DNA of 64,000 nucleotides from Acidobacteriota bacterium. GTDB lineage: Bacteria > Pseudomonadota > Gammaproteobacteria > Burkholderiales > Burkholderiaceae_C. Shown one piece after another: positions 1-64,000 of the stretch. The notes beneath the pieces were generated by a model. The model did no database searches and was not told the DNA's origin. It saw nothing but the letters and a program-made list of their open reading frames with translations. How positions within the stretch are numbered: position 1 is the first letter of the stretch; the number at the start of each line of letters is the position of its first letter. The stretch lies in the NCBI GenBank assembly GCA_050259275.1, contig JBLNAI010000011.1, positions 1,151-65,150 on the forward strand. The letters are read 5' to 3'. The position numbers were made by a program, and so were the translations under genes.

Positions 1-786
1 GAACCAGCCTGACGCCGTGGGGGCCGCGCCCGCGATCACGCCTGCGCAATGCGTGCCGTGCCCTTTGTCGTCGCGCCACCATTCGAAGGGGTCTTGGCCG
101 TCGAGGGTGTTGAATCCTCCGGCCACGGCCACGCTGCCGCCACATGGGTCGACGCCTGAGTCGATCACGGCAACCTTGACACCGGCCCCCGCCATGCCGG
201 TGCGAGCCCAGAACTCGCTGGTGCCCAGCAGGGCGTGAATCCAGGCGCTGTCACGGCCCGGCATCAACGGCCGCAAGGTCACGGCGAGTTGATCGATCCA
301 CTGATCTTGCTCGGGGCGTGTCAGCACACGCGACCAATGGGTGTGTCGCGGTGAAATGATCACCTGCTCCAATGCCTGCTCGCGAACCACGATGCGGGCC
401 AGGCCGTCCGCATCGGTGTGGGCCCTGTAGCCGACCCCTGCAGCCAGCGCGTAGATCGAACAATCGGCCACCCCCTGGCCGTTTGAATCGACGACCTGAA
501 TGCACACTTCACGCGTCGCGGCTTGCGCGTCGACCATGGGTGGCAGCCCGGGCATGCCCAGCAGGCACAGAGGCTGGTCCTCTTCGATCGGGACATCGGT
601 GTGCCGATGGCGAAAGGCCTCGATCTCGTCGTCGGCCATTTCAACCACCTGGCGACGGGGGCTTGATCGATGGGGTGAGGCAAGCGCTGCCGGCCGCCTG
701 GGCGCAAAGTCTCGCAGCACTTTCAACGGTGCCTGGCCCGGTGGAGCCGCAGCCGGCTGGCTGATCAGGACCCGGCGGGTGGTCAT
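1..786 (-). CDS. S8 (subtilisin-like) serine peptidase, 3' part outside the window; no signal peptide
   Basis: Missing from the ORF track because it is edge-truncated. Manual translation from the ATG at 786 gives MTTRRVLISQP...GAGVKVAVIDSGVD...DDKGHGTHCAGVIAG, open to base 1. Catalytic Asp (VAVIDSG) and His (HGTHCAG) motifs are present; the Ser motif is off-window. Confidence 0.9.
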   Translation of the reverse strand, partial: MTTRRVLISQPAAAPPGQAPLKVLRDFAPRRPAALASPHRSSPRRQVVEMADDEIEAFRHRHTDVPIEEDQPLCLLGMPGLPPMVDAQAATREVCIQVVDSNGQGVADCSIYALAAGVGYRAHTDADGLARIVVREQALEQVIISPRHTHWSRVLTRPEQDQWIDQLAVTLRPLMPGRDSAWIHALLGTSEFWARTGMAGAGVKVAVIDSGVDPCGGSVAVAGGFNTLDGQDPFEWWRDDKGHGTHCAGVIAGAAPTASGWF

Positions 787-806
787 GGCTGTGGCACCCC
801 GCCCTG

Positions 807-1604
807 TCAACCGTATTGCACGCCCAGCGCCTGCAGGCGTTGTATGAGGGCGCTGTCTGGTATCGAGGCTTCAGCGGGGCCGATGAACAGGGTGCTGGCA
901 GCTGACAGATCGATGTGGTGCAGGTAACCCAGGGCCACGGGTGTCAGGCGCGGCTTGCAGCCAAAGTGCACCGCGGCCTCGTACACGATGGCCTGGTGAC
1001 CCAAGGGATAGCGGGTGCCCAGCTTCTCGATCAGGAAGGGCATCAGCGGCGTCGGATACCGGCCCTCTGATCGGTAGTGCCCATTGCCCAGGATGCCGAT
1101 CTGCCACAGCACCAGCGCGCTGGCTGGGTCCATGGCCCGGTTGTTGAAGAGAAAGTCGGTCGCCTCATAAGACAGGCAGCCGGTGGCGGCCGGGTCGATG
1201 CAGATATCGGCAAACAGACAGTCTTCGGCAGACACACCGGGCAGCATCACCGCGCTGTAGCCTTCGGCCCGAGCCCGTTTGATCGACTCATGCGAGGGAT
1301 AGACGAACACGCCGGGGTGACCGTAGAACACCGCACAGACGCGTTCGCCAGCGCGCACGCAGGCCAGCACGCGTTCGACCATGGCCTCGTAGGTGGCCAG
1401 TCGGTCCTGGCCCTCGCCATACAGAACCTGCAGCGACTCGGCGGTGTCGTTCAGGTCGTGGATGGCACGCTCCGCCACCGGATCGCCGACCACGTACAGC
1501 ACCCGATCGGCTGCGCGGATCCAGGCGATCGACTCGGTGGTCATCTGCCCGACCGTCCGCAGACCGGTGCCCACCACCACCAATTGACCCTTGTTGGCGC
1601 TCAT
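807..1604 (-). CDS. Borosin-type peptide backbone alpha-N-methyltransferase (split borosin NMT, SonM/OphMA-like; TP_methylase fold)
   Basis: Motifs GQLVVVGTG, LYGEGQDRLATYEAMV, FYGHPGVF, LPGVSAEDCLFAD, SYEATDF, LWQIG and IVYEAA. Y62/R68/Y72/Y94 match the spacing of OphMA Y66/R72/Y76/Y98. Confidence 0.9.
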   Translation of the reverse strand: MSANKGQLVVVGTGLRTVGQMTTESIAWIRAADRVLYVVGDPVAERAIHDLNDTAESLQVLYGEGQDRLATYEAMVERVLACVRAGERVCAVFYGHPGVFVYPSHESIKRARAEGYSAVMLPGVSAEDCLFADICIDPAATGCLSYEATDFLFNNRAMDPASALVLWQIGILGNGHYRSEGRYPTPLMPFLIEKLGTRYPLGHQAIVYEAAVHFGCKPRLTPVALGYLHHIDLSAASTLFIGPAEASIPDSALIQRLQALGVQYG

Positions 1605-1873
1605 GGCGAGACTCCCTTCATCATGGCCTGCTCGATGGCCGCCGCTTCGCGAGAGGTCAGGGCTGCGATGTCCTCTTCCGACAAACCCTCTTGTGCAAAA
1701 AAGCCCATCGGATCCTTGATCAGTTGATACAGCAAATCGGTGTCCACACTGACGCGCGCAAGAAAGCGAGTGAGCGAGGCGGCTTCCTGCACCGAGGGCA
1801 CGGCGCTGGTGGCTGCCTGTGGGCGGGTGGCGGCGCTCCCGGCTTGATCAGGGGATGAGTCGTCTGAGGCCAT
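1601..1873 (-). CDS. Possible separately translated in-frame 90-aa BBD-like protein (internal start within the PRMT ORF)
   Basis: AAGGAG lies 8 nt upstream of an in-frame ATG (aaggagacttcgccATGgcc), giving MASDDSS...AMMKGVSP. Confidence 0.45.
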   Translation of the reverse strand: MASDDSSPDQAGSAATRPQAATSAVPSVQEAASLTRFLARVSVDTDLLYQLIKDPMGFFAQEGLSEEDIAALTSREAAAIEQAMMKGVSP

Positions 1874-2863
1874 GGCGAAGTCTCCTTGGAGGGTCGAAGA
1901 TCGGGGTGCTGGCTGGGGTGCCATGCCGGGTCCGACCCGGGTGTCGTGGGATTGCCAGGGGCCCTCGTCGACGCTGACCGCCCAGGCCAGATCGCTGAGC
2001 CCAGGTTCGCGGGGCAGGCATGCCACCCGTGCATGCAGGTGTGATGAGGCAGGCAGCGTCAGGGTGCTTCGCAAGGGCAAGGTGAGCTGGCCCCAGTGGG
2101 TCTCTGGGTCCCAGGGTGCGTTGCGCAAGGTCACCGAAGGCGACAGCTCGGCCTCGAACCAGGCAACCAGCGCATTGGCACGGCCATCGCGCTCGATCTG
2201 AAAGTCCATGTCGGCCTCGAAGGGCGCCAGGGCGCAAGTCAGATCGTCGGTGCGGGTGTCGGTGGTCCACATCAGCTGTGGTGCGCTGATCAGGTCTTGT
2301 TCTCGAACCTGATAGCGTCGGCACAGCAGATCGTGTACCGATGCCTCGCTCAAGCCCGCCAGGTCCAGGCCCAGCCGGTTGTCGCGCAGGTAATCCAGGT
2401 CGCACTGGGTGGCCAGATGAGCGGGCGCGGCCCAGGCCTTGACCACTGAAGGAACCATGATGCCGCCGGGTTTGAGCCAGCGGTCCCGGGCGAGCAGGAC
2501 CGGGTAGAGCAGGTTTTCGTCGACCCCGATCGTGCCCAGCCACTCCGACACGATCAGGTCCACTTGCTCGGGCAAGCGGACGTGCTGCATGTCCGCTTCG
2601 ATCACCTGCACGACATGCCCGACACCATTGCGCTGAGTCAGCTCTCTCGCCAGACGGGCTACGGGCGTGCGCTCCACCGCGTACACCCGCGTCGCGCCCG
2701 CCTTGGCGGCCAACAGACTCAGCACACCGCTGCCGGCGCCCACATCGAGCACCACGCAACCCGGTTGTACCCATTCACGCAGCGCCGCCTCAAAGGCCTG
2801 CATGCGCGGCCCGTCGCGCAGCATCCAGCGGTGCACATCCAAAGTCTCGTAGGGCAATGTCAT
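1601..2863 (-). CDS. Protein arginine methyltransferase (PRMT)-like enzyme with a C-terminal borosin-binding-domain-like module
   Basis: Motifs HRWMLRD, VLDVGAGSG (SAM motif I), VYAVE, the double-E loop DLIVSEWLGTIGVDE, RDRWLKPGG and the THW loop PETHWGQ. The C-terminus LTRFL..DTDLL..DP..GLSEEDIAAL resembles a BBD/LigA helical bundle. ATG at 2863 has AGAAGG upstream; the stop overlaps the NMT start (ATGA). Confidence 0.8.
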   Translation of the reverse strand: MTLPYETLDVHRWMLRDGPRMQAFEAALREWVQPGCVVLDVGAGSGVLSLLAAKAGATRVYAVERTPVARLARELTQRNGVGHVVQVIEADMQHVRLPEQVDLIVSEWLGTIGVDENLLYPVLLARDRWLKPGGIMVPSVVKAWAAPAHLATQCDLDYLRDNRLGLDLAGLSEASVHDLLCRRYQVREQDLISAPQLMWTTDTRTDDLTCALAPFEADMDFQIERDGRANALVAWFEAELSPSVTLRNAPWDPETHWGQLTLPLRSTLTLPASSHLHARVACLPREPGLSDLAWAVSVDEGPWQSHDTRVGPGMAPQPAPRSSTLQGDFAMASDDSSPDQAGSAATRPQAATSAVPSVQEAASLTRFLARVSVDTDLLYQLIKDPMGFFAQEGLSEEDIAALTSREAAAIEQAMMKGVSP

Positions 2864-2886
2864 GGATGAAAACCTTCTGCGCGAGT

Positions 2887-3561
2887 TCAATAGAACAGTG
2901 GGGGCCTGATCAGCGGTGGGCGAACCAGCAGGGGCGGGCGCACCAGCAAAGGGGGGCGCACCAACAGCGGTGGGCGGATCAAGGGCGGCCGGATCAGCGG
3001 GGGCCTGACCAGCAGCGGCGGCCGGATCAACGGTGGGCGCACCAGCAGAGGTGGGCGGATCAAGGGAGGGCGCACCAACAGAGGCGGACGAATCAGCGGG
3101 GGGCGCACCAGCAAGGGCGGGCGAATCAACGGAGGACGCACCAGCAGCGGCGGCCGGATCAGCGGTGGCCGAATCAGTGGGGGCGGTGGCGGGACGGGGT
3201 TGGGGTAGCCGCCGAAGCTGTCGTCATAGCTGCTGTAGTAGCCGCTACCGTAGCCGTAGGGGTCGCTCCAGCCGGCATAGGGGTCCTGTGCCTGACCGTA
3301 GGGGTCGGCATAGCCGCTGTAATCGGCGCCATATCCGGCACCCCAGTCGGCTTCCTGGCCCCCTTGGCCACCTTGGCCATAGGGGTCGCCACCGCCACTG
3401 TAGTCATAGCCGGCCTGCGCGTAAGGATCGGCGCCATAGGGGTCGGCATAGGCAGCATAGGGGTCGCTGTACTGCGATGCGTCATAGCCTTCGTAACCCG
3501 TGGGAGCGGCGTTGTAGGGGTCGCTGTACGGGTCGTAGCCATAGGGGTCGTAGTGAGACAT
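2887..3561 (-). CDS. Repetitive 224-aa putative RiPP precursor/substrate (acidic DPY block plus PPLIR/PPLLVR repeats)
   Basis: SD GAAAGGA lies 7 nt upstream of the ATG at 3561 (MSHYDPY). It is the first gene of the operon, and the repeats use varied synonymous codons. An upstream ATG at 3693 lacks a clear SD. Confidence 0.8.
   Translation of the reverse strand: MSHYDPYGYDPYSDPYNAAPTGYEGYDASQYSDPYAAYADPYGADPYAQAGYDYSGGGDPYGQGGQGGQEADWGAGYGADYSGYADPYGQAQDPYAGWSDPYGYGSGYYSSYDDSFGGYPNPVPPPPPLIRPPLIRPPLLVRPPLIRPPLLVRPPLIRPPLLVRPPLIRPPLLVRPPLIRPPLLVRPPLIRPPLIRPPLLVRPPLLVRPPLLVRPPLIRPPLFY
2890..3192 (-). repeat. Coding tandem repeat: 9x PPLIR and 8x PPLLVR, ending PPLFY
   Basis: Counted directly from the translation. 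The 15- and 18-bp units differ at third codon positions. Confidence 0.95.
3193..3561 (-). repeat. Low-complexity coding block with 10 DPY motifs (26 Tyr, 16 Asp, 2 Glu, no Lys/Arg in 123 aa)
   Basis: Counted directly from the translation. Confidence 0.9.
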
Positions 3562-3887
3562 GTCCATATCCTTTCGTGCACCATGGGTTGGGGGCGTCCT
3601 TTGGTCACGACGGGCGGATTCACGCTGACTTGGGCCGGGCCCTGAGCCTGCGCCCGGGTCCTTGGCCTTCTTCCTGGATTTCGATGTCGTCATGAGGCAC
3701 AGTCCAGATTGCGGAGAATCTGCCGGCCTGCAACATTCCTGACTGGCTACTACCCGTTGCAGTGTCGTCCGGACGATGATGCGGCGCGAATTCCGCCATC
3801 CGCAATCCCTAGCTTGTTGGCGGTTCTGTCATCCGTTTGACGCGCTGTCGCGTTGTAGGTCTGTGTCCCCTACCTGGCAGCAGGCTC

Positions 3888-4202
3888 ATGAACCGCCATA
3901 CCGAACAACAGTTGTTGAATTTCTGCGTCGCTCAACACGGTCGCTTCAATCCCGAAGCGTGGCAGAACCTCGAAGGGGTGGCCCCCGAGCAAAAGGCGTG
4001 CGCGATGCTGCTGCTGGCCAACGCCCGCTGGTACGGTCGGCTGTCCGAGTTGCGCGATCTGATCAGCCAATCACTGCCCAATCAGGGCGGCAATCCGGCC
4101 AGCCGGCTGAGCGAGTTGTCAGCGCGTGCTGGCTTCAATGGCGCGCGGTTCGTTAAACGTTTGCAAAACCTGTTGTGGCTAAGCACCGAGCCCAAGCGTT
4201 GA
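3888..4202 (+). CDS. Hypothetical protein (104 aa), divergent from the methyltransferase operon
   Basis: ATG at 3888 (MNRHTEQQLLNF...) fills the gap with protein-like composition; no family recognised. Confidence 0.6.
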   Translation: MNRHTEQQLLNFCVAQHGRFNPEAWQNLEGVAPEQKACAMLLLANARWYGRLSELRDLISQSLPNQGGNPASRLSELSARAGFNGARFVKRLQNLLWLSTEPKR

Positions 4203-4205
4203 GAG

Positions 4206-4240
4206 TTATCCCCGTGATCTGTGGATAACCTTGTTGGAAA
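4206..4240. promoter_or_regulatory. DnaA-box-like cluster
   Basis: TGTGGATAA at 4220-4228 is the exact reverse complement of TTATCCACA. An inverted degenerate TTATCCCCG lies at 4206-4214 and a weaker TGTTGGAAA at 4232-4240. Confidence 0.45.
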
Positions 4241-4423
4241 CTAGGGGGGAAGTGGCATTCTCCCTGGGTGGCGGCTTGCAGTGCTCCAAAATGCAGCAGG
4301 TTCATGACCACATCGGCTCCGGCAGCCCCCTGAAATGCCGGGACTATCTGTAGTGGAGGTGTCCAAAACTATGGGTAAGCTTGCAGGCTGGCCATTCTTC
4401 CCCGCCTGATTTCTGAGGACACA

Positions 4424-5386
4424 TTGACCGTTCCCCTTGCATTTTGGTTGACATTGCGCGCACTGGTTTTGAGCCTGCTGCTGGGCGCATGGCCATTTGC
4501 ACGCGCTTTTGCCGACGAGATGCCTCGCAACATCGCGGTGATCTATCCCGAGATCGGTGAGCCCTATCGATCGGTGTTCACCTCCATCATGGATGGGATC
4601 GAAGAACAGGCCAAAGGGCGCGTGACCGCGATCGCGGTGGGCGCCAATCCCAATACACAGGACATCGCCGGTGAACTGCACCGTCGCGACGTGCGCGCGG
4701 TCATTGCTTTGGGTCGCAATGGTTTGAAAGTGGCAACGGCGCTGGACCGGCAGTGGGGCGTGGTGGCTGGCGGGGTGCTGTCGGTGCCTGAATCGCAGGC
4801 GCGCGATTTCTCCGTTCACAGCCTGGCGCCCGACCCGGCTTTGCTGCTGGCCCGGCTCAAGACCCTGGTGCCGTCCGCGCGCCGCGTGATCGTCGTGTAT
4901 GACCCGCGCCAAAACGACTGGTTGATCCGATTGGCTCAAGAGGCGGCCAAATCGCAGGGGCTGGAGTTGTCCGCCTACGAGGCGCAAGACCTCAAGGGCG
5001 CGGTTCATCAATACCGTGAGGCGATGCAGGCCGCCGATCCCAAGAAGGACGTGTTGTGGTTGCCCCAGGACTCCACCACGGTGGACGATGCGGTGGTGCT
5101 GCCCATGGTTCTCGAAGACAGCTGGACGCGTGGACTGCCGGTGTTCTCCAGCAGCGTCAATCATGTCAAGCGCGGCGTGCTGTTCTCACTTTATCCCGAC
5201 AACGCTGAACTGGGGCGCGTGCTGGGCCGGGCCGCCCTGGGCTATGCCAATGGCGGCGCCTCGCAGCGGGGCGTGTGGCCCTTGAAGGAAGTCTTGCTGG
5301 CCGTGAACACGCGGACAGCCAATCACCTGGGCCTGAACCTGGATGCCCGGCGGTTGAGAGTTGACATGGTTTATCCGGAGCCTTGA
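4424..5386 (+). CDS. Periplasmic ABC-type substrate-binding-like protein (ABC_sub_bind family) associated with a sensor kinase
   Basis: Signal peptide ending ARAFA, motifs [40 protein letters not shown] precedes the TTG start. Confidence 0.75.
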
Positions 5387-7434
5387 TGTTGGACCAAACA
5401 CAAAAAATGCTCCAGGGCCGACGACGAAGCCGCCTATGGGGCCAGCAGATGACGTTCAGGCGGCAGTTGAGTCTGGCTGTGGCCTTGGGCGTGCTGTGCC
5501 TGGCTTTGCTGTCCTCGCTGACCAGTGCCTGGCAAGGCAACCGGCAGATCTTTGACACCTTGCAGCAGCAGGGTCTGCGCGTTGCCTCGAGCATGGCCAC
5601 CCAGAGCGCGCTGGCCTTGCTGGCCGGTGCCCCTGAGAACGCGGACAACGCCGTGCGCGCCACCTTGTCCTTCCCCGATGTGTTGCGGGTCGAAATCTGC
5701 AATGCCGACGGCGGGGTGCTGATGGCCCGTGGCACAGCCGGCCTGGAAGTGACGGGCTTGCCCATGCCTCGGCCCTTGCCCCACGACGCCTTCCTGGAGC
5801 GAGAAACCGAAGACACCTGGCAATTTGTGGCGCCCGTCTGGATTCAGCCGGAGGCCTCGCCGTTCGAAGTCGTCGCCCCCAAGGAAAGCTACCTGGGATA
5901 TGTCCGCGTGGTGCACAGCAAGGCGACCTTGCAGCGCATGGCCACGCATGTGTTCTTTGCCAACTTGCTGATCTCGTTTTCGTTTGCGACCGTGTTCCTG
6001 CTGGTGATCCGGTGGCTGGCCGTGCGCTTGACGCAGCCCTTGAAAGACCTCTCGGGGGTGATGGCCCGCGCCGAGCGCGGCGAGGTGCAGGTGCGTGCGG
6101 AGGTCGAAGGCCCGCAAGACATCGCCGCCATGGCGCAGGCCTTCAATCGCATGATCTCGGCGCTGCAGGAGCGGGGCCAGGAGCTTCAGCGGCATCAGGA
6201 ACATCTGGAAGACGTGGTGCGGGAGCGCACCGGTGAGCTGCGAGACGCCAAAGACCGGGCCGAGGTGGCCAATCAGGCCAAAAGCACCTTCCTGGCCCGC
6301 ATGAGCCACGAACTGCGCACGCCGTTGAACGCCATCATGGGCTATGCCCAGTTGCTCAAGATTGGCGACGCACTGACTGAGCGCCAGAGCGTGGGCCTCA
6401 ATACCATCTACAACAGCGGTGAACATCTGCTGCTCCTGATCAACGACATCCTGGACCTGTCCAGCATCGAGGCCGGCAAGTTCCAGTTGTTCCCCCATCC
6501 CGTGCCCTCGGGCGACTTCTTCCGGGGCATTGCCGACATCATCCGCATCAAGTCGGACGAAAAGGGTGTCGGGTTCGAGTTGCAGATTGCACCTGATGTG
6601 CCAGCGGTGCTGAACATCGACGAAAAACGCTTGCGGCAGGTGCTGCTCAATCTGTTGAGCAATGCCGTCAAATTCACGCCCAAGGGGCGAGTGCGCCTGG
6701 GTGTCAGCAGCATGGGCCGGTCACCGCGCGGCGTGTATCGCCTGCGTTTTGAGGTGCAGGACACCGGCGTCGGGCTGGCGCCTGAAGATCTGGAGCGCAT
6801 CTTCGAGCCCTTCGAGCAGGCTGGCGATGGCAGCAGTCGAGCAGCGGGGACCGGCCTGGGGCTGGCCATCACCAGTCAACTGGTGCGCATGATGGGCAGC
6901 GAGATCAAGGTCGAAAGCCAGTTGGGATCGGGCAGCCTGTTCTGGTTTGATCTGCGCGTGTCGACGTCGGCGGATGCCTCTGCCGATCTGACCGAGCAGG
7001 CCGACGACACCATGGCCGCCGTGACCGGCTATGAAGGTCCGCGCCGCCAGATCCTGGTGGTCGACGATGTCTCGGCCAACCGCACGATGCTGGCGGACCT
7101 GTTGACTCCCCTCGGATTTGACGTGCGCCAGGCTTGTGATGGCCTGGACGCCCTGGCCCAGGTGCGCGATGTGGTGCCCGACCTGATCGTGATGGACGTG
7201 GTCATGCCCGAAATGGATGGCCTGACGGCGATGGCGCACCTGCGTCGCGACCCGGCACATGCCGCCATCCCCGTGATCGCCTTGTCCGCCAATGCGTCTC
7301 TGGTGGACCGGGATCGTGCCCTGGCGGCCGGCGCGGACGTCTTCATGCCCAAGCCGCTGGAGCGCGACCTGCTGTTGATGCAAATCGGCCGCTGTCTGGG
7401 CCTGGCCTGGCTGCGAGAAGAAGCCCCCCAGTGA
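5386..7434 (+). CDS. Hybrid sensor histidine kinase (2 TM, HAMP, HisKA, HATPase, REC)
   Basis: H box [17 protein letters not shown] box [11 protein letters not shown] boxes DTGVG and GTGLGL, receiver ILVVDD...MDVVMP...FMPKP. Coupled to the upstream gene by TGATG. Confidence 0.95.
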
Positions 7435-7435
7435 C

Positions 7436-9568
7436 TCAGAACGTGTACGTGCCCTGTACGTACAGCGAGCGTCCAGGCATGGGGTAGTCGTAGGGCAGTG
7501 AGATGAAGGGCTGCGCGGGCGTCTGGTCGAACACGGAGGGCTCGCGCACCGTCGCATTGAACGCGTTGCGCACCGAGACGGTGGCGTTCCAGCCCTTGCC
7601 CTCGCGCACCGAGCGCAATGTCAGGTCAACCGTGTTGTAGCCCGGCAGATGGGGGCGTGTGTCGGCATAGGCGCGGGTTTGATCGCTGATCCAGTTGACC
7701 TGCGCATGCAGGGACCAGTTGGGCAGCATGCGCCAATCGGCGCGCGCATAGACCTGATGATGAGGCGCGCTGGCCGCGGTGTGGTTGGTGGCGCCATCCA
7801 TCGTGAATTGATAGCTGTAGTTGCCTGTCAGCCGCAAGGTCTTGCTGACCGCCCAATTCGATTCCAGCTCCAGCCCATCGCCGATCAACTGGCCCGTGTT
7901 CTGGTATTGAAAGCTCACCAGCTGGATGATGTGATCCATCTGGTAGTGAAACACATTGGCCCCCACCTGCCACTGCGGGGCGGGCTGCCAGGACAGGGCC
8001 GCTTCGACGGTGCGCGTCTTTTCCGGTTGCAGTCGGGCATTGCCCTGCCCGACCGGGTTGTTGATGGCGTACAGCTCGGTGAACGAAGGCGGACGGAAGG
8101 CGGTGCCGGCCATCAGCTTGGCCGTGACGTTGTAGCTGGCATCCCAGACCAGCGCCAGGCGTGGATTGGTCGTGTTGCCGAAGTCCGAATAACGATCGTG
8201 GCGGATGCCAGCCGTCAGCGTCCAGTCTTTCGCCACGCTCCACTCATCTTGCGCAAAGACATATCGCAGCTGCCTCGAGTGGGGCTTCAAAAAGGGCAAG
8301 GTGTCGCTGACATCGATCACGTCCGCCCGCGAGCCCGTCCCGATGGGCGAAAAATCCGGATTGAAGTTCTTGGTCTCGCGGATCTTGTAGATCTCGGCCG
8401 ACTCCACACCCCCTCCCAGGCGCACCTGATGGCGCACCCAGCCCGAGTACAGGGCCGTGGCATTGAGGCGATGGTGTCGTTCCCATTGATAGGGGTTGCC
8501 GATCATCCCGTCGGTGAAGGTCGCGCCCCCAAAGTTCATCCCGGGCGGGAACAGCGTCAGGTCGGAGCGTTCGCTGTAGTGCCGCGCACTCAGTTGCGCC
8601 GTCAAGGCCCAATCGGGTGCGATGTTGTCATGCACGTAGTTCAGATCCGAGGTCAGGCTTTGCGTGCGCGAGCGGCCGGTCGGATCCAGCGCCGAGGCCA
8701 CACCGGCACCCGAGCCCACGTTGTCCCGGTCGCGCACGCCAAAGCGCCAGCGCCAGTGGTCCAGGCTCAGATCCAGCGAGCCGTCGATGAAGTCGCGGCC
8801 ATTGTTGACCGTGCCCGGCGCATAAGACGCATGGGTGCCCAGCAAATGGTCGAGTCCGGTTTGAGCGTCTGCACGGATTGTGCTGTTGGCGCCGGCTGTC
8901 GAGCCCATGCGCAGGTAAGCTGCAACCGATACCGGTCCCCATTGGCCGCCGTGCAGCGCCCAGGCGTCATGGGTGTCGAACGAGCCCGTACGCGCCCCCA
9001 CCGTGGTGCCAGCTTGCTCGTCAGCGGTCTTGGTGATGATATTGATCACGCCCGCGGCGGCATCGGCGCCGTACAAGGCAGAGCCGGGGCCGCGGATCAC
9101 TTCGATGCGAGAGACGTTTTCCAGTGGCAGGCCGACCCATCCGTTGCCGCGGTTGCCGGCGTACACGGATGTCACAGGCACCCCGTTGATCAGCATCAGC
9201 ACCTGGGGGTTGACGCCGATGTTGACACCCCGAAAGACATAGCTCGGCGAGTACACCTGCGTGGTGCGGGCCACATGCACGCCGGGAATGGTCTCCATCA
9301 CCTCATCGAGGTCGGTGGCGCCCATGGCCTGGATGTCGGCCGCCGTGATGACGGTGGCAACCGCCGGTGCGCGGGTCACCAGTTGGCGCGACCCGGTGGC
9401 GATGGTGACCATGGGCTGATCGCCGAAGGCTTGGGCCAGTTCATCCTCCTCGCTGCTGGCCGCGCGGGCGTGCGAGGTCAGGGCGGCGGCGCAGACCAGC
9501 GAACAGGCCAGCGATGCCGCTGTGGCGAGGGCATGGGGCCGCATGACAGCGGTGCGGGGAGGGAACAT
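7436..9568 (-). CDS. TonB-dependent outer-membrane receptor
   Basis: Plug motifs IEVIRGPGSALYGADA and AGVINIIT, barrel strands, C-terminal PGRSLYVQGTYTF. Start is uncertain (9544-9634). Confidence 0.93.
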   Translation of the reverse strand: MFPPRTAVMRPHALATAASLACSLVCAAALTSHARAASSEEDELAQAFGDQPMVTIATGSRQLVTRAPAVATVITAADIQAMGATDLDEVMETIPGVHVARTTQVYSPSYVFRGVNIGVNPQVLMLINGVPVTSVYAGNRGNGWVGLPLENVSRIEVIRGPGSALYGADAAAGVINIITKTADEQAGTTVGARTGSFDTHDAWALHGGQWGPVSVAAYLRMGSTAGANSTIRADAQTGLDHLLGTHASYAPGTVNNGRDFIDGSLDLSLDHWRWRFGVRDRDNVGSGAGVASALDPTGRSRTQSLTSDLNYVHDNIAPDWALTAQLSARHYSERSDLTLFPPGMNFGGATFTDGMIGNPYQWERHHRLNATALYSGWVRHQVRLGGGVESAEIYKIRETKNFNPDFSPIGTGSRADVIDVSDTLPFLKPHSRQLRYVFAQDEWSVAKDWTLTAGIRHDRYSDFGNTTNPRLALVWDASYNVTAKLMAGTAFRPPSFTELYAINNPVGQGNARLQPEKTRTVEAALSWQPAPQWQVGANVFHYQMDHIIQLVSFQYQNTGQLIGDGLELESNWAVSKTLRLTGNYSYQFTMDGATNHTAASAPHHQVYARADWRMLPNWSLHAQVNWISDQTRAYADTRPHLPGYNTVDLTLRSVREGKGWNATVSVRNAFNATVREPSVFDQTPAQPFISLPYDYPMPGRSLYVQGTYTF

Positions 9569-9722
9569 GTTGGGCGCCTGCTGATGGAATGGGGTGGCTG
9601 TCTGTCCGATTATCTTTGGCGATATTCTGGTCAATATTACGGGTTGGTCCCGGCTTGTTTACCCGCATCGCGCTGTGGGCGTTGGGTTATCGTTACAGTA
9701 GCCAGGACAGGAATGGTTACCC

Positions 9723-10031
9723 ATGGGCTTTGCAGAGAAAACAGTGGCGGGTTTGATCGCGATCGCATGCATCGTGATGTTGCTTCGCCTGGCCATTGGC
9801 CCCGATCGAACGCGCCGCTTGGATGCGGCGGTGCAGCGCAGGTGGCAGACCGCCAAGCGCCGGGCTGCGCGCATGTACCGGCGTCAGGCCACCAAGAAAG
9901 AGGCGCAAAAGGCCACGCAGGAAATCCTGCAGCGGCTGCGTCAACCCGTGGAGCGTCAAGGCAACGTCATCAGTCCGCGGGCTTTCAAGCGCCCTGACAA
10001 GCAGCCCGAGCGAGACGACGACCCGGCCTGA
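9723..10031 (+). CDS. Hypothetical protein with an N-terminal membrane anchor and a basic tail
   Basis: ORF track; one TM segment followed by an Arg/Lys-rich region. Confidence 0.65.
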   Translation: MGFAEKTVAGLIAIACIVMLLRLAIGPDRTRRLDAAVQRRWQTAKRRAARMYRRQATKKEAQKATQEILQRLRQPVERQGNVISPRAFKRPDKQPERDDDPA

Positions 10032-10037
10032 TCAGGC

Positions 10038-11267
10038 TCAGGCCTGGGCCAGTTTGCGCTCGGCGATGCCTTGGCCGACCAGGGCCGCCGATCCGATGCC
10101 CAGCATGAGCACCAGCGCCGCCCCGGCGAAGATGCCTTGCGGCTGGCCATGGTCCATCAAGGCGCCAAAAACCGGTGCGGCCAGCGCGAAGCCCAGATCC
10201 AGTCCGGAGTACACCGTGCCGTAGACGCGGCCGGTGGCGCCCGGAGGGGCCGCCCGCTTGATCAACATGTCGCGCGAGGGGCCGGCCAGACCCGTGCCAA
10301 AACCCGCCAGCGCGGTGATCGCAGCCGCCACGTAAGCCGGCAGAACCCCCATGGCGGTCACGAGCAAGAGGACGGCCGCCAGCGACATGGCCATCGCAAT
10401 CGTGCGCTCCAGGCGTTCAGCCCGTGCGACCAGAAAGCCGCCAAACACCATGCCGACCGCGCCACAGAGCATGTAGCCGGTGACCACGAAGGCCGCGATG
10501 GACGGGGGCAAGCCATACAGATGCGTCAGGGCGGGGCTGGCAAAGCTCTGGATGGCGCACAAGGCGGCGGTGCTCCAGAAGAAGAACGAGAAACACAGCC
10601 AGACCGAGGGCAGCTTCAAGAAGGCCATCGGGTGCTCGGCTTTCAAGCCGGCATGCGAGGCTTGAAAGCCGTGACCGCCTGGGGCGTGCCGGTCGTCGAG
10701 GGCCTGGCGCTGGCTGATCAGAATGAGCAACACGATCAAACCCATCGCTGCGGAGGCGGCATAAGCCCAGCGCCAATGCCCGGTCGCCGCACTGATGCCG
10801 ATCAGAAAGGGCGGGGCGGCCGCCCAGCCCAGGTTGCCGCTGATGCCGTGGACCGAGAAGGCATGGCCCAGGCGCGACATCGACACCCGCTTGTTGAGGA
10901 TGGTGAAGTCCGCCGGGTGAAAGGGGGCGTTGCCCAGTCCGGCCAAGGCAGAGGCCAGCATCAGGCCGGCATAGCCCTGAGCGTTCAGTGCGGCCAGCGA
11001 GGCGGCAATGAAGCAGCCCAGCGCGGCAAACAGGACCGGGCGCGCGCCGATGCGGTCCACCAGAAAACCAGCCAGAGCCTGGCCCGTGCCTGAGATGACG
11101 AAGAACACGGTCACCAGCAGGCCCAGTTGCGAGTAGTTCAAGCCGAATTCCCGGATGAATACGGGGAACAAGGGCGCCAGCAACATGTGATGGAAATGCG
11201 AGGTGCCATGCGCCAGACCGATCAGGCCGATCGTTTTGACGTCTTGTTGGGGAGCGGGGGTCTGCAT
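10038..11267 (-). CDS. MFS transporter (Fsr-like)
   Basis: About 12 TM segments, motif A GFLVDRIGAR, GLGNAPFHP, GNLGWA. Confidence 0.9.
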   Translation of the reverse strand: MQTPAPQQDVKTIGLIGLAHGTSHFHHMLLAPLFPVFIREFGLNYSQLGLLVTVFFVISGTGQALAGFLVDRIGARPVLFAALGCFIAASLAALNAQGYAGLMLASALAGLGNAPFHPADFTILNKRVSMSRLGHAFSVHGISGNLGWAAAPPFLIGISAATGHWRWAYAASAAMGLIVLLILISQRQALDDRHAPGGHGFQASHAGLKAEHPMAFLKLPSVWLCFSFFFWSTAALCAIQSFASPALTHLYGLPPSIAAFVVTGYMLCGAVGMVFGGFLVARAERLERTIAMAMSLAAVLLLVTAMGVLPAYVAAAITALAGFGTGLAGPSRDMLIKRAAPPGATGRVYGTVYSGLDLGFALAAPVFGALMDHGQPQGIFAGAALVLMLGIGSAALVGQGIAERKLAQA

Positions 11268-11328
11268 GCCGTCACTGTATCGGCAAGCCAAAGTCCGGGT
11301 TTGGGATCAGGTTGTGAGGGCGTGCGTT

Positions 11329-11470
11329 GTACACAGATGGCCCCCGCATTCAAGGGGTGCGCCAGCCGCTTACCGGGATTCGCTCCCTGGAGGCGTCCCC
11401 AAACCGGCACGGGGTCCGCCAACAGGCTGTGTACGCCACCTGGGTAACCCTGAAGGGCTTGTCCGGAATT
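11329..11470 (+). promoter_or_regulatory. Upstream regulatory module of the ricin-lipase gene (copy 1 of a duplicated promoter architecture)
   Basis: GTACACAGA..CCCC-N9-GGGG block, then a 43-bp block at 11428-11470 matching 14302-14344 at 36/43 positions. Confidence 0.65.
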
Positions 11471-11568
11471 GAGAAGTTTGACGCATGTTGGACAGTCGGA
11501 AAGGTGTGGATCAGAGTTCTTTTCTGTTCCTTTCTGTCTCTTCATCATGACTAGCAAAGGGTCAAGCC

Positions 11569-14124
11569 ATGACTTCCATGAGGAAACCGAACAGTCGGAT
11601 AGTGGGTGGGCTGCTTTTGGCGGCGGGGCTGATGGTAGCCGCCATGCCGCAGGCGCACGCCACTTCAGTCGCCGCAGGGCGCTACACGATCCACATCGCG
11701 CACAGCGACAAATGCGTCACCGTGCCCGGCGGCAGCCTGTCGGACAGCATTCAGCTGCAGCAGTCCACTTGCGGCACCGCTGCTTACCAGCAATGGGATG
11801 TGGTCGCCACGGACAGCGGGTATTACAAAGTCATCAACGTCAACAGCGGCAAGGCCATTGATTTGCGCAACGGGTCCGGCTCGGATGGCGCCGCGATACA
11901 GCAGTACACCTGGACCGGAAGCAGCAACCAGCAGTTTCTATTTCAGAGCAATGGCGACGGCTATGTGCTGCGCAGCCGCACTTCGGGCAAATGCGTCGAC
12001 CAACAGAATTCGTCGTCGGCCGATGGCGGTGTGTTGCAGCAAATGGGCTGCAACGGTGGCTTGAACCAGACCTATGTGTTGACGCCCACTTCGTCGGCCA
12101 ACATCACGGTGGCCAGTGGCCGCTACACGGTCACCAACCTGAACAGCAGCAAGTGTCTGGATGTGCCGAATTCGAGCACCTCAGACAGCGTTCAGTTGCA
12201 GCAATACACCTGCAATGGCACGGCCGCTCAGCAGTACGACTTCGTCTATGTGGGCAACAGCCTGTATGAGGTCGTCAACGCCAACAGTGGCAAGTGCGTG
12301 GATGTGCGCGGTGGCAGCACGGCCAATGGCACGGCGGTTCAGCAGTACACCTGCAACCACTCCAGCTCCCAGCGCTTTTACGCCACCGGCGTGGGTGACG
12401 GCACGTTCTGGCTGAAGGCGGCAGTCAATGGGGCCAGCCCGGTCGAGATCGCCGCCGCATCCACTGCGGACAGCGCCAAGGCCCAGATCTGGAGCAACAC
12501 CGGCGGGGCCAACCAGAAGTGGAAGCTCGGCGCGGTGGCTTATGGGGCCAACATCGCCGATGGCACCTACACCATCAAGGTGGTGGACAGCGGCAAGTGC
12601 TTCGATGTGCCCAGCAGCAACGTCAACCCGGGTATCCAGCTGCAAGAGTACGGCTGCAACTCGACCACGGCACAGCAGTTCGTGGTCACGCATCAGGCCG
12701 ACGGGTATTACAAGATCGTCAACGTCAACAGCGGACTGGGCTTGTCGGTGCGCGACTTCTCGGCCACCAGTGGCGCGGCCATCGAGCAGCAAAACCAGTA
12801 CTCGGGCGACAACCAGTTGTTCCGATTCGTGGCCTATGGCTCGGGTTACCTGATCCGTCCGAAGTCGACTTACATGTGCTTCGACGCCAATCGGGGCTCA
12901 TCGTATGGCATGTTGAATCAATACATCTGCAATTACGGCAACAACCAGGTGTTCCAGTTCACCAAGGTGTCGTCGGGCACCACCTATGGCACGGGTGCCG
13001 CACGCAACACGGACACCATCGTGTTGATCCATGGCTTCTCGGGCTGGGGTCGCGGCGAGCTCTTCGGCCTGAAGTACTGGGGCGGCGGCTGGGATGGCAA
13101 GGGTGACTTGCAGGAGTACCTGAAGTCCCAGGGCTATAACGTGGTGACTGTGGCCGTGGGCCCGATCAGCTCGAACTGGGACCGTGCCGTGGAGGCCTAC
13201 TACCAGCTCAAGGGCGGATGCGTGGACTACGGGGCCTCCCACTCGTCCACCTATGGTCACAAGGAAGCGGGCCGTTGCTACAACGCACTGCTGACCAACT
13301 GGGACGATACCCACAAGATCCACATCATTGCCCACAGCCAGGGTGGTCAGACCGCCCGCGTGCTGCTAAAGTTGCTGCGCGATGGCAAGGCCGGTGAGGG
13401 CACCGCCCCGATCTTCCAGGGCGGCAAGAACTGGATCCGCAGCATCACCACGCTGAGCACGCCTCACGATGGCACGACGCTGACGGCATTCGTCAACCCG
13501 CTGGGCATCACCGAGAAGATCGTGACGGCGGCCTATCGTCTGGGCGGTCTGGTCAGTGGCGATAACGCGGTCTATGACCTCAAGCTGGATCAGTGGTCCT
13601 TGACCCGCAATGCGGGCGAGTCCTGGTACGACTACAACCAGCGCGTCACCAACAACGCGACCTGGAAGAACTCGCTGGACAACAGCCTGTACGACCTGAG
13701 CCCGGACGGCGCGCCCTCCATCTATGGCGGCAATGCGGTCTACCCGGATGTGTATTACTTCAGTGTGACAACCAAGTCGACCTACAAGGGCTTCTGGGAC
13801 GGAAAGCAACACGCCTTGCTCAGTACTTTCACGCCCTTCATCCCGCAGTCTGAGTACATGGGGCAGTACACCCGCAACGAAGCCGGTCACGCGGTGATCG
13901 ACAGCAGTTGGTGGGGCAATGACTGCGTGGTCAACTCGCGCAGCATGCAGGGCCCGGCCGGGGCGCCCAAACAGGCCTACAACGGCACGCCCGTGCCCGG
14001 CGTGTGGCAGAACCTGGGCACCTGGGATGGCTGGGATCACCTCGACATCGTGGGCCTGTTCACCCTCAAGGACGCCAGCAGCTTCTTCGTGAACCACGCC
14101 AAGCTGCTCTACTGGCTCAACTGA
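11569..14124 (+). CDS. Secreted lipase with three N-terminal ricin-B (RICIN/CBM13) lectin domains and a Geobacillus/Staphylococcus-type (family I.5/I.6-like) lipase domain
   Basis: Signal peptide ending AHA. Three repeats start G[RT]YT..KC..VP with QxW/QxF motifs. Lipase motifs IVLIHGFSGWGR, IIAHSQGGQT, TTLSTPHDGT, DCVVNSRSM, WDHLDIVG. Confidence 0.88.
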   Translation: MTSMRKPNSRIVGGLLLAAGLMVAAMPQAHATSVAAGRYTIHIAHSDKCVTVPGGSLSDSIQLQQSTCGTAAYQQWDVVATDSGYYKVINVNSGKAIDLRNGSGSDGAAIQQYTWTGSSNQQFLFQSNGDGYVLRSRTSGKCVDQQNSSSADGGVLQQMGCNGGLNQTYVLTPTSSANITVASGRYTVTNLNSSKCLDVPNSSTSDSVQLQQYTCNGTAAQQYDFVYVGNSLYEVVNANSGKCVDVRGGSTANGTAVQQYTCNHSSSQRFYATGVGDGTFWLKAAVNGASPVEIAAASTADSAKAQIWSNTGGANQKWKLGAVAYGANIADGTYTIKVVDSGKCFDVPSSNVNPGIQLQEYGCNSTTAQQFVVTHQADGYYKIVNVNSGLGLSVRDFSATSGAAIEQQNQYSGDNQLFRFVAYGSGYLIRPKSTYMCFDANRGSSYGMLNQYICNYGNNQVFQFTKVSSGTTYGTGAARNTDTIVLIHGFSGWGRGELFGLKYWGGGWDGKGDLQEYLKSQGYNVVTVAVGPISSNWDRAVEAYYQLKGGCVDYGASHSSTYGHKEAGRCYNALLTNWDDTHKIHIIAHSQGGQTARVLLKLLRDGKAGEGTAPIFQGGKNWIRSITTLSTPHDGTTLTAFVNPLGITEKIVTAAYRLGGLVSGDNAVYDLKLDQWSLTRNAGESWYDYNQRVTNNATWKNSLDNSLYDLSPDGAPSIYGGNAVYPDVYYFSVTTKSTYKGFWDGKQHALLSTFTPFIPQSEYMGQYTRNEAGHAVIDSSWWGNDCVVNSRSMQGPAGAPKQAYNGTPVPGVWQNLGTWDGWDHLDIVGLFTLKDASSFFVNHAKLLYWLN

Positions 14125-14147
14125 GTTCGGCCAAGTCGGCCGCAGTC

Positions 14148-14182
14148 AAGGCCCGCAAGCGTTCTGCGCTTGCGGGCTTTTT
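14148..14182 (+). terminator. Intrinsic terminator after the ricin-lipase gene
   Basis: 11-bp stem GCCCGCAAGCG/CGCTTGCGGGC followed by TTTTT. Confidence 0.85.
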
Positions 14183-14203
14183 CGTTGTTGGGTGGTATCC
14201 CGT

Positions 14204-14344
14204 GTACACAGAATGACCCCTTGATTGAGGGGTGGGCTGTCCCAAATGCCTAATCGTTCACGCGAACGGGTGCGTTCCCACGTCTGCGGGGCTTGACAAA
14301 GTGTGTACACCCCCAGGCAAACCCTGAAGGGCTTGACCTGAATT
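14204..14344 (+). promoter_or_regulatory. Upstream regulatory module of lipA (copy 2 of the duplicated promoter architecture)
   Basis: GTACACAGA..CCCC-N8-GGGG, then TGTGTACACCCCCAGGCAAACCCTGAAGGGCTTGACCTGAATT; block spacing 98 bp versus 99 bp in copy 1. Confidence 0.65.
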
Positions 14345-14492
14345 ACAAACATCAAACGTTGCGTCAAAGTGAGAACAACATTGATCTGATTCTTTTTTGT
14401 TCTTTTCCCGGAAGTTTCCATGCGGTTTGCAAAGGTCCTTGCAACGCCTGAGTTCTGTTTGTCCACATTGACGATTAACCTGGAGGTGTTCC

Positions 14493-15428
14493 ATGAGTTT
14501 GATGTCTTCTCTGCGCCAAGTTCTGGCCGGTCTTTTTGTGGTGGCGGCGACGGTCGCGGCGCCGGCTGCCCATGCCGGCACCTACGCGCAAACCAAATAC
14601 CCCATCGTGCTGGTGCACGGCTTCCTGGGGTTCAACAGCGTCCTGGGGATCAACTACTTCTACGGGGTGCCCAGCCAGTTGCGCAATGACGGCGCCCGCG
14701 TCTACATCGCGCAGGTCAACCCCGCGCAGTCCAACGAATACCGTGGCGAACAACTGGTGCAGCAGCTCAAGCAGTGGGCGGCCCGCGATGGCATCACCAA
14801 GTTCAACCTGATCGCCCACAGCCAGGGTGGCCCGACCGCGCGCTACGCCGCCGCGGTGGTGCCCGGCATGGTGGCCAGCGTGGGCACCGTGTCTGCGACC
14901 CACTTTGGTAGCAAGACGGCCGACTTCTGGAACGCCAACATCGGGTCGAGCTGGACCAACTCGGTGGCCACCGGCATCGCCACGATGCTCAACGTGATCT
15001 ACGGTGGCTCGGGCACCTCGGTGGCCGCAACCGACATCAGCAAGGCTTTGAGCTCGCTGTCTACGGCAGGTGCGGTGGCCTTCAATGCCAAGTACCCCCA
15101 AGGTGCGCCCACCAGCAGCTGCGGTCAGGGTCCTGCAACGGCCAACGGCGTGGCTTACTACTCCACAGGTGGCGCTTCGGTGCTGACCAACGTGCTGGAC
15201 ATCTCGGACGCCGTCCTGGCGATCACCGCGGCACCTTTTGGCTTCACTGCCAACGATGGCCTGGTCAGCACATGCTCCTCGCACTGGGGCACCGTGCTCA
15301 AGGACAACTACAGCTGGAACCACCTCGACGAAATCAACCATCTGCTGGGTCTGCGTGGTTTGTTCTCTCCTGATCCCGTGTCGTTCTACAGCGGCCTGGC
15401 CAATCGTTTGAAGAACCAGGGGCTGTGA
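14493..15428 (+). CDS. lipA: Secreted triacylglycerol lipase, Pseudomonas/Burkholderia LipA type (family I.1/I.2)
   Basis: Motifs YAQTKYPIVLVHG, NLIAHSQGGPTARY, NDGLVSTCSSHWG, WNHLDEIN; a foldase gene follows. Confidence 0.92.
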   Translation: MSLMSSLRQVLAGLFVVAATVAAPAAHAGTYAQTKYPIVLVHGFLGFNSVLGINYFYGVPSQLRNDGARVYIAQVNPAQSNEYRGEQLVQQLKQWAARDGITKFNLIAHSQGGPTARYAAAVVPGMVASVGTVSATHFGSKTADFWNANIGSSWTNSVATGIATMLNVIYGGSGTSVAATDISKALSSLSTAGAVAFNAKYPQGAPTSSCGQGPATANGVAYYSTGGASVLTNVLDISDAVLAITAAPFGFTANDGLVSTCSSHWGTVLKDNYSWNHLDEINHLLGLRGLFSPDPVSFYSGLANRLKNQGL

Positions 15429-15526
15429 TGATGAATTGAGGGTCTTCCTTGCCTTTTTGACGGGAAGCACCACCCGGGTCGGCCATGCCGGCCCGGGTTC
15501 GTTTGATGACGCAGGACGGTAACAAG

Positions 15527-16474
15527 ATGAAGCTCTACTCCTCTACACGTTCCGGTTGGATCTGGCTGGCCGGCTTGTCGGTGGTCGTGGCGGGCGGTGC
15601 CTGGCTGGGGCCGCGTCTGCTTCCAGTCGACGGCGAAGGTGTCACCCTGGCCGCTCGGCATGGCTGGAGCCTGCTGGGCGCGGGCAATGAAGTGGAGCCA
15701 ACGCGTTCACCCGTGGCCGGCAGCGCCGGCACACGCACGTTGAGCAGCATCCGTGCCTCGGTGTTTGGCGATGCCTTGTTGTCGCAGACACAAGCGGCTG
15801 GCGACTGGGGCGTGGGTGCCGATGGCAAATTGCACCCCGATCTGGCGCTGCGCAAGCGTTTCGAGTATTACCTGCTGGCCCTGGGTTCTGCGTCGCCCAC
15901 CGAATTGCGTGCGCTGATCGAGGACGAGGCGCGGCGCGCGCATGGCGACAAAGCGGCCGCCGAGATCATGGCGATCTACGACAAATATTGGGCGTTGCGC
16001 AGCCATCAACCTTCGCGACGGCTGGTGCTCAATGAGCGCGAGACCTGGGAGCCCGCCTTCCTCGAACTCAAGGGCTTGCGCCGTCAATACCTGGGGCCGG
16101 TGTGGGCTGATGCGTTTTACAAAGACGAAGAAGCGGAGTTTCTGAATTTCGTGGCGCAGGCCGACGGCAAAGCGGGGCCTGACAAGGCAGACATGAACAT
16201 GCCGGTGCCGCAGATGGGACCGGGCAAGGACGCCCAGGCAGTCCACGCAGAGCGGGTCGCCCTGTACGGTGAGGCCGCCGCTCAGCGGCTGGCTCAGGCC
16301 GATGCCGAGTGGGCTGATTGGGAGCGCCGTCTGGCTGCGGCGCGTGCCGAATACCAGCGGGTCCAGGCCAGCCCGGAGTTGTCTGACGTGCAGCGCCAGC
16401 AGGCCATCGATCAGTACATCCAAAGCCACTTCCCGCCCGACGAGCGCCTCAGAGCGCGGGGCTTGCTCAATTGA
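15527..16474 (+). CDS. Lipase-specific foldase (Lif/LimK chaperone)
   Basis: N-terminal TM anchor, motifs LRKRFEYYL, IYDKYW, LRRQYLGPVWADAFY, AAAQRLAQAD; directly downstream of lipA. Confidence 0.9.
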   Translation: MKLYSSTRSGWIWLAGLSVVVAGGAWLGPRLLPVDGEGVTLAARHGWSLLGAGNEVEPTRSPVAGSAGTRTLSSIRASVFGDALLSQTQAAGDWGVGADGKLHPDLALRKRFEYYLLALGSASPTELRALIEDEARRAHGDKAAAEIMAIYDKYWALRSHQPSRRLVLNERETWEPAFLELKGLRRQYLGPVWADAFYKDEEAEFLNFVAQADGKAGPDKADMNMPVPQMGPGKDAQAVHAERVALYGEAAAQRLAQADAEWADWERRLAAARAEYQRVQASPELSDVQRQQAIDQYIQSHFPPDERLRARGLLN

Positions 16475-16485
16475 GATTTCACGCC

Positions 16486-17247
16486 ATGCTGGACGTTACC
16501 GTTCAACCTCGACTGGTTTACTCCGCTCATGACGAGGGCCGCGATGAGCCGCCTCTGCAGATCATCGATCGGCTGCGCGAATGCCTGTTCAACGGCGAGC
16601 TGGCCGCTGGTGCCCGCTTGTCGGAGCCGTCGCTGGCCACCATGCTGGGCGTCTCACGCACGCCCATCCGCGCGGCGTTGCAACGCCTGCAGATCGAAGG
16701 CTGGCTCGACAGCACCGCCAATGGCGGTTACCGCGTCCGACAGTTTTCTCGCGACGAGGTGGCCTCAGCGCTGGCGGTGCACGCCGCACTGGAGGGACTG
16801 GCCGTTCGGCTGGCCGCCGAGCAGGGCGTGGCAGCTTCGCTGATGTCCCAGGCGCGCGAGCTGCTCATCCGCATGGACATGCTGCTCGATGAAGCCACTT
16901 GGTCGCTGGACAGCTTTGATCTGTTTTTGGCCCGTCATGCCGAATTCCATCGGCTGCTGGTCAAGATGGCAGCCTGCCCCATGATCGACAACACGCTGGC
17001 GCACGTCACGGCGCACCCCTTATCGATTGCGGCGCACGTGTTTTTCAGCACCGGGCGGGCCAATCCCGATGTGCGCATGGGGCTGGTGTTTGCGCAAGAG
17101 CATCACCGCAATGTGCTGGACGCGATCAAGCGCCAGCAGGGCACCCGGGCCGAAGCGCTGGTCAGAGAGCACGCGGCCTGGCTGGAACGCCATTTGCACA
17201 CCAGCCACCACCGGGCAAGCGTGCCATTTTTAACACGGGCCAGCTAG
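16486..17247 (+). CDS. GntR-family transcriptional regulator (FCD domain)
   Basis: wHTH GARLSEPSLATMLGVSRTPIRAALQRL; FCD motifs HAEFH and EHHRNVLDAI. Confidence 0.9.
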   Translation: MLDVTVQPRLVYSAHDEGRDEPPLQIIDRLRECLFNGELAAGARLSEPSLATMLGVSRTPIRAALQRLQIEGWLDSTANGGYRVRQFSRDEVASALAVHAALEGLAVRLAAEQGVAASLMSQARELLIRMDMLLDEATWSLDSFDLFLARHAEFHRLLVKMAACPMIDNTLAHVTAHPLSIAAHVFFSTGRANPDVRMGLVFAQEHHRNVLDAIKRQQGTRAEALVREHAAWLERHLHTSHHRASVPFLTRAS

Positions 17248-17347
17248 CGAAAGTACGAAATTCCCATTTATTGAATCTCCCCTTTGTCAGCCTTGCCACC
17301 ACCGCATTACCATGGGTTCACCGTGATGGACTCTGATTGCAGAGGCA

Positions 17348-19276
17348 ATGTTTTCTTTTCGTCGTGCTTGGCTGGTTTGGGCCCTGTTGGTGCCCGCTTT
17401 GGCGGGGGCCGCGCCGGGAGCGCGTGTCATTGTCAAACTCAAGGCTGATTCCAGCCTGTTGACGGACAGCTCGTACGCCCAGCCGCAGTCCCTGGGCTCG
17501 TCTGGGGCCAGCAGCGGCTCGGCGCGCATGCAGCGCCTGGGCCTCAAAATGGGCCTTACCTTGCGGGACGGGCGCCAATTGGGGCCGCGCGTGCACGTGG
17601 CCCAGGCCCAGGGTGTCAGCTCCGAAGTGCTTGCTGCCCGTCTGGCGGCTCAACCGGATGTCGAATACGCCGTGGTGGACCAGTTGCGCCAGCGCAAGGC
17701 CATCCCCAATGACCCGTTCTTTGGCAGCCCGGCTTCTTTGCCAGCCGGGCAGTGGTACCTCAAAACGCCCTCGGAAACCGTACCTACCGCTGCGATCAAT
17801 GCCGTCGAGGCTTGGGATCTTACCTATGGCTCTCCGTCTGTCGCTGTGGCCGTGCTAGACACCGGTGTGCGGCAGGACAACCGGGATTTTGCCGGCAAGT
17901 TTCTGGCTGGCTACAACATGATCGCCGACCCCGTGCGGGCCGGTAACAGCGTGGGGCGCTCCACCGATCCGTCCGACCTGGGTGACTGGCTGACGCAGGC
18001 CGAAATCACGGCCAATCCGGGCAGCTACCCGTCGGGCCAATGCAAGGAAGACCTGACCAGCTCCTGGCATGGCATGGAAGTGGCCGGGGTCGTCGGTGCC
18101 GCCACCAACAATGCCATCGGCATGGCGGGTGTGGGCGGCAACACCACCATCATTCCTGTGCGGGTGCTGGGCAAGTGCGGCGGGTATGACTCGGACATCA
18201 TCGCGGGCATGCGCTGGGCGGCAGGCTTGCCGGTGACCGGCGTGTCAACGCCGCCACCGCAGGTCGCCCGTGTCATCAACCTGAGTCTCGGCTCGGCCGG
18301 TGTGTGTCACGCCGCCTACCAGGATGCGATCACCGAAGTGGTGGCGTCCGGTGTCGTGGTGGTCGCCTCTGCGGGGAACGAAGCCAAAGGAGTCGATACC
18401 CCGGGCAATTGCAATGGCGTGATCGCGGTGGGCGCGTTGCGCCACCTGGGCACCAAGACGAACTATTCGGCCACGGGGCCCCAGATCACCATCAGTGCGC
18501 CGGGCGGCAACTGCGTCAACACGACCGGGCCATGCCTGTATCCCATCCTGTCGGCTTCCAATTCGGGAACACAGACGCCGGTCGCCGACGCGGACGGCGG
18601 CTCCGTTTATGTGGGGGGCGCAGGCACCAGCTTTTCGGCGCCCATGGTCAGCGGCACCGTGGCCTTGATGCTGGCCAAGCGGCCCAGTTTGACGCCCGAC
18701 GCCGTCAGGCGAATCTTGATGAGTTCAGCCCGCGCCTTTCCGACCTCGGGCGTGAGCACGGCGACGGGCAACTGTCAGGCACCGACCGATAGCGCGCAGG
18801 GCGAGTGCTACTGCACCACTTCGACTTGCGGTGCGGGCATGCTGGACGCGTCGGCCGCGGTGGCGAAGGCCGCCTCAGACGGGGTCGCCAGTGTGGCGGT
18901 GACGCCGGCGAACCCGACTCCGGCTGACACCATCGTACTGAGCGGCGCGGGGTCGCTGTCCAGCGTGCTCGCCACCCATGTGACCAGCTACCACTGGGAG
19001 CTGATCGATGGCGGGGGCATCGTCTCGTCCTTGACCGGCGACGTGGACACCGTGTCCGTGTCGGCCCATGCCAGCGCGCCGGGGCGCTTTACCGTGAAGC
19101 TGACCATCACGGACGATCAGGGCGTGACCGCATCGACCACCCAGGTCGTGATCGTTGAGTCGCCCCCGTCGAGCGGCGGAGGAGGGGGCGGCGCGCTGGA
19201 TGGCCTCACCCTGCTCCTGGGACTGCTGTGGGCGGGGTGGCAATGGCCCCGTCGCATGCGGCAAGGCCACGCCTGA
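17348..19276 (+). CDS. Secreted S8 subtilase with a PKD-like domain and a GlyGly-CTERM sorting signal
   Basis: Signal peptide, catalytic triad VAVLDTG / WHGMEVAG / GTSFSAP, C-terminal SGGGGGGALDGLTLLLGLLWAGWQWPRRMR. Confidence 0.92.
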   Translation: MFSFRRAWLVWALLVPALAGAAPGARVIVKLKADSSLLTDSSYAQPQSLGSSGASSGSARMQRLGLKMGLTLRDGRQLGPRVHVAQAQGVSSEVLAARLAAQPDVEYAVVDQLRQRKAIPNDPFFGSPASLPAGQWYLKTPSETVPTAAINAVEAWDLTYGSPSVAVAVLDTGVRQDNRDFAGKFLAGYNMIADPVRAGNSVGRSTDPSDLGDWLTQAEITANPGSYPSGQCKEDLTSSWHGMEVAGVVGAATNNAIGMAGVGGNTTIIPVRVLGKCGGYDSDIIAGMRWAAGLPVTGVSTPPPQVARVINLSLGSAGVCHAAYQDAITEVVASGVVVVASAGNEAKGVDTPGNCNGVIAVGALRHLGTKTNYSATGPQITISAPGGNCVNTTGPCLYPILSASNSGTQTPVADADGGSVYVGGAGTSFSAPMVSGTVALMLAKRPSLTPDAVRRILMSSARAFPTSGVSTATGNCQAPTDSAQGECYCTTSTCGAGMLDASAAVAKAASDGVASVAVTPANPTPADTIVLSGAGSLSSVLATHVTSYHWELIDGGGIVSSLTGDVDTVSVSAHASAPGRFTVKLTITDDQGVTASTTQVVIVESPPSSGGGGGGALDGLTLLLGLLWAGWQWPRRMRQGHA

Positions 19277-19305
19277 ATTTGATTTAGAGCAGGAGACCGC
19301 ATAAG

Positions 19306-19331
19306 AGCCAGGCTTCGGTCTGGCTTTTTTT
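19306..19331 (+). terminator. Intrinsic terminator after the subtilase gene
   Basis: AGCCAGGC-TTCG-GTCTGGCT followed by a T run. Confidence 0.8.
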
Positions 19332-19381
19332 GGTTTATTTGCTGATAATGCGAACCATTGTCATTTGCATTAGATTTCGTC

Positions 19382-20635
19382 ATGTGGAGCCCCTTCCGTC
19401 AGCCCGTGTCCGTCTTGTCTTTGCTGTGTGCCGCCGTGCTGGCGGGTTGTGGGGGCGGGGGCGATGCCGGGAGCACAACCGGCGGATCGTCTGCTCAGGC
19501 GCAATCCCTGTCTGACGTCGCGGCGCTGGGTCAGTTGATCTTCACTGACACCAACTTGTCCAAGTCCGGGGTGCAGTCGTGTGCCAGCTGCCACGACGCC
19601 GGCCACGCCCATGCGGCACCCAACAACCTGTCGGTTCAACTGGGTGGGCCCCTGGGCACCGATCGGCATGGCACCCGCGTGTCGCCCTCGATGCGCTATC
19701 TGCGCTACAACACGGACTTCCATTTCGACGCGGAAGGCACGCCGACCGGCGGCTTTTTTTGGGACGGGCGGGCTAAGTCGCTGGCCGACCAGGCCAAGGG
19801 GCCTTTTGTGAACCCGCGTGAGATGGCCAATGACCGACCCGAAGACGTCGTGGCCAAAGTCGCGCAAGGGGCTTACGCCCAGGAGTTCAAGCGGGTGTTC
19901 GGCGCCGGCATCTTTGCCGACCCGGCCGCTGCCTACGAGCGCATTGCGCTGGCCTTGCAGGCCTTTCAGCAAGAGGACGCGCAATTTGCGCCCTTCACCA
20001 GCAAGTACGACGCCTTCTTGCGCGGGCAAACCAAATTGTCCGATCAGGAATTGCGCGGCCTGGCGCTGTTCAACAGCCCCTCGAAAGGCAACTGTGCAGC
20101 CTGCCATCCCAGCGGCAAGGGTCGCAATGGCAGCTTGCCGCTGTTCACCGATTTCTCGTACGACGGCCTGGGCGTGCCACGCAACTGGACCATCAGCGAC
20201 AACGTGGACCCAACCGTGTTCGACCTGGGTCTGTGCGACAGCCGCCACCCCGTGATCACCGCGCTGGACGAGACCACACGGCAGGGCTTGTGCGGCAAGT
20301 TCAAGGTGCCCTCGTTGCGCAATGTGGCCCAACGGGGCGCGTTCTTTCACAACGGCGTCTTCCATGACCTGACCACGGTCGTCACCTTCTACGCTCAGCG
20401 CGAAACCCATCCCGAGAAGTGGTACCTGGACGCCAACGGGCAGGTCGACCGCGATGTCAACGGCCAGGTCAACAAGTACAACGACCTGCCGCTCGCGTAC
20501 CGAAACAAGGACCACGTGAACACAACCGAAGCGCCCTACAACCGCACCCTGGGCGATGCCCCCGCCTTGACCGATGCCGAGATCCAGGACCTGGTGGTCT
20601 TTCTGGGCACGCTCAGCGACGGCTGGTCACACTGA
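19382..20635 (+). CDS. Di-haem cytochrome c peroxidase/MauG-family lipoprotein
   Basis: Lipobox LAGC, two CxxCH motifs (CASCH, CAACH), FFWDGRA, FKVPSLRNVA. Confidence 0.9.
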   Translation: MWSPFRQPVSVLSLLCAAVLAGCGGGGDAGSTTGGSSAQAQSLSDVAALGQLIFTDTNLSKSGVQSCASCHDAGHAHAAPNNLSVQLGGPLGTDRHGTRVSPSMRYLRYNTDFHFDAEGTPTGGFFWDGRAKSLADQAKGPFVNPREMANDRPEDVVAKVAQGAYAQEFKRVFGAGIFADPAAAYERIALALQAFQQEDAQFAPFTSKYDAFLRGQTKLSDQELRGLALFNSPSKGNCAACHPSGKGRNGSLPLFTDFSYDGLGVPRNWTISDNVDPTVFDLGLCDSRHPVITALDETTRQGLCGKFKVPSLRNVAQRGAFFHNGVFHDLTTVVTFYAQRETHPEKWYLDANGQVDRDVNGQVNKYNDLPLAYRNKDHVNTTEAPYNRTLGDAPALTDAEIQDLVVFLGTLSDGWSH

Positions 20636-20668
20636 TTTTCTGGCTTTCAACCTTTTGGACCCCTCATC

Positions 20669-21979
20669 ATGAAACACACTCTTGCCCTGAGTTGTCTGGC
20701 CGCCGCTTGTGTCTGCGCCACCTTGCCTGTTCATGCCCAAACGGCCGCCAAAGGAGCGGGGTCCGTGTCCGCGAAAGAGGCCGAGCTGTCGTCCCGTCTG
20801 GACGCGCTGAGCAGCGAACTGGCCGCGCTCAAGGCCCAGTTGGCAGCACAAGCCAAAGCGCAGGCACAAAGCCAGGCACCAAGCCAGGCACCGGCTGCCG
20901 ATGCTGTCACTGCCAATTCCCCTGCGGGTGAACCGGCCACGGTGCTGACCAGCTATGGCGAGATGGGTGCGCGCTTCTACAACAAGGACACCGGGCGCAA
21001 CAGCGCTGACCTGACGCGCTTCGTGCTGGGTTTCCAACACCGTTTTGACAGCCAGACCAAGCTGGTGACCGAGCTGGAGGTCGAGCATGCGGTGTCGTCG
21101 GCCGACGATGCCGGCGAAGTGGCCATCGAGCAGGCCTATATCGAGCGCCAGCTCAACGCCAATTGGGCCGCTCGGGCCGGTCTGTTCGTGATGCCGATGG
21201 GGCTGCTCAATGAAAACCACGAGCCCACGGCGTACTACGGCGTCGAACGCAACTTTGTGGAGACCGCCATCATCCCCAGCACCTGGCGCGAGGGCGGTGT
21301 CCAATTTGTGGGCGACCTCGATCAGGGCCTGACGCTGCAAGCGGGCGTGAGCACGGGCTTTGATGTCAGCAAGTGGGACCCGACAGACGCCGAGACCGCC
21401 GAGTCGCCCCTGGGCGCGGTGCACCAGGAAATGTCCCAGGCCAAGTCGCATGACTGGGGCGGCTTCGTGGCCTTGAACTGGCGCGGTGTGCCGGGCCTGC
21501 AATTGGGCGGCGCGGTGTTCGCAGGTCGCGGTGGCCAGGGCCAGGCCGGTGTGCCCAAGATGGGCGTGACTTTGTGGGATGTGCATGCCCGCTACACGCC
21601 GGGCGCCTGGGACCTGTCGGCGCTGTACGCGCAAGGCCGCATCACCAACACCACGGACTTCAACCAGACCCTCGTGGGGAACCCCTATCTGGTGCCCTCG
21701 CGCTTCAGCGGCTGGTACACCCAGGCGGCATACAAGCTGTGGTCTCACGGCGATCTGGCCCTGTCCCCCTTTGTGCGGTGGGAGCAGTTCAACACCCGTG
21801 AGGCCTATGCCGATGTGGGCGCTGGTCTGACGCCGGAGGCCGCCAAGGCCGAGCGCGTGATCACGGTGGGCGCCAATCTGGCCGTGGGGGCTGGCGTGGT
21901 GCTCAAAGCCGACATTCAGCGATTCAAGGAAAACAGCGACGACAATCGCTTGAATCTGGGACTGGGTTGGAGCTTCTGA
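20669..21979 (+). CDS. Outer-membrane beta-barrel porin (OprO/P-like) with an N-terminal coiled coil
   Basis: Signal peptide, coiled coil, amphipathic strands (ELEVEH, EQAYIE), C-terminal GLGWSF. Confidence 0.8.
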   Translation: MKHTLALSCLAAACVCATLPVHAQTAAKGAGSVSAKEAELSSRLDALSSELAALKAQLAAQAKAQAQSQAPSQAPAADAVTANSPAGEPATVLTSYGEMGARFYNKDTGRNSADLTRFVLGFQHRFDSQTKLVTELEVEHAVSSADDAGEVAIEQAYIERQLNANWAARAGLFVMPMGLLNENHEPTAYYGVERNFVETAIIPSTWREGGVQFVGDLDQGLTLQAGVSTGFDVSKWDPTDAETAESPLGAVHQEMSQAKSHDWGGFVALNWRGVPGLQLGGAVFAGRGGQGQAGVPKMGVTLWDVHARYTPGAWDLSALYAQGRITNTTDFNQTLVGNPYLVPSRFSGWYTQAAYKLWSHGDLALSPFVRWEQFNTREAYADVGAGLTPEAAKAERVITVGANLAVGAGVVLKADIQRFKENSDDNRLNLGLGWSF

Positions 21980-22548
21980 TGCGCATTGCGATCCTCAAGT
22001 CGGCTGCGCTGGCGCCTGTGGCGCTGGCCGGCGTGGTGCCCACTGCCGCGTTTGCAGTGGACTACATGACGCCACAACAAGCCCAGCAGGCTTTGTTTCC
22101 GGCGGCGGATCGATTTGAGGCGCGTGACATTCGGCTCGATGCCGCGCAGTTGCAGGCCCTGCAGCAGCGCTATGGCGTCGGTGGCCGCTCGGCCAACTGG
22201 AAGGTGCTTGTGGCGATGCAAGGCGGCAAGGCGCTGGGCTACGTGGTCGTTGATAACGTGGTGGGCAAGTTCGAGCTGATCACCTATGCCGTCGGCCTGC
22301 AGACCGATGGCACGGTCAAGCAAATCGAGATCCTGTCTTACCGTGAGAGCCATGGCGGCGAGATCCGCTTGCCAGCCTGGCGACAGCAGTTCGTCGGCAA
22401 GGGCGTCCAGTCGCCCATCAAGACCGGCAATGACATCGCCAACATCAGCGGCGCCACCCTGTCATGCAGTCACGTGGCCGAAGGCGTCAAGCGCATTGTT
22501 TCGGTGGTGGACTGGGCGCGGGGCGCAGGGTTGCTGGGCGCCGGATGA
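21979..22548 (+). CDS. Exported FMN-binding domain protein (flavinylation target)
   Basis: Signal peptide and the flavinylation motif ISGATLS; TGATG coupling to the porin gene. Confidence 0.88.
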   Translation: MRIAILKSAALAPVALAGVVPTAAFAVDYMTPQQAQQALFPAADRFEARDIRLDAAQLQALQQRYGVGGRSANWKVLVAMQGGKALGYVVVDNVVGKFELITYAVGLQTDGTVKQIEILSYRESHGGEIRLPAWRQQFVGKGVQSPIKTGNDIANISGATLSCSHVAEGVKRIVSVVDWARGAGLLGAG

Positions 22549-23291
22549 CGGTGTTGCGGCGGGCCCAGCCTTGGCTGGGAACCTTGGTTGAAATCGGCGT
22601 ACCGCTGGACGCGTCGAGCGATCCCGATGCTTCAAGCCTGGTCAGCCAGGCGGTGGCCGACGCCTTTGCCGTGATCGCACAGGTGCAGCGTCGGCTGTCC
22701 CGCTTCGACCCTGACAGCGATGTCAGCCGTTTCCATCTCGCGGAGGTGGGGCAGCCGGTCAGCGTCAACGCGCACACCCGCGAGGTCTTGCGGCTGGCGG
22801 CGCAACTGCATCATCAGACCGGCGGCCTGTTTGACATTGCCCTGGGCAGTGGGCAGTGGTGCCTTGACGCCGACGGTCTGTGGCACAAGCTGACGCCCGA
22901 TGTGCGAGTGGACCTGGGCGGCATCGCCAAGGGGTATGCCGTCGACATGGCGATGGAGGCGCTCTGCGCGCGTTCGGTGTCGTCGGCCTGGGTCAACGCG
23001 GGTGGCGATTTGCGGGTCATGGGATGCAACATCCCCGTCGATCTGCGGGACGAGGTGCAGGGTGGGGTGCGCCGGTGGGCGCAGATCGCCGACACGGCGC
23101 TGGCGACCAGTTATTTCGGGGCCGATGCGCGCTCGGCCTTGCATGGGACGGCACAGGCGCGGCATGTCACAGTCGCGGCGCCACGCTGCGCGGTGGCCGA
23201 TGCGTTGACCAAGGTCGTGTGCCAATTGGGGCTGGATCAGGCCGAGCCTGTCTTGCGGTTTTTTCAGGCCCAGGCCTGGATTCATGCATGA
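22545..23291 (+). CDS. apbE: ApbE-family FAD:protein FMN transferase lacking a signal/lipoprotein peptide
   Basis: Motifs LGTLVEI, LSRFDPDSDVSRF, VDLGGIAKGYAVD, VNAGGDLRV, ALATS, ADALTK; ATGA coupling. Confidence 0.88.
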   Translation: MTVLRRAQPWLGTLVEIGVPLDASSDPDASSLVSQAVADAFAVIAQVQRRLSRFDPDSDVSRFHLAEVGQPVSVNAHTREVLRLAAQLHHQTGGLFDIALGSGQWCLDADGLWHKLTPDVRVDLGGIAKGYAVDMAMEALCARSVSSAWVNAGGDLRVMGCNIPVDLRDEVQGGVRRWAQIADTALATSYFGADARSALHGTAQARHVTVAAPRCAVADALTKVVCQLGLDQAEPVLRFFQAQAWIHA

Positions 23292-23739
23292 TGGCGGGAT
23301 GGCTTTCCATCCTCACCAACGACATGCTTTGCGCCGATGGGTGCGCTGGACGATTCATGCGCTGATGCTGGCCCTGCTGGTCTCAGGCGGCCTGTGGCTG
23401 TGCGTTCACTTCCTGGGCTGGCCCGCTGTGGCGCAGGCGAGCATGGAAGGCTTGCCCAGTCCCTGGGAGGCGCCTTTGATGAAGCTGCACGGCGCCGCCA
23501 TGCTGGGCATGGTGTTCATGGTCGGCCGGTTGTCGGGCACCCATGTGCTGCTGGGCTGGCGCATCAAGCGGCGCGTGTGGGACGGCGTGGCCCTTCTGGT
23601 TCTGATCGGCTTGCTGGCCTTGTCGGGCTATGTGCTGTACTACTGGGTGCCAGACACCTGGCGCGACGCCTTGGGTGTGGGGCATGGGCTGGTCGGCATG
23701 CTGGCCGGGGCCGGCTTGTGGTACCACCGACGTCATTGA
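23284..23739 (+). CDS. Four-TM His-containing membrane protein (DUF4405/cytochrome b-like)
   Basis: TM helices carrying His (WTIHAL, KLHGAAM, GTHV, VGHGLVG); overlaps the apbE stop. Confidence 0.6.
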   Translation: MHDGGMAFHPHQRHALRRWVRWTIHALMLALLVSGGLWLCVHFLGWPAVAQASMEGLPSPWEAPLMKLHGAAMLGMVFMVGRLSGTHVLLGWRIKRRVWDGVALLVLIGLLALSGYVLYYWVPDTWRDALGVGHGLVGMLAGAGLWYHRRH

Positions 23740-23751
23740 GCGCGGGCGCGT

Positions 23752-24792
23752 TCAACGCCAGGACGACTCCTGTCCCTGCTCCAGCAAGACCTCGATCTGT
23801 TGGCGCAACAAATCGGTTTGCTGTTGCCAGTAGGTGACTTGTCCAAACCATGGAAACGCCGCAGGAAACGCGGGATCGTGCCAGCGCTTGGCCAGCCACG
23901 CACTGTGGTGGATCATGCGCAACGCCCGCAAGGCTTCGATGAGCTTGAGTTCACGCCAGTCAAAGTCGATGATCGATTCATAGCCATCGAGCATCGCATT
24001 GAGTTGGCTGCGGCGTTGTTCGGGGTCGCCGCTCAACAGCATCCACAGATCCTGCACAGCGGGCCCCATGCAGGCGTCATCCAGATCAACAAAATGAGGA
24101 CCATCTGGCGTCCACAGGATGTTGCCGGTATGGCAGTCGCCGTGCAGGCGGCGGTACACCAGGCCGGGGATGCGGTCGAAGGCGGCTTGTGCCAGATCCA
24201 GCACCTGATCGCACGCGCTGGTCCACGGGCGCAATTGGTCCGGGGGCAGGGCTTCGTGGTCGAGCAGCCATTGGCGAGCGCTGCGGCCGGTCTGCGCCAC
24301 GCTCAGACTGGTGCGGTACTGAAAGCTGCGCTGAGCGCCAACGCTGTGAAGCCGGCCCAGAAAACGTCCGATCCAGGTCAGGACGTCGGGGTCTTCCAGC
24401 TCGGGGCTGCGGCCACCCTTGCGAGGGCTGACCGCCACGCGGATGTGGTCCTGACAGCCCAAAGTCGGGGGGATGCCCAACAGCCGGGCAGGGTCCTCGC
24501 AAGTGAGGACCAGCGGCGCGACCACCGGGACTTCAGCCTGCGCCAACTCGTGGGCGAAAGCATGTTCTTCCAGGATCTGGTCCGAGGTCCAGCGGTCATG
24601 TCGGTAGAACTTCGCCACGACCATGCCGCCCTCGTCGAGCCCGACCTGAAAGACCCGGTTCTCGTAAGAGTTCAGTTGCAGCAGGCGGCCATCGCCCAGG
24701 ATGCCGAAATCCTGCAAGGTGTCGAGCACCTTGTCAGGCGTCAGGTCGGCATAAGGGGTGTCAGGTTGAATCGGATCGTGCTCGGCGCTCAT
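23752..24792 (-). CDS. srkA: Stress response Ser/Thr kinase SrkA/RdoA (YihE)
   Basis: LNSYENRVFQ, VAKFYRHDRW, LHGDCHTGN, DLDD, QDLWMLLSG, RWHDPAFPAAFPWF. Confidence 0.95.
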   Translation of the reverse strand: MSAEHDPIQPDTPYADLTPDKVLDTLQDFGILGDGRLLQLNSYENRVFQVGLDEGGMVVAKFYRHDRWTSDQILEEHAFAHELAQAEVPVVAPLVLTCEDPARLLGIPPTLGCQDHIRVAVSPRKGGRSPELEDPDVLTWIGRFLGRLHSVGAQRSFQYRTSLSVAQTGRSARQWLLDHEALPPDQLRPWTSACDQVLDLAQAAFDRIPGLVYRRLHGDCHTGNILWTPDGPHFVDLDDACMGPAVQDLWMLLSGDPEQRRSQLNAMLDGYESIIDFDWRELKLIEALRALRMIHHSAWLAKRWHDPAFPAAFPWFGQVTYWQQQTDLLRQQIEVLLEQGQESSWR

Positions 24793-24840
24793 GCGGCATC
24801 TTAGGCGATCCGCCGCGCGGGTCGCGCAGAGGGGTGGCGA

Positions 24841-26802
24841 TCAAGGCGTGGCGACGATCTTGCTGATGTAGTGGCGTCCGAGTGTGTCTTGCGCAACCAG
24901 CCAGAGATGACAGGCATCAGCTGTCGCCGGCGGACTGATCACGGCTGGCACGTCCGTGGCGTTCGTTGAAAGAGGGTAAACGGTTGCTTGCTGAATCCAC
25001 GGTGTGAGGGCACCCGTCGATGTCACCACTGAAAGCACCGACTGCATGCGCATGGTCGGGTTGGCGGCAGCCCATGCGTTCCACGTGACATGGACACCTG
25101 CCAGGACCTGTGCGCAAGTCAGAGGCGCAGTCGCTGACAAGCCGTCGGGCTTGGGGTACATCGCAGCAGCTGTGCTAGAGGGCACATCATTGGGAAGCGC
25201 CACAGTCGACAGTTTGCTATTGCCGGATATCGGCTGAGCTGACAAGGTGTAGACCGCGCCGCGGCTAGAGTCCGCCCTGCCGAACCAGCCAAGATTCGGA
25301 TACTGCAAGAAGTAGTCGCTGATCAGGTCGCCAGTCGGTGTGGCGTTCTGGCACCAGAAGTTTCCGAGGCACTTGAAGAGGGTGACGCTGAAGCCACTGG
25401 GCAGTTGCAGCGAGGTCAAGACAGCGCTCGGCCCCGCGTTGACCGCGAAATGAACGCCTTGCCACGATGCAACGGCTGTGCCAATGGCGTCCCAGCTGGC
25501 CCAGGCCGCGCCCGTCACGGACCAATCCGCCTCACGGCCATTGCCGAGTAATGTCCACCCCGTTCCGGTGCCATATGTGACGACGTTGTTGAACACGCCG
25601 TAGACCTTTCCGGATCGGTCACTGACCAGGGCCGAGACCTTGGGTTTGGCGCAACCCTTTACCGGCATGGGATCGTCCGCGCACCCCGTGAATTGGAATC
25701 TGCTGAGTTGGTAGAGAGAGGCGCCGTATCTGGCGAATTGGGTAGCCACATCAAAGGCATTGGCACCGTTGTGCATGACAAAGGCGCTTGAAAAGAAAGG
25801 CATCACGGCGATCATGGGCGCCGTGTATTGTTTGGAGATGACGTCGTTGATGCTCGCGGCCAAATTGTCCAGCGTGGCAATGTTGCTGATCAGTGTGGTG
25901 ACGCTGGTTGTGGTGTTGGTTGAATTCGTGCGCGATGAGGTGATGGCATCCGAAACTTTGCCCGCGCTGCCTAAAGCCAGTTGCGTATTGGCATTAGGCA
26001 GGTGGATGGTCACTTCTGGCGTACCAGGGGCAATGAATCGGTTGCTGATTTCCAGTTGGGGGGCGGCCGCGGCGTCTTGTCCGATCTGGATGTTCAATCC
26101 CTCCAGTACGGCGTCTAGCCCGAATTTTCTTGCGGCGAAAGAAGGATCTTGGAAGAAATCGAGTTTGGTTGAGTCCACCGGCTTGCCATCTGCACCTTTT
26201 GCATCTTTGATGTTGTTTTTGATGATTGCTTTGATCAGGTTCGACGCGCTGGTGAGTGCCGTGGTGTTACCAAGTTGGGTCCAATTGCTGGCCTGGGTAC
26301 TCGCAGACTTGAATTGGGTAGATGGATCCGAACCGAGCAACATAGCCACCACCGCCTCTGTGGCGGGATTGATATGAATGGTGATGTTGGTGGAGCCAGC
26401 TGTCACCTTCTGGACGACCGAGTGAAGGCTAACTGGTGAGCCAGTCATGTCCACCCCATTGGCTTCAATCAGCAGCGGCAGGGGGATGTTGGTAGCAGAC
26501 AGTGGGAGCTTGAAGCTGCCGTCGGACGTGTTGGTTGTCGTAGACCCTTGCAAGGCGCCTTTGGCATCGACCACGGAAACAGTCGCTCCTAGCAAAGGCG
26601 CGCCAATCGCCGCCACGCCCGATAGCGTGACCGGGCCCACCTCCATGGCAGTGGAGGTGCTACCGCCTGGCGGGTTGGAGGCGTTGCCGGCCGAGCCGCC
26701 ACTGCCGCCGCAGCCGGTCATGAAGGCCAGCAGAAACAGCGCGGCAAGCGAGGCCGTGAGGCGGGCCAACGAGCGTGGCCAATGGGTCGGGTGGGCTTTC
26801 AT
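24841..26802 (-). CDS. Large Ser/Thr/Ala-rich lipoprotein of unknown function
   Basis: Lipobox MTGC followed by a Gly/Ser linker; beta-rich N-domain GVAAIGAPLLGATVSVVD; visibly lower GC than the flanks. Confidence 0.75.
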   Translation of the reverse strand: MKAHPTHWPRSLARLTASLAALFLLAFMTGCGGSGGSAGNASNPPGGSTSTAMEVGPVTLSGVAAIGAPLLGATVSVVDAKGALQGSTTTNTSDGSFKLPLSATNIPLPLLIEANGVDMTGSPVSLHSVVQKVTAGSTNITIHINPATEAVVAMLLGSDPSTQFKSASTQASNWTQLGNTTALTSASNLIKAIIKNNIKDAKGADGKPVDSTKLDFFQDPSFAARKFGLDAVLEGLNIQIGQDAAAAPQLEISNRFIAPGTPEVTIHLPNANTQLALGSAGKVSDAITSSRTNSTNTTTSVTTLISNIATLDNLAASINDVISKQYTAPMIAVMPFFSSAFVMHNGANAFDVATQFARYGASLYQLSRFQFTGCADDPMPVKGCAKPKVSALVSDRSGKVYGVFNNVVTYGTGTGWTLLGNGREADWSVTGAAWASWDAIGTAVASWQGVHFAVNAGPSAVLTSLQLPSGFSVTLFKCLGNFWCQNATPTGDLISDYFLQYPNLGWFGRADSSRGAVYTLSAQPISGNSKLSTVALPNDVPSSTAAAMYPKPDGLSATAPLTCAQVLAGVHVTWNAWAAANPTMRMQSVLSVVTSTGALTPWIQQATVYPLSTNATDVPAVISPPATADACHLWLVAQDTLGRHYISKIVATP

Positions 26803-26982
26803 GGATGCGGCCTCTACGGAGAAGGGGCTCACCGAAACAGGTGTGCGCTCCATCATTGTTGGATGTACGCGCCGATGCGAAAGCCGGAAATGCGGACGTG
26901 ATCGTGGCTTATTGGCTCAATCATCCGTGCCAATGCAAACGGGGCCCTGAGGCCCCGTCGTGAAGGTGCAGCCCAAGCCCGT

Positions 26983-28197
26983 TCAGTCGAGCTGACTGGC
27001 TGCCTTCAAGGCCCGCAGGATCGCGCCATTGATGTCCGAGAAGCTCATCATCATGTGGTCGGCGGCTTCCTTGATGTCATACATGGTGCTGCCTTCGACA
27101 GCCTTGACGAGATTGAAATAGGGCTCGTAGGGGCCGGTGTGATCGGCCAGCGCCTGGTAGACGCGCTCAGGTACGGGGATGGTCTTGAGCAGGGCGCTGA
27201 AGGGCTGCCGGAACATGCGGTCGAGCAAGGAGAAGACGCCGCAGATGAACAGTTCGCTGCGCTGTTCGTCGTCGCCGCTGAGCTTGCCCAACTCTTCCAT
27301 CAACAGGCCACGGCGCACGGCGGCAAACATCACCGGGCGCATGTTCGGGTCCTTGGATGCGGTTGCCAGCAGCAAGGCCAGCCAACGCTTGAGGCGTTGG
27401 TAGCCCAGGATCATGATGGCGTGGCGGAACGAGTTGATCTCGACCGACAGGCCAAAGGCCGGTGAATTGATGTAGCGCATCAGCTTGTATGCCAGAGCCG
27501 GATCGCGCTTGAGGGTGTTTTCAAGGTCTTCGATCTCGGCTTCTTTGTGCACCTGGTCGATGAGGTGCACGATCACCTGCAAGGCAGGCTGATCAGCCGG
27601 GCGCGACGATTCGTCGATGATGTTGTCGATGGGCCAGCCCAGCACGGCGGCGGCACCGCGGCGGAAGCTGGTTTCCATGTCCGCCACATTGGTGATGCCG
27701 GCCTGCACATGTCCGATGTTGCGAATGAAGCCTTCGCCCGCTGCGCCGGCTGCCGACGGGGTGCTGGTGGCCGGGTCGTAGCGTCGGTCGTCCTCGAAAT
27801 CGATGATGGCGTACTTGAAGCAGTCCAGCACTTCGCGAGGCAGCTCCTGCAAAGGCCGCCCCTTGAGCAGCAGGGTGCTGCCGTTGGCGTGCAAGGTGCA
27901 AAGCGGGTCGACAAAGCTGGGATCGCCCGCCATGAAGGCCGGCAGTTCAATGAGGATGTGCGTGCCCGGCTGGGCGTCCAGCATGTCGCGCAGCAGCGTT
28001 TCGCTGACGATGTTCATCCACAGCTGGCCGCCGTCAGCGGGCCAGGTTTCGCTGATCGCCGCCAGCAGGTCATTGGGCGCCAGCGCGGCCGTTTGCGACA
28101 GCGGAAAGACGCTCAACCGGGTGGCCGTCACATTGCGGTTGCGGTCGATGACGGGCGAGTAGGCGAGTGCGAGTTGACCGAGGATGGGGTGGTCCAT
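26983..28197 (-). CDS. EAL(degenerate)-HDOD signal transduction protein
   Basis: HDOD motifs LKRDPALAYKLMRYINS, LGYQRLKRWLALL, FICGVFSLLD; located downstream of flgL. Confidence 0.88.
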   Translation of the reverse strand: MDHPILGQLALAYSPVIDRNRNVTATRLSVFPLSQTAALAPNDLLAAISETWPADGGQLWMNIVSETLLRDMLDAQPGTHILIELPAFMAGDPSFVDPLCTLHANGSTLLLKGRPLQELPREVLDCFKYAIIDFEDDRRYDPATSTPSAAGAAGEGFIRNIGHVQAGITNVADMETSFRRGAAAVLGWPIDNIIDESSRPADQPALQVIVHLIDQVHKEAEIEDLENTLKRDPALAYKLMRYINSPAFGLSVEINSFRHAIMILGYQRLKRWLALLLATASKDPNMRPVMFAAVRRGLLMEELGKLSGDDEQRSELFICGVFSLLDRMFRQPFSALLKTIPVPERVYQALADHTGPYEPYFNLVKAVEGSTMYDIKEAADHMMMSFSDINGAILRALKAASQLD

Positions 28198-28212
28198 TGG
28201 GCAGCCTGATTT

Positions 28213-29412
28213 TTAAGAGTTGAGATACTGGAACAGGGACATCTTCTGCACCATCGAATAACTTTGCAAGGCCGCCTGGTAGCCTGACTGCTTGGCCTGG
28301 AAATCGGAGATGGCGGTCGTCATGTCGAGGTCTTCGGCATTGGAGCGCTCGGTTTGAGCGGCCAGCTTGGTGGCGCTGTTGCGGCTTTCGGCGCCGTCCA
28401 TGCGGTTCAGTGTTTCGCCCACGGCAGATCGTGCACCCTGCATGGTGCTCAGCACGCTGTCCATGTCGCTGATGCCGCGGTTGACCGCCTGGGTGATCTG
28501 CCCGTTATTGAGCGTGCCGTTGTTGAGCGCCTGGATGGCCTGGTCCAGCGAGTCAAAGACGCTGAGCGCCTTTTGCGAGGGGTTGATCGTGAACTGGTCG
28601 GTGTCAGCCGGCGCACCCTTGATGGTGAAGGACATGCCGTCGACCGTGATGGCCTGGCCGTCCTTGTAAGGCGTGGCGGCCCCACCGTTGATGGTGTAGG
28701 TCGTCACCCCACCGCTGACCTGGAAGTCGATCTGGTAAGGCGACGACGAGGTCCCCGTGAGGTAGGGGTTGGTGTAGGGGTCCGACACCGAGCCTGCCGT
28801 GATCCAGGCCGAACCGGTGTTGGTCGAACTGGCGCCGGTGACGAACACGCCATTGCCCTGAGAGGCCTTGAGCCACACGTTCTGACCGTCGACGGTCATG
28901 TTCATGCTTTCGCCTGACGCAGCGCGGGCTTCGCCACCTTGTCCGACAAACTTCACCCCGCCGGGGGCGTCGACAAATGGCGGCGTGGCCGAGCCCTGGC
29001 CGCCGAATACGAAGCCGCCGCCGCCATCGGCACGGTTGGCCACGGTGAGCAACTGGGTGCGAATCTCTTGCAGCTTCTTGGCCACGCTCTTGCGTTCGCC
29101 GGCGGTGTAGCTGGCGTTGCCGGCCGCGACCATCGACTCCCGGGCCTGTTGCAGCAGGTCGACCGCATCGCCCATCGATGACTCGGCGATCTGCATCACG
29201 TTGCGGCTGGCGTCGAGCGCGCGTTGATTGGCATCGGCCCGGCCAATCGTGGCCAGGGCGCGCTCGGCGCGGGCGGCGGCAATCGGGTCGTCGCTGGGGA
29301 CGCCGATCTTCTTGCCGCTGGTCAACTGACTTTGCGACGTCGCCAGGTCCGTCTGCCGCTTTTGCAGCGACTCGATGGCCAGGTCATAGGTGTGGGCCGT
29401 ACTGACTCGCAT
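28213..29412 (-). CDS. flgL: Flagellar hook-associated protein 3
   Basis: MRVST, SGKKIGVPSDDP, C-terminal SLFQYL; operon position. Confidence 0.95.
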   Translation of the reverse strand: MRVSTAHTYDLAIESLQKRQTDLATSQSQLTSGKKIGVPSDDPIAAARAERALATIGRADANQRALDASRNVMQIAESSMGDAVDLLQQARESMVAAGNASYTAGERKSVAKKLQEIRTQLLTVANRADGGGGFVFGGQGSATPPFVDAPGGVKFVGQGGEARAASGESMNMTVDGQNVWLKASQGNGVFVTGASSTNTGSAWITAGSVSDPYTNPYLTGTSSSPYQIDFQVSGGVTTYTINGGAATPYKDGQAITVDGMSFTIKGAPADTDQFTINPSQKALSVFDSLDQAIQALNNGTLNNGQITQAVNRGISDMDSVLSTMQGARSAVGETLNRMDGAESRNSATKLAAQTERSNAEDLDMTTAISDFQAKQSGYQAALQSYSMVQKMSLFQYLNS

Positions 29413-29423
29413 GGTCTGACTCC

Positions 29424-31391
29424 TTAATTACCGAGGATGCCCAACAGCGTGGTGAACACCGATTGAGCGACCTGCAACACCTTGGCCGCCGCCTGGTAGT
29501 TCTGCTGGTACTGGATCATCTTGGCGGCCTCTTCGTCCAGGTTGACGCCGGTCCTGTTCTGCAACAGGGTCTGCGAGTCGCTGGACAACTTGCTCGAAAT
29601 GTCGGCCGAGGTGGTGGCGCTTTGCACCGTGACACCGACGTTGCCGATCAGTTGAGAGTAGGCGGTGGTGATGCTGGCGCCGGGGTTGACCACGTCGTCA
29701 GCGGGGTTCAACGGGTCGTTGACATTGCGCTGGCGGCCGACGATGTCTTCGTCGCGGATGCCCAGCATGGTCAAGGCATTGCCGTTGTTGCTGCCCGGGT
29801 ATTGGGTGGCGCTGACTTGCAACTGATCGTCCTTGGCAGGGACGCCGTTGAGGCTCAATTGCCAGCCGTTGTACGAAATGGGCGTGCCGGCCTGCCACGT
29901 GCCGGTGATGGAGACCCCCGCAGAGGCGTCAGTGAGGGTGTAGCCCCCCACGTTGTCGGTGAACTGGATCTGCACGTCGCCGTAAGGCGTGGTGGTGGCC
30001 TGGGCCACGACCGACAAGCTGCCCACGGTGGCGGTGCCCTTGTTGGCGGGGTTGACCGTGCCGGTGACCGGCGACGCAGCGGCAATGCCCGAAGGCTTGT
30101 CCAGCGTGCGCGTCATGCTGATCCCTGCATTGCCCACGGGGCGCAAGATGAACTGGTCGCCAGTCGGAATGGCGCCCGAGATGGCGATGTGCAGCCCGTC
30201 CAGCTCGGTGCCGTCGACCACGTTGCTGTAGACGGTGTTGTCGCTCAGCCGGGTCACGCGATAGGCACCCGGGTTGGCGGGATCGGCTTCCATCAGGTAG
30301 TCGCTGGCCTGCAACTCACGACCGTCGGTCACGGTCAGGCTGACGGGGGGCGTGGTGAGAGACGAGGCGTTGAATCGCGAAGGCAGCACGGCAGGCGGGC
30401 CTACGCTGAAGATGTTGGCGCCAGGCGAGGCCGGAGAGCCCAGGTCCAGCCCGAAAGACTGTTGCTGGTTCACGCGCCAGCTCAGCGCAGCGGCCATTTG
30501 CCCCAGCTGGTTGCGGGCATTGGGGATGTCCTGATCCTGCGTCTGCAGCAGACCTTTGAGCGACCCACCGGTGATCACGCTGGGGTCCAGTCGGGCGTTG
30601 CCACTGGGCGTGGTCATGGCCAGACGCCCGCTGTTGGCGTCAAAGTTGTCCACTTCCACGGTCAGCTTCTCGGCCTGGTTGCCCAAAACCAGGCGCTGGC
30701 CACCGCCCATGAACACGCTCATCGTGCCGTCTTCCGACGCGACGGTGGAGACCTGTACTTTCGTGTTGAGCTGCTTGATCAGCTCATCGCGTGTGTCCAG
30801 CAGGTCATTGGGCGCGTGACCGGCGCCCTGGGTCAGCGCGATCTTCTGGTTGATGTCGGCGATCTGGCGGGCAAAGTCGTTGATCTGGCTGACCGTGGTC
30901 TTGAGGTCCGACATCACGCCCGATTGCAGTTGTGCAATCTGGTTGCCCGCGCTCTGCACCCGGCTGGCCAGATCCTGGGCACGCGCCAGCGCCACCTGAC
31001 GGGCTGACAGGTCCTGCGGCTGATTGGCCACGTCGACAAAGGCATTGAGCATCTGGCTGGCGGAATAGCCGATGCCGGCCTCGCCGGTCTGAAAGATCTT
31101 CTCGAGTTGCTTGAGCTTGTCCAGACGCGTCTGGTCGGATGAGGATGCGGCCAGGTTGACGTTGGCCTCGCGGGTCAGGAACTGGTCGCTGGAGCGGGTG
31201 ACGTCCTGAATGCGCACGCCACGGCCAAAGAAACCTGCGCCTGAGAACTGGCCGCCCTCGGTGGCCAGCTCGACGCTTTGACGGGAATAGCCCTCGGTGT
31301 TGGCGTTGCTGATGTTGTGGCTGACGGTCTGCAGCATCGCCGTATTGGCCAGCATGGCCCGGGTGCTCAGTGCAAGAATGTTTGATCCCAT
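29424..31391 (-). CDS. flgK: Flagellar hook-associated protein 1
   Basis: HNISNANTEGYSRQ; GVNLDEEAA..YQQNYQAAAKV. Confidence 0.96.
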   Translation of the reverse strand: MGSNILALSTRAMLANTAMLQTVSHNISNANTEGYSRQSVELATEGGQFSGAGFFGRGVRIQDVTRSSDQFLTREANVNLAASSSDQTRLDKLKQLEKIFQTGEAGIGYSASQMLNAFVDVANQPQDLSARQVALARAQDLASRVQSAGNQIAQLQSGVMSDLKTTVSQINDFARQIADINQKIALTQGAGHAPNDLLDTRDELIKQLNTKVQVSTVASEDGTMSVFMGGGQRLVLGNQAEKLTVEVDNFDANSGRLAMTTPSGNARLDPSVITGGSLKGLLQTQDQDIPNARNQLGQMAAALSWRVNQQQSFGLDLGSPASPGANIFSVGPPAVLPSRFNASSLTTPPVSLTVTDGRELQASDYLMEADPANPGAYRVTRLSDNTVYSNVVDGTELDGLHIAISGAIPTGDQFILRPVGNAGISMTRTLDKPSGIAAASPVTGTVNPANKGTATVGSLSVVAQATTTPYGDVQIQFTDNVGGYTLTDASAGVSITGTWQAGTPISYNGWQLSLNGVPAKDDQLQVSATQYPGSNNGNALTMLGIRDEDIVGRQRNVNDPLNPADDVVNPGASITTAYSQLIGNVGVTVQSATTSADISSKLSSDSQTLLQNRTGVNLDEEAAKMIQYQQNYQAAAKVLQVAQSVFTTLLGILGN

Positions 31392-31411
31392 GGGGTACTC
31401 CGATCAGCCAT

Positions 31412-32317
31412 TCAAGTGATGGACCGTTGCAGCCGCAACGTCGTGTTGATCGTCTTGGTCAACTTGTCCGCGTAGGCGGGGTCTGTGGCGTAGCCCGCCT
31501 TTTGCAGCCCCTTGGCATAGTCCTTCACCGAATCGGCCATCGCAACGGTCTGACTGTAGCGCGGGCTCTGGCTCAGCAGGCGGGCGTGGTCGGTGAAGGC
31601 TTCTGCATACGAGTCATAGGCGCGGAATTTGGCCGTGACTTTTTTGGCAACCCCGTTGAAGTATTCGGTGGTTGTCACTTCTGCCACTTTGCCCTTCCAG
31701 TCTGCCCCGGCTTTGATGCCGAACAGGTTGTGGCTGGATGTGCCGTCCTTCATCTTGATTTCATGCTTGCCCCAGCCTGATTCCAGGGCCGCTTGACCAA
31801 TGATGTTGGATGCGGGGATGCCGGTGGCGCGCTCGGCGGCCTGAGCCGCCCATTGGTGCTTGCGCACAAAGCGCTCGGACGGCGACAGGTTCTTGTCGTC
31901 GAACTGCACCTGCGTGTTGGCATTCACGTCAGAGGGGGTTGATTTCAGCGAGGGCAGGGTGACCGATGAAGTGAAGCTGTTGCTACCCGATTGCGCGCCT
32001 GTTGGCGAAGCCACGCCCATCTGCCGTTCCAGCTGCTTGGCGATCTTGTCAGCCAGACCGCCCGGAATGCCGGCCATCTGATTGGCGAACTGGGTGTCCA
32101 GCATGCTGGTGCCCATCTCGGTGGCCTGGTTGTCCAGCATGCCGGTGCTCATGGTCGACGCACGCATGCTCTTCATCAGCTCTTGCATGAACAGGCCTTC
32201 GAGCTGCTTGGCAGCCTCTTTGATGCCTGCCTTGGGATCCGTGCCCGATGAGGACTTCAAGCGGTCCAGTGACCGCAAGTCCATGCTCAGGTTGTTGCTT
32301 GTTTGTGAGAGTCCCAT
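31412..32317 (-). CDS. flgJ: Flagellar rod assembly protein/muramidase
   Basis: AAKQLEGLFMQELMKSMR; QAALESGWG, NLFGIKA, GYATDP. Confidence 0.96.
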   Translation of the reverse strand: MGLSQTSNNLSMDLRSLDRLKSSSGTDPKAGIKEAAKQLEGLFMQELMKSMRASTMSTGMLDNQATEMGTSMLDTQFANQMAGIPGGLADKIAKQLERQMGVASPTGAQSGSNSFTSSVTLPSLKSTPSDVNANTQVQFDDKNLSPSERFVRKHQWAAQAAERATGIPASNIIGQAALESGWGKHEIKMKDGTSSHNLFGIKAGADWKGKVAEVTTTEYFNGVAKKVTAKFRAYDSYAEAFTDHARLLSQSPRYSQTVAMADSVKDYAKGLQKAGYATDPAYADKLTKTINTTLRLQRSIT

Positions 32318-33447
32318 CAGATCACCTCTAACTCAGCCTCGAGTGCGCCAGCGGCCTTCATGGCCTGCAAGATGGCCAGCAGATCTTGCGGGTTGGCGCC
32401 CAGCGTGTTGAGGGCCTTGACCACGTCGGTGAGCTTGGTGCCCGCTGGCAGCTGGATCAAGGAGCCGGGTTCCTGGTTGATGCGGATGTCGGTCTTCTCG
32501 GTGGCCACGGTCTGCCCTTGCGACAAGGGGTTGGGCTGGCTGATGACCGGGGTGGAGCTGATGGTCACCGACAGGTTGCCATGGGCGACCGCGCAGGGGC
32601 CGATGGCCACGGCCTGGTTGACCACGATCGAGCCCGTGCGGGCGTTGATGATGACCTTGGCAGCGGGTACGGCGCGGTCGATGGGCAGGTTTTCCAGATC
32701 GGCCATGAAGGCCACCCGTTCACCGGGCTGAACCGGCAAGCGGACGGAAATCGTGCGGCCATTGAGCGCCTCGGCCACACCGGCGCCCTTGGCCTTGTTG
32801 ATGGTGTCGGCCACCTCGCGTGCGGTGTTGAAGTCGTCAGACTGCAAGTCCAACTGAGCGACGGCGTTTTGCAACCAGGGAGTGGGCACGCCACGCTCAA
32901 CCGTTGCACCGCTGGGGATGCGGCCCGCACTGAGGTGATTGATCTGGACCTTGGCGCCGCCAGCAGATGCGCCCGCGCCGCCCACGATCAGGTTGCCTTG
33001 CGCCATGGCGTAAATCTGGCCGTCCATGCCCTTCAGCGGCGTGGCGATCAGCGTGCCGCCGCGCAGGGACTTGGCGTTGGCCAGTGACGAGACATTGACA
33101 TCCAGCGCCTGGCCGGGTTGCGCGAAAGGGGGCAGGCTGGCAGTCACCAGCACGGCCGCGACGTTCTTGAGCTGCATGGCTGCGCCGTTGGGCACGGTGA
33201 TGCCCAGCTGCTGCAGCATGGCGTTCAGGCTTTGCGCGGTAAAGGGGGCCGACGTGGTCTGGTCGCCCGTGCCATCCAGGCCCACGACCAAGCCATAGCC
33301 CATCAACTGGTTGGAGCGCACGCCCTGGACGGCGGCTATTTCCTTGAGGCGGACGGCCTTGGCTTCAACCGGCCACCACAAGGCTGCCGATGCGGCCAGG
33401 AAGGCCATGGCGATGAGCCATTTGAGGATGCGATCGGAGGTGTTCAT
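32317..33447 (-). CDS. flgI: Flagellar P-ring protein
   Basis: GVRSNQLMGYGLVVGLDGTGD; KAAGALEAEL. Confidence 0.97.
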   Translation of the reverse strand: MNTSDRILKWLIAMAFLAASAALWWPVEAKAVRLKEIAAVQGVRSNQLMGYGLVVGLDGTGDQTTSAPFTAQSLNAMLQQLGITVPNGAAMQLKNVAAVLVTASLPPFAQPGQALDVNVSSLANAKSLRGGTLIATPLKGMDGQIYAMAQGNLIVGGAGASAGGAKVQINHLSAGRIPSGATVERGVPTPWLQNAVAQLDLQSDDFNTAREVADTINKAKGAGVAEALNGRTISVRLPVQPGERVAFMADLENLPIDRAVPAAKVIINARTGSIVVNQAVAIGPCAVAHGNLSVTISSTPVISQPNPLSQGQTVATEKTDIRINQEPGSLIQLPAGTKLTDVVKALNTLGANPQDLLAILQAMKAAGALEAELEVI

Positions 33448-33489
33448 GGGGCCGACTCTCTTGAGGGTTCGGTCCCATTTTGGGCAACT

Positions 33490-34173
33490 TTAGAGCGGGA
33501 GAATGTTCAAAAAGAAGCGTGCTAGCCAGCCTATTCCTTGCGCATCAGACTGGGCGCCGCGTCCCTTTTGCTCGATCCGCACGTTGGCGATCTGGGTGGA
33601 CGCCACCGTGTTGCCCGGCTGGATGGTGGCCGGGTCGATCTGGCCTGAGAACTTCAGGATGTCGACGTTCTTGGCGACGCCGATCTGTTTCTCGCCCGAG
33701 ATGATCAGGTGGCCGTTGGGCAGCACTTCGACCACCGTGCAAGTGATGATGCCCGAGAAGTTGTTGCTGCTCTCGGTGCTGCCTTTGCCATCGAAGGTGT
33801 TGGCCGACTTGCCATTGACATCGAGCTTGCCCAACTGGTCGGCTCGGATCAGCGGCGCCGCCGCGATGGAGCCGGTCACGCTGCCGGATTTTTCAATTTT
33901 GCTGGTGGTCTCTTGCTTGGCAGAGATCTTCTCGTCGATCGTCACGGTCACGATGTCGCCCACCATGCGCGCACGGTAGGTTTCGTACAGCGGGCGGTAG
34001 CTGGCCGCCTGAAAGATGGCGCCATTGTTGGCCGCGACATAGCGCGAGGCCTCGGGGCGGGCCTGAGTGGGCTCGACCACGTCGACGGTGGGAGCGGTTG
34101 CCAGGCATCCGCTCAAAGCCAGCGCGGTCAGCGCCGCGGCCGCCAGGCGACCAGACGAGAAGCGGGTCATCAC
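33490..34173 (-). CDS. flgH: Flagellar L-ring lipoprotein
   Basis: Lipobox LSGC; [22 protein letters not shown]. Confidence 0.96.
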
Positions 34174-34952
34174 AGTTGTCCCAGACGTTGCAGCATCTGA
34201 TCCGAGGTCTGGATCGCCTTGGAGTTGAGCTCGTAGGCACGCTGGGTCTGGATCATCGACACCAGCTCTTCCACCACGTTCACGTTGGACGTCTCCACAA
34301 AACCCTGCGACAGGGTGCCCAGGCTGTTGGTGCCGGGATTGGCCGCCTGAGGGGTGCCCGACGATGCCGTCTCCGCAAAGATGTTCTGGCCTTTGGGGTC
34401 CAGACCGGCCGGGTTGATGAAGCTGGCCAACTGGATCTGGCCCAGATTCTGTGGGGTGGTCTGACCGGGCAGCAGCGCCGTCACGGTGCCGTCGTTGCCA
34501 ATGGTCAGGCTGGTGGCATTGGCCGGCACGGTGATGCCGGGCTGCACCAGGTAGCCGTTGTTGGTGACGATCTGGCCCTGGTTGTCCAGCTTGAACGAGC
34601 CATCGCGGGTGTAGCCGGTGGTGCCATCGGGCATCTGGATCTGGAAGAAGCCGTTGCCGTTGACGGCCACGTCCAGGTTGTTGCTGCTCGACTGCAGATT
34701 GCCCTGCGTGAACAGGCGCGAGGTGGCCACCGGACGCACGCCCAGGCCCACTTGCAAGCCAGTGGGGAGCTGCGTCTGCTCGGAGCTGTTGGCGCCGCTT
34801 TGACGCAGGTTCTGGTACATCAGGTCTTCAAAGACCGCGTGTGAGCGCTTGTACCCGTTCGTGCCGCTGTTGGCCAGGTTGTTGGAAATGTGGTCCAGCT
34901 GGGTTTGCTGGGCTTCCATGCCGGATTTCGAGATCCACAGTGAACGCATCAT
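34170..34952 (-). CDS. flgG: Flagellar distal rod protein
   Basis: [14 protein letters not shown]; [21 protein letters not shown]. Confidence 0.97.
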
Positions 34953-34985
34953 GGCCGTTCTCCTTTGACTACAGGGCTAAATCGA

Positions 34986-35720
34986 TCAACCACCGCTGCT
35001 GGACAGCAGTTGGGTCGCCGCCTTCTCATCCGCCTCGGCGGTTTGAAGCAGCTTCATCTGGGTTTCGAACTGGCGGGCGGCAGAAATCATCGCCACCATG
35101 TTCTCAATGGGATTGACGTTCGATCCTTCGAGCGAACGGTCTTGCAGACGCGCGGTGGGGTCGGCTGGCAAGTCGGCACCGTCGCCGCTGCGAAACAGGC
35201 CATCTTCTCCACGAACCAGCTTCTCCTGGGGCGTCACCATCTTGAGCTTGCCCACGGTGGTGCTCTTGCCGTTGGCCTGTTTGGCACTCACCGTGCCATC
35301 GGGCGCAATGCTGGGCTCGGTGTTGGCGGGCAGGGTGATGGGGCCGCCGTCGCCCAGCACAGTCAAACCGTTCTGGGTGACCAGCGTGCCTTCCGGGTTG
35401 ACGGCCAGCGAGCCGAAACGGGTGTAGGCCTCGGTGCCATCCAGACCTTGCACGCCCATCCAGGCTTTGCCCTGCATGGCCACGTCCAGCGACCGGCCCG
35501 TGAAGTTGATCGGGCCACTGGCATCGTCGTAGCCCACGGTCGTTTCCAGCGCATAGACGCGGGTGCTGGCCCCATCGCCTCGTACCGGCACGGCACGCAC
35601 GGCCTGCAACTCGGCCCGAAAGCCGGTGGTGCTGGCATTGGCCAGATTGTGCGCCAGCACATCCTGACGTTGCATATTGGTCTTGGCGCCAGCCATGCCC
35701 AGGTAGATCATGCGGTCCAT
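34986..35720 (-). CDS. flgF: Flagellar proximal rod protein
   Basis: AHNLANASTTGFRA; LEGSNVNP; RQFETQMK. Confidence 0.96.
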   Translation of the reverse strand: MDRMIYLGMAGAKTNMQRQDVLAHNLANASTTGFRAELQAVRAVPVRGDGASTRVYALETTVGYDDASGPINFTGRSLDVAMQGKAWMGVQGLDGTEAYTRFGSLAVNPEGTLVTQNGLTVLGDGGPITLPANTEPSIAPDGTVSAKQANGKSTTVGKLKMVTPQEKLVRGEDGLFRSGDGADLPADPTARLQDRSLEGSNVNPIENMVAMISAARQFETQMKLLQTAEADEKAATQLLSSSGG

Positions 35721-35757
35721 ATTCGACTCCTAGTTGCCGAGGGATCAGGGCACTTCA

Positions 35758-37101
35758 TCAGCGCATGTTCACCAGGGTCTGCAACACCTGGTCTTCGGTC
35801 TTGATGGTCTGCGCGTTGGCCTGGTACATCCGCTGCGCCACCATCATGTTGACCAGCTCGCCGGTCAGGTCGACGTTCGACTCTTCCAGTGCGCCAGATT
35901 GCAGAACGCCCAGGTTGCCGGCGCCGGGCACCCCCACGACGGGGTCCCCCGACGCATAGGTGCTGGACCACTCGTTCCCGCCCAGTGCCTGCAGGCCTTG
36001 CGGGTTGCGGAAGGTGGCCAACTCGACCTGGCCGGCGGGCTTGGATTGACCGTTGGAGTAACGGGCCATCACGATGCCGCTGGGGTCGATCGAGATGCTG
36101 GACAGCTGACCCGGCGCGTAGCCCGTCTGACCCAGATTGGTGACGCTGAACGAGGAGCCGTATTCGGTCGACTGCGACATGTCCAGCGTGATGCCCGTGA
36201 TCGGCTGCGTCAGTGCGCCACCGGTCATCGTCGCGGCGGGGATGGTCGGCAGCGTGAACATGCCATTGGTCACGGTCGATGTGACCGCGCCAGTGTTGTC
36301 ATAGGTCGAAATGGTGCCCGCATCGCCCGGGTTGGTCAGGCCACTGGTGTTGGTGGCCGTGCCGCCCGAGGCCGGGAAAGTCATCGAGGCCACGCGCAGC
36401 GGGTTCGGCGGAGAACCACCGTCATCCAGGATCGGCGTGCCGTTGGCGGTGGCGTACATGTCCCAGTTGTCAGGTGAGGACTTGACGAAGTAGTAGTTCA
36501 GGCTCACTGCCTGGCCCTTGGTGTCGTACAAGGTCTGCGATGTCGAGAAGTTGTAAGTGCGTGGGTCGGTGAAGTCCAGCGGCGTCTGGGTGGGCACGGC
36601 CTGGCGCGAGTCGAAGTTCATCTCCAGCGTGATCTCGTCGGTCGGGCGCGGTGCGATGCCCGAGGTGGGCAGTTGCAGCGGCGAGGCGGCGCCCGAGACG
36701 ATGGTGCCTTGCGTGTCGGCCTGATAGCCCAGCAGCTTGTGGCCCTGGTTGTTCACGATGAAACCTTCGCGGTCGACCTTGAACTGGCCGTTGCGGGTGT
36801 ACATCGTCGGCTTGACGCCGTCCTTGACCTGGAAGAAGCCATTGCCGTTGACCGCCAAGTCCATGGGGCTGTCGGTGGTGGTGATGTTGCCCTGCGTGAA
36901 CTGCTGCGAGACCGACGCCACGGTGGCACCAATCCCGACGTTGTTGGCGCCGGCACCGCTCAGCGCAGCGGCATACATGTCTGCAAACTCGGCGCGCGAT
37001 GCCTTGGCGCCGTAGGTCCCGGCATTGGCGACGTTGTTGCCAATGACTTCAAGGTTGCGGGAGGAGACGTTCAGACCGGAGAGACCTTGTTGGAAGCCCA
37101 T
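35758..37101 (-). CDS. flgE: Flagellar hook protein
   Basis: IGNNVANAGTYG; ALEESNVDLTGELV; QRMYQANAQTIKT. Confidence 0.96.
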   Translation of the reverse strand: MGFQQGLSGLNVSSRNLEVIGNNVANAGTYGAKASRAEFADMYAAALSGAGANNVGIGATVASVSQQFTQGNITTTDSPMDLAVNGNGFFQVKDGVKPTMYTRNGQFKVDREGFIVNNQGHKLLGYQADTQGTIVSGAASPLQLPTSGIAPRPTDEITLEMNFDSRQAVPTQTPLDFTDPRTYNFSTSQTLYDTKGQAVSLNYYFVKSSPDNWDMYATANGTPILDDGGSPPNPLRVASMTFPASGGTATNTSGLTNPGDAGTISTYDNTGAVTSTVTNGMFTLPTIPAATMTGGALTQPITGITLDMSQSTEYGSSFSVTNLGQTGYAPGQLSSISIDPSGIVMARYSNGQSKPAGQVELATFRNPQGLQALGGNEWSSTYASGDPVVGVPGAGNLGVLQSGALEESNVDLTGELVNMMVAQRMYQANAQTIKTEDQVLQTLVNMR

Positions 37102-37148
37102 GGTGTGATCCTTTCAATGCGAAGTAATGCTGGTTAATTGAGAGTTGA

Positions 37149-37820
37149 TCAACCCACGGCTTTGATCTTGCTGTAGGCCAAGGTGCCGCTGTTGCGCAGT
37201 TCCAGATTGACGCTGCCGGTGCTGCTGGTGCTGACCGCGTCGACCTGATCGAGCATCAAGGAGGTCGAGCCGATGTTGGTGTTGCCCGAGGTCGCCTTGA
37301 CGCGGAAAGTGAAGCTCTGATCGGCGCTGACGCCGTCTGGTGGCGTCCACGTGAATTCCTGGCGGCCTGCGGCCATCGTGCCCTTGTCCAGCGTGTCAAC
37401 CACATTGCCTGCGGAGGACAGCACTTCAACGGTCACGTTGCGCGCGTTGGCATCCAGATCGAAAGCGCCGCCGGCCTTGCCCGTGGTGTCCAGATTGAGC
37501 TGGTTGCCTTCGACCAGAACCTTGTGCCCGACGATATTGGCCGCCTGCAGCAACTGCATCTGCGACATGTTGCTGCCCACGTCCTTGACCGTGTTGTTGA
37601 GCTTGTCGATGCCGGTCACCGTGTTGATCTGCGCCATCTGGCTGGTGACCTGGGCGTTGTCCATCGGGTTGAGCGGGTCCTGGTTCTGCATCTGCGTGAC
37701 CAGGAGCTTGAGGAAGCGGTCTGCCGTGGCATCGGTGGTGCTGGTGGCGGAGGAGGACTTCTGGCTCGCCAGATAGGCGTCCAGACCGGTTGAACCGGAT
37801 GCGGCTGTGGTGGTGGTCAT
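37149..37820 (-). CDS. flgD: Flagellar hook capping protein
   Basis: FLKLLVTQMQNQDPLNPMDN. Confidence 0.96.
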   Translation of the reverse strand: MTTTTAASGSTGLDAYLASQKSSSATSTTDATADRFLKLLVTQMQNQDPLNPMDNAQVTSQMAQINTVTGIDKLNNTVKDVGSNMSQMQLLQAANIVGHKVLVEGNQLNLDTTGKAGGAFDLDANARNVTVEVLSSAGNVVDTLDKGTMAAGRQEFTWTPPDGVSADQSFTFRVKATSGNTNIGSTSLMLDQVDAVSTSSTGSVNLELRNSGTLAYSKIKAVG

Positions 37821-37845
37821 GTCGAGGCCTTTTCGTTAGCGGGGG

Positions 37846-38256
37846 TTAGCTGCCTTGACCCATTTGCAGGGTCTTCATCAGCAGGCTCTTGGTCGTGTTC
37901 ATGACCTCGATGTTGTTTTGATAGGAGCGGGAAGCGGAGATCATGTTGACCATCTCTTCCACGGTGTTGACGTTGCTGTAGGTCACGTAGCCATCGGCAT
38001 CGGCTTGCGGATGCTTGGGGTCCAGCACACGGCGACCGGGGCTGTTGTCCTCGGTCACTTGTGAGACCGTCACGCCCGCCGTACCCACGTCGCCCATCGG
38101 CGTGGTGCTGAACACCACCTGCCGGGCCTTGTAGGGCGAGCGATCGGGGCCAGCCACGGTGTCCGCGTTGGCCAGGTTGGAGGCGACCACGTTCAGTCGC
38201 TGCGACTGCGCACTGACTGCGCTGCCTGAGACGTTGAAGATCTTGAACATCGACAT
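37846..38256 (-). CDS. flgC: Flagellar basal-body rod protein
   Basis: RLNVVASNLANAD; HPQADADGYV. Confidence 0.97.
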   Translation of the reverse strand: MSMFKIFNVSGSAVSAQSQRLNVVASNLANADTVAGPDRSPYKARQVVFSTTPMGDVGTAGVTVSQVTEDNSPGRRVLDPKHPQADADGYVTYSNVNTVEEMVNMISASRSYQNNIEVMNTTKSLLMKTLQMGQGS

Positions 38257-38267
38257 GGCGATCTCCT

Positions 38268-38708
38268 TTATTGACCCGTGATGGCCGTGTTGAGCGTGCG
38301 CACTTGCGAGTTGATGAAGCGCAGGGTGGCTTCGTATCGCACCGTGTTGTCGGCGAAGTTGGCGCGTTCGCGGTCCAGATCCACCGTGTTGCTGTCCAGA
38401 TTGGTCTGCGAAGCGCTGGCGTAGCCCAGTTCAGGCTGGGCACGGCTGCCAGCCGGTGCGCCACCCAGTCCCAGATGCCCGGGATGGGCTCCGGCCAGTT
38501 GCAGGCGGGTGCCGGTGGCCACGGCCGAGTCACCGGCCGAACGCTGCCCGGTGGCCTGACGCAGGGCAGACGAGAAGTCGAAGTCCTTGCTCACATAGCC
38601 AGGCGTGTCCGCGTTGGCGATGTTGCTGGCAATCAGGCGTTGGCGTTCCGAGCGCAAGGCAAGCGCTTCGGACTGGAAGTTCAAGGTGTCGGTCAATCTG
38701 TTCAACAT
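38268..38708 (-). CDS. flgB: Flagellar basal-body rod protein
   Basis: RQRLIASNIANADTPGY; NTVDLDRE; SD GGAG before the ATG at 38708. Confidence 0.96.
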   Translation of the reverse strand: MLNRLTDTLNFQSEALALRSERQRLIASNIANADTPGYVSKDFDFSSALRQATGQRSAGDSAVATGTRLQLAGAHPGHLGLGGAPAGSRAQPELGYASASQTNLDSNTVDLDRERANFADNTVRYEATLRFINSQVRTLNTAITGQ

Positions 38709-38836
38709 GGCGTATCTCCACGCAGCTTGCTGGACATGTTGATCGCTTGAAGGGAAAACATGAGCCTGAATAAACGGGGTTTCCCGCCTCATTTCCCACC
38801 CTTGGCTTGCGCTCAGATCCGTAGAGTCAACTCACC

Positions 38837-39619
38837 ATGAATCCGACTCTCACCCCCCTTCAGACATCCCGCGCAGCATGGCGTTCGGTGGCGTTGCTCC
38901 GGGCCTGGCTGTGGGCGGTGATGACATGTGCCATCTGTTTGGCTGGTTCCGGTTCCGCCTCGGCGCAACCGGACACGCTGCAGGCGACGATCGAGGACTT
39001 TGTGCGGCACCAGTCCAGCTCGGCCGCCGAAGCCGCCCCGGCCGTTGAAGACCAGCGCGCCCGCCGTGTCGAGGTCGAACTGGGGCAGCTGGACCCCCGA
39101 CTCAAGCTGGCGCCCTGTGACAAAGTGCGCGCTTACGTGCCCACCGGCTCGCCCTTGTGGGGTCGCAGCCGGGTGGGGCTGCGTTGCGAGCAAGGCGCGA
39201 CCCGCTGGAATGTGTTCTGGCCCGTGACGGTCAAGGTCTTCGGTCAAGCGCTGGTGGCCGTGGTGCCTTTGCGCCCCGGTGCCCTGGTCAATGCTGCGGA
39301 TTTGCGCGTGGCCGAAGTGGATCTGGCCGCCAACCCTTCACCTGCTGTGGTCAATCTGACCGACATCGTGGGCCGTGCAGTTGTGCGCAACATCGAGCCC
39401 GGTCAAAGCATCCGGCAGGAAGACATCAAGCTGCGCCGCTGGTTTGCGGCCGGAGATCCGGTTCAACTTGTGGTCAAAGGTTCAGGTTTTCAGATCTCAT
39501 CCGAGGGGACGGCGTTGACGCCCGGAGACGAGGGGCGCTGCGCCCGGGTTCGCACCGATAATGGACGTGTTGTATGCGCCCAGCCCGTGGGCGATCGGCG
39601 GGTGGAGTTGGTCTTATGA
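38837..39619 (+). CDS. flgA: Flagellar P-ring chaperone
   Basis: Divergent from flgB; LDPRLKLAPC, GRSRVGLRC, a SAF domain. Confidence 0.93.
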   Translation: MNPTLTPLQTSRAAWRSVALLRAWLWAVMTCAICLAGSGSASAQPDTLQATIEDFVRHQSSSAAEAAPAVEDQRARRVEVELGQLDPRLKLAPCDKVRAYVPTGSPLWGRSRVGLRCEQGATRWNVFWPVTVKVFGQALVAVVPLRPGALVNAADLRVAEVDLAANPSPAVVNLTDIVGRAVVRNIEPGQSIRQEDIKLRRWFAAGDPVQLVVKGSGFQISSEGTALTPGDEGRCARVRTDNGRVVCAQPVGDRRVELVL

Positions 39620-39673
39620 AACAATTCTTGCCGATTGCACCCCCCTGTCCAAGGGGGTTTCGGCGTTTGGCAT

Positions 39674-39700
39674 TAAAGTCATTGCAGCCCGCGTCGATAT
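39674..39700 (+). promoter_or_regulatory. Sigma-28 (FliA) promoter of flgMN
   Basis: TAAA (39674-39677), 15-nt spacer, GTCGATAT (39693-39700); consensus is TAAA-N15-GCCGATAA. Confidence 0.8.
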
Positions 39701-39746
39701 CGCGGATGTGACCACTCGGAAACTGTCCGAGACAAAGGAGTACATC

Positions 39747-40052
39747 ATGAAGATCGGCAACCCTATTGATAAAGCAACCGGCGGCTCCGCGAGCCAACGG
39801 ACTGAGGGCGCCACCACCTCGGCTTCGGGCAAGACCACGTCCTTGGACGGCGGCGTGTCCCAAAGCGCGAAAGTTTCTCTGTCGCCCATGGCTGCGAGCC
39901 TGATTTCTGGCAACGACCCTGATTTTGACGCCAACAAGGTCGACAAGATCAAGCAATCCATCGACGACGGCACCTACCAGGTCGACGCGGAAGTCATTGC
40001 TGACAAGCTCATCGCCAACGCGCAGGAACTTCTGAAGCGCAGCAGCAACTGA
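39747..40052 (+). CDS. flgM: Anti-sigma-28 factor
   Basis: MKIGN, SAKVSLS, FDANKVDKIKQSIDDGTYQVDAEVIADKL; SD AAAGGAG. Confidence 0.94.
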   Translation: MKIGNPIDKATGGSASQRTEGATTSASGKTTSLDGGVSQSAKVSLSPMAASLISGNDPDFDANKVDKIKQSIDDGTYQVDAEVIADKLIANAQELLKRSSN

Positions 40053-40071
40053 TTCGTGTGATCGTACACAG

Positions 40072-40473
40072 ATGACCGAGTCTGCTCGTCCGCAATCCGT
40101 GGCTCACGCACTGGATCTGTCTGCCCATGTGACAGACATCGAGACGTGCCTGAGTGCGCTGGACGCCGCCCTGGTGGCGGGCGATTCTGCCGCCATCGAA
40201 GAGGTGGGGCAGCGGCTGCAGCGCAGTCTGGCCGATTCACTGGCCGCCTTTCGGCATGCCACGCACGAAGGCAAAGTGCCCTTGAGCCCTGAGCTCAAGC
40301 AGCGGCTGATGCTGGCGCAATCGCGCATCACCGCCCAGCAGGCGCTGGTTCACCGCTCGGGTGCAGCCATTGAGCGCACGCTCAACATCCTGCTGCCCCG
40401 TGAAGAGTCGCCGACTTACGGCGCGCCCGGGCCCGGTCCGGCAGGCCGGGTGGCCAACGCCTACAAGTCGTGA
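40072..40473 (+). CDS. flgN: Flagellar export chaperone FlgN-like
   Basis: Follows flgM; helical protein with a C-terminal TYG motif. Confidence 0.7.
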   Translation: MTESARPQSVAHALDLSAHVTDIETCLSALDAALVAGDSAAIEEVGQRLQRSLADSLAAFRHATHEGKVPLSPELKQRLMLAQSRITAQQALVHRSGAAIERTLNILLPREESPTYGAPGPGPAGRVANAYKS

Positions 40474-40483
40474 CCTCGGGGCC

Positions 40484-42211
40484 TCAGCCCTGCGACAGGC
40501 CTTCCGCCATTCCTTCGACCATGAGCTGGACGCGCTGACGTCCCTGGTATTCGTCCAGGCAGACGCGGAACGCCAATTGCGTTTTGGCCGGCAGGGGCTC
40601 GGTGCGGCCAAACCAGATGCCATCACGCACCTGTCCCTGGACGCGCAGGCTGAGCTTGAGGTGGCGCTCGCCCACCAGGCGCTGCCCGATCACATCCACC
40701 TCGTCACTGAAGACCGGCGGCTCGAAGCCCGGTCCCCAGACTGCGGTGTCCAACGCCGCCACCGTTTCAGCGCTGAACCATTGCGCATCCAGCGGGCCAT
40801 CGGTGCTGATCTGGCGGGCCAGCAAACTCGGGTTCAGGCACTCATCGGCCACCTGCTGCAGGGCGGCATCAAAGGTGTCAAAGTCTTCTTCGCCAATGGT
40901 GCAACCTGCTGCCATGGCGTGCCCCCCGAACTTTCTGAGCAGGCCGGGGTGGCGTTTGCTGACCAGGTCCAGCGCATCACGCAGGTGAAAGCCCGGGATC
41001 GAGCGGCCCGAGCCTTTGAGCAGGCCGTCCTGCCCCAGCGCGAACACGAAAGTTGGCCGATGCAGCCGGTCTTTCAGGCGCGAAGCGACGATGCCCACAA
41101 CGCCTTCATGAAATTCGGGATCGAAGATGGCGATGGCGGCAGGCGGCTCGCCTTCCGGCATCAGTGATTCAAGCAGTTGTTCGGCCTGATCGCGCATGCC
41201 GCTTTCCAGCTCGCGGCGTTCGCGGTTGATGGCATCGAGTTGGCGGGCCAGCTCGGTGGCGCGGGTGGGGGCGTCGCAACTCAGGCATTCGATGCCCAGC
41301 CCCATCTCGGCCAGACGGCCTGCGGCGTTGACACGCGGGCCCAGGGCAAAGCCAAAGTCCTGGCTGCTGGCCTTGGCCGGATCGCGCCCGGCGGCTTGGA
41401 ACAGCGCGGCGATGCCGGCTTGCATGCGGCCACTGCGAATGCGCTTGAGGCCCAGGCCCACCAGGCGGCGGTTGTTGGCGTCGAGCTTGCCCACGTCGGC
41501 GATGGTGCCCAGCGCGACCAGATCCAGCAGGGCGTCGATCCGGGGTTGCTGGGCGGCTTCGAATGCGCCACGCTGGCGCAGTTCGGCCCGCAGCGCCAAC
41601 AGCACGTAGAACATCACGCCCACGCCCACCAGCGCCTTGCTGGCAAAGGCGCAGTCGGGCTGATTGGGGTTCACGATCACATCGGCGTCGGGCAGGCTGA
41701 CCTCGCCTTGATCGGTCACGACCGGCAAATGGTGATCGGTAATGATGACCTTCAAGCCCAGCGCATGGGCCTTGAGAACGGCTTCATGGCTGGCCATGCC
41801 GTTGTCGACCGTCACGAGGACTTGGGCTTGTTTGGCATGGACCAGATCCACGATGGGAGGAGTCAGGCCATAGCCATGCAAGGCCCGGTCTGGCACGACG
41901 TAATCCACATGCTGCGCCCCCAGCATGCGCAGACCGCGCAGCGCTACCGCGCAGGCGGTTGCACCATCGCAGTCGTAGTCCGCCACGATGCAAATGCGCT
42001 GGCCCTGCTCGATGGCATCGGCCAGCATCACCGCCGCCTGGGCCGCGCCCTTCAGATCGGTGGGGGGCAGCAGCTTGGCTGGCGTGTCGTCCAGCTCTTC
42101 TGAGGTGCGCACGCCACGCGCAGCAAACAGGCGGGCCAACAAGGGGTGGACGCCGGATTGCTCCAGGCTCCAGGCCGCACGGGGCGGCACATCACGGGCA
42201 ACAAGGTTCAT
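40484..42211 (-). CDS. recJ: Single-stranded DNA exonuclease RecJ
   Basis: DHH motifs DYDCDG, TVDNG, TDHH, LGTIAD, GSGRS, GGHAMAAG. Confidence 0.97.
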   Translation of the reverse strand: MNLVARDVPPRAAWSLEQSGVHPLLARLFAARGVRTSEELDDTPAKLLPPTDLKGAAQAAVMLADAIEQGQRICIVADYDCDGATACAVALRGLRMLGAQHVDYVVPDRALHGYGLTPPIVDLVHAKQAQVLVTVDNGMASHEAVLKAHALGLKVIITDHHLPVVTDQGEVSLPDADVIVNPNQPDCAFASKALVGVGVMFYVLLALRAELRQRGAFEAAQQPRIDALLDLVALGTIADVGKLDANNRRLVGLGLKRIRSGRMQAGIAALFQAAGRDPAKASSQDFGFALGPRVNAAGRLAEMGLGIECLSCDAPTRATELARQLDAINRERRELESGMRDQAEQLLESLMPEGEPPAAIAIFDPEFHEGVVGIVASRLKDRLHRPTFVFALGQDGLLKGSGRSIPGFHLRDALDLVSKRHPGLLRKFGGHAMAAGCTIGEEDFDTFDAALQQVADECLNPSLLARQISTDGPLDAQWFSAETVAALDTAVWGPGFEPPVFSDEVDVIGQRLVGERHLKLSLRVQGQVRDGIWFGRTEPLPAKTQLAFRVCLDEYQGRQRVQLMVEGMAEGLSQG

Positions 42212-43206
42212 AAATCTTTCAGCAAGGCATTCAGATCGGGCTGAGGGCGGGGCAGTATCTGGCGCACGATCTGTCGCAGCCGGTCAGCCCAGGTACGGAC
42301 TGGACTGGCGCCCCAGGTCTGGGCGTGGCGCTCGCCACAGAGGGTCAACAAGAGGGGCTCGCCTTCGTCCAACTGGGCCAGCGCGTCTTTCAGCACGGTG
42401 GCATCCAGCTTGGCCCAGGCTTGCAGCCAGGCGGTCATGTCGTCGCTCAACATGGGTTGGCGCAGCGTCGTGATCAGCTGGATGTTCTGCGCCTTGGGTG
42501 CTCCGCCGGGTGGGTTGCCCTCGGGCAGCTGGCCACAGCCGCTGAGCCAGAACGAATTGACGGTCAGGGCGCCTCGCTCCTGGCGCGCATCGTGCAGGGG
42601 ATGCTGGTACACCAGCATCTGGACCTCGCTTTGCAGCCGCCGCACCTGGCGCGCTTGCGGGTGATCGGTCAACCACACATCGGGGTTGCGGCCGATGACC
42701 CGGTCGAGCGAGGCGGTGGGCAGGTCTTGGAGAGAGGGGTGAGACACATACCAACGGGTCGGCGTGCCCCAGCGCAACGTCCACCCGTCGCTTTCGAACA
42801 GCGGCGTGATGGCTTGCAGCAACTCCCGCGATTCGGCCTCCGTCAATGCCAGCGCTTGCGGGTCCAGCATGGTCAGGTGGTCGCGGCCCATCAGCCAGTG
42901 ACAGGGGTGGATCACACCCCAAGGTTGATGCGCATCCAGCGTGATGCCATCCTGGCGTGCCCACCAAGTGGCCCAGGGGGCGCTCACGGCAGGCCAGCCC
43001 ATCTGCCGGGCCAACAGTTTTTCGTGCGGCATGGCCAGGTCGAACTCATCACCTTCCAGACGCTCGACCGGCGTCAGGCGCCTGAGCAACTGCTTCAAGT
43101 GCGGCAGGGCCGGGTCCTGACCGAGTCGGGGCAGGGCCTGCTGGCAGGGCTCGGACAGGCTGGATGCAAAGGGCAGGATCCAGTGGGTGACGGGTGGGGC
43201 AGACAT
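42208..43206 (-). CDS. Conserved protein upstream of recJ (phosphoglycerate mutase-like C-terminal region)
   Basis: PCHWLMGRDH, RRLQSEVQMLVY, VNSFWLSGCG; position beside recJ is typical of Burkholderiales. Confidence 0.7.
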   Translation of the reverse strand: MSAPPVTHWILPFASSLSEPCQQALPRLGQDPALPHLKQLLRRLTPVERLEGDEFDLAMPHEKLLARQMGWPAVSAPWATWWARQDGITLDAHQPWGVIHPCHWLMGRDHLTMLDPQALALTEAESRELLQAITPLFESDGWTLRWGTPTRWYVSHPSLQDLPTASLDRVIGRNPDVWLTDHPQARQVRRLQSEVQMLVYQHPLHDARQERGALTVNSFWLSGCGQLPEGNPPGGAPKAQNIQLITTLRQPMLSDDMTAWLQAWAKLDATVLKDALAQLDEGEPLLLTLCGERHAQTWGASPVRTWADRLRQIVRQILPRPQPDLNALLKDL

Positions 43207-43240
43207 GAGGGGATTATCGAATGAGTACACTCCTGCCACC

Positions 43241-44491
43241 ATGAACCTACCTTATGAATGGCGTGTTGGGTGGCGTTATACGCGAGCCGGACGCAGCGAT
43301 CGCCGCAATGGCTTCATTTCTTTCATCTCTGGCGTGTCCATTCTGGGCATTGCGCTGGGGGTGGCGGCCCTGATCATTGTGCTGTCGGTGATGAATGGCT
43401 TCCAGAAGGAAGTCCGAGACCGCATGCTGTCGGTGGTCGCGCACATCGAACTGTATGACGCCCAGGGTGGCCCGCTGGCCGATTGGCGGCAACTGGCTGA
43501 GCAGGCCCGCCTCAACCCGGCTGTGATCGGCGCCGCGCCGTTTGTGCCCGCGCAGGCGCTGATCGCCCGTGGCGACGACATGCGCGGTGTGATGGTGCGC
43601 GGCATCGACCCCGCGCAAGAGGCCCAGGTGACCCCGTTGGCTGCCCGCATGCTGCCGGTTTTCTCGCGTCTGACCGCCGGTGGCTGGGGCGTGGTGCTGG
43701 GGTCGGAATTGGCCCGCAGCCTGGGCGTGCGCGAAGGCGACACCATCACGTTGGTGGCGCCCAGTGGGCAGGTTACCCCGGCTGGTGTGGTGCCGCGCCT
43801 CAAACAGGTCACGGTGGTGGGGCTGTTTGAAGCGGGCCACTACGAATACGACTCGGGCATGGCTTTGATGAATGCCCAGGACGCGGCCAAGCTGTTTCGC
43901 ACGGGCGGCATGTCGGGCGTGCAGTTGAAGCTGCGTGATCCCCAATCGGCGCGCCGCGTGGGCGACGAACTGGCGCAGGCCATGCCACAGGTGATCGTGC
44001 GCGACTGGACGCACACCAACCGCAACTGGTTCGAAGCCGTGCAAGTCGAAAAGCGCATGATGTTCATCATCCTGACGCTGATCGTGGCCGTGGCGGCTTT
44101 CAATCTCGTGTCCACCCTCGTGATGACCGTGACGGACAAGCGTGCCGACATCGCCATCTTGCGCACCCTGGGCGCCAGCCCGCGCTCGATCATGGGGATC
44201 TTCATGGTGCAGGGCGCCTTGTCGGGTTTTCTCGGCACGCTCGGTGGCCTGGGACTGGGGCTGCTGGTGGCCTTCAACATCGACGTCATCGTGCCGGCCA
44301 TCGAGCGCCTCTTAGGGGTCAGTTTTCTGCCCGGCAGCATCTACCTGATCAGCAAGATGCCCAGCGATCCCCAGTGGTCGGACATCCTGCCCATTACCGT
44401 GATTTCTCTGGTGCTGTCGCTGGTGGCGACGGTGTACCCCAGCTGGCGTGCCAGCCGAGTCCAACCCGCGGAGGCCCTGCGTTATGAATGA
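43241..44491 (+). CDS. lolC: Lipoprotein-releasing ABC transporter permease LolC/E
   Basis: VLSVMNGFQKE, VAAFNLVSTL, DIAILRTLGA, PAEALRYE. Confidence 0.95.
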   Translation: MNLPYEWRVGWRYTRAGRSDRRNGFISFISGVSILGIALGVAALIIVLSVMNGFQKEVRDRMLSVVAHIELYDAQGGPLADWRQLAEQARLNPAVIGAAPFVPAQALIARGDDMRGVMVRGIDPAQEAQVTPLAARMLPVFSRLTAGGWGVVLGSELARSLGVREGDTITLVAPSGQVTPAGVVPRLKQVTVVGLFEAGHYEYDSGMALMNAQDAAKLFRTGGMSGVQLKLRDPQSARRVGDELAQAMPQVIVRDWTHTNRNWFEAVQVEKRMMFIILTLIVAVAAFNLVSTLVMTVTDKRADIAILRTLGASPRSIMGIFMVQGALSGFLGTLGGLGLGLLVAFNIDVIVPAIERLLGVSFLPGSIYLISKMPSDPQWSDILPITVISLVLSLVATVYPSWRASRVQPAEALRYE

Positions 44492-45257
44492 AGCCCATTC
44501 CTTGCCCAAGACACCCCTGCGGGTCCGCAAGGTTCACCCCTTGCGCGCCTGGATCTGGCTGGTGCGGGGCTGGAGCGACTTCATGGATGCCCCTCAAATC
44601 GGCCTGCTGCATGGCCTGGCCGCCGCGGCCTTTGGTGGGCTGGTGTTGTGGCTGGCCTGGGATCGCTTCTGGGTCCTGGCGGGGGCGTTTTCGGGCTTCC
44701 TGCTGGTGGGGCCCGTCCTGGCCACTGGCCTGTATGCGATCAGCCGGGCCTTGCAACGGGGCGAGCCGGCGAATTTCTCAACGGTGTGGGCGGTGTGGGC
44801 ATCGCTGGATCGCCGCCTGGTGCAATTCGGCCTGTTGTTGACGGCGCTGGGCTCCAGCTGGGTGCTCACCTCGGCGGCCCTGATCAGCCTGGGTGTGCAT
44901 CCCCCTGTGACCACCCCTTCGGACTTTCTGCACCGGGTGGTGATGGCGCCTCAACCCGGTCTGTTTGAAATGTGGTTGCTCATCGGTGCCCTGATGGCGG
45001 CCCCGGTGTTCGCCTCCAGCGTGATCGCCATCCCCTTGCTGATGGATCGGCGCGTGGGCGTGCAGCGCGCTGTGCTGACCAGTTGGCGTGCCGTGATGGC
45101 CAACCCCGTTGCCACGGGCTTGTGGGCGGGCGTGGTCATGGTGCTGACCCTGCTGGGCCTGGCGACCTTGATGTTCGGATTGATTCTGGTGATGCCTGTG
45201 TTGGGCCATGCCAGCTGGCATGCCTACCGCGACCTGGTGGTGCGCGAGAAAGAGTGA
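44488..45257 (+). CDS. Integral membrane protein (DUF2189-like)
   Basis: WLVRGWSDF, GLYAISRAL, SVIAIPLLMDR, PVLGHASWHAYRDLV. Confidence 0.82.
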
Positions 45258-45258
45258 G

Positions 45259-45468
45259 ATGTTTGGATTGACAGAAGAGCAGATCGCTCAGCTCGGCCTG
45301 ACGGTCGGTGTGGGGGGCTTCATCCTCTACATGTTCGTCATCATCTGGAAGTTGGCCAAAGAGTCCAACGCGGGGCGCTTCGGCACCTTTGTCCTGTTTG
45401 TTGTCCTGGGTTTTGGCATGCTGGGCTTCATCGCCAAGAACGTCATCGCCTGGTTGCTTCACATTTGA
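45259..45468 (+). CDS. Small membrane protein (DUF2788-like)
   Basis: FIIWKLAKES.AGRFGT-type motif; two TM segments. Confidence 0.8.
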   Translation: MFGLTEEQIAQLGLTVGVGGFILYMFVIIWKLAKESNAGRFGTFVLFVVLGFGMLGFIAKNVIAWLLHI

Positions 45469-45480
45469 ACGGATCGATGC

Positions 45481-46161
45481 ATGTCTGAAGCCGTCATCTT
45501 GCAAGCCCAGGGGCTCGTCAAGCGATTTCACGAAGGCCCGCTGGATGTGACCATCCTGCATGGTGTGGACCTGACCGTTCAGCGGGGCCAGACCATTGCG
45601 GTGGTCGGCGCCTCGGGATCAGGCAAGAGCACCTTGTTGCACCTGTTGGGCGGGCTGGATGCGCCCACCGCCGGGTCGGTCAGCCTGATGGGCCGTCCCT
45701 GGTCCGGGATGAACCCCGCAGAGCAGGGCGCCTGGCGCAACCAGCATCTGGGGTTCATCTACCAGTTCCATCACCTGTTGCCTGAATTCACGGCGCTGGA
45801 CAACGTCGCCATGCCCTGGCTGATCCGGCGCGAGCCCATGGAGCAGGCCCGAGAAAAAGCCCGAGCCTGGCTGGCCCGGGTGGGATTGGCACAGCGCTGC
45901 GAGCACCGCCCCGCCGAGTTGTCGGGTGGCGAGCGCCAACGGGTGGCCGTGGCACGCGCCCTGGTCACGCAGCCTGCCTGTGTCATGGCGGACGAGCCCA
46001 CCGGCAACCTCGATCGCGGAACGGCTGACGCCGTGTTCGATCTGATGCTGCAACTGGCGGCCGATCAAGGCACTGCCGTCGTCATGGTCACGCACGACGC
46101 CAGCCTCGCATCCCGCTGCGATCAGCGACACACCCTGGTCAGCGGACGATTTGCACGTTAA
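45481..46161 (+). CDS. lolD: Lipoprotein-releasing ABC transporter ATPase
   Basis: [49 protein letters not shown]. Confidence 0.95.
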
Positions 46162-46170
46162 GGTGGGGGC

Positions 46171-47019
46171 ATGTGGATCGATTCCCACTGCCACCTCGAT
46201 GCCCCTGAATTCGATGCCGACCGCAGCGAAGTGATCGCCCGTGCGCAGGCGCAAGGTGTGGCCATCGTGGTGCCGTCGGTGGCCCCTTCGACTTTCGCCT
46301 CTACGCAGCAAGCTGCCCGTCAATGCAACGGTGCCTACGCCCTGGGCATCCATCCCTTGTTCGTGCTGCAGTTGAACGCCGATGCCTTGACGCAACTGGA
46401 TCATGCCCTGGATGCGGCCAAGGACGACGCGCGACTGGTGGCGGTCGGTGAAATCGGGCTCGATCATTTCGTGCCGGAACTGCAAGAAGACGAGGCGCGC
46501 GAAGTCCAGGAGCGGGTCTATGCCGCGCAGCTCGACATCGCTCAGTCCCACGGCTTGCCGGTGATCCTGCATGTGCGGCGCAGTGCCGATGTCCTGCTCA
46601 AGCATTTGCGGCGCATGGTGGCGGCCGGCCGGCCGATGTCTGGCGGTATCGCGCACGCCTTCAATGGCAGCGACCAGCAGGCCGGGATGTTTGTGGACCT
46701 GGGCTTCAAACTGGGCTTTGGCGGCGCGATGACCTTCGAGCGGGCGCGTCAAATCCGGCGCTTGGCTAGCACGATCCCCCCAGAGGCCATCGTCCTCGAA
46801 ACCGATGCCCCCGACATCCCGCCGCACTGGCTGTACCAAACCGCACAGGCTCGCGAGCAAGGGGCGCGCAGCCGAAACGAGCCAGGTGAATTGCCGCGCA
46901 TCGCCCAGACCCTAGCCGACTTGCGTGGCTGGACGCTGGCTCAGACCGCCGAGATCACCCAGGCCAACACCCGCGCGGCTTTACCGCGTCTGCAAGCTTG
47001 TTGGCCCGAAGCAGCCTGA
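46171..47019 (+). CDS. TatD-family metal-dependent nuclease
   Basis: DSHCHL, GIHP, VGEIGLD, HVRRS, LETDAPD. Confidence 0.93.
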   Translation: MWIDSHCHLDAPEFDADRSEVIARAQAQGVAIVVPSVAPSTFASTQQAARQCNGAYALGIHPLFVLQLNADALTQLDHALDAAKDDARLVAVGEIGLDHFVPELQEDEAREVQERVYAAQLDIAQSHGLPVILHVRRSADVLLKHLRRMVAAGRPMSGGIAHAFNGSDQQAGMFVDLGFKLGFGGAMTFERARQIRRLASTIPPEAIVLETDAPDIPPHWLYQTAQAREQGARSRNEPGELPRIAQTLADLRGWTLAQTAEITQANTRAALPRLQACWPEAA

Positions 47020-47052
47020 TAGGGCCGGATGCGGCCTGATGCGGAGCCAGCC

Positions 47053-47613
47053 TCAGGCCAGTCCGTACGATTCGAATACCGCACGCCACGCCGCCAGCTT
47101 TTTATCGAATGACCACGATGCGTTGGCCGGACTGGTCGAAGGCAGCTTCACCACCGGCAAGCCAAATTGACGGGTGATGGCCATGTGTCGGGCCGATTCG
47201 CCGCCGTTGTGGGCAATGGCTTGCAGATGGGGCGAGCGCTCGACCAGGCCCGCCAGGTCATTCAATTGCGCGTTGCGGATGTCACTGTCCAGGCTGCCTT
47301 CCCGCTCGCAGAAAGCATAGACATCCCAGATTCCCAACCCCTTGTCGCGCGCCACGGCGATCCGGTCTGCATAAGGCAACTGGTTCAGCGCGTGCGGGCC
47401 GCTCAAGCCCCAGATCGCCGAGACAATCGGCCAGAAGTGATTGCGCGGATGGGCGTAGTACTGTTGCTGCGTCAACGACGCCACGCCCGGAAAGCTGCCC
47501 AGAACCAGCAGCCGGATGCCGGGCGACCACACCGGGGCCAGGCCCGTGAGCAAAGGGGGCGCAAATTGGTCGGCAGAGGGGGAGGCTGCGGAAGAGGGGC
47601 GCGTTCTGGGCAT
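47053..47613 (-). CDS. DNA-deoxyinosine/uracil glycosylase (UDG/Mug superfamily)
   Basis: LVLGSFPGVASL..QQYYAHPRNHFW, LPSTSPANA. Confidence 0.88.
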   Translation of the reverse strand: MPRTRPSSAASPSADQFAPPLLTGLAPVWSPGIRLLVLGSFPGVASLTQQQYYAHPRNHFWPIVSAIWGLSGPHALNQLPYADRIAVARDKGLGIWDVYAFCEREGSLDSDIRNAQLNDLAGLVERSPHLQAIAHNGGESARHMAITRQFGLPVVKLPSTSPANASWSFDKKLAAWRAVFESYGLA

Positions 47614-47687
47614 GGCGTCATGATAGGGAATCGCGCGCCGACCTTCTGAAGCCGCTCGCCATTGACCCTGTGCCACACTCTGGCCCC

Positions 47688-48479
47688 GTGAAACGCAAAC
47701 CTTCTCTTCCTGACGCGACCATCTCTGAAGAGCGTGGCATTCGCTATCTGCACCTCGACACGCCGTGGATCCAGGGCGCCATGCGCATTCGCCAGCCCAC
47801 CAAGCTGGAGCTCGACTACATCCAGCGCATGATGGCCTGGATGCTGCTGCGGGATCCCGAAGCACTGGCCGAGACCCGGTGCCTGCAACTGGGCCTGGGC
47901 GCAGCGGCCATCACCAAGTACTGCCACAGCGTCTTGCGTCTGCCCACCACAGCGGTCGAAATCAATCCGGCCGTGATCGGTGTGTGTCGCGCCTGGTTTC
48001 ATTTGCCGGAAGACGACGAGCGTCTGACCGTCTTGAAGGCGGACGCGGCCAAATACGTGGCGGACGATCGCCATGTCGCCAGCGCGGACGCCCTGTGCGT
48101 GGACCTGTACGACCACGAAGCGGCCAGCCCGGTGCTGGATGATGAAGACTTCTACCGCGCCTGCTGGCAGGTGCTCGACGATGGCGGCATCATGACGGTC
48201 AACCTATTCGGCCGCGAAGCCAGCTTTGCGCGCAGCACGGACCGCATCCGCGCCGCCTTTGGCGACAACCGGGTGGCCATGCTCAAGCCCACCACCGAAG
48301 GCAACACCATCGTCCTGGCCTGGAAGGGCTTTGACCTGCCAGAGCGAGAAGTGTTGGCGGAACGCGCCGAAACTCTGCAGACCAAATGGTCTTTGCCTGC
48401 GCGAAAATGGGTCAAGCTCCTGTCCACCTTCACCCCCAAGACGGCACGTTCGTCTTCCCCATCCTCCGCCCAGACCTGA
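47688..48479 (+). CDS. Spermidine synthase-like SAM-dependent methyltransferase
   Basis: RYLHLDTPWIQGAM, QLGLGAAAITK, VEINPAV, VDLYDH. Confidence 0.82.
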   Translation: MKRKPSLPDATISEERGIRYLHLDTPWIQGAMRIRQPTKLELDYIQRMMAWMLLRDPEALAETRCLQLGLGAAAITKYCHSVLRLPTTAVEINPAVIGVCRAWFHLPEDDERLTVLKADAAKYVADDRHVASADALCVDLYDHEAASPVLDDEDFYRACWQVLDDGGIMTVNLFGREASFARSTDRIRAAFGDNRVAMLKPTTEGNTIVLAWKGFDLPEREVLAERAETLQTKWSLPARKWVKLLSTFTPKTARSSSPSSAQT

Positions 48480-48480
48480 G

Positions 48481-50271
48481 ATGACCGCTGCCGCCCACCC
48501 CAAACGTCGCGCCAAAACTCATCAGGGGCCGCTGGATTGGGTCATGCTGGTGGCCTGGCTGACCGAGGACGGTGTGTTGACCGAGCGCGACGCCGAGCTG
48601 GTCAAGCAGCGCTTTGCTGCCGGCACCAGCTCCCAGCACCCCCTGGTGCGCCTGGCCGGACTGGGTCTGAAGCGGGCCGACACCGGCACCGTGCTCGAAT
48701 TGGAGCCCTTGACCGAATGGTTGGCCGGGCACCTGGGCCTGCCTTATCTGCGCATTGATCCGCTCAAGGTGGACGTCGGCCGGGTCGCCGAGGTCATGTC
48801 CATCAACTATGCGGAGCGCCGTTCTGCTTTGCCGGTGCAGGTCGGTCTGACCGACCTGACCATCGCCACCTGTGAGCCCCTGGATGTCGCCTGGATCGAT
48901 GAGATCCTGTCCCACACCAAAAAGAAGATCCGTCTGGTGGTCTCCAGTCCGCTGGACCTGCAGCGCTATCGCACCGAGTTCTATACCCTGGCTCGGTCGG
49001 TCAAGGATGCCAGCAAGAAGACGGGCGACGCCGTTGCGCACAACTTCGAACAGCTTGTCGAGCTGGGCAAGTCGAACCGCCAACTGGATGCCAACGACCA
49101 GGGCATCATCCAGGTCGTCGACTGGCTGTGGCAATACGCCTTTGATCAACGCGCTTCGGACATCCACCTGGAGCCGCGTCGCGAGATGGGCGCGATCCGC
49201 TTTCGCATCGACGGCGTGTTGCACACGGTCTACCAGGTTCCGCTGGCTGTGATGCAGGCCATGACCGCCCGCATCAAACTGCTGGGCCGCATGGATGTGG
49301 TCGAAAAACGCAGGCCGCTCGACGGGCGCATCAAGACCCGCAACCCCAGTGGCGACGAGGTCGAAATGCGTTTGTCGACCATGCCCACGGCCTTTGGCGA
49401 AAAGCTGGTCATGCGGATCTTCGACCCTGACAACACGGTCAAGTCCTTCGATGCCCTGGGCTTTGCCCCCAGCGAGATCCAGATCTGGGAGCAGCTCGTG
49501 GCACGCCCGCACGGCATCATTTTGGTGACGGGCCCCACCGGATCGGGCAAGACCACCACGCTGTACTCCACGCTCAAGCGCGTGGCCACCGATGAGGTCA
49601 ATGTCTGCACGATCGAAGACCCGATCGAAATGATCGAGGCCTCGTTCAATCAGACGCAGGTGCAATCGGCCATCGACCTGGGGTTTGCCGAAGGCCTGCG
49701 GGCCCTCATGCGGCAGGACCCCGACATCATCATGGTGGGCGAAATCCGCGACCTCGAAACCGCCGAGATGTCCATCCAGGCCTCGTTGACGGGCCACCTG
49801 GTGTTCTCGACCTTGCACACCAATGACGCGGCGTCGGCCATCACCCGCCTGACCGATCTGGGGGTGCCGCCGTATCTGATCAGCGCCACCGTGATCGGCG
49901 TGCTGGCGCAACGTCTGGTGCGCACCTTGTGTCCGGCCTGCAAGCAGCCCGATGACGAACTCAAGCAGGAAACCCTGGCCGAAGCCATTCGTCCGTGGCG
50001 CATGAACGGCAAGATCCAGCCTTACAAGCCAGTGGGCTGCCTGGACTGCCGCATGACCGGCTTCAAAGGCCGGGTGGGCCTGTATGAACTGCTGCCTGTC
50101 TCAGAAGGGGTGCGGGGCGCCATGCATCCGGCCATCGACATGCATGCGCTGCGCAAGACGGCCGCCAAGGAAGGGCTGCGCCCCTTGCGTTTGTCGGGCG
50201 TGATGAAAGTAGCCGAAGGCTTGACCACCCTGGAAGAGGTGCTGCGCAACACGCCTCAGTGGGAAACCTGA
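48481..50271 (+). CDS. GspE/PulE/PilB-family secretion ATPase
   Basis: RASDIHLEP, VTGPTGSGKTTTLY, TIEDPIE, RQDPDIIMVGEIRD, STLHTN, tetra-Cys motif. Confidence 0.95.
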   Translation: MTAAAHPKRRAKTHQGPLDWVMLVAWLTEDGVLTERDAELVKQRFAAGTSSQHPLVRLAGLGLKRADTGTVLELEPLTEWLAGHLGLPYLRIDPLKVDVGRVAEVMSINYAERRSALPVQVGLTDLTIATCEPLDVAWIDEILSHTKKKIRLVVSSPLDLQRYRTEFYTLARSVKDASKKTGDAVAHNFEQLVELGKSNRQLDANDQGIIQVVDWLWQYAFDQRASDIHLEPRREMGAIRFRIDGVLHTVYQVPLAVMQAMTARIKLLGRMDVVEKRRPLDGRIKTRNPSGDEVEMRLSTMPTAFGEKLVMRIFDPDNTVKSFDALGFAPSEIQIWEQLVARPHGIILVTGPTGSGKTTTLYSTLKRVATDEVNVCTIEDPIEMIEASFNQTQVQSAIDLGFAEGLRALMRQDPDIIMVGEIRDLETAEMSIQASLTGHLVFSTLHTNDAASAITRLTDLGVPPYLISATVIGVLAQRLVRTLCPACKQPDDELKQETLAEAIRPWRMNGKIQPYKPVGCLDCRMTGFKGRVGLYELLPVSEGVRGAMHPAIDMHALRKTAAKEGLRPLRLSGVMKVAEGLTTLEEVLRNTPQWET

Positions 50272-52592
50272 GAATCTGCAGGCAACCCGGCCGAGGCCGA
50301 GAACGGATCCAGGACCACTTCGCAGCAGATGCCGCGGGGCTCGACCTGAGACCAGCGCACCGTGCCGCCCAATTGCTTGACACGCTTGCGCACCCCGCCC
50401 AGGCCCAGACCGTGCGACCACGAGCCGGGGTCTGACCCCAGGCCGTTGTCGGTCACCGTCAAGGTCAGCCGGTCTTTCTCCAGGATCAGGCTGACTTGCA
50501 CCTTGTTGGCCTTGGCATGGCTGATGGTGTTGTTGACCAGTTCTCGCAGAATGCGGGTCAGACCCGACCACTGGACCATGTTCAGCACCACGTCGACGTC
50601 GGCCCGCATCTGCCAGTCCAACTCGCACCGGGCAATGCCCAGGCGCTGGCTGAGATCGCGCTTCCATTCGCCGGCGGCCTCGGTCAGGGCGTGGGACTGT
50701 GCCGCCAGCCCGCGCGTCAAGGTCTTGAGATCCTGCAGCGTATGGCGGATGTACTCCTCCATGTCGGCGCTGGGGGCCTGATACATCAGGGTCAGCAATC
50801 GCGCGCCAATGTCATCATGCAGATCCTGCGCAATGCGCAAGCGCTCTTCGCTGCGGCCTTGCTCGACGGCCTTGTCAAAGTTCAGGGCCCGATGCAACTG
50901 CTCCACGATCCGGTCGGTCAGGCGGGCGTCCTCGCCCGTGAACAGTCGTTGCCCTTTCTTGGCGTGCTTGAGAACCAGCACGTGGGCGGGCAGGGCATGC
51001 GGCGAATCTGACTGCGGCAAAGGCACCAGCAGCACCGAGCCGTTGCCCCTGAGGGCGGCCGAAGGCACCGAGCCCTGCACCAGCGAGATGTCCAGCGGGT
51101 CGAACAGCTCTCGCATCAACTGCATCAGCAGGCCATCCAGCGCGTCGGGCTGGCGCTCGACCTCGCGTGCGATCCGGTACAGGCGCTGGAACAGGCGCTC
51201 CATCGTCAAGGGGTCGCGGCCGGGCAGGTGCGCCATCAGCCAGCGGCGGATGGACAGGTAGACGCCGAACGACAGGAACAAGGACAGCGTCATGGACGTG
51301 AACTGGCCCAGCGAGAAGATCGCCACAAACAGCAGATCCAGTGACGCCGCGATCGTGCTCGATGCAGCCAGCAGCGAGAACTCCTGCAAGATCAGTTTGG
51401 AGCGGGACAGGTAGGGCGACAGCAACAACTGCGAGGCCGCGAACACCTGCCACGTCATCACGCCAAACGTGGCCAGATTCAATTGCATGTCGGCCCGACG
51501 GATGCCCATCGCGATGGCCACGCTCAGCATGACCCAGGTCATCAAGGTGATCAGCGTGAAGCGCCGCATCACCAAGGTGAAAGGGTGTGGCGAGGCACGC
51601 GCGGCCACCGTCATCAAGACCATGGACGCCAGGCCCAGCAACATGCAGCCCGATTGAAGCCACCACCAGCTCCATTGCTCGTCCACATAGGCCAGGCCGA
51701 TCAACAGGCCCACCAGCGTCAGCCCGGTCAGACCGATGTACAGCGGCCCATGTTTCACCCGGCGCGGGTGCAGGGCCGCCACCGTCACGATGGTTGCGGC
51801 AATCACCAGGTCACAGACCGCGCGCGTGTAGCCATCCCAGATCAGGAAGGTCTGCGGCACGAACACGTCCATGCTGGTCGACACGGCAATCAGCGCCAGC
51901 TCGATGCTGTGGCACAGCGCCATCACCGCAAAAGCCACATTGCGCCATTGAGGGCCCGCCAGCAAGACCACGGCCCCCACGGCGTAGACCATCAAAGACA
52001 GCAGGCTGAGGATCCAGAACAGTGGACTGAGCCCCATCAGCCCTCGGGGGGCAATCAGCACGCTTTCCTTGGGCCCATTGCGAAAGACCAGATCGACGGT
52101 GATGGCCTGCCCGGTGGACCAGTCCTGCTGCAGCTGAGCCAGTGCGCCGTGCTCATGCAGGAAGCGGCGCCGGGCCTCGGCGTCACTGATCCACCGCGCG
52201 GATCGCTGCAGCAGCAGCAATTCAATGGGGGCCACTCGCATCGGCTGGGTCGATGGTTCGGCACCGGGCGACCGCCACTCGATGCCGATCAGAATGCGGC
52301 CTTCCAGGCGTTGCAAAGTCGGGTAGTCCACGGCATGGACCCGCACTTGACCGTCAGGCGTCCCCCGCAGCGTCATCGGCAATTTAGGCTGACCGATCAG
52401 CCAATGGGCCGCCATGAACACCGTGGCGCAACCCAGCAGCACCCATGCCACCAGCAATTTGAGGCGCCAGCCGATCCAGCGCGGCAGCTCATTGGGGCCC
52501 TGCAAGACCGCCTCCAGCGTCGGCCACGCCGCCACGCCAGAGAAGGGGCTGGCGCTTGCAGGTGAAGCGGAGTGGGACACCGGGTCCGGCAA
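50256..52592 (-). CDS. Multi-TM sensor histidine kinase (HisKA_3 type)
   Basis: RIAQDLHDDIGARL, ELVNNTISHA, DNGLG, GLGLGG; many TM segments. Confidence 0.88.
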   Translation of the reverse strand: MPDPVSHSASPASASPFSGVAAWPTLEAVLQGPNELPRWIGWRLKLLVAWVLLGCATVFMAAHWLIGQPKLPMTLRGTPDGQVRVHAVDYPTLQRLEGRILIGIEWRSPGAEPSTQPMRVAPIELLLLQRSARWISDAEARRRFLHEHGALAQLQQDWSTGQAITVDLVFRNGPKESVLIAPRGLMGLSPLFWILSLLSLMVYAVGAVVLLAGPQWRNVAFAVMALCHSIELALIAVSTSMDVFVPQTFLIWDGYTRAVCDLVIAATIVTVAALHPRRVKHGPLYIGLTGLTLVGLLIGLAYVDEQWSWWWLQSGCMLLGLASMVLMTVAARASPHPFTLVMRRFTLITLMTWVMLSVAIAMGIRRADMQLNLATFGVMTWQVFAASQLLLSPYLSRSKLILQEFSLLAASSTIAASLDLLFVAIFSLGQFTSMTLSLFLSFGVYLSIRRWLMAHLPGRDPLTMERLFQRLYRIAREVERQPDALDGLLMQLMRELFDPLDISLVQGSVPSAALRGNGSVLLVPLPQSDSPHALPAHVLVLKHAKKGQRLFTGEDARLTDRIVEQLHRALNFDKAVEQGRSEERLRIAQDLHDDIGARLLTLMYQAPSADMEEYIRHTLQDLKTLTRGLAAQSHALTEAAGEWKRDLSQRLGIARCELDWQMRADVDVVLNMVQWSGLTRILRELVNNTISHAKANKVQVSLILEKDRLTLTVTDNGLGSDPGSWSHGLGLGGVRKRVKQLGGTVRWSQVEPRGICCEVVLDPFSASAGLPADSQVSH

Positions 52593-52594
52593 GG

Positions 52595-53350
52595 TCAGAC
52601 CAGGCCTTGCTTGCTGGCCAGAACGGCCGCTTCAGCACGGCTGGAGACGTTCAACTTCTTGTAGATGGACTTGATGTGGTCGTTGACCGTGAACCACTTG
52701 ATGCCCATGAGCGCAGCGATTTCCTTGATCGTGAAGCCCTTGCTCAGATAGGTCAGCACTTCGCTCTCGCGTGGGGTCAGTCGTTCATGGTCCAGCGGCG
52801 TCGACAAGGGCGCCGGCGCGGTGGTTGGAGAGACCGCGTGCCCATTGCCATTGAGATGCGAGGCGTTCTGCGATGACCCGTTGCCGAAGCTGGCGCCGTC
52901 GCCCGTACGGAAGTGCGTCAGCAAGCGACGCGCAATGGCGGGAGACAAAGGCGGCTGACCGCGCACGATCTTTTGCAGCTCTTCGACCAGCACTTCAAAC
53001 CGGTCCTCCTTGAGCAGATAGCCATCGGCGCCGCATTGCAGGGCCGGGAACAGATGCTCGTCGTCTGAATACAAGGTGGTGACGATGCGCGTGGCGGGGT
53101 AGGTCGCCAGCTCCTTCAGCAACTCCATGCCGCTGCCATCGGGCAGTTCCAGATCGACCAGAATGAGTTGGAACGGGTCGGTCCCGGCGGGCGCGGACCC
53201 ACCCGACGCATGACCCAGCAAACGACGTGCAGCCTCCAGATCGCCCGCTTCGGTGATGCTGCTCACATCACTGAAGCTCTCGCGCACCACGCGGCTGAGA
53301 AAGCCGCGGGCAACTGGGTTGTCTTCAAGAATCAGAACCTTGACAGCCAT
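52595..53350 (-). CDS. NarL/LuxR-family response regulator
   Basis: VLILEDN, VDLELPDGSG, GADGYLLK; HTH LTPRESEVL..TVNDHIKSIYKKL. Confidence 0.95.
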   Translation of the reverse strand: MAVKVLILEDNPVARGFLSRVVRESFSDVSSITEAGDLEAARRLLGHASGGSAPAGTDPFQLILVDLELPDGSGMELLKELATYPATRIVTTLYSDDEHLFPALQCGADGYLLKEDRFEVLVEELQKIVRGQPPLSPAIARRLLTHFRTGDGASFGNGSSQNASHLNGNGHAVSPTTAPAPLSTPLDHERLTPRESEVLTYLSKGFTIKEIAALMGIKWFTVNDHIKSIYKKLNVSSRAEAAVLASKQGLV

Positions 53351-53576
53351 GAAGCTCCTCCCGAAGTAGCTGTCTTGTGCCACCTGGGTTGATTATTTCC
53401 CCTTCGGACAACTGGGGCACACGGTTCATCCATTTGGATGAGGCATCGCGCCATTATCGGTGGCGAATGAGGGCGCCGTCACGTTTCGCACCCCCCTTGG
53501 TCTGGCGGTGAGGAGACACCTGAAGGGCTTACCCTAATTTCACTGGACGGTCGCCGTTGACTTCTACAATGCACCC

Positions 53577-54326
53577 ATGCGTATTCTCATTGCCAACGAC
53601 GACGGTTACCTGGCACCGGGCCTGGCTGCCCTGGTGAAAGCGTGTGAGGGCCTGGGCACCCTGGATGTGTTCGCGCCCGAGCGCAATGCCAGCGGCACCT
53701 CCAACTCATTGACCTTGCATCAGCCTTTGACCGTGCACACGGCGGCCAACGGGTTTCACTTCGTGACCGGCACGCCTTCGGACTGCGTCCATCTGGCTTT
53801 GACCTCCGGCCTCATCCCCAAGCCGGATCTGGTCCTGTCCGGCATCAACAACGGGGCGAACATGGGTGACGACACCCTGTACTCGGGCACCGTGGCGGCG
53901 GCCACCGAGGGCTATCTGTTCGGTATCCCCGCGATCGCCTTTTCGCTGACCGACAAAGGCTGGTCGCACCTGGATGCGGCTGCTCGGGTCGCCCGCCGCG
54001 TGATCGAGGCGGTGCTGAGCCGTCCCCCTGCAACCGGCCCCTGGCTGTTGAATGTGAACATTCCCGCGACAGAGCAGGCAGACCAGGCGCCCTGGCATGT
54101 GACCCGGCTGGGTCGGCGCCACGCCAGTCGCCCTGCGATCGCCCAGACCAATCCCCGTGGTGACACGATTTACTGGATCGGGCCGGCCGGCGAGGCCAGA
54201 GACGAGGGGGATGGCACCGATTTTCAGATCACCCGCGACGGCGGCGTCTCCATCACGCCCTTGCAGGTTGATATGACCGATCATGGCAGCATGCCGACCT
54301 GGCATGGCTGGTTGGGCGTCCAATGA
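53577..54326 (+). CDS. surE: 5'/3'-nucleotidase SurE
   Basis: [28 protein letters not shown]. Confidence 0.97.
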
Positions 54327-55216
54327 GCCAGGGCCGATCTGACGGCAAACCGGCTCGCCGTTTTCCGCTTGCGCTGGACAAGGTATCCAGCCCATCGGTC
54401 GGTGGCGCCCGCGCTCGTCCGGCGCCGCTGCCTCACGCACCCCAGCGCGAGTTGCTGCGTCCGCAAGCCCATCTGCATCAGGTGGAGCAAGACCGCCGTC
54501 GCCAAACCGTCCCGCAGGGTGTGGGGCTGGACTCGGTGCCCGTGCGGCTGCGCATGGTCGAGCGGCTGCGCGCCGACGGGATCACCCACACCGGGGTCCT
54601 GGAGGCCTTTGCGCGTCTGCCCCGGCATTTATTTGTCGACACGGCACTGGTCAATCAGGCCTACGAGGACACGAGCTTGCCCATCGGCCTGGGGCAGACC
54701 ATCTCCAAGCCCTCTGTGGTCGGCACCATGATCCAGCTGCTGTGTGCCCGACCGGGCCTGACCATGCCGCATCTGGATCCCGCGCGCCCGCTGGGCGCCT
54801 GTCTGGAAGTCGGAACGGGTTGCGGCTACCAGGCCGCTCTGCTGAGCTTGCTGGCGCGTCACGTGATCTCGATCGAACGGTTGCGGGACCTGCACCTCAA
54901 GGCCCGGACCAATCTTGACCAGATTCGTCAGCATATGCCCACCTGGCCCGATGTGCGACTGGTCTACGGTGATGGCATGATCGGCCATTCTCCTCAGGCG
55001 CCCTATGACACGATCATCGCGGCAGCCGGCGGTTCGGCGCTGCCCCAAGCCTGGCTGGATCAATTGGCGCCAGGCGGGCGTTTGATCGCACCGACGGAAG
55101 ACAGTCGCGGTCAGGGACAGGTCCTGACGGTGGTCGATCGTCTGCCAGATGGCAGTTTGCAGCACACCCGGGCCGGAGCAGTTCTGTTCGTGCCTCTAAA
55201 ATCCGGCATCACTTGA
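54323..55216 (+). CDS. pcm: Protein-L-isoaspartate O-methyltransferase
   Basis: [40 protein letters not shown]. Confidence 0.95.
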
Positions 55217-55226
55217 TGTGGCGCTC

Positions 55227-56153
55227 ATGCAAATGAATTCCTTTTTTCGTCTGACTGCCTCTGCAGCTGTGTTGTCCCTGGTGGCGGGTTGTGCCACGCA
55301 GCACCATCGCGCACCCGTCGAGGACCGCGGCCGCCCCAGCGCGTCTGCGGGCACCAACGCCAATGCGGTGCCGGCGCCCAAGCCGCCTCCTGGCATCGAA
55401 AACGCCGGCAAGCCGGGGTACTACACGGTGGTCAAAGGTGACACGCTGATCCGCATCGCGCTCGAATCGGGGCAGAACCACAAAGACATCGCCGCGTGGA
55501 ACAACATCGACAACCCCAACCTGATCGAGGTGGGGCAAGTGTTGCGTGTGGTACCGCCTGCGGTTGACGCCGGCACGGTGCTGCCTGCGGCCAAGCCCAT
55601 CACCGCGCCCAAGGTCGAGGCCAAGGGCCTGGACACCAAGTCGGGCACACCGGCCTCGGCAGCCAGCGGCGCCACCAAGGCGGTCGCAGCCTCGGGCGCG
55701 TCAGGGGCTGTACAAACGCCGGCCAGTGGCGCGGCGTCCAGCGCCAGCTCGGCCGCGTCTACCGAATCGGTTCGCGAAGCTTCTGACGAGCCCGCCTGGA
55801 TCTGGCCATCCAACGGCCCGGTCGTCGGCGCCTTTGAAGAGGGCAAGCGCAAGGGCGTCGCCATTGGCGGCAAGGACGGGGACCCCGTTGTCGCCGCAGC
55901 CGATGGGCGCGTGGTGTATGCCGGCTCGGGCCTGCGCGGCTACGGCAATCTGGTCATCATCAAGCACAGTGGCGATTACCTGACGGCTTATGCGCACAAC
56001 AAGACGCTGCTGGTCAAGGAGGACCAGGTGGTGCGCAAGGGCCAGAAGATCGCCGAGATGGGATCCACCGACACGGACAAGGTGCAGCTGCACTTCGAGA
56101 TCCGCAAGCAGGGCAAGCCCATCGACCCCTCAAAACAGCTGCCGGCGCGTTGA
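55227..56153 (+). CDS. nlpD: LysM/M23 lipoprotein NlpD
   Basis: Lipobox VAGC, LysM YTVVKGDTL, M23 GYGNLVIIKH..LHFEIR. Confidence 0.93.
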   Translation: MQMNSFFRLTASAAVLSLVAGCATQHHRAPVEDRGRPSASAGTNANAVPAPKPPPGIENAGKPGYYTVVKGDTLIRIALESGQNHKDIAAWNNIDNPNLIEVGQVLRVVPPAVDAGTVLPAAKPITAPKVEAKGLDTKSGTPASAASGATKAVAASGASGAVQTPASGAASSASSAASTESVREASDEPAWIWPSNGPVVGAFEEGKRKGVAIGGKDGDPVVAAADGRVVYAGSGLRGYGNLVIIKHSGDYLTAYAHNKTLLVKEDQVVRKGQKIAEMGSTDTDKVQLHFEIRKQGKPIDPSKQLPAR

Positions 56154-56183
56154 ACTGGGCTCAGTCCCTGAGACAATTCAGGG

Positions 56184-57629
56184 ATGAGTCAAGAACACGT
56201 TTCTCCTGAGGCGCAAGCTGCCGAGAATTCCGTCGTGCAAGCGGCGGAGCCCATTGCGCCCGTGCACCCCAGCCAGGAATGGCTGAAAGTCGAATCCCTC
56301 GACCTCGAAGCGCAGGGCGTGGCCCATCGCGCGGATGGCAAGGTCGTCTTCATCGAAGGCGCTTTGCCCGGAGAAGAGGTCCGCGTCTCGGTCTTTCGTA
56401 AAAAGAACAACTGGGAGCAGGGGCAGATCACCGAAATGCGGCATGAGAGCGCCCAGCGCGTCGAGCCGGGCTGCCCGCATTTTGGCCTGTGCGGCGGCTG
56501 CAAGATGCAGCATTTCCACGCCTCGGCCCAGGTGGCCGTGAAGCAGCGCGTTCTGGAGGACAACCTCTGGCATCTGGGCAAGGTCAAGGCCGAGACCCTG
56601 TTGCGTCCCATCGAGGGCCCCACCTGGGGCTATCGCTACCGCGCCCGTCTGTCAGCGCGGTATGTGGCCAAGAAGAACACGGTGTTGGTGGGCTTTCATG
56701 AGCGCAAGTCGCGTTATGTGGCCGACATCCAGACCTGCGCCATCTTGCCGCCGCATGTCAGCCGCCTGTTGATGCCTTTGCGCGAGTTGCTCAACTCGAT
56801 GGCCGAACGTGAGCGCCTGCCTCAGATCGAAGTGGCGGTGGGCTCCAAAGTGACGGTGCTGGTGCTGCGCCACCTGGAAGCCTTGGGCGAGGCCGATCGC
56901 AACAAGCTGCGTGCATTTGCCCTGGAGCACAGTGCCTGGAACGGTGGCCAGCATGTGATCTCGTGGTGGCTGCAGCCCAAGGGCCCGGACAGCGTGCACC
57001 CGCTGGATCCCAGCCTGCCCGGTCTGGACTACGCCTTGCCCGAATTCGGCATCACCATGCCGTTCAAGCCGACCGATTTCACGCAGGTCAACCACGCCAT
57101 CAATCAGGTACTGGTCGGCCGGGCTTTGCGCCTTTTGGATGTCCAACGCGATGAGCGTGTCATTGACTGGTTCTGTGGTCTGGGCAACTTCACCCTGCCT
57201 CTGGCCACGCAAGCGCGCGAGGTCTTGGGAATTGAAGGCAGCGAGCAGTTGGTGGCGCGCTCACGCGAGAACGTGGTGGCCAATGGCATCACCACGCCCA
57301 CCACTTTTGTGGCGCGCAATCTGTTCGAGATGACACCGCAAGAGTTGGCGGCCTATGGTCACGCCGACAAGTGGCTGATCGACCCGCCACGTGAGGGCGC
57401 CTTTGCAATCGCCAAAGCCATGGCTGATCTGCATCAGGACCCGAGCCTGGTGCCCGACTGGGTGCCGCCCAAGCGCATCGTCTACGTCAGTTGCAGCCCG
57501 GGCACCCTGGCACGCGATGCGGGCTTGCTGGTGCATCAGGCAGGCTACCGATGCGTGGCCGCCGGCGCGGTCAATATGTTCCCGCACACGGCCCACGTCG
57601 AAAGCATGGCAGTGTTCGAGCGGGCTTAG
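56184..57629 (+). CDS. rlmD: 23S rRNA m5U1939 methyltransferase
   Basis: TRAM domain, Fe-S Cys motif [40 protein letters not shown]. Confidence 0.95.
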
Positions 57630-58690
57630 CGCGCGCGTCGTTCGATGCGCACGGTTTGCGGTTTGGGCTGCATGGGCACGCTGGGTGCGTTGTCACCCAA
57701 GGCCCGCGCCCGCAACTGGCCGCAGCCGCCATCGATGTCTTGCCCGGCGGAGTGCCGAAGTTTGGTCAACACCCCACGTTGATGCAGCTGGCGCGCCATG
57801 GCGGCCGCACGCGCCCAGTCCGGGCGTTGATACGGGGTGCCTTCAACCGAGTTGAAAGGGATCAGATTCATCAAAGCGTACTTGCCAGTGAGCAGGCGCA
57901 CGATGCCGTCGATCTCTTCCTGGCTGTCGTTGATGCCGTCCAGCAAGGTCCACTGGTACTGGATCGGGTAGCCAGTGGTTCGGGCATAGTGCTCACCCAT
58001 GTCCACCAGTTCATCGGGTGTGATCCGAGGCGCCTTGGGTAGCAGTTGCTCACGCAAGTCGGCACGCGTGGTGTGCAGGGACAGGGCCAGCGCAGGCTTG
58101 ACGGGGCCTTGTGGCAAGCGCTCGAATGCGCGTGGGTCGCCCACGGTCGAGAACACCAGGCTCTTGTGCCCGATGCCGCCTGCGGTGCCGAGCAACTCGA
58201 TGGCTTCCATCACGTTGTCCAGATTGTGCGCCGGCTCGCCCATGCCCATGAACACGACCTTTTTGACGGGGCGTCGGGCGCGCGCCAAGGCCACCTGGGC
58301 CACGATCTCGGCGCTGCCGACCTGACGCAGCAAACCGTCTTTGCCTGTCATGCAAAACACGCAGCCGACGGCGCAACCCACCTGGGTCGACACACACAGG
58401 CCGCCGCGCGGCAACAGCACGCTTTCCACCATCTGGCCATCCGCCAGTTGCACCAGCAGCCGCTCGGATCCGTCTTCGCCGGGGTGAGCCGACTGCAGCG
58501 CCACCAGGCCTTGCAGGTCGGCGGCCAGTTGGGGCATCAGCTCGCGTACCTCCAGGGGCAAGAAGTCCTGGGGGCGCCGTCGCCCGGCTTCATAGGGCAA
58601 GGCCTGCGACCACTGGCGCAACACACGCTGCTCATGGCAGGGTTTGGCGCCGCGCTCTTGCAGGCGTTGTCGAATCTGTTCAATGCGCAT
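57626..58690 (-). CDS. RlmN/Cfr-family radical SAM RNA methyltransferase (RlmN paralogue)
   Basis: [34 protein letters not shown]. Confidence 0.9.
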
Positions 58691-59741
58691 GGCGGCGAGT
58701 GTAAGCAAGCTGGGCGTTCAGGCGGGCACGGATGACGCTGGGCGTGTCGCCGGTCCAGCGCTTGAATGCGCGGGTGAAATGGGCCGGGTCGTCGAACCCG
58801 ATCTGGTGGGCGATGTCGGCAATGGCGATCTCGGTGGAGGCCAGCAGCGCTTGTGCGGCGCGCAGCCGAGTCGCATCCTGCAAGGACTTGAAGGTGCAGC
58901 CCTCGCGTTGCAGGTGGCGTTTGAGGGTTCGTTCCGATACGAAGAGCGCCTGGGCCATTTGTTCGATGGTGCGGGGCGTCGGTGCATGTGCGGAGGAGGG
59001 CGCCTGCAGCCGTGCCAACACCCGCTCGCGCCAGCTCCCGGCCAGCCCCAGGCGCACCAGTTCTGCATCGCACTGCGCGCAGGCTTCACGCAGAGCCTGT
59101 GCGTTGGCTGAAGGAGGGCGCGCCGTCAGCGCACGGACATGAACGGCCATGCGGTTGACTGGCCAATTGAACGTGGTGAGTGGCAGCTTGTCCTGGTAGG
59201 TCTTGAAATACGCGGGCTCTGGCATGTCAAAGTACAACTGCAGCTGTTCTTTGGCCACATGGGCGAGCGTGCGAATCAAGGTGATGATCTCGACCAAGGC
59301 CGAGGTCATGCCGAAATGACGCAGGCCTTCGATAGCCAGACGCTCGTGCACGTCCACCCAGATCCACTCACCGTGCTGTTGGATGTGCATGTCGTAGTAC
59401 GGCATGCGGGTGTGGTGATAGCGCATGCCCAGTTGCATGGCATCGCCCAGGGTCGCGCAGCTCATCAGGGCCACGCCCAGAGGGCCATGTTTGGTGGGAT
59501 ACCCGCGCAGGCCGGCTTCCATGCCCAGGGCCGGGCCAAAGGCTTCCAGCGCCAACAGGAGCAGGGACTCGTAATCCTTGCAGCGCAGGCGGCCCGTTTG
59601 GTGCGCCTGGACCAGAGCCGGATGTTCGGTCATCCACTCATGCGCGATACCGTGATCGCGCAGCACCGATTCGACCACGGACCAGTAGGCCAGCGAAACC
59701 AGTGGTTTGTCTGAATCGCGATGAGGGGTTTGAGTCGGCAT
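58680..59741 (-). CDS. AraC-family transcriptional regulator
   Basis: C-terminal double HTH SERTLKRHL..IAHQIGFDDPAHFTRAFKRWTG. Confidence 0.92.
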   Translation of the reverse strand: MPTQTPHRDSDKPLVSLAYWSVVESVLRDHGIAHEWMTEHPALVQAHQTGRLRCKDYESLLLLALEAFGPALGMEAGLRGYPTKHGPLGVALMSCATLGDAMQLGMRYHHTRMPYYDMHIQQHGEWIWVDVHERLAIEGLRHFGMTSALVEIITLIRTLAHVAKEQLQLYFDMPEPAYFKTYQDKLPLTTFNWPVNRMAVHVRALTARPPSANAQALREACAQCDAELVRLGLAGSWRERVLARLQAPSSAHAPTPRTIEQMAQALFVSERTLKRHLQREGCTFKSLQDATRLRAAQALLASTEIAIADIAHQIGFDDPAHFTRAFKRWTGDTPSVIRARLNAQLAYTRRHAH

Positions 59742-59838
59742 GGCCCGAAATGGCTATCAAATTGGCTCGATTGTCTCTCACGCTGGCCCGCTGCGCGTTT
59801 GCACAATCGTTCATCCCCAGCCACTACAGGACGAAGAC

Positions 59839-61323
59839 GTGAAGTTTGACGAATACCGCCGCATGGATGCCACCGGGCTGGCTCAATTGCTCAGCACGGG
59901 GCAAGTCAGCGCCAGTGAATTGCTGGACACGGCCATCACCCGGCTGGAGCAGGTCAATCCGCAGATCAATGCCGTGATCATTCGCCTGGATGAACAAGCC
60001 AAAGCCCGTACACGGCAGACACTGAGCGGGCCCTTTGCCGGTGTGCCGTTCCTGACCAAGGACCTGTTTCAGGAAATTCAAGGCGCACCCAACTACAACG
60101 GCTGCCAGGCACTCAAGCGGGCCGGGCATGTGGCACCCGCCCACGCCGTGATTACGCAGCGGTGGCTGGATGCCGGTGTGGTGATCTTCGGTCGAACCAA
60201 CACGCCGGAATTCGGCGCCAAAGGGGTCACCGAGCCCCATGCCTTTGGGCCGACTCGCAACCCCTGGAACACCGCGCTCACCCCTGGTGGCTCGTCGGGC
60301 GGATCAGCGGCGGCCGTGGCCTCCGGTGTGGTGCCCATGGCAGGCGCCAACGACGGCGGGGGGTCGATCCGCATTCCGGCTGCTTGCTGCGGCTTGTTCG
60401 GCCTCAAGCCGGGACGCGGTCGCAACCCCTGGGGGCCCGACCTGTCAGAGTACATGCACGGCGGGGTGATGAACCATGTGCTGACCCGTTCGGTGCGCGA
60501 TAGCGCCGCCATGCTCGACGCCACGCACGGGCCTGAATTGGGCTCGCTGGCCTTGATTGCACCGCCAGAGCGTCCTTACTTGCAAGAAGTAAGCACGGCG
60601 CCGGGCAAGCTGCGCATTGCGTTCAGCACCGCTTCGCCCATCAACGCGCCGGTGCACCCCTCTGCCATCGAGGCTGTGCGCAAAACCGCCCAGTTGCTAT
60701 CCGATCTGGGGCATCACGTGGAGGAGGCCGCGCCTCAGCTGGATCAGGTTCAGGCCGCCAAGCATTTCATCACCATGTGGCTGGTCAACTGCGCGCAATT
60801 TGCTGAAGAAGTCAAACGCCGAACGGGCTGTGGTTGGGATGGTTTTGAGCCCGACACGCGCGCCATGGTGGACTTTGGCCGAGCCCTGACGGGCAGCGAA
60901 TACCTGGCTGCGCACACCGGCGCCAAGCAATGCAACATGGCCATGGCGCGTTTCTTCCAAGGCTATGAGCTGTGGCTGACGCCCACCTTGGCGGCGCCAC
61001 CCGGTGCGATCGGCAGCACCGACATCCCGGCTTGGCAACGCACGGCCTTGCGTGTGGTGGCTGGCTTGGGTTTGACGCGCGCCATGATCCGCGCAGGGGT
61101 GATGGACCAATTGGCCCATGAGAACCTCGAGTGGCTGCCTTTCACGCAACTGGCCAACATCACTGGCCTGCCCGCCATGTCCATGCCTTTGTTCACCACC
61201 GATGACGGCTTGCCCAGCGGCGTGCACTTCACCGCCCCGATGGGACAGGAAGGGCTGCTGTTTCGGCTGGCTGGGCAACTGGAGCAGGCGCAGCCCTGGG
61301 CCAACCGTTATCCGGCTCTGTGA
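59839..61323 (+). CDS. Amidase-signature family amidase
   Basis: FLTKD (Lys), TPGGSSGGSAA, NDGGGSIRIPA; probable GTG start at 59839. Confidence 0.93.
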   Translation: MKFDEYRRMDATGLAQLLSTGQVSASELLDTAITRLEQVNPQINAVIIRLDEQAKARTRQTLSGPFAGVPFLTKDLFQEIQGAPNYNGCQALKRAGHVAPAHAVITQRWLDAGVVIFGRTNTPEFGAKGVTEPHAFGPTRNPWNTALTPGGSSGGSAAAVASGVVPMAGANDGGGSIRIPAACCGLFGLKPGRGRNPWGPDLSEYMHGGVMNHVLTRSVRDSAAMLDATHGPELGSLALIAPPERPYLQEVSTAPGKLRIAFSTASPINAPVHPSAIEAVRKTAQLLSDLGHHVEEAAPQLDQVQAAKHFITMWLVNCAQFAEEVKRRTGCGWDGFEPDTRAMVDFGRALTGSEYLAAHTGAKQCNMAMARFFQGYELWLTPTLAAPPGAIGSTDIPAWQRTALRVVAGLGLTRAMIRAGVMDQLAHENLEWLPFTQLANITGLPAMSMPLFTTDDGLPSGVHFTAPMGQEGLLFRLAGQLEQAQPWANRYPAL

Positions 61324-61333
61324 CGCGGACATG

Positions 61334-61362
61334 AAAAAGCCGAGGGGCATGCCCTCGGCTTT
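61334..61362. terminator. Bidirectional intrinsic terminator between the amidase and phoH-like genes
   Basis: AAAAAGCCGAGGG-GCATG-CCCTCGGCTTT. Confidence 0.8.
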
Positions 61363-61387
61363 CGGGAAGTGTGTTGCCTTTCGCGCT

Positions 61388-63091
61388 TCAGAGCACTTCT
61401 GAGGCGAAGTCCGCCAGGCGTGAACGCTCACCACGCGCCAGCATGACGTGGCCGCTGTGTGGCCAGCCCTTGAACTTGTCCACCGCATAGGTCAGGCCGG
61501 AGCTGCCTTCCGTCAGGTATGGGGTGTCGATCTGCGCCAGGTTGCCCATGCAGATGATCTTGGTGCCCGGGCCGGCCCGGGTGATCAAGGTTTTCATCTG
61601 TTTGGGCGTGAGGTTTTGCGCCTCGTCCAGGATCACGAACTTGTTCAAGAAGGTGCGGCCCCGCATGAAGTTCATGCTCTTGATCTTGATCTTGCTGCGC
61701 ACCAGTTCATTGGTGGCGGCCCGACCCCATTCGCCCGCGCTGTTGTCGCTGCGGGCCAGCACTTCCAGGTTGTCGTCCAGCGCGCCCATCCAGGGCGACA
61801 TCTTTTCTTCTTCCGTACCAGGCAGGAAGCCGATGTCTTCGCCCACTGGCACGGTCACGCGGGTCACAATCACTTCGGTGTAGCGACGGTCGTCCAGCAC
61901 CTGGCTCAGGGCGGCGGCCAGCGTCATCAAGGTCTTGCCCGTACCGGCCGAGCCCGTCAGCGTCACGAAGTCGCATTCCGGGTCCATCAGCAAGTTCAGG
62001 GCAAAGTTCTGTTCGCGGTTGCGCGCTGTCACGCCCCACACCCCGTGCTTGGGGTTGGTGTAGTCCTTGACGGTCTTGAGCACGGCGGTTTTGCCGGTGA
62101 TCTCTGTGACCTTGCCGTACCAGGGCGACGAGCCCGGTGCTTCGAGGTACACGAACTGGTTGACCAGCAAGGTCGACACCATCGGGCCCGCGATGCGGTA
62201 GAAGGTCTGTCCTCCCTGGGTCCAGCTCTCCATGCCTTTGCCGTGGCGCTCCCAGAAATCAGGGGGCAGGGGCAGCACACCGGTGTACAGCAGGTCGCCG
62301 TCTTCCAGGGTCTTGTCGTTGAAGTAATCTTCAGCCGGCAAGCCCATGGCGCGGGCCTTGATCCGCATGTTGATGTCCTTGGACACCAGCACCACGTCGC
62401 GGCCCGGATATTGATCGCGCAAGGCCTGCACCACACCCAGGATCTGGTTGTCGGCCTTGCCTTGCGGCAGCCCCATGGGCAACTGCACCGCCATCGCGGT
62501 GGTCTGGAAGTACAGCTTGCCGCCTGCATCGACGTGGCCGGTCTTGGCCAGAGGGATGCCTTCGGCAGGATTGAGTTGCTGGTGGTGGCCGCCATCGGTG
62601 GCCAGGCCATCCAGTTCGCGGCTGACCTGGCGTGCGTTGCGCGCCACTTCAGTCATGCCCTTCTTGTGACCGTCCAGTTCTTCCAGCGTGATCATGGGCA
62701 GGAAGACGTCATGTTCCTCAAAGCGGAACAGCGACATGGGATCGTGCAACAGGACGTTGGTGTCCAGCACGAACAACTTGGCCGGTCCGGCGTCGACTGG
62801 CTTGCGTTTGCGCGTGGAAGCCGGGCTGGCCGCTGGTGCCTTGGCCTTGCTGGCTGCGGTGGCCGTGGGCGTCGGGACGGTGGTTTCCTTTTCGGCGACG
62901 ATGGGCGCCGCAGTCGGGATGGGTTTGGGCTTGACGAGTTCCAGTACCGGCGGGGTGATGGCTGGCGCAACAGGCACGGTCGCGGCGCGTTTGGTGCCTT
63001 TGCTTGTTTTCTTGACAGGTTTGGGCTGGGACGAGAAGTCGTCAGCGGTCAGCATGTCAGCGCGTTTGGTGGGCGGCTTAGGCAGAGGCAT
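61388..63091 (-). CDS. PhoH-family protein (PIN domain plus PhoH ATPase)
   Basis: FVLDTNVLLHDP, ELDGHK, ADNQIL, SKDINMRIKA, GSAGTGKT, RGRT, DEAQN, GNLAQID. Confidence 0.94.
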   Translation of the reverse strand: MPLPKPPTKRADMLTADDFSSQPKPVKKTSKGTKRAATVPVAPAITPPVLELVKPKPIPTAAPIVAEKETTVPTPTATAASKAKAPAASPASTRKRKPVDAGPAKLFVLDTNVLLHDPMSLFRFEEHDVFLPMITLEELDGHKKGMTEVARNARQVSRELDGLATDGGHHQQLNPAEGIPLAKTGHVDAGGKLYFQTTAMAVQLPMGLPQGKADNQILGVVQALRDQYPGRDVVLVSKDINMRIKARAMGLPAEDYFNDKTLEDGDLLYTGVLPLPPDFWERHGKGMESWTQGGQTFYRIAGPMVSTLLVNQFVYLEAPGSSPWYGKVTEITGKTAVLKTVKDYTNPKHGVWGVTARNREQNFALNLLMDPECDFVTLTGSAGTGKTLMTLAAALSQVLDDRRYTEVIVTRVTVPVGEDIGFLPGTEEEKMSPWMGALDDNLEVLARSDNSAGEWGRAATNELVRSKIKIKSMNFMRGRTFLNKFVILDEAQNLTPKQMKTLITRAGPGTKIICMGNLAQIDTPYLTEGSSGLTYAVDKFKGWPHSGHVMLARGERSRLADFASEVL

Positions 63092-63120
63092 GGTGTAGTC
63101 CGTGGCAAGGTTGGCACAAA

Positions 63121-63149
63121 CAAAAAAGCCGCACAGAACTCTGTGCGGC
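63121..63149 (-). terminator. Intrinsic terminator immediately upstream of the phoH-like start codon
   Basis: Minus strand reads GCCGCACAG-AGTT-CTGTGCGGC-TTTTTT, ending about 30 nt before the ATG at 63091. Confidence 0.75.
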
Positions 63150-63327
63150 CTGCGGCTGAAGGTCCTCGCAGACATCAGCGGGTCGGGATCCGAAAACTTG
63201 ACTGAGTCGAGAAAAGCTCAGGTGCATGAAATTCATTATGCACACTCCCTGCGCGATTGGTGTGGCTGTCAGTGTGATGCAACACGCAACCTGCCGTCAT
63301 GCGAAACAAATGGCAAGAGCGGGGCAA

Positions 63328-63354
63328 CAAAAAGGCGCCTCTCAGGGCGCCTTT
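63328..63354 (-). terminator. Intrinsic terminator after bcp
   Basis: Minus strand reads AAAGGCGCC-CTGAGA-GGCGCCTTTTT. Confidence 0.75.
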
Positions 63355-63381
63355 CACTGCGTTGCACGCAAAATGGGTCGA

Positions 63382-63861
63382 TCAGGCAGCTTCCTGATTG
63401 AGACCTTGCACAGCCTTGAGCACGTCGTCGACGTGACCGGCCACTTTGATGCCACGCCATTCTTCGCGCAGCACGCCGTCGGGGCCGATCAAGAAGGTGC
63501 TGCGCTCGATGCCCTTGACCTTCTTGCCGTACATGATTTTGTTCTTGACCACGCCAAACATGTGGCACAGCTTCTCTTCGGTATCGGCGATCAATTCGTA
63601 GGGCAGCTCAAGGTTCTGCTTGAATTTGTCGTGCGAAGCGAGGTTGTCGCGCGAAACGCCGAACACCACGGCGCCAGCATTGACGAATTCGTCATGCTTG
63701 TCACGAAACTGCATGGCTTCTGTGGTGCAACCGGGCGTGTGGTCCTTAGGATAGAAGTACAACACCACGGTGCGACCCGCAAAAGCTTGGGGTGTGAATT
63801 TCACGCCGCCAGTGGCGACGGCTTCAAATTCGGGCAAAGGTTTGTTCAGGGCGGGTGTCAT
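63382..63861 (-). CDS. bcp: Peroxiredoxin, BCP/PrxQ family
   Basis: VLYFYPKDHTPGCTTEA, GVSRD, ERSTFLI. Confidence 0.95.
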   Translation of the reverse strand: MTPALNKPLPEFEAVATGGVKFTPQAFAGRTVVLYFYPKDHTPGCTTEAMQFRDKHDEFVNAGAVVFGVSRDNLASHDKFKQNLELPYELIADTEEKLCHMFGVVKNKIMYGKKVKGIERSTFLIGPDGVLREEWRGIKVAGHVDDVLKAVQGLNQEAA

Positions 63862-63959
63862 GTTCTCGTGATCAGCCTGCAGGAGTAGCCAGCAATTATA
63901 AAGTGCTTGTCAGACGACATCGGCACAAGGGTGTTGCAATGTCTGATCTCACGTTGATT

Positions 63960-64000
63960 TCAAGGTTCCACCAACAGTGCCGCCATGACCTTGCGCCCTT
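63960..64000 (-). CDS. 3' end of a gene entering from outside the window, possibly Mth938-like (DUF498)
   Basis: Reads ..GRKVMAALLVEP*, resembling the EGRxVxAAL C-terminus of Mth938-like proteins; only 12 codons are visible. Confidence 0.45.
   Translation of the reverse strand, partial: GRKVMAALLVEP

What the first reader, a model, noticed from the sequence alone, without database searches (positions are those of the whole stretch)
1..3561. Candidate novel RiPP system: repeat polypeptide + PRMT-BBD fusion + split-borosin N-methyltransferase + cytoplasmic subtilase in one operon
SEEN: four co-oriented minus-strand genes with gaps of 23 nt, an ATGA overlap and 20 nt. They encode a 224-aa repeat protein with 17 Arg-terminated PPL(I/LV)R units, a PRMT-like enzyme ending in a BBD-like module, a borosin NMT with intact catalytic residues, and a subtilase. 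KNOWN: split borosins such as Shewanella SonM/SonA use a stand-alone NMT and a precursor made of BBD plus core, and methylate backbone amides of aliphatic residues; PRMTs methylate Arg side chains. INFERENCE: here the BBD is attached to a second methyltransferase and the core sits on a separate, BBD-less polypeptide. The pathway would be tripartite, with backbone N-methylation of Leu/Ile/Val and guanidino methylation of Arg on the same repeats, then proteolytic release of multiple short Pro-rich peptides. I do not know a described borosin cluster with this layout, but I cannot search to confirm novelty.
Basis: partly seen in the sequence, partly recalled or inferred. Interest (0 to 1): 0.95.

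Follow-up and report, generated by a model that had tools for sequence, protein, structure and literature searches.

The report
Arginine- and backbone-methylating repeat-peptide operon
An Aquabacterium-like bacterium carries a conserved, apparently undescribed operon that pairs a peptide-backbone methylase with a relative of the eukaryotic arginine methylases, next to a repeat protein that is probably their shared substrate; this would be a new way of making heavily methylated ribosomal peptides.

Summary
Four co-oriented minus-strand genes encode:
- a 224-aa protein with an acidic YDPYG-rich half (charge -18) and 17 PPLIR/PPLLVR units (+17);
- a type I PRMT homologue joined by a disordered linker to a five-helix SonA-type borosin binding domain (BBD) with no core after it;
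- a stand-alone borosin alpha-N-methyltransferase (NMT);
- an S8 protease.

The repeat protein, PRMT, BBD and NMT occur together in all 15 related loci examined, from Beta- and Alphaproteobacteria and Acidobacteriota. The protease is present in 7 of them.

- In two relatives the BBD sits at the N-terminus of the NMT. The DNA order PRMT-BBD-NMT is constant and only the gene boundary moves.
- The same precursor family (shared leader, YDPY spacer, Pro/Arg repeats), the PRMT and the protease also occur in YcaO clusters. There the repeats carry Cys or Thr instead of aliphatic residues.
- The 17 units differ only by synonymous changes.

The repeat protein is therefore most likely a multi-core RiPP precursor methylated on its backbone and on Arg. 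No chemistry is shown.

I found no report in the searchable literature. This scan noted the same system earlier on another genome.

The parts
3184..3561 (-). Repeat protein, N-terminal half (aa 1-126). It is rich in Tyr, Asp, Gly and Pro, has 10 DPY motifs, no Lys or Arg, and net charge -18. It is the likely spacer or pro-region.
   Evidence: Start MSHYDPY matches homologues. SD AAGGA at 3573-3569.
2890..3183 (-). Repeat protein, C-terminal half (aa 127-224): 9 PPLIR plus 8 PPLLVR units ending in PPLFY. Net charge +17. This is the putative multi-core region.
   Evidence: All 17 units have different DNA and differ only synonymously, with mean pairwise DNA identity 0.78-0.81. TRF finds 66-80% matches.
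1934..2863 (-). PRMT catalytic domain plus beta-barrel (aa 1-310). It has motif I VLDVGAGSG, the double-E loop E107/E116 and the THW loop T255-H256-W257.
   Evidence: These residues are invariant in 40 homologues. AF2 pLDDT is mostly above 90.
1793..1933 (-). Disordered Pro/Ala/Ser-rich linker (about aa 311-357) between the PRMT domain and the BBD.
   Evidence: pLDDT below 50 for residues 314-348. Length and sequence vary between homologues.
1604..1792 (-). Borosin binding domain, a five-helix bundle (aa 358-420). The protein ends 6 residues after helix 5, so there is no core peptide.
   Evidence: Profile against SonA 3.8e-5. Five helices at pLDDT 88-96. Foldseek top hits are SonA and the OphMA BBD. 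It is the only BBD in the genome.
810..1604 (-). Stand-alone borosin alpha-N-methyltransferase, 265 aa. Its start overlaps the PRMT-BBD stop (ATGA).
   Evidence: It is the only copy in the genome. It is 61-97% identical to the NMT of the related loci.
1..786 (-). 5' part of the S8 subtilase gene; the rest lies before the window at G000:C11:470-1150. The N-terminal region of about 200 aa shows no evident signal peptide. The triad motifs DSG, HGTH and GTSMASP are present.
   Evidence: Orthologues 40-65% identical occur in L008, L015, L025, L027, L187, L188, L031 and L189.

Best explanation
The four genes form a RiPP-type operon. What is shown by sequence and comparison is listed under the evidence; every step below is inferred.

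1. The 224-aa protein is a multi-core precursor. Its acidic YDPYG half masks or presents a cationic tail of 17 PPL(I/LV)R units.
2. The borosin NMT needs a BBD. The only BBD in this genome is on the C-terminus of the PRMT, behind a flexible linker of about 45 residues.
3. The BBD therefore docks on the NMT as SonA does on SonM, and this ties the two methyltransferases into one complex.
4. The NMT methylates backbone amides of the aliphatic residues between Pro-Pro and Arg.
5. The PRMT methylates the guanidino group of the Arg that ends each unit.
6. Where it is present, the S8 protease removes the acidic half.
For: - Enzyme identities and intact motifs.
- BBD identity by profile, model and fold.
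- The genome (99.99% complete) has one BBD and one borosin NMT.
- The repeat gene, PRMT, BBD and NMT are adjacent and co-oriented in 15 of 15 loci. The PRMTs of those loci are 43-84% identical. The named MAGs are Burkholderiales, Nitrosospira, Reyranellaceae, Allosphingosinicella, Paracoccaceae and Acidobacteriota.
- The units are under purifying selection: 17 of 17 have distinct DNA that encodes only two peptide sequences (PPLIR and PPLLVR).
- The repeat proteins share a leader of about 30 residues and a YDPY spacer with precursors of YcaO/SagB clusters that also carry the PRMT and the S8.
- Core chemistry tracks the enzyme. With the NMT, cores have 0% Cys and 34-51% aliphatic or aromatic residues. 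With YcaO, cores have 13-19% Cys, or 22% Thr.
- Arg and Pro stay constant in all cores, as does the PRMT.
- BBD-less multi-core precursors are methylated in type V borosins (bioRxiv 10.1101/2021.12.24.474128).
Against:
- The window's repeat protein lacks the conserved leader, so how it is recognised is unknown.
- Relatives with the BBD on the NMT show that the PRMT-NMT tether is not essential.
- No exporter or immunity gene is conserved.
- Pro-rich cores have not been reported as borosin substrates.
- PRMT specificity for Arg in a PP-hydrophobic-R context is untested.
- Related loci are not independent samples.
Confidence: 0.6

Rival explanations
1. The repeat protein is methylated as proposed, but it is not a precursor of a released peptide. 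It would be a cellular low-complexity protein, with a Tyr-rich acidic half and an Arg-rich half, whose assembly or interactions are tuned by the methylation. Arg methylation tunes eukaryotic Tyr/Arg-rich proteins in this way. The protease would then be optional turnover.
For: - The S8 is absent from 8 of 15 NMT-type loci.
- No signal peptide, exporter or immunity gene is conserved.
- The two halves are charge-balanced, -18 and +17.
- In L026 and L031 the repeats are flanked by YDPY regions on both sides.
Against: - The same leader and spacer are used in classical TOMM clusters with a leader-binding protein, YcaO and a SagB dehydrogenase. That marks the family as RiPP precursors.
- The core is hypervariable between loci while the leader is conserved, which is typical of RiPPs.
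Confidence: 0.2
2. The NMT acts on the C-terminal end of PRMT-BBD itself, as in SonA-type or type 0 systems where the core follows the BBD. The repeat protein would be a substrate of the PRMT only.
For: - In all characterised BBD-bearing precursors, and in type 0 enzymes, the methylated core directly follows the BBD (bioRxiv 10.1101/2024.01.09.574750).
- In L187 a linker of about 35 residues lies between the BBD and the NMT.
- The end motif AMM(K/Q/R)G-x-x-P is conserved in the closer relatives.
Against: - Only about 6 residues follow helix 5. SonA has about 15-20 residues between its BBD and the end of the protein.
- The end motif is not kept in distant members.
- This reading does not explain why aliphatic cores go with the NMT and Cys/Thr cores go with YcaO.
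Confidence: 0.12
3. The genes are neighbours by chance, or the repeat ORF is a non-coding artefact of GC-rich repeat DNA.
For: A 262-aa ORF is also open on the opposite strand (2857-3645). HMMER finds no homologues for the repeat protein because of its composition.
Against: - The frame, the start (MS-H/Y-YDPY), the end (RPPLF-x) and the position are conserved in 15 loci across phyla.
- The repeat units differ only synonymously in this frame.
- A Shine-Dalgarno sequence sits at the right spacing.
Confidence: 0.02

Closest known systems
Type IV split borosins: SonM/SonA of Shewanella oneidensis (PDB 7LTC, 7LTE and others)
   Same: A stand-alone NMT of about 265 aa (1e-52 to SonM). The BBD is supplied on a separate polypeptide, with a SonA-like fold and sequence.
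   Different: In SonA the BBD is followed by the core. Here the BBD ends a 420-aa PRMT and has no core. The likely core is a 17-unit repeat on a third protein.
Type V split borosins: RceM/RceA of Rhodospirillum centenum (bioRxiv 10.1101/2021.12.24.474128)
   Same: A multi-core repeat precursor without a BBD, with the BBD supplied by an enzyme.
   Different: In type V the BBD is part of the NMT. The core there is DVIELSSGGEL, with no Pro/Arg repeats, no PRMT and no acidic YDPY half.
Type 0 borosins (FpeAM, SkoAM) and the BBD-GNAT fusion noted in the RODEO borosin study (bioRxiv 10.1101/2024.01.09.574750)
   Same: Relatives L187 and L188 have an NMT of about 350 aa. In L187 its N-terminus was shown to be a BBD, which is the type 0 domain order. 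A BBD fused to another tailoring enzyme has been noted once, for a GNAT.
   Different: Type 0 enzymes methylate their own inter-domain core. Here that segment is absent because the gene boundary lies between the BBD and the NMT. The fusion partner is a PRMT, which that study does not mention.
Eukaryotic type I PRMTs (PRMT1/2/6/8, CARM1) and the bacterial PRMT-like peptide methylases noted by Aravind and co-workers (PMC3417536)
   Same: The full PRMT fold with SAM motifs, double-E and THW loops and the barrel or oligomerisation subdomain. Bacterial PRMTs were already linked to secondary-metabolite operons.
   Different: It lacks the N-terminal YFxxY helix, carries a BBD, and lies next to a Pro/Arg repeat protein rather than RGG-type substrates.
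TOMM/LAP clusters with PRMT and S8 (L031, L033 and L189, Acidobacteriota)
   Same: A homologous precursor leader and YDPY/GY spacer, Pro/Arg-rich repeats, and a PRMT 47-49% identical. L031 and L189 also carry an S8 42-46% identical.
   Different: The class-defining enzymes are YcaO, with or without an E1-like protein and SagB, instead of the NMT and BBD. The cores are rich in Cys or Thr.
Mammalian proline-rich antimicrobial peptides such as Bac5 (resemblance recalled from memory, not tested)
   Same: Cationic repeats of the form Pro-Pro-hydrophobic-Arg, made with an anionic pro-part.
   Different: No homology is claimed. The window protein is bacterial, far longer, probably methylated, and has no known target.

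Membership tests
Borosin RiPP pathway (any type) | An NMT of the borosin branch of TP_methylase with the YGHP and DCLFAD motifs and the catalytic Arg/Tyr/Tyr | tested here: met
   PF00590 at 2e-16. dbOphM 3e-56 and SonM 1e-52. In the ungapped alignment, R68/Y72/Y94 fall on residues 72/76/98, and both motifs are present.
Borosin RiPP pathway (any type) | A borosin binding domain encoded in the cluster | tested here: met
   Profile against SonA 3.8e-5. Five-helix model. Foldseek top 45 hits are all SonA or the BBD of OphMA-type enzymes.
Borosin RiPP pathway (any type) | A ribosomal precursor whose backbone amides are alpha-N-methylated | not testable with these tools
   This needs co-expression and LC-MS/MS. 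Only co-occurrence (15 of 15 loci) and the match between core composition and enzyme support it.
Type IV split borosin | The BBD and the core are on the same short precursor peptide | tested here: not met
   The BBD is the C-terminal end of a 420-aa PRMT, with about 6 residues after its last helix. No other BBD exists in the genome.
Type V-VIII split borosin | The BBD is fused to the NMT and the precursor has no BBD | tested here: not met
   The precursor has no BBD, so that half is met. The window NMT is 265 aa and carries no BBD. In relatives L187 and L188 the NMT is about 350 aa, and for L187 the extra N-terminal part was shown to be a BBD.
Type I protein arginine methyltransferase | Rossmann SAM motifs, double-E loop, THW loop and a beta-barrel with a dimerisation arm | tested here: met
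   PRMT2/6/8/1 at 1e-33 over residues 14-308. PF22528. E107, E116 and T255-H256-W257 are invariant in 40 homologues.
Type I protein arginine methyltransferase | Transfers methyl to the arginine guanidino nitrogen, giving MMA or ADMA | not testable with these tools
   Inferred from the motifs, and from one Arg per repeat unit in every NMT-type precursor and recurrent Arg (7-9%) in the YcaO-type cores.
Subtilase S8 | Asp/His/Ser triad motifs and the S8 fold | tested here: met
   PF00082 at 1.3e-43. The motifs VIDSGVD, GHGTHCAG and GTSMASP are in the full ORF.
TOMM/LAP (YcaO) RiPP | A YcaO cyclodehydratase in the cluster and Cys/Ser/Thr in the core | tested here: not met
   There is no YcaO among the cluster genes and the window core has no Cys, Ser or Thr. 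Only the precursor leader family is shared with such clusters, and the window protein lacks that leader.

The most novel reading that the evidence does not exclude
This locus belongs to an undescribed RiPP superfamily. The superfamily would be defined by a shared leader / YDPY-spacer / Pro-Arg multi-core precursor, a PRMT-type arginine methyltransferase and a dedicated S8 protease. Different backbone-modifying enzymes would have been plugged into it: a borosin NMT with a BBD in some clusters, YcaO/SagB in others. In the NMT branch the product would be a polyproline-like polymer of about 100 residues. Most of its amides would be tertiary (Pro or N-methyl) and every fifth or sixth residue would be a methylarginine. 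It could act like a proline-rich antimicrobial peptide.
Probability: 0.3. Interest if true: 0.9.

Novelty: new variant of a known kind. Interest (0 to 1): 0.8.

Why it matters
- It would be the first ribosomal peptide pathway that uses a PRMT-type enzyme. That would give bacterial PRMTs a defined, testable substrate.
- It would be a new borosin architecture, with the docking domain carried by a second tailoring enzyme and a Pro/Arg repeat as the core.
- Backbone N-methylation of the non-proline residues in PPLIR units would give peptides almost free of amide NH groups. That property is sought for protease-stable, membrane-permeant peptides.
- The sister clusters, which keep the precursor, the PRMT and in L031 and L189 the protease but use YcaO enzymes, offer a natural experiment on how RiPP pathways exchange modules.

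Tried and rejected
- phmmer of the single tail against PDB did not find SonA. A profile of eight tails was needed.
- The search for related loci with the single PRMT-BBD protein found nothing in genome contigs. The alignment query worked.
- The search for homologous proteins with the repeat protein returned only two low-coverage matches, because of its composition.
- Pfam and NCBIfam have no model for the repeat protein or its leader.
- Searches of 200 genomes of the family and 400 of the phylum found no other fusion in species representatives. The system is rare and is seen mostly in MAGs and metagenomes.
- The same-genus genome G051 shares no synteny around the cluster, so island borders could not be set. 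The cluster also lies 470 bp from a contig end.
- The membrane-protein ORF after the protease is not conserved in other loci, and I rejected it as part of the system.
- The promoter and terminator scan was uninformative.
- Literature searches returned nothing relevant: borosin plus PRMT, YcaO plus arginine methyltransferase, RiPP plus PRMT, and bacterial PRMT. Subscription journals are not covered.


Full report
**What is in the window**

- Repeat protein: 2890-3561. It starts MSHYDPY, and an AAGGA Shine-Dalgarno sequence sits 7 nt upstream of the ATG.
- PRMT plus tail: 1604-2863.
- NMT: 810-1604. Its ATG overlaps the PRMT stop (ATGA).
- S8 protease: begins at 786 and runs off the window.

The window is G000:C11:1151-65150. 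The full protease gene is L001:470-1960. RecJ in the window is 83-89% identical to Aquabacterium RecJ, so the host is Aquabacterium-like (Burkholderiales).

**The repeat protein**

It has two sharply different halves.

- Residues 1-126 hold 26 Tyr, 24 Gly, 16 Asp, 16 Pro and 10 DPY motifs, with no basic residue. Net charge is -18.
- Residues 127-224 are 9 PPLIR and 8 PPLLVR units ending in PPLFY. Net charge is +17.

All 17 units have different DNA sequences that differ only at synonymous sites, with mean pairwise DNA identity 0.78-0.81. Tandem Repeats Finder sees only 66-80% matches. The peptide sequence of each unit is therefore under selection, and the array is not a recent DNA expansion.

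**The enzymes**

*NMT.* It matches PF00590. Over its whole length it matches dbOphM at 3e-56, OphMA at about 5e-54 and SonM at 1e-52. In the ungapped alignment to dbOphM, R68, Y72 and Y94 fall on residues 72, 76 and 98. PDB titles list these residues as the mutated OphA catalytic residues. The YGHP and DCLFAD motifs used to define borosin NMTs (bioRxiv 10.1101/2021.12.24.474128) are present.

*PRMT.* It matches PRMT2, 6, 8 and 1 at about 1e-33 over residues 14-308, and it matches PF22528. Motif I, E64, the double-E pair E107/E116 and T255-H256-W257 are invariant in 40 homologues.

*Protease.* It matches Peptidase_S8 at 1e-43 and carries all three triad motifs. By eye it has no hydrophobic N-terminal signal; I had no predictor to test this.

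**The tail is a borosin binding domain**

- The single tail sequence did not find SonA.
- A profile of eight tails hit SonA at 3.8e-5 over its first 50 residues or so. It hit the BBD region of OphMA weakly.
- AlphaFold2 on a 40-sequence alignment gave pLDDT 85. The model shows a PRMT domain to residue 307, a disordered linker at 314-348 and a confident five-helix bundle at 358-414.
- The tail modelled alone gave the same five helices. Its 45 best Foldseek matches in the PDB are all SonA chains or the BBD of OphMA, dbOphMA or MroMA, with target-normalised TM 0.81-0.87 and rmsd about 1 A.
- Only about six residues follow the last helix, so the domain has no core peptide.
- The genome is 99.99% complete and holds no other BBD and no other borosin NMT.

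**Comparative evidence**

The PRMT-BBD fusion has roughly 40 clusters of relatives in metagenomes at 40-82% identity. It is rare in genomes: none was found among 200 genomes of the family or 400 of the phylum.

I examined the neighbourhoods of 14 further loci. Those from named MAGs are Burkholderiales, Nitrosospira, Reyranellaceae, Allosphingosinicella, Paracoccaceae and Acidobacteriota. Every one has the following, co-oriented and adjacent:

- a gene for a protein with a YDPY-rich acidic part and RPP-(aliphatic)2-4 repeats;
- the PRMT;
- a BBD;
- the NMT.

The S8 protease is present in 7 of the 15 loci: the window, L008, L015, L025, L027, L187 and L188.

**The gene boundary moves**

On a PRMT tree, five tail-less PRMTs nest among the fusion proteins. 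I looked at the loci of two of them, L187 and L188. Both read S8, repeat protein, PRMT, then an NMT of about 350 aa.

In L187 the N-terminus of that NMT is the BBD (hhalign probability 96.9%, E 1.7e-10). I did not test the L188 N-terminus.

The DNA order PRMT-BBD-NMT is thus constant, and only the stop and start position differs. The BBD is best seen as the NMT's accessory. Fusing it to the PRMT has the side effect of tethering the two enzymes, but this cannot be essential.

**A wider precursor family**

Plain PRMTs in Acidobacteriota sit in YcaO clusters: L031, L033 and L189.

- L031 and L189 also carry an S8 orthologue (42-46% identical to the window's); L033 showed none.
- L033 also has a TOMM leader-binding protein and a SagB dehydrogenase.
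- Their precursors share a leader of about 30 residues, roughly (H/Y)-V-Y-x-V-N-x-x-T-x-Q-V-x-K-V-E-E-I-D-P-x-T-G-E-R-K-E-I-P-M. This leader is also found in many of the NMT-type repeat proteins. A YDPY or GY spacer follows it in both groups.
- The window's protein, and those of L008, L009, L016 and L055, start at or near the Met that ends this leader, and so lack it.

Core composition follows the enzyme. All 15 NMT-type cores have 0% Cys, at most 4% Thr and 34-51% aliphatic or aromatic residues. The YcaO-type cores have 13-19% Cys, or 22% Thr in L031. Pro and Arg are present in all, and so is the PRMT.

This is the strongest argument that the repeats are the substrate, that the NMT acts on the aliphatic residues, and that the PRMT acts on Arg. 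The loci are few and related, so it is an argument and not a statistic.

**Mechanism**

Shown by sequence, model or comparison:
- the identities and motifs of the enzymes;
- the BBD fold;
- the disordered linker;
- the single BBD and single NMT in the genome;
- the conserved gene set;
- selection on the repeat units.

Inferred:
- the BBD docks on the NMT dimer as SonA does on SonM;
- the NMT methylates backbone amides of Leu, Ile or Val, and possibly Arg;
- the PRMT methylates the Arg side chain;
- the acidic half neutralises the cationic tail;
- the S8 removes the acidic half.

In other loci a conserved motif before the repeats (for example SPAFSLFP) and the conserved end RPP(L/I)F-x fit one long product better than many pentapeptides. 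This is weak evidence. The function of the product is unknown. Its resemblance to proline-rich antimicrobial peptides is recalled from memory and was not tested.

**What is known**

- Split borosins of types IV-X and type 0 are described in bioRxiv 10.1101/2021.12.24.474128 and 10.1101/2024.01.09.574750.
- Type V already shows that a BBD-less multi-core precursor can be methylated.
- A BBD-GNAT fusion is mentioned as an unusual architecture.
- Neither text mentions arginine or a PRMT.
- Full-text searches for borosin with PRMT, YcaO with arginine methyltransferase, and RiPP with PRMT gave nothing relevant.
- A 2012 review notes that bacterial PRMT-like enzymes occur in peptide secondary-metabolite operons (PMC3417536).
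- Subscription journals were not searchable.
- Earlier notes of this scan describe the same system on another genome with the same reading. I re-derived each point here independently.

**Verdict**

The architecture and the substrate assignment hold up well. The obligatory three-part docking and the pentapeptide release do not.
- It is a new variant of a known kind, with a fair chance of marking a wider undescribed RiPP superfamily.

Noticed in passing
L031:625-5948, L033:1461-5948, L189:541-7954: Acidobacteriota YcaO (TOMM-type) clusters end in a plain PRMT, and L031 and L189 also carry an S8 protease. Their precursors share the leader and YDPY/GY spacer of the window's protein family but have Cys- or Thr-rich Pro/Arg repeats (PPC-R/N/L/F units; IPTLPR-I/V-T/C units). 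This looks like a separate undescribed PRMT-containing RiPP group.
   Followed up: partly
L187:4464-9079 and L188:3382-7739: A variant of the system with gene order S8, repeat protein, plain PRMT, then an NMT of about 350 aa. In L187 the BBD is at the N-terminus of that NMT. A gamma-glutamyl transpeptidase gene lies next to the S8 in both loci. A radical SAM gene (L187) and a P450 gene (L188) are nearby.
   Followed up: partly
window 3562-3693 (-): The longest ORF of the repeat gene adds 44 residues upstream of MSHYDPY. These show no similarity to the conserved leader found in other loci, and the Shine-Dalgarno sequence favours the start at 3561. The window's clade appears to have lost the leader.
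   Followed up: yes
window 3837-4202 (+): A small ORF of about 104-121 aa is divergent from the cluster. It is the only part of 3700-7400 with a clear match (70% nucleotide identity) in the same-genus genome G051. Its function is unknown.
   Followed up: no
G000:C11:3-413 (-), just before the window: A co-oriented gene for a multi-pass membrane protein starts 57 nt after the S8 stop and runs off the contig end. It is not found next to the system in other loci.
   Followed up: partly
window 2857-3645 (+): A 262-aa ORF on the opposite strand of the repeat gene. It is a mirror artefact of the GC-rich repeat DNA and not a gene.
   Followed up: yes
window 11569-14124 (+) and 17348-19276 (+): A large lipase with lectin-like repeats, and a second mycosin-like S8 protease of 642 aa unrelated to the cluster.
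   Followed up: no
L011:7319-7975 (-), L016:5521-6333 (+): Some related loci carry an additional class I SAM methyltransferase (NodS- or UbiE-like) directly after the NMT.
   Followed up: no

What the first reader, a model, noticed from the sequence alone, without database searches (positions are those of the whole stretch)
2890..3192. 17 tandem PPLIR/PPLLVR units with diversified codons, resembling Pro-Arg antimicrobial peptides
SEEN: 9 PPLIR and 8 PPLLVR units, alternating for ten units, capped by PPLFY. Synonymous codons vary between units (CCG/CCC/CCT/CCA, CTG/TTG, CGC/CGT/CGG). INFERENCE: this points to selection on the peptide rather than recent DNA slippage. KNOWN: multi-core precursors occur in fungal borosins, dikaritins and cyanobactins, and Pro/Arg-rich peptides (apidaecin, Bac7, PR-39) inhibit ribosomes. 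INFERENCE: one precursor could yield two small peptide species in near 1:1 ratio, or act intact as an N-methylated polyproline-II rod.
Basis: partly seen in the sequence, partly recalled or inferred. Interest (0 to 1): 0.8.

Follow-up and report, generated by a model that had tools for sequence, protein, structure and literature searches.

The report
Pro-Arg repeat substrate of methyltransferase cassette
The 17 PPLIR/PPLLVR units are real and strongly conserved, and they form the basic half of a small protein that always sits beside an arginine methyltransferase and a peptide-backbone methyltransferase, which points to a previously undescribed kind of heavily methylated ribosomal peptide.

Summary
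Observation confirmed. On the minus strand, 2890..3183 encodes 9 PPLIR + 8 PPLLVR + PPLFY-stop. At least 20 codon changes between units are all synonymous.

The array is the basic C-half (17 Arg, no acidic residue) of a 224-aa protein, "A" (2887..3561). Its N-half is acidic and Tyr-rich (18 D/E, 26 Tyr, 10 DPY).

A opens a tight operon:
- A
- a type-I PRMT homolog ending in a borosin-binding domain (BBD)
- a split-borosin backbone alpha-N-methyltransferase (NMT)
- a signal-less S8 protease

The A-PRMT-NMT order recurs in about ten distinct sister loci. Every one in which the A gene is on the contig keeps a YDPY-rich block followed by PP(L/V)(L/I/V)1-3R units. The BBD always lies between the two catalytic domains: it is fused to the PRMT in most loci and to the NMT in two. 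The window's genome has no other BBD, NMT or PRMT.

Best reading (about 0.62): A is the ribosomal substrate of a new split-borosin variant that is methylated on Arg side chains and on the backbone.

Not supported or untested: that it is cut into 5/6-mers, and that it is antimicrobial. No paper I searched describes it.

The parts
2887..3561 (-). Gene A: a 224-aa repeat protein (the stop codon is 2887..2889). The probable start is the ATG at 3559..3561.
   Evidence: ORF. The start is set by the orthologs (MSHYDPY...) and an AAGGA 7 nt upstream. No Pfam, NCBIfam or PDB match. AF2 predicts a non-globular protein with mean pLDDT 50.
2890..3183 (-). Basic repeat array: 9 PPLIR + 8 PPLLVR + a PPLFY cap. 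It is 98 aa with 36 Pro, 43 Leu/Ile/Val, 17 Arg and no acidic residue.
   Evidence: Conserved in L004, L005/6, L007, L009/L093, L010, L011/L014, L012 and L095, with a fragment in L094.
3184..3561 (-). Acidic Tyr-rich half: 126 aa with 18 D/E, no K/R, 26 Tyr and 10 DPY motifs. It is the proposed pro-region or recognition region.
   Evidence: YDPY-rich blocks are present in every family member whose A gene is seen whole. pLDDT is below 45.
1601..2863 (-). PRMT-BBD: a 420-aa type-I protein arginine methyltransferase homolog with a C-terminal borosin-binding domain. Its start lies 23 nt after the A stop codon.
   Evidence: PDB PRMT2/8/6/1 at E about 1e-33. Pfam PRMT_C and PrmA. AF2 pLDDT 82.7, and Foldseek TM 0.74-0.81 to PRMT6/PRMT1/CARM1. 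Motif I, the double-E loop and the THW loop are present and invariant in 19 homologs.
1604..1777 (-). Borosin-binding domain (BBD): PRMT residues 363-420, five predicted helices, with only about 6 residues after the last helix.
   Evidence: A profile of 16 tails hits only SonA (LigA-like BBD) significantly in the PDB, at E 1.9e-7. Five helices with pLDDT 87-93. It is the only BBD in the genome.
1871..1886 (-). Candidate internal translation start in the disordered PRMT-BBD linker: AGGAGA about 8 nt before the in-frame ATG at 1871..1873. It would also yield a free BBD protein of about 90 aa.
   Evidence: AGGAGA-N8-ATG is conserved in the window, L004, L005, L007 and L009, although the surrounding linker sequence diverges. 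Whether it functions was not tested.
807..1604 (-). Stand-alone borosin-type backbone alpha-N-methyltransferase (265 aa). Its ATG overlaps the PRMT stop codon (ATGA).
   Evidence: PDB dbOphMA 3e-56, SonM 1e-52. YGHP and DCLFAD motifs and Y62/R68/Y72/Y94 are present. Single copy in the genome.
1..786 (-). N-terminal 262 aa of a 488-aa S8 subtilase. It starts 20 nt after the NMT stop codon and continues beyond the window edge to contig position C11:473.
   Evidence: the Asp (VIDSG), His (HGTH) and Ser (GTSMA) motifs are present and there is no hydrophobic N-terminus. Orthologs are in L004, L005/6 and L012 (45-73% identity).

Best explanation
Gene A (2887..3561, minus strand) encodes the ribosomally made substrate of a new variant of the split-borosin pathway. 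The protein has two halves: an acidic, Tyr-rich, disordered N-half and a basic C-half made of PP-aliphatic-Arg units.

Proposed mechanism (all of this paragraph is inferred):
- The co-encoded type-I PRMT homolog methylates the guanidino group of the Arg that ends every unit.
- The co-encoded borosin methyltransferase methylates backbone amides of the Leu/Ile/Val residues, and possibly Arg, between the prolines.
- The borosin-binding domain is carried here by the PRMT, and perhaps also made free from an internal start. It docks onto the NMT as SonA's BBD docks onto SonM, so the two methyltransferases work as one complex on the same repeats.
- The acidic half balances the charge (-18 against +17) and acts as a pro-region or handle.
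- Where present, the cytoplasmic S8 protease releases the methylated basic part.
- The product is more likely a long, methylated, proline-rich polycation than a set of 5/6-mers.

Shown here: the anatomy, the selection on the peptide, the enzyme identities and their intact catalytic motifs, the BBD homology, and the conserved gene linkage.

Inferred: every chemical step, the complex, the cleavage, and any biological activity.
For: Real gene under peptide-level selection:
- At least 20 substitutions between units, all synonymous.
- dS of 0.61 between copies.

Tight operon:
- 23-nt gap, ATGA overlap, 20-nt gap.

Conserved linkage:
- Every PRMT-BBD or close NMT homolog I looked up has the A-PRMT-NMT order. 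This covers L004-L012 and L093-L095, including 3 of 3 look-ups started from the NMT side.
- The A proteins all keep YDPY blocks followed by PP(L/V)(L/I/V)1-3R units, with QPIWGPVIR in L011/L014.

Enzymes look active:
- PRMT motifs are invariant across 19 homologs at 41-82% identity, and the fold is confirmed.
- The NMT catalytic Tyr/Arg/Tyr/Tyr and the YGHP and DCLFAD motifs are present.

BBD:
- The tail profile hits SonA at E 1.9e-7 and the tail is modelled as five helices.
- The same domain is N-terminal on the NMT in L012 and L095 (E about 1e-17).
- The BBD is the main NMT-binding determinant in SonM-SonA (PMC8429565).

No alternative substrate:
- The 99.99%-complete genome has no other BBD, NMT, PRMT or DPY-rich ORF.
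- The acidic half has no Arg or Lys, so the PRMT can only act on the repeat array within A.

Precedent:
- SonM methylates Leu and Ile.
- KchMA prefers aliphatic residues, Leu best, and did not methylate acidic, basic or aromatic residues at the position tested in the engineered enzyme.
- Repeat precursors without a BBD of their own, and 32 consecutive methylations, are documented.
Against: - No methylation, expression or product was observed.
- Pro-rich cores are not reported for borosins in the papers I read. Whether the NMT tunnel accepts Pro-Pro-X is unknown.
- Some borosin NMTs methylate Asp/Glu (types VII-IX), so the NMT might instead act on the YDPY half.
- No exporter, immunity gene or signal peptide is conserved in the cassette, which fits a secreted natural product poorly.
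- The S8 protease was seen in only 4 of about 10 cassettes.
- PRMT+NMT pairs without a recognisable PP..R protein exist (L035, L044, L047).
- The family is known almost only from metagenomic contigs.
Confidence: 0.62

Rival explanations
1. The enzymes and modifications are the same, but the array is a true multi-core precursor. The S8 protease, or another protease, cuts after each Arg and releases many copies of methylated PPLIR and PPLLVR in roughly equal amounts.
For: Every unit ends in Arg. An S8 subtilase with an intact triad is translationally linked and has an ortholog in the distant L012 cassette. Multi-core borosin precursors exist (type V RceA). From general knowledge, kexin-type S8 enzymes process fungal repeat precursors.
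Against: There are no spacers or recognition sequences between units. Every cut would be an Arg-Pro bond, which is poor for most serine proteases (general knowledge). Unit length and composition drift across the family (PPLVR, PPLLIR, PPVLVR, PPLLLIR, QPIWGPVIR), and the 5/6 order is not conserved. No S8 was seen within the sequenced flanks of L007, L009/L093, L010, L011/L014, L094 or L095.
Confidence: 0.15
2. A is not a natural-product precursor. It is an intracellular diblock protein with a Tyr-rich acidic half and an Arg-rich half. Its self-association, as a coacervate or scaffold, is tuned by Arg and backbone methylation, as Arg methylation tunes Tyr-Arg contacts in FUS-like eukaryotic proteins.
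For: All four proteins lack signal peptides, and no exporter is conserved. The charge is near balance at -18/+17, -19/+18 and -19/+18 in the three closest members. There are 26 Tyr against 17 Arg. The whole protein is predicted to be disordered or extended. In L095 the Arg block is flanked by YDPY blocks on both sides.
Against: All characterised borosin NMTs in the papers I read belong to RiPP pathways. A dedicated protease recurs in the cassette. The cassette is rare, patchy and absent from the 36 same-genus genomes searched, which is more typical of accessory secondary metabolism than of cell organisation. There is no direct evidence for condensates.
Confidence: 0.13
3. A is a substrate of the PRMT only. 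The NMT acts on something else, such as the short tail after the BBD, the free BBD protein, or the YDPY half. In that case the repeat array carries no backbone methylation.
For: The BBD, which normally precedes a core in type IV precursors, is on the PRMT and not on A. A possible internal start could give a small SonA-like protein. Some NMTs methylate acidic residues.
Against: Only about 6 residues, which are not conserved, follow the last BBD helix, whereas SonA has an 8-residue linker plus a 10-residue core. In L012 and L095 the BBD is N-terminal on the NMT and has no free end at all. KchMA did not methylate acidic or aromatic residues at the position tested. BBD-less repeat precursors served in trans are documented (types V-VIII).
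Confidence: 0.08
4. The array is meaningless low-complexity sequence, or the real gene is the overlapping plus-strand ORF (2857..3645).
For: A 262-aa plus-strand ORF overlaps the array. This is a GC-rich genome in which spurious ORFs are common.
Against: All variation between units is silent in the minus frame but changes residues in the plus frame. The minus-frame protein, its start, its cap and its operon position are conserved in about ten loci.
Confidence: 0.02

Closest known systems
Type IV split borosin SonM/SonA (Shewanella oneidensis; PMC8429565)
   Same: A stand-alone NMT of about 265 aa (E 1e-52). A five-helix BBD homologous to SonA residues 2-47. The documented targets of SonM are Leu and Ile.
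   Different: In SonA the BBD and the core are one small peptide. Here the BBD sits on a PRMT, the substrate is a separate 224-aa repeat protein, and a second kind of methyltransferase is present.
Types V-VIII split borosins (RceA/RceM, SliA/SliM, AinA/AinM; bioRxiv 10.1101/2021.12.24.474128)
   Same: The repeat-type precursor has no BBD of its own and the BBD is supplied in trans. The precursor is 110-600 aa long. Many methylations, even consecutive ones, are installed. L012 and L095 have the same BBD-NMT fusion.
   Different: The published cores are DVIELSSGGEL, TEVX or D[V/I]D[V/I], not Pro/Arg. None has a PRMT, and none has the BBD on a third enzyme.
BBD-GNAT acetyltransferase fusion, noted as an 'unusual architecture' (Lee et al. 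2024 bioRxiv, Fig. S5)
   Same: A BBD fused to a tailoring enzyme other than the NMT.
   Different: The partner enzyme is different (acetyltransferase versus arginine methyltransferase). It was noted only bioinformatically, and RODEO scored it as a precursor.
Eukaryotic type-I PRMTs (PRMT1/2/6/8, CARM1)
   Same: The fold and all signature motifs.
   Different: This one is bacterial and operon-encoded, with a BBD tail and a dedicated repeat substrate with Arg in an Ile/Val-Arg-Pro context rather than RGG. Its product type (MMA or ADMA) is unknown.
Proline-rich antimicrobial peptides (apidaecin, Bac7, PR-39, oncocin) and amphipathic polyproline repeats such as gamma-zein (VHLPPP)8; recalled from memory, not tested
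   Same: Pro/Arg-rich, cationic, and likely extended or PPII.
   Different: No PRP motif, no signal peptide, a bacterial origin, about 100 residues of strict repeat, and predicted methylation.

Membership tests
Borosin (alpha-N-methylated RiPP) pathway | A TP_methylase-fold NMT with the YGHP and DCLFAD motifs and the catalytic Tyr/Arg/Tyr | tested here: met
   E 3e-56 to dbOphMA and 1e-52 to SonM. Y62, R68, Y72 and Y94 are present, as are FYGHPG and EDCLFAD.
Borosin (alpha-N-methylated RiPP) pathway | A borosin-binding domain in the cluster | tested here: met
   SonA, E 1.9e-7; HMM hits in all sister cassettes; five helices. The BBD is located on the PRMT.
Borosin (alpha-N-methylated RiPP) pathway | The architecture fits one of the published classes 1-4 (fused; NMT-BBD plus core; BBD-core plus NMT; no BBD), per PMC11395268 Fig. 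1 | tested here: not met
   In the window, and in L004-L011, L014, L093 and L094, the BBD is on a third protein, the PRMT. L012 and L095 do fit class 2.
Borosin (alpha-N-methylated RiPP) pathway | Backbone alpha-N-methyl groups on the core peptide | not testable with these tools
   This needs MS of the co-expressed proteins.
Type-I protein arginine methyltransferase | Motif I, post-I Glu, double-E loop, THW loop, and a Rossmann plus beta-barrel fold | tested here: met
Type-I protein arginine methyltransferase | Transfers methyl to the Arg omega-nitrogen, and the product type | not testable with these tools
   This needs an enzyme assay or MS.
Proline-rich antimicrobial peptides (PrAMPs) | PRP-type motifs in a short secreted cationic peptide | tested here: not met
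   no PRP, 17 RPP. No signal peptide. The array is 98 aa long.
Proline-rich antimicrobial peptides (PrAMPs) | Ribosome or DnaK targeting and antibacterial activity | not testable with these tools
   This needs bench assays.
Protease-processed multi-core precursors (KEX2-processed repeat proteins, dikaritins, cyanobactins) | Cores separated by conserved recognition or spacer sequences | tested here: not met
   the units abut directly, and the only candidate cleavage site is a single Arg followed by Pro.
Protease-processed multi-core precursors (KEX2-processed repeat proteins, dikaritins, cyanobactins) | A dedicated protease encoded with the precursor | tested here: inconclusive
   S8 is present in the window, L004, L005/6 and L012, and was not seen in the flanks of the other cassettes.

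The most novel reading that the evidence does not exclude
The PRMT and the NMT, held together by the BBD, exhaustively methylate the array. All 17 Arg side chains would be methylated, and so would all 62 backbone amides that are not proline (36 of the 98 residues are Pro). The result would be a genetically encoded polypeptide of about 100 residues with no backbone hydrogen-bond donor, in effect a ribosomal 'peptoid-like' polycation. It would be made safe in the producer by its covalently attached acidic Tyr-rich half until a protease removes that half.
Probability: 0.15. Interest if true: 0.92.

Novelty: new variant of a known kind. Interest (0 to 1): 0.76.

Why it matters
If confirmed, this would matter in three ways.

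1. To my knowledge it would be the first RiPP-type pathway in which a PRMT homolog modifies Arg side chains of a ribosomal peptide. It would also give a bacterial PRMT its first defined natural substrate. That bears on the proposal that eukaryotic PRMTs descend from bacterial peptide-methylating enzymes of secondary metabolism (PMC3417536).

2. It would add a fifth borosin architecture, with the BBD on a second tailoring enzyme, and a new core chemistry of Pro/Arg/aliphatic repeats.

3. It would offer a simple three-gene system for making long, protease-resistant, N-methylated, Arg-methylated proline-rich polymers in E. coli.

It may also account for some of the 733 borosin NMTs for which no precursor could be assigned (Lee et al. 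2024).

Tried and rejected
- Direct homolog searches with the repeat protein failed. The word-indexed search of 5.8 billion proteins gave two spurious Pro-rich hits. The exhaustive phmmer search of 1.84 billion representatives gave 101 hits, and the 11 I read were unrelated low-complexity proteins. Family members could only be reached through their PRMT and NMT neighbours.
- Pfam, NCBIfam and PDB sequence searches on A found nothing.
- A single-sequence PDB search with the PRMT tail was not significant (gallate dioxygenase LigA-like region, E 0.36). Only the 16-sequence profile reached SonA.
- Foldseek on the whole PRMT-BBD model returned only PRMTs. The small BBD was not searched separately.
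- AF2 of A is low-confidence (pLDDT 50). It supports only "non-globular", not a PPII rod.
- The sigma-70 promoter and terminator scan of 3400..4300 found nothing.
- The genome-contig scan with the PRMT alignment mostly returned stand-alone PRMTs of about 317 aa with no NMT nearby. These do not belong to this cassette.
- A repetitive region upstream of the PRMT in L035 could not be assigned a reading frame from GC3.
- The plus-strand ORF over the array was rejected.
- Literature searches for borosin plus arginine methyltransferase, for PPLIR, and of the supplements of Lee et al. 2024 found no description of this system.

Full report
**Observation.**

The repeat is on the minus strand. The ORF ending at 2887 finishes with 9 PPLIR, 8 PPLLVR and PPLFY-stop. 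The units occupy 2890..3183. The unit order is 5-5-6-5-6-5-6-5-6-5-6-5-5-6-6-6-5, with an 11-unit alternating run. TRF sees the array best at periods of 33, 66 and 99 nt, i.e. an 11-residue super-repeat.

Within each unit type there is no amino-acid difference, yet every codon column varies. At least 20 substitutions are needed and all are synonymous (about 10^-9.5 under random single-base change). Copies differ at 0.61 of their synonymous sites. In the overlapping plus-strand ORF the same variation changes residues. So the minus frame is the selected one, and the finding's observation and its first inference both hold.

**The gene.**

Orthologs begin at MSHYDPY. In the window this Met (ATG 3559..3561) has AAGGA 7 nt upstream. 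The protein, called "A" here, is therefore 224 aa and not 268.

It has two halves:
- Residues 1-126 have 18 Asp/Glu, no Lys/Arg, 26 Tyr and 10 DPY motifs.
- Residues 127-224 have 17 Arg, no acidic residue, 36 Pro and 43 Leu/Ile/Val.

A has no Pfam, NCBIfam or PDB match. AF2 predicts no secondary structure. pLDDT is below 45 in the acidic half and a uniform 62 or so in the array.

**Neighbours.**

A is the first gene of a tight minus-strand operon.

- After a 23-nt gap comes a 420-aa protein (1601..2863).
  - It matches type-I PRMTs at E about 1e-33.
  - It carries motif I, the post-I Glu, the double-E loop and the THW loop. These are invariant in 19 homologs at 41-82% identity.
  - It folds, at pLDDT 82.7, into a structure with TM 0.74-0.81 to PRMT6, PRMT1 and CARM1.
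- Its stop codon overlaps (ATGA) the start of a 265-aa stand-alone borosin alpha-N-methyltransferase (807..1604).
  - It matches dbOphMA at 3e-56 and SonM at 1e-52.
  - The catalytic Tyr/Arg/Tyr/Tyr and the YGHP and DCLFAD motifs are present.
- Twenty nt later starts a 488-aa S8 subtilase.
  - It has an intact Asp/His/Ser triad and no signal peptide.
  - It runs off the window to contig position C11:473.

**The PRMT tail is a borosin-binding domain.**

After the PRMT barrel there is a disordered linker (residues 312-355, pLDDT below 50) and then five helices (363-414, pLDDT 87-93). A profile of 16 such tails hits only SonA, the type IV borosin precursor whose N-terminal five-helix BBD docks it onto SonM. 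The E-value is 1.9e-7 over positions 2-47. The next hits are LigA-like dioxygenase caps and the OphMA clasp. That is the relationship the SonM-SonA paper describes (PMC8429565).

Only about 6 non-conserved residues follow the last helix, whereas SonA has an 8-residue linker plus a 10-residue core. The PRMT therefore carries a BBD without a core.

Inside the otherwise divergent linker, AGGAGA-N8-ATG is conserved in the window, L004, L005, L007 and L009. A free BBD of about 90 aa may be made as well. This is a lead and was not tested.

**The cassette is a family.**

- PRMT homologs that cover the tail number roughly 35 clusters at 90% identity.
- The closest NMT homologs lie on contigs of the same lengths.
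- Every context I fetched shows a gene with no Pfam match, then the PRMT, then the NMT. From the PRMT side these are L004, L005/6, L007/8, L009, L010, L011 and L012. From the NMT side they are L093, L094 and L095, 3 of 3.
- In every locus where that upstream gene is on the contig, it has the same plan: YDPY-rich acidic repeats followed by PP(L/V)(L/I/V)1-3R units.
  - The units seen are PPLIR, PPLLVR, PPLLIR, PPVLVR, PPLVIR and PPLLLIR.
  - L011/L014, from Allosphingosinicella-type MAGs, use QPIWGPVIR.
  - The array usually ends in PPLF(F/Y/K/R).
- The more distant members add an N-terminal motif of about 30 residues (YVYxxNxxTxQVLKxEExD...). L095 has YDPY blocks on both sides of the Arg block.
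- The BBD HMM hits the C-terminus of the PRMT in most loci (E 1e-22 to 1e-27). In L012 and L095 it hits the N-terminus of the NMT (E about 1e-17), and there the PRMT is short. The domain therefore always lies between the two catalytic domains and only the gene boundary moves. This argues that its partner is the NMT.
- S8 orthologs occur in L004, L005/6 and, at 45% identity and in a different position, in L012.

**Distribution.**

The NMT was not found in the 36 same-genus genomes searched, and in only one other genome of the order (44% identity).

Among 185,579 species-representative genomes, the PRMT scan returned mostly stand-alone PRMTs of about 317 aa from Actinomycetota, Chloroflexia, Acidobacteriota and Myxococcota MAGs, with no NMT beside them. 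Only L014 has the full cassette. L035, L044 and L047 pair a PRMT with an NMT, but no PP..R protein is visible in the flank.

The window's own genome has exactly one BBD, one NMT, one PRMT and one DPY-rich ORF. There is therefore no canonical BBD-plus-core precursor elsewhere for this NMT.

**Mechanism.**

The invariant Arg that ends each unit, together with a dedicated and catalytically intact PRMT, makes Arg side-chain methylation of the array the simplest reading. The acidic half has no Arg at all.

For the NMT, three facts point to the Leu/Ile/Val residues between the prolines:
- SonM methylates Leu63 and Ile65.
- KchMA prefers aliphatic residues and did not methylate acidic, basic or aromatic residues at the position tested in the engineered enzyme.
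- Trans-acting BBDs serving repeat precursors, with up to 32 consecutive methylations, are documented.

The BBD on the PRMT would then tether the two enzymes. The acidic half (-18 against +17; -19/+18 in L004 and L005) would neutralise the polycation. The S8 enzyme would remove that half.

None of these steps was observed.

Three things count against a classical secreted antibiotic: no exporter, no immunity gene and no signal peptide is conserved. Four things count against excision of 5/6-mers:
- The units abut without spacers.
- Every cut would be an Arg-Pro bond.
- Unit length drifts across the family.
- The protease is not universal.

An intracellular Tyr/Arg diblock tuned by methylation remains a live alternative.

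**Comparison with what is known.**

The system is borosin-like in its NMT and BBD. It does not fit any of the four published architectural classes (PMC11395268), because the BBD sits on a second tailoring enzyme. The nearest precedent is a BBD-GNAT fusion mentioned only as an oddity.

Neither "arginine" nor "PRMT" occurs in the two borosin surveys I searched or in the supplements of the 2024 survey. The review of RiPP methyltransferases mentions arginine only for N-terminal alpha-N-dimethylation in plantazolicin. Bacterial PRMT relatives have been linked to secondary-metabolite operons in general terms (PMC3417536).

The resemblance to PrAMPs is compositional only, with no PRP motif.

I tested those claims here.

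**Verdict.**

This is a new variant of a known kind and is worth a bench test.

Noticed in passing
L012:34-1881 and L012:2464-3978: In the distant L012 cassette, a B12-binding radical SAM protein (615 aa) and the S8 ortholog lie upstream of A. This hints at a further modification, possibly C-methylation, in that lineage.
   Followed up: partly
L011:4206-4910 and L014:3140-3901: The cassette in Allosphingosinicella-type MAGs uses a 9-residue unit, QPIW(G/E)PVIR, flanked by a few PPLIR units. The conserved minimum is therefore Pro-aliphatic-aliphatic-Arg followed by Pro or Gln.
   Followed up: partly
L095:3068-3922: [quoted passage not shown]
   Followed up: no
L009:3998-4906, L011:4206-4910, L012:4037-4834, L095:3068-3922: A conserved N-terminal motif of about 30 residues (YVYxxNxxTxQVLKxEExDxxxGxxKE) precedes the YDPY region in the more distant members. 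It is absent from the window, L004, L005 and L007. It is a candidate leader or recognition element.
   Followed up: no
L013-L092 (e.g. L013, L015, L019, L020, L032): Stand-alone PRMT homologs of about 317 aa, 42-51% identical to the window's PRMT, are widespread in Actinomycetota, Chloroflexia, Acidobacteriota and Myxococcota MAGs. They have no borosin NMT nearby and their substrates are unknown.
   Followed up: partly
L035:946-2160: Upstream of a Bryobacteraceae PRMT+NMT pair lies a 1.2-kb repetitive stretch in which five of the six frames are nearly open. The frames read as GIFVPLIPRLRLRIRIVVAG-type, VGRVGNVG-type, or PTRPTLPTFPT-type on the opposite strand. GC3 did not identify the coding frame.
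   Followed up: partly
L044:2916-3203: A 96-aa ORF with a BBD (E 7e-5) followed by a hydrophobic tail (…GALFIVRIFRAAV) lies next to an NMT, with a PRMT downstream. This is a canonical type IV-like precursor co-located with a PRMT.
   Followed up: no
window 3900-4202 (+): A divergently transcribed 100-aa ORF (MNRHTEQQLLNFCVAQHG...) with no Pfam match is conserved at the same position in L004 and L005. It could be a regulator of the operon.
   Followed up: partly
L009:7163-11245 and L093:5922-10046: In this lineage the cassette is followed, on the opposite strand, by a NodS-like methyltransferase, two glycosyltransferase-like proteins, YdjC and, in L009, an ABC transporter. It is preceded by TetR plus an RND efflux pair.
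   Followed up: no

What the first reader, a model, noticed from the sequence alone, without database searches (positions are those of the whole stretch)
3193..3561. Acidic Tyr-rich block almost exactly charge-balances the Arg repeats; FUS-like diblock architecture
SEEN: the 123-aa N-half has 18 acidic residues (16 D, 2 E), 26 Tyr, 10 DPY motifs, SYG/GYG/GQGG-like segments and no Lys/Arg. The 101-aa C-half has 17 Arg and no acidic residue. INFERENCE A: the acidic half is an anionic pro-piece that masks a toxic cationic product until the subtilase cuts, or a repeated enzyme-recognition leader. INFERENCE B: a Tyr-sticker low-complexity domain plus an Arg block plus a PRMT parallels the FUS/FET logic, in which Tyr-Arg cation-pi condensation is tuned by Arg methylation. 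The protein might form a methylation-regulated bacterial condensate or coacervate material.
Basis: partly seen in the sequence, partly recalled or inferred. Interest (0 to 1): 0.65.

Follow-up and report, generated by a model that had tools for sequence, protein, structure and literature searches.

The report
Charge-matched acidic propiece on Arg-repeat protein
The acidic, tyrosine-rich front half of this bacterial repeat protein carries almost exactly as many negative charges as its arginine-repeat back half carries positive ones, and most relatives keep this match over 11 to 30 arginines. This suggests a built-in neutralising domain for a methylated, peptide-like product.

Summary
ORF 2890-3561(-) encodes 224 aa. 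Its N-block has 123 aa with 16 D, 2 E, 26 Y, 10 DPY and no K/R. Its C-block has 101 aa with 17 R and no D/E.

The gene is real: dN/dS is 0.03-0.12 against relatives. It leads an operon with a PRMT fused to a SonA-like borosin-binding domain (BBD), a borosin backbone N-methyltransferase (NMT) and a subtilisin-like S8 protease.

I recovered about 13 further lineages of the same precursor from metagenomes. All have the same two blocks. In 10 of 13 lineages the net charge of the two blocks is within +/-2, while Arg counts run from 11 to 30 (permutation p about 0.002). Close relatives gain Asp and Arg together. All six S8-encoding lineages with a complete precursor are balanced. The three outliers lack S8 and may be repeat mis-assemblies.

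AlphaFold2 (AF2) finds no fold. FUS signature motifs are not enriched, and there are no RG/RGG sites.

Best reading (about 0.42): a disordered, charge-matched anionic propiece of a split-borosin-like precursor, removed by S8 after methylation. A methylation-tuned coacervate remains possible but untested.

The scan had noted this operon only on this same window.

The parts
3193..3561 (-). N-block of the precursor. It is 123 aa, rich in Asp, Tyr, Gly, Ala and Pro, with 10 DPY motifs, net charge -18, and no K, R, L or I. It is predicted to be disordered.
   Evidence: composition and motif enrichment; pLDDT 36-49; dN/dS 0.09-0.12
2890..3192 (-). C-block of the precursor. It is 101 aa: PPPPP, then 9 PPLIR and 8 PPLLVR units, then PPLFY. 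Net charge is +17 and it has no acidic residues. It is the presumed methylation substrate or core. The stop codon is at 2887-2889.
   Evidence: dN/dS 0.03-0.04; extended, no secondary structure, pLDDT 55-73
3569..3574 (-). Shine-Dalgarno-like AAAGGA box, 7 nt upstream of the ATG at 3561. It is conserved in L018 and L019.
3562..3887 (.). Intergenic region between the precursor and a divergent gene of about 100 aa. Its DNA is far more conserved than synonymous sites of the flanking genes. In this genome only, it holds a 62-nt insertion that puts ATG 3693 in frame with the precursor.
   Evidence: alignment with L018/L019; pS about 0.55-0.59 in the coding part; no Rfam family
1601..2863 (-). Type I PRMT-like methyltransferase. 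The double-E and THW loops are invariant in 33 relatives. Its C-terminus, about 1604-1790, is a SonA-like borosin-binding domain (BBD).
   Evidence: PRMT2/6/8/1, E 1e-33; C-terminal profile against SonA, E 1.3e-6
807..1604 (-). Borosin-type backbone alpha-N-methyltransferase (TP_methylase fold).
   Evidence: (OphMA/dbOphMA E 3e-56, SonM E 1e-52)
1..810 (-). N-terminal part of a subtilisin-like S8 protease with no signal peptide. The full 496-aa frame is L001:470-1960(-) and runs beyond the window start.
   Evidence: (subtilisin BPN' E 7e-42)

Best explanation
The region encodes the N-terminal, non-core domain of a large precursor protein of a split-borosin-like modification system. It is an intrinsically disordered polyanion built from (Y/x)-D-P-Y units.

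Its Asp count is kept evolutionarily matched, about 1:1, to the Arg count of the C-terminal PP(L)(I/LV)R repeat block. The unprocessed protein is therefore electroneutral (net -1).

My proposed sequence of events is as follows.
1. The N-block acts as an in-cis counter-ion that keeps the Pro/Arg/aliphatic polycation soluble and inert. Asp-Arg and Tyr-Arg/Pro contacts would mediate this.
2. The PRMT-BBD fusion docks the borosin N-methyltransferase through its BBD. Together the two enzymes methylate Arg side chains and backbone amides of the repeats.
3. Methylation weakens the Asp/Tyr-Arg contacts and makes the C-block resistant to proteases.
4. The co-encoded cytoplasmic, subtilisin-type S8 protease then degrades or removes the unmethylated, Tyr-rich N-block. 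This releases a hypermethylated polyproline-II-like polycation.

Shown here: the composition, the family-wide two-block architecture, the charge matching, the purifying selection, the enzyme identities and the co-occurrence. Inferred: masking, the order of events, the cleavage and the activity of the product.
For: The counts and the segregation of charge are confirmed.

The same two-block protein sits directly upstream of a PRMT-BBD and an NMT in every related cluster recovered. It is not found next to stand-alone bacterial PRMTs.

Acidic versus basic counts of the two blocks are:
- window 18/17
- L018 and L019 19/18
- L026 12/11
- L032 19/18
- L088 17/17
- L090 and L167 20/18
- L131 13/11
- L143 31/30
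- L169 16/16
- L170 12/12
- L028 9/11

In the first 11 non-redundant lineages, 8 are within +/-2, with a permutation p of 0.002. Two lineages added later both have net charge 0.

Close relatives change together. The window has 18/17 and L018/L019 have 19/18. L094 differs from L028 by +2 Asp and +1 Arg.

Balanced members occur in both deep clades of the PRMT tree.

All six S8-encoding lineages with a complete precursor are balanced; only 2 of 5 S8-less lineages are (Fisher p 0.06).

The S8 protease is nearest to true subtilisins rather than kexins. From general knowledge, true subtilisins prefer aromatic or hydrophobic P1 residues. This fits digestion of a block with 26 Tyr.

The N-block contains no Arg and almost no aliphatic residues, so it offers no obvious site to either methyltransferase.

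Both halves are under purifying selection. AF2 gives no fold, with pLDDT 36-49 for the N-block.

Large repeat precursors and the protease resistance conferred by backbone N-methylation are documented for split borosins (10.1101/2021.12.24.474128).
Against: Three lineages are clearly unbalanced: L021 24/15, L023 22/13 and L025 10/23.

S8 is missing from six clusters that have enough flank to judge.

No exporter or immunity gene is conserved around the clusters. This is unusual for a toxic or secreted product.

The fraction of charged residues is only 0.16, so electrostatic masking would be modest. AF2 shows no contact between the N-block and the C-block.

The NMT might instead methylate the conserved tail of the PRMT-BBD. 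In SonA-type systems the BBD-bearing protein is the substrate (10.1101/2024.01.09.574750).

The statistics are not corrected for phylogeny. Repeat numbers in short-read assemblies may be wrong.
Confidence: 0.42

Rival explanations
1. Self-coacervating material or condensate scaffold. The intact, net-neutral two-block polyampholyte is the functional product. It phase-separates through Asp-Arg, Tyr-Arg and Tyr-Pro contacts between chains, and Arg methylation by the obligate PRMT partner tunes the assembly.
For: Net charge is -2 to +2 in 10 of 13 lineages, with complete segregation of charges. Polymer-physics literature treats this as the regime of self-coacervation (titles retrieved; not read in depth).

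The N-block is 21% Tyr and is predicted to be disordered. A PRMT is present in every cluster. No exporter is conserved, which is compatible with an intracellular role.
Against: A dedicated protease is present in both deep clades, which argues that the two blocks are separated. The fraction of charged residues is low at 0.16. FUS signature motifs are not enriched and there are no RG/RGG sites. A backbone N-methyltransferase has no obvious role in a condensate. No experimental data exist.
Confidence: 0.2
2. Recognition leader. The DPY units, or the conserved N-terminal M-S-x-YDPY-x-YDP motif, are docking sites that recruit or position the PRMT-BBD/NMT complex or the S8 protease along the repeats. 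On this view the Asp:Arg match is a by-product of one docking unit per core unit.
For: Y4, D5 and P6 are invariant and are the best-conserved part of the N-block. DPY is strongly enriched. RiPP logic places recognition elements N-terminal to the core. The number of Asp-bearing units tracks the number of Arg units.
Against: Seven lineages carry a separate, conserved leader motif of about 30 aa upstream of the DPY block. That motif looks like the true recognition element, and the window clade lacks it.

The internal units of the N-block differ in register and sequence between lineages and keep only their composition. This is typical of composition-driven disordered regions rather than docking sites. 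PRMT active sites are acidic (general knowledge) and are unlikely to bind a polyanion.
Confidence: 0.2
3. The N-block is itself a second product or core, for example DPY-containing peptides released by S8. Alternatively it is a neutral spacer whose charge match is coincidental.
For: DPY motifs are repeated and under purifying selection. Multi-core precursors are known in borosins (10.1101/2021.12.24.474128). SamP releases an anionic, unmethylated peptide in Shewanella borosins (10.1101/2024.01.09.574750).
Against: No further modifying enzyme is conserved in the clusters. The repeat register is not conserved between lineages. The charge match recurs in independent lineages, which argues against coincidence.
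Confidence: 0.08

Closest known systems
Split borosin RiPP precursors with large repeat proteins (types V-VIII, e.g. RceA, SliA) and the SonM/SonA system
   Same: It has an adjacent borosin alpha-N-methyltransferase (E 1e-52 to 1e-56 against SonM/OphMA) and a BBD in the cluster. The precursor is 200-500 aa, with a C-terminal array of short hydrophobic repeats and a long region of no assigned function (10.1101/2021.12.24.474128).
   Different: The BBD is fused to a PRMT-type arginine methyltransferase, not to the precursor or the NMT. The repeats are Pro/Arg-rich. The non-core region is a charge-matched polyanion. An S8 protease takes the place of the A1 or prolyl-oligopeptidase proteases known for borosins. 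In two borosin surveys I found no mention of arginine or PRMT and, in the 2024 survey, no SAM-dependent methyltransferase partner.
Charge-neutralised propeptides of animal cationic antimicrobial peptides (alpha-defensin anionic propiece; cathelicidin precursors of Pro/Arg-rich Bac5 and Bac7)
   Same: An N-terminal anionic propiece balances the charge of a C-terminal cationic peptide and is removed by a serine protease (the terms 'anionic propiece' and 'charge-neutralized' were retrieved, e.g. PMC3308943). The C-block resembles the XPPY-type repeats of Bac5, whose PIRXP motifs are essential (abstract of PMC6973051).
   Different: There is no homology. This protein is bacterial and cytoplasmic, with no signal peptide. 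The propiece is a low-complexity Tyr/Asp repeat rather than a folded cathelin domain or a short propiece. Arg makes up 17% of the block rather than more than 25%. The product is presumably methylated. Antimicrobial activity is untested.
FUS/FET proteins (Tyr-rich SYGQ low-complexity domain plus RGG domains methylated by PRMT1)
   Same: A Tyr-rich, disordered block and an Arg-bearing block lie in one chain, together with a type I PRMT-like enzyme.
   Different: [G/S]Y[G/S] is not enriched, with 2 observed against 2.08 expected. The block has 18 acidic residues. Arg sits in a P-P-L-I-R-P context with no RG/RGG. There is no RNA-binding domain and no homology.

Membership tests
FUS/FET-like LC + RGG architecture | SYGQ-rich low-complexity domain with enriched [G/S]Y[G/S] motifs and few charges | tested here: not met
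   [G/S]Y[G/S] occurs 2 times against a shuffle mean of 2.08. The block has 18 acidic residues, and its enriched motif is DPY.
FUS/FET-like LC + RGG architecture | Arg in RGG/RG motifs as the PRMT substrate | tested here: not met
   The C-block contains no Gly. Every Arg is flanked by I or V on one side and P on the other.
FUS/FET-like LC + RGG architecture | Phase separation tuned by Arg methylation | not testable with these tools
   Only indirect data are available: net neutrality, blocky charge (SCD z = -19.7) and predicted disorder.
Split borosin RiPP system | Borosin-type alpha-N-methyltransferase encoded next to the precursor | tested here: met
   The protein encoded at 807-1604(-) matches OphMA/dbOphMA at E 3e-56 and SonM at E 1e-52. 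It is present in all related clusters.
Split borosin RiPP system | Borosin-binding domain on the precursor or on the NMT | tested here: inconclusive
   A BBD homologue exists (profile against SonA, E 1.3e-6). It is fused to the PRMT, not to the two-block protein or the NMT.
Split borosin RiPP system | Backbone alpha-N-methylation of the core | not testable with these tools
   This needs co-expression and mass spectrometry.
Charge-neutralised antimicrobial propeptide | Anionic propiece whose charge matches the cationic C-terminal peptide across family members | tested here: met
   10 of 13 lineages are within +/-2 over 11-30 Arg. Three are outliers.
Charge-neutralised antimicrobial propeptide | Proteolytic removal of the propiece and antimicrobial activity of the product | not testable with these tools
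   S8 is co-encoded in 9 of 15 clusters. Cleavage and activity are unknown.
Type I PRMT (the partner enzyme) | Rossmann SAM motifs, double-E loop, THW loop and PRMT beta-barrel | tested here: met
   E107, W108, G110, E116 and T255-H256-W257 are invariant in 33 relatives. Pfam reports PRMT_C and PRMT5. PDB PRMT2/6/8/1 match at E 1e-33.

The most novel reading that the evidence does not exclude
The protein is a cis-encoded 'toxin-antitoxin-like' or switchable polyampholyte. It pairs a labile, protease-digestible polyanion (N-block) with a stable polycation (C-block) that methylation makes protease-proof, in strict 1:1 charge stoichiometry. Arg and backbone methylation loosen the Asp/Tyr-Arg clamp. 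The cytoplasmic subtilase then erases the anion, switching the cell-internal polycation on. Its action might be ribosome or nucleic-acid binding, or condensate formation. This would be a bacterial use of PRMT chemistry to control a charge-patterned disordered protein.
Probability: 0.15. Interest if true: 0.85.

Novelty: new variant of a known kind. Interest (0 to 1): 0.62.

Why it matters
If the reading holds, this would be a bacterial precursor family in which the size of an anionic, Tyr-rich pro-domain is kept matched to the number of Arg-bearing repeats. I found no earlier description of such a family.

It would show that charge stoichiometry itself is under selection in a disordered protein. 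It would give a tractable, four-gene system for asking what arginine methylation by a bacterial PRMT, together with backbone N-methylation, does to a Pro/Arg polycation.

It would also extend the borosin family to a PRMT-BBD architecture and an S8 protease. The product, a possibly fully N-substituted and methyl-arginine-rich polyproline rod, would be chemically unusual and of interest for peptide engineering.

Tried and rejected
Searches that failed or were unavailable:
- A word-indexed homologue search with the precursor found only Pro-rich noise and did not even return the window's own protein.
- A profile search of 1.84 billion representatives with the family alignment returned repeat and low-complexity noise. 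None of the top 150 has the two-block architecture.
- A genome-contig scan with the single PRMT sequence found nothing. With the alignment it found mostly stand-alone PRMTs and only one true cluster, L032.
- Pfam, NCBIfam and PADLOC give no family for the precursor, only a sub-threshold Extensin_1 match.
- Rfam gives nothing for the conserved upstream region, and no promoter or terminator consensus was found.
Repeat numbers in the outlier assemblies and expression therefore could not be checked.

Readings rejected:
- The longer 268-aa frame from ATG 3693 is created by a 62-nt insertion that relatives lack.
- The + strand ORFs across the region are excluded by the dN/dS values and the family conservation of the - strand frame.
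- A folded Asp-Arg zipper is not supported: AF2 gives pTM 0.15 and no contacts.
- An S8 that cuts after Arg in the kexin manner is unlikely, because its nearest solved relatives are true subtilisins.

L027 was left out of the charge table because its start codon could not be fixed. L168 is only approximate because of a 34-residue assembly gap. L091 is partial.

Full report
**Observation.**
- Residues encoded by 3193-3561 form a 123-aa block with 16 Asp, 2 Glu, 26 Tyr, 24 Gly and 10 DPY motifs, and with no Lys, Arg, Leu, Ile or Cys.
- Residues encoded by 2890-3192 form a 101-aa block made only of Pro (39), Leu (26), Arg (17), Ile (9), Val (8), one Phe and one Tyr. They are arranged as PPPPP, 9 PPLIR, 8 PPLLVR and PPLFY.
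- The two blocks share only proline.
- DPY occurs 10 times against 0.36 expected from composition, with a maximum of 4 in 20,000 shuffles. Every Asp-Pro is followed by Tyr.
- Charge segregation is extreme: SCD is -7.06 against -0.62 +/- 0.33 for shuffles, z = -19.7. Charge is nonetheless dilute, with a fraction of charged residues of 0.16.

**The gene and its start.**
- An AAAGGA box lies 7 nt upstream, and all leaderless relatives start M-S-(H/Y)-Y-D-P-Y.
- The longer frame from ATG 3693 exists only because this genome has a 62-nt insertion. L018 and L019 have a three-codon mini-ORF there.
- Against relatives with about 80% identity in the adjacent PRMT, synonymous sites are near saturation (dS about 1). 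dN/dS is 0.09-0.12 in the N-block and 0.03-0.04 in the C-block. Both halves are therefore coding and under purifying selection.

**Surroundings.** The gene heads a minus-strand operon of four genes.
- The next gene is a type I PRMT-like enzyme. Pfam reports PRMT_C and PRMT5, and PDB PRMT2/6/8/1 match at E 1e-33. The double-E and THW loops are invariant in 33 relatives.
- The last roughly 60 residues of that enzyme match the borosin-binding domain of SonA (profile E 1.3e-6).
- The third gene is a borosin backbone N-methyltransferase, matching OphMA at E 3e-56 and SonM at E 1e-52.
- The fourth is a 496-aa S8 protease without a signal peptide. Its nearest solved relatives are true subtilisins.
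- The operon lies 1.1 kb from a contig end.
- Neither the PRMT fusion nor the precursor was found in 36 other genomes of the same genus. It is therefore accessory.

**A family.** Sequence searches with the precursor itself fail because of its composition. Relatives of the PRMT-BBD fusion and a degenerate DNA pattern for RPPLIRPPL led to about 13 further lineages. These are L018, L019/20, L021/22, L023/24, L025, L026, L027, L028/94, L032, L088, L090/167, L131, L143, L168, L169 and L170, plus the partial L091.
- In every case a protein of 170-500 aa lies immediately upstream of the PRMT-BBD and the NMT.
- All have the same two blocks. The first is a Tyr/Gly/Ala/Asp/Pro block. Family-wide it is 21.5% Tyr and 12.6% Asp, and K+R make up about 0.1% of its residues. 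The second is a Pro/Leu/Arg/Ile/Val block with 36% Pro, 16% Arg and 0.2% Glu.
- The internal repeat units of the N-block differ between lineages and keep only the (Y/H)DP(Y/N/S) core. This points to selection on composition.
- Seven lineages carry an additional conserved leader motif of about 30 aa before the DPY block. The window clade lacks it.
- Stand-alone bacterial PRMTs have no such neighbour.

**The charge test.** Net negative charge of the N-block against net positive charge of the C-block is:

| Lineage | Acidic/basic |
|---|---|
| window | 18/17 |
| L018, L019 | 19/18 |
| L026 | 12/11 |
| L032 | 19/18 |
| L088 | 17/17 |
| L090/L167 | 20/18 |
| L131 | 13/11 |
| L143 | 31/30 |
| L169 | 16/16 |
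| L170 | 12/12 |
| L028 | 9/11 |
| L094 | 11/12 |
| L021 (outlier) | 24/15 |
| L023 (outlier) | 22/13 |
| L025 (outlier) | 10/23 |

- L168 is 25 against 19 plus an assembly gap worth about 6 units.
- In the first 11 non-redundant lineages, 8 are within +/-2 against 3.0 expected when Arg counts are permuted. This gives p = 0.002, or 0.015 without L143. The two lineages added afterwards both have net charge 0.
- Balanced members occur in both deep clades of the PRMT tree.
- Close relatives change together. L018/L019 differ from the window by +1 acidic residue and +1 Arg. L094 differs from L028 by +2 Asp and +1 Arg.
- Caveats: the test is not corrected for phylogeny and the sample is small. Tandem repeats may be collapsed in short-read assemblies. 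The L022 and L091 contigs break inside the repeats and L168 has a gap there, so the three outliers may be real or may be artefacts.

**Link to the protease.** S8 is present in 9 clusters: window, L018, L019, L026, L167, L091, L143, L169 and L170. It is absent, despite enough flank to judge, in L021, L023, L025, L027, L028 and L032.
- All six S8-encoding lineages with a complete precursor are balanced.
- Only 2 of 5 S8-less lineages are balanced (Fisher p 0.06). This is suggestive only.
- No exporter or immunity gene is conserved in any context.

**Structure.** AlphaFold2 with the family alignment gives mean pLDDT 51 and pTM 0.15. The N-block scores 36-49. The C-block scores 55-73, is extended and has no secondary structure. 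This fits a disordered polyanion joined to a polyproline-II-like rod, with no sign of a folded zipper.

**Interpretation.** The conserved near-neutrality means that the anionic charge of the N-block is functionally tied to the cationic charge of the C-block. In the context of a borosin-like operon with a frequent protease, I favour a charge-matched propiece, with confidence about 0.42.
- It neutralises and solubilises the Pro/Arg/aliphatic core while the PRMT-BBD/NMT pair methylates the core.
- It is then digested by the subtilisin-type S8. From general knowledge, such enzymes prefer aromatic or hydrophobic P1 residues.
- The N-block offers 26 Tyr and no methylation sites. The C-block would be protected by Pro and by N-methyl amides. 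The protease stability conferred by such methylation is documented in 10.1101/2021.12.24.474128.
- Arg methylation keeps the charge but should weaken Asp-Arg and Tyr-Arg contacts. This gives a plausible release step.

The rivals are a self-coacervating intact protein (0.20), a docking leader (0.20), and a second product or coincidence (0.08). There is also a further uncertainty: the NMT may act on the conserved tail of the PRMT-BBD, as in SonA-type systems where the BBD protein is the substrate (10.1101/2024.01.09.574750).

**Comparison with known systems.**
- It works like a split borosin with a large repeat precursor. It departs in three ways: the BBD is fused to a PRMT, the core is Pro/Arg-rich, and the protease is an S8 (10.1101/2021.12.24.474128).
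- Two borosin surveys mention a BBD-GNAT fusion. Neither mentions arginine or PRMT, and the 2024 survey names no SAM-dependent methyltransferase partner.
- The charge logic parallels the anionic propieces of defensins and the cathelicidin precursors of Bac5-type Pro/Arg peptides, without homology.
- FUS membership fails at the motif level. [G/S]Y[G/S] is not enriched, there are no RG/RGG sites and the block is Asp-rich.

I class this as a new variant of a known kind.

Noticed in passing
window 3562-3887; L018:4980-5260; L019:4860-5140: The roughly 270-nt region between the precursor and a divergent gene of about 100 aa is about 90% identical across three genomes whose coding synonymous sites are near saturation. 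It holds a mini-ORF (ATG AAA GCG TGA) in L018 and L019, and a 62-nt insertion in the window. It is likely a shared regulatory region. No Rfam family matches it.
   Followed up: partly
L023:4154-4400, L028:4206-4410, L088:28-256, L131:83-275, L143:1867-2086, L169:2552-2783, L168: Seven lineages carry a conserved leader motif of about 30 aa (roughly E-R-H-h-h-Y-Q-h-N-x-x-T-x-Q ... E-x-L-D-P-A-T-G-E-R-K-E-h-x-M) directly before the DPY block. A Lys/Pro/Ser/Ala-rich stretch precedes it. The Met that ends the motif is the start codon of the leaderless forms, such as the window's.
   Followed up: partly
window 1604-1640 (-) and alignment A4: After the BBD, the PRMT fusion ends in a conserved tail: I-E-x-A-M-M-K-G-x-x-P in clade A and A-L-(Y/F) in clade B. 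This tail sits where SonA carries its methylated segment. It may be a substrate of the NMT.
   Followed up: no
(all family loci): The NMT is much more conserved than its partners, at 81-97% identity within clade A. The PRMT is 56-81% identical and S8 is 57-75% identical.
   Followed up: no
window 3888-4202 (+); L019:4571-4873; L018:4690-4992: A divergent gene of about 100 aa (M-N-R-H-T-E-Q-Q...) is conserved next to the precursor in the window clade. It has no Pfam, NCBIfam or PADLOC match.
   Followed up: partly
L001:3-644 (-); L019:9412-10080; L020:4875-5765: A multi-pass membrane protein of unknown family follows S8 in the window clade only. It has no Pfam match and is cut by the contig end in this genome.
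   Followed up: partly
L024:4998-5906 vs L023:4154-5062: Two MAGs carry nearly identical precursors. They differ in one repeat, where PPLIR reads PPQIL, which loses one Arg. This is either natural variation or an assembly error inside the repeat array.
   Followed up: no
L028 and L094 C-blocks: One lineage has replaced most PPLxR units by P-I-W-(G/E)-P-V-I-R-Q units that contain Trp and, in two units, Glu. The core repeat is therefore evolvable while Arg periodicity is kept.
   Followed up: no
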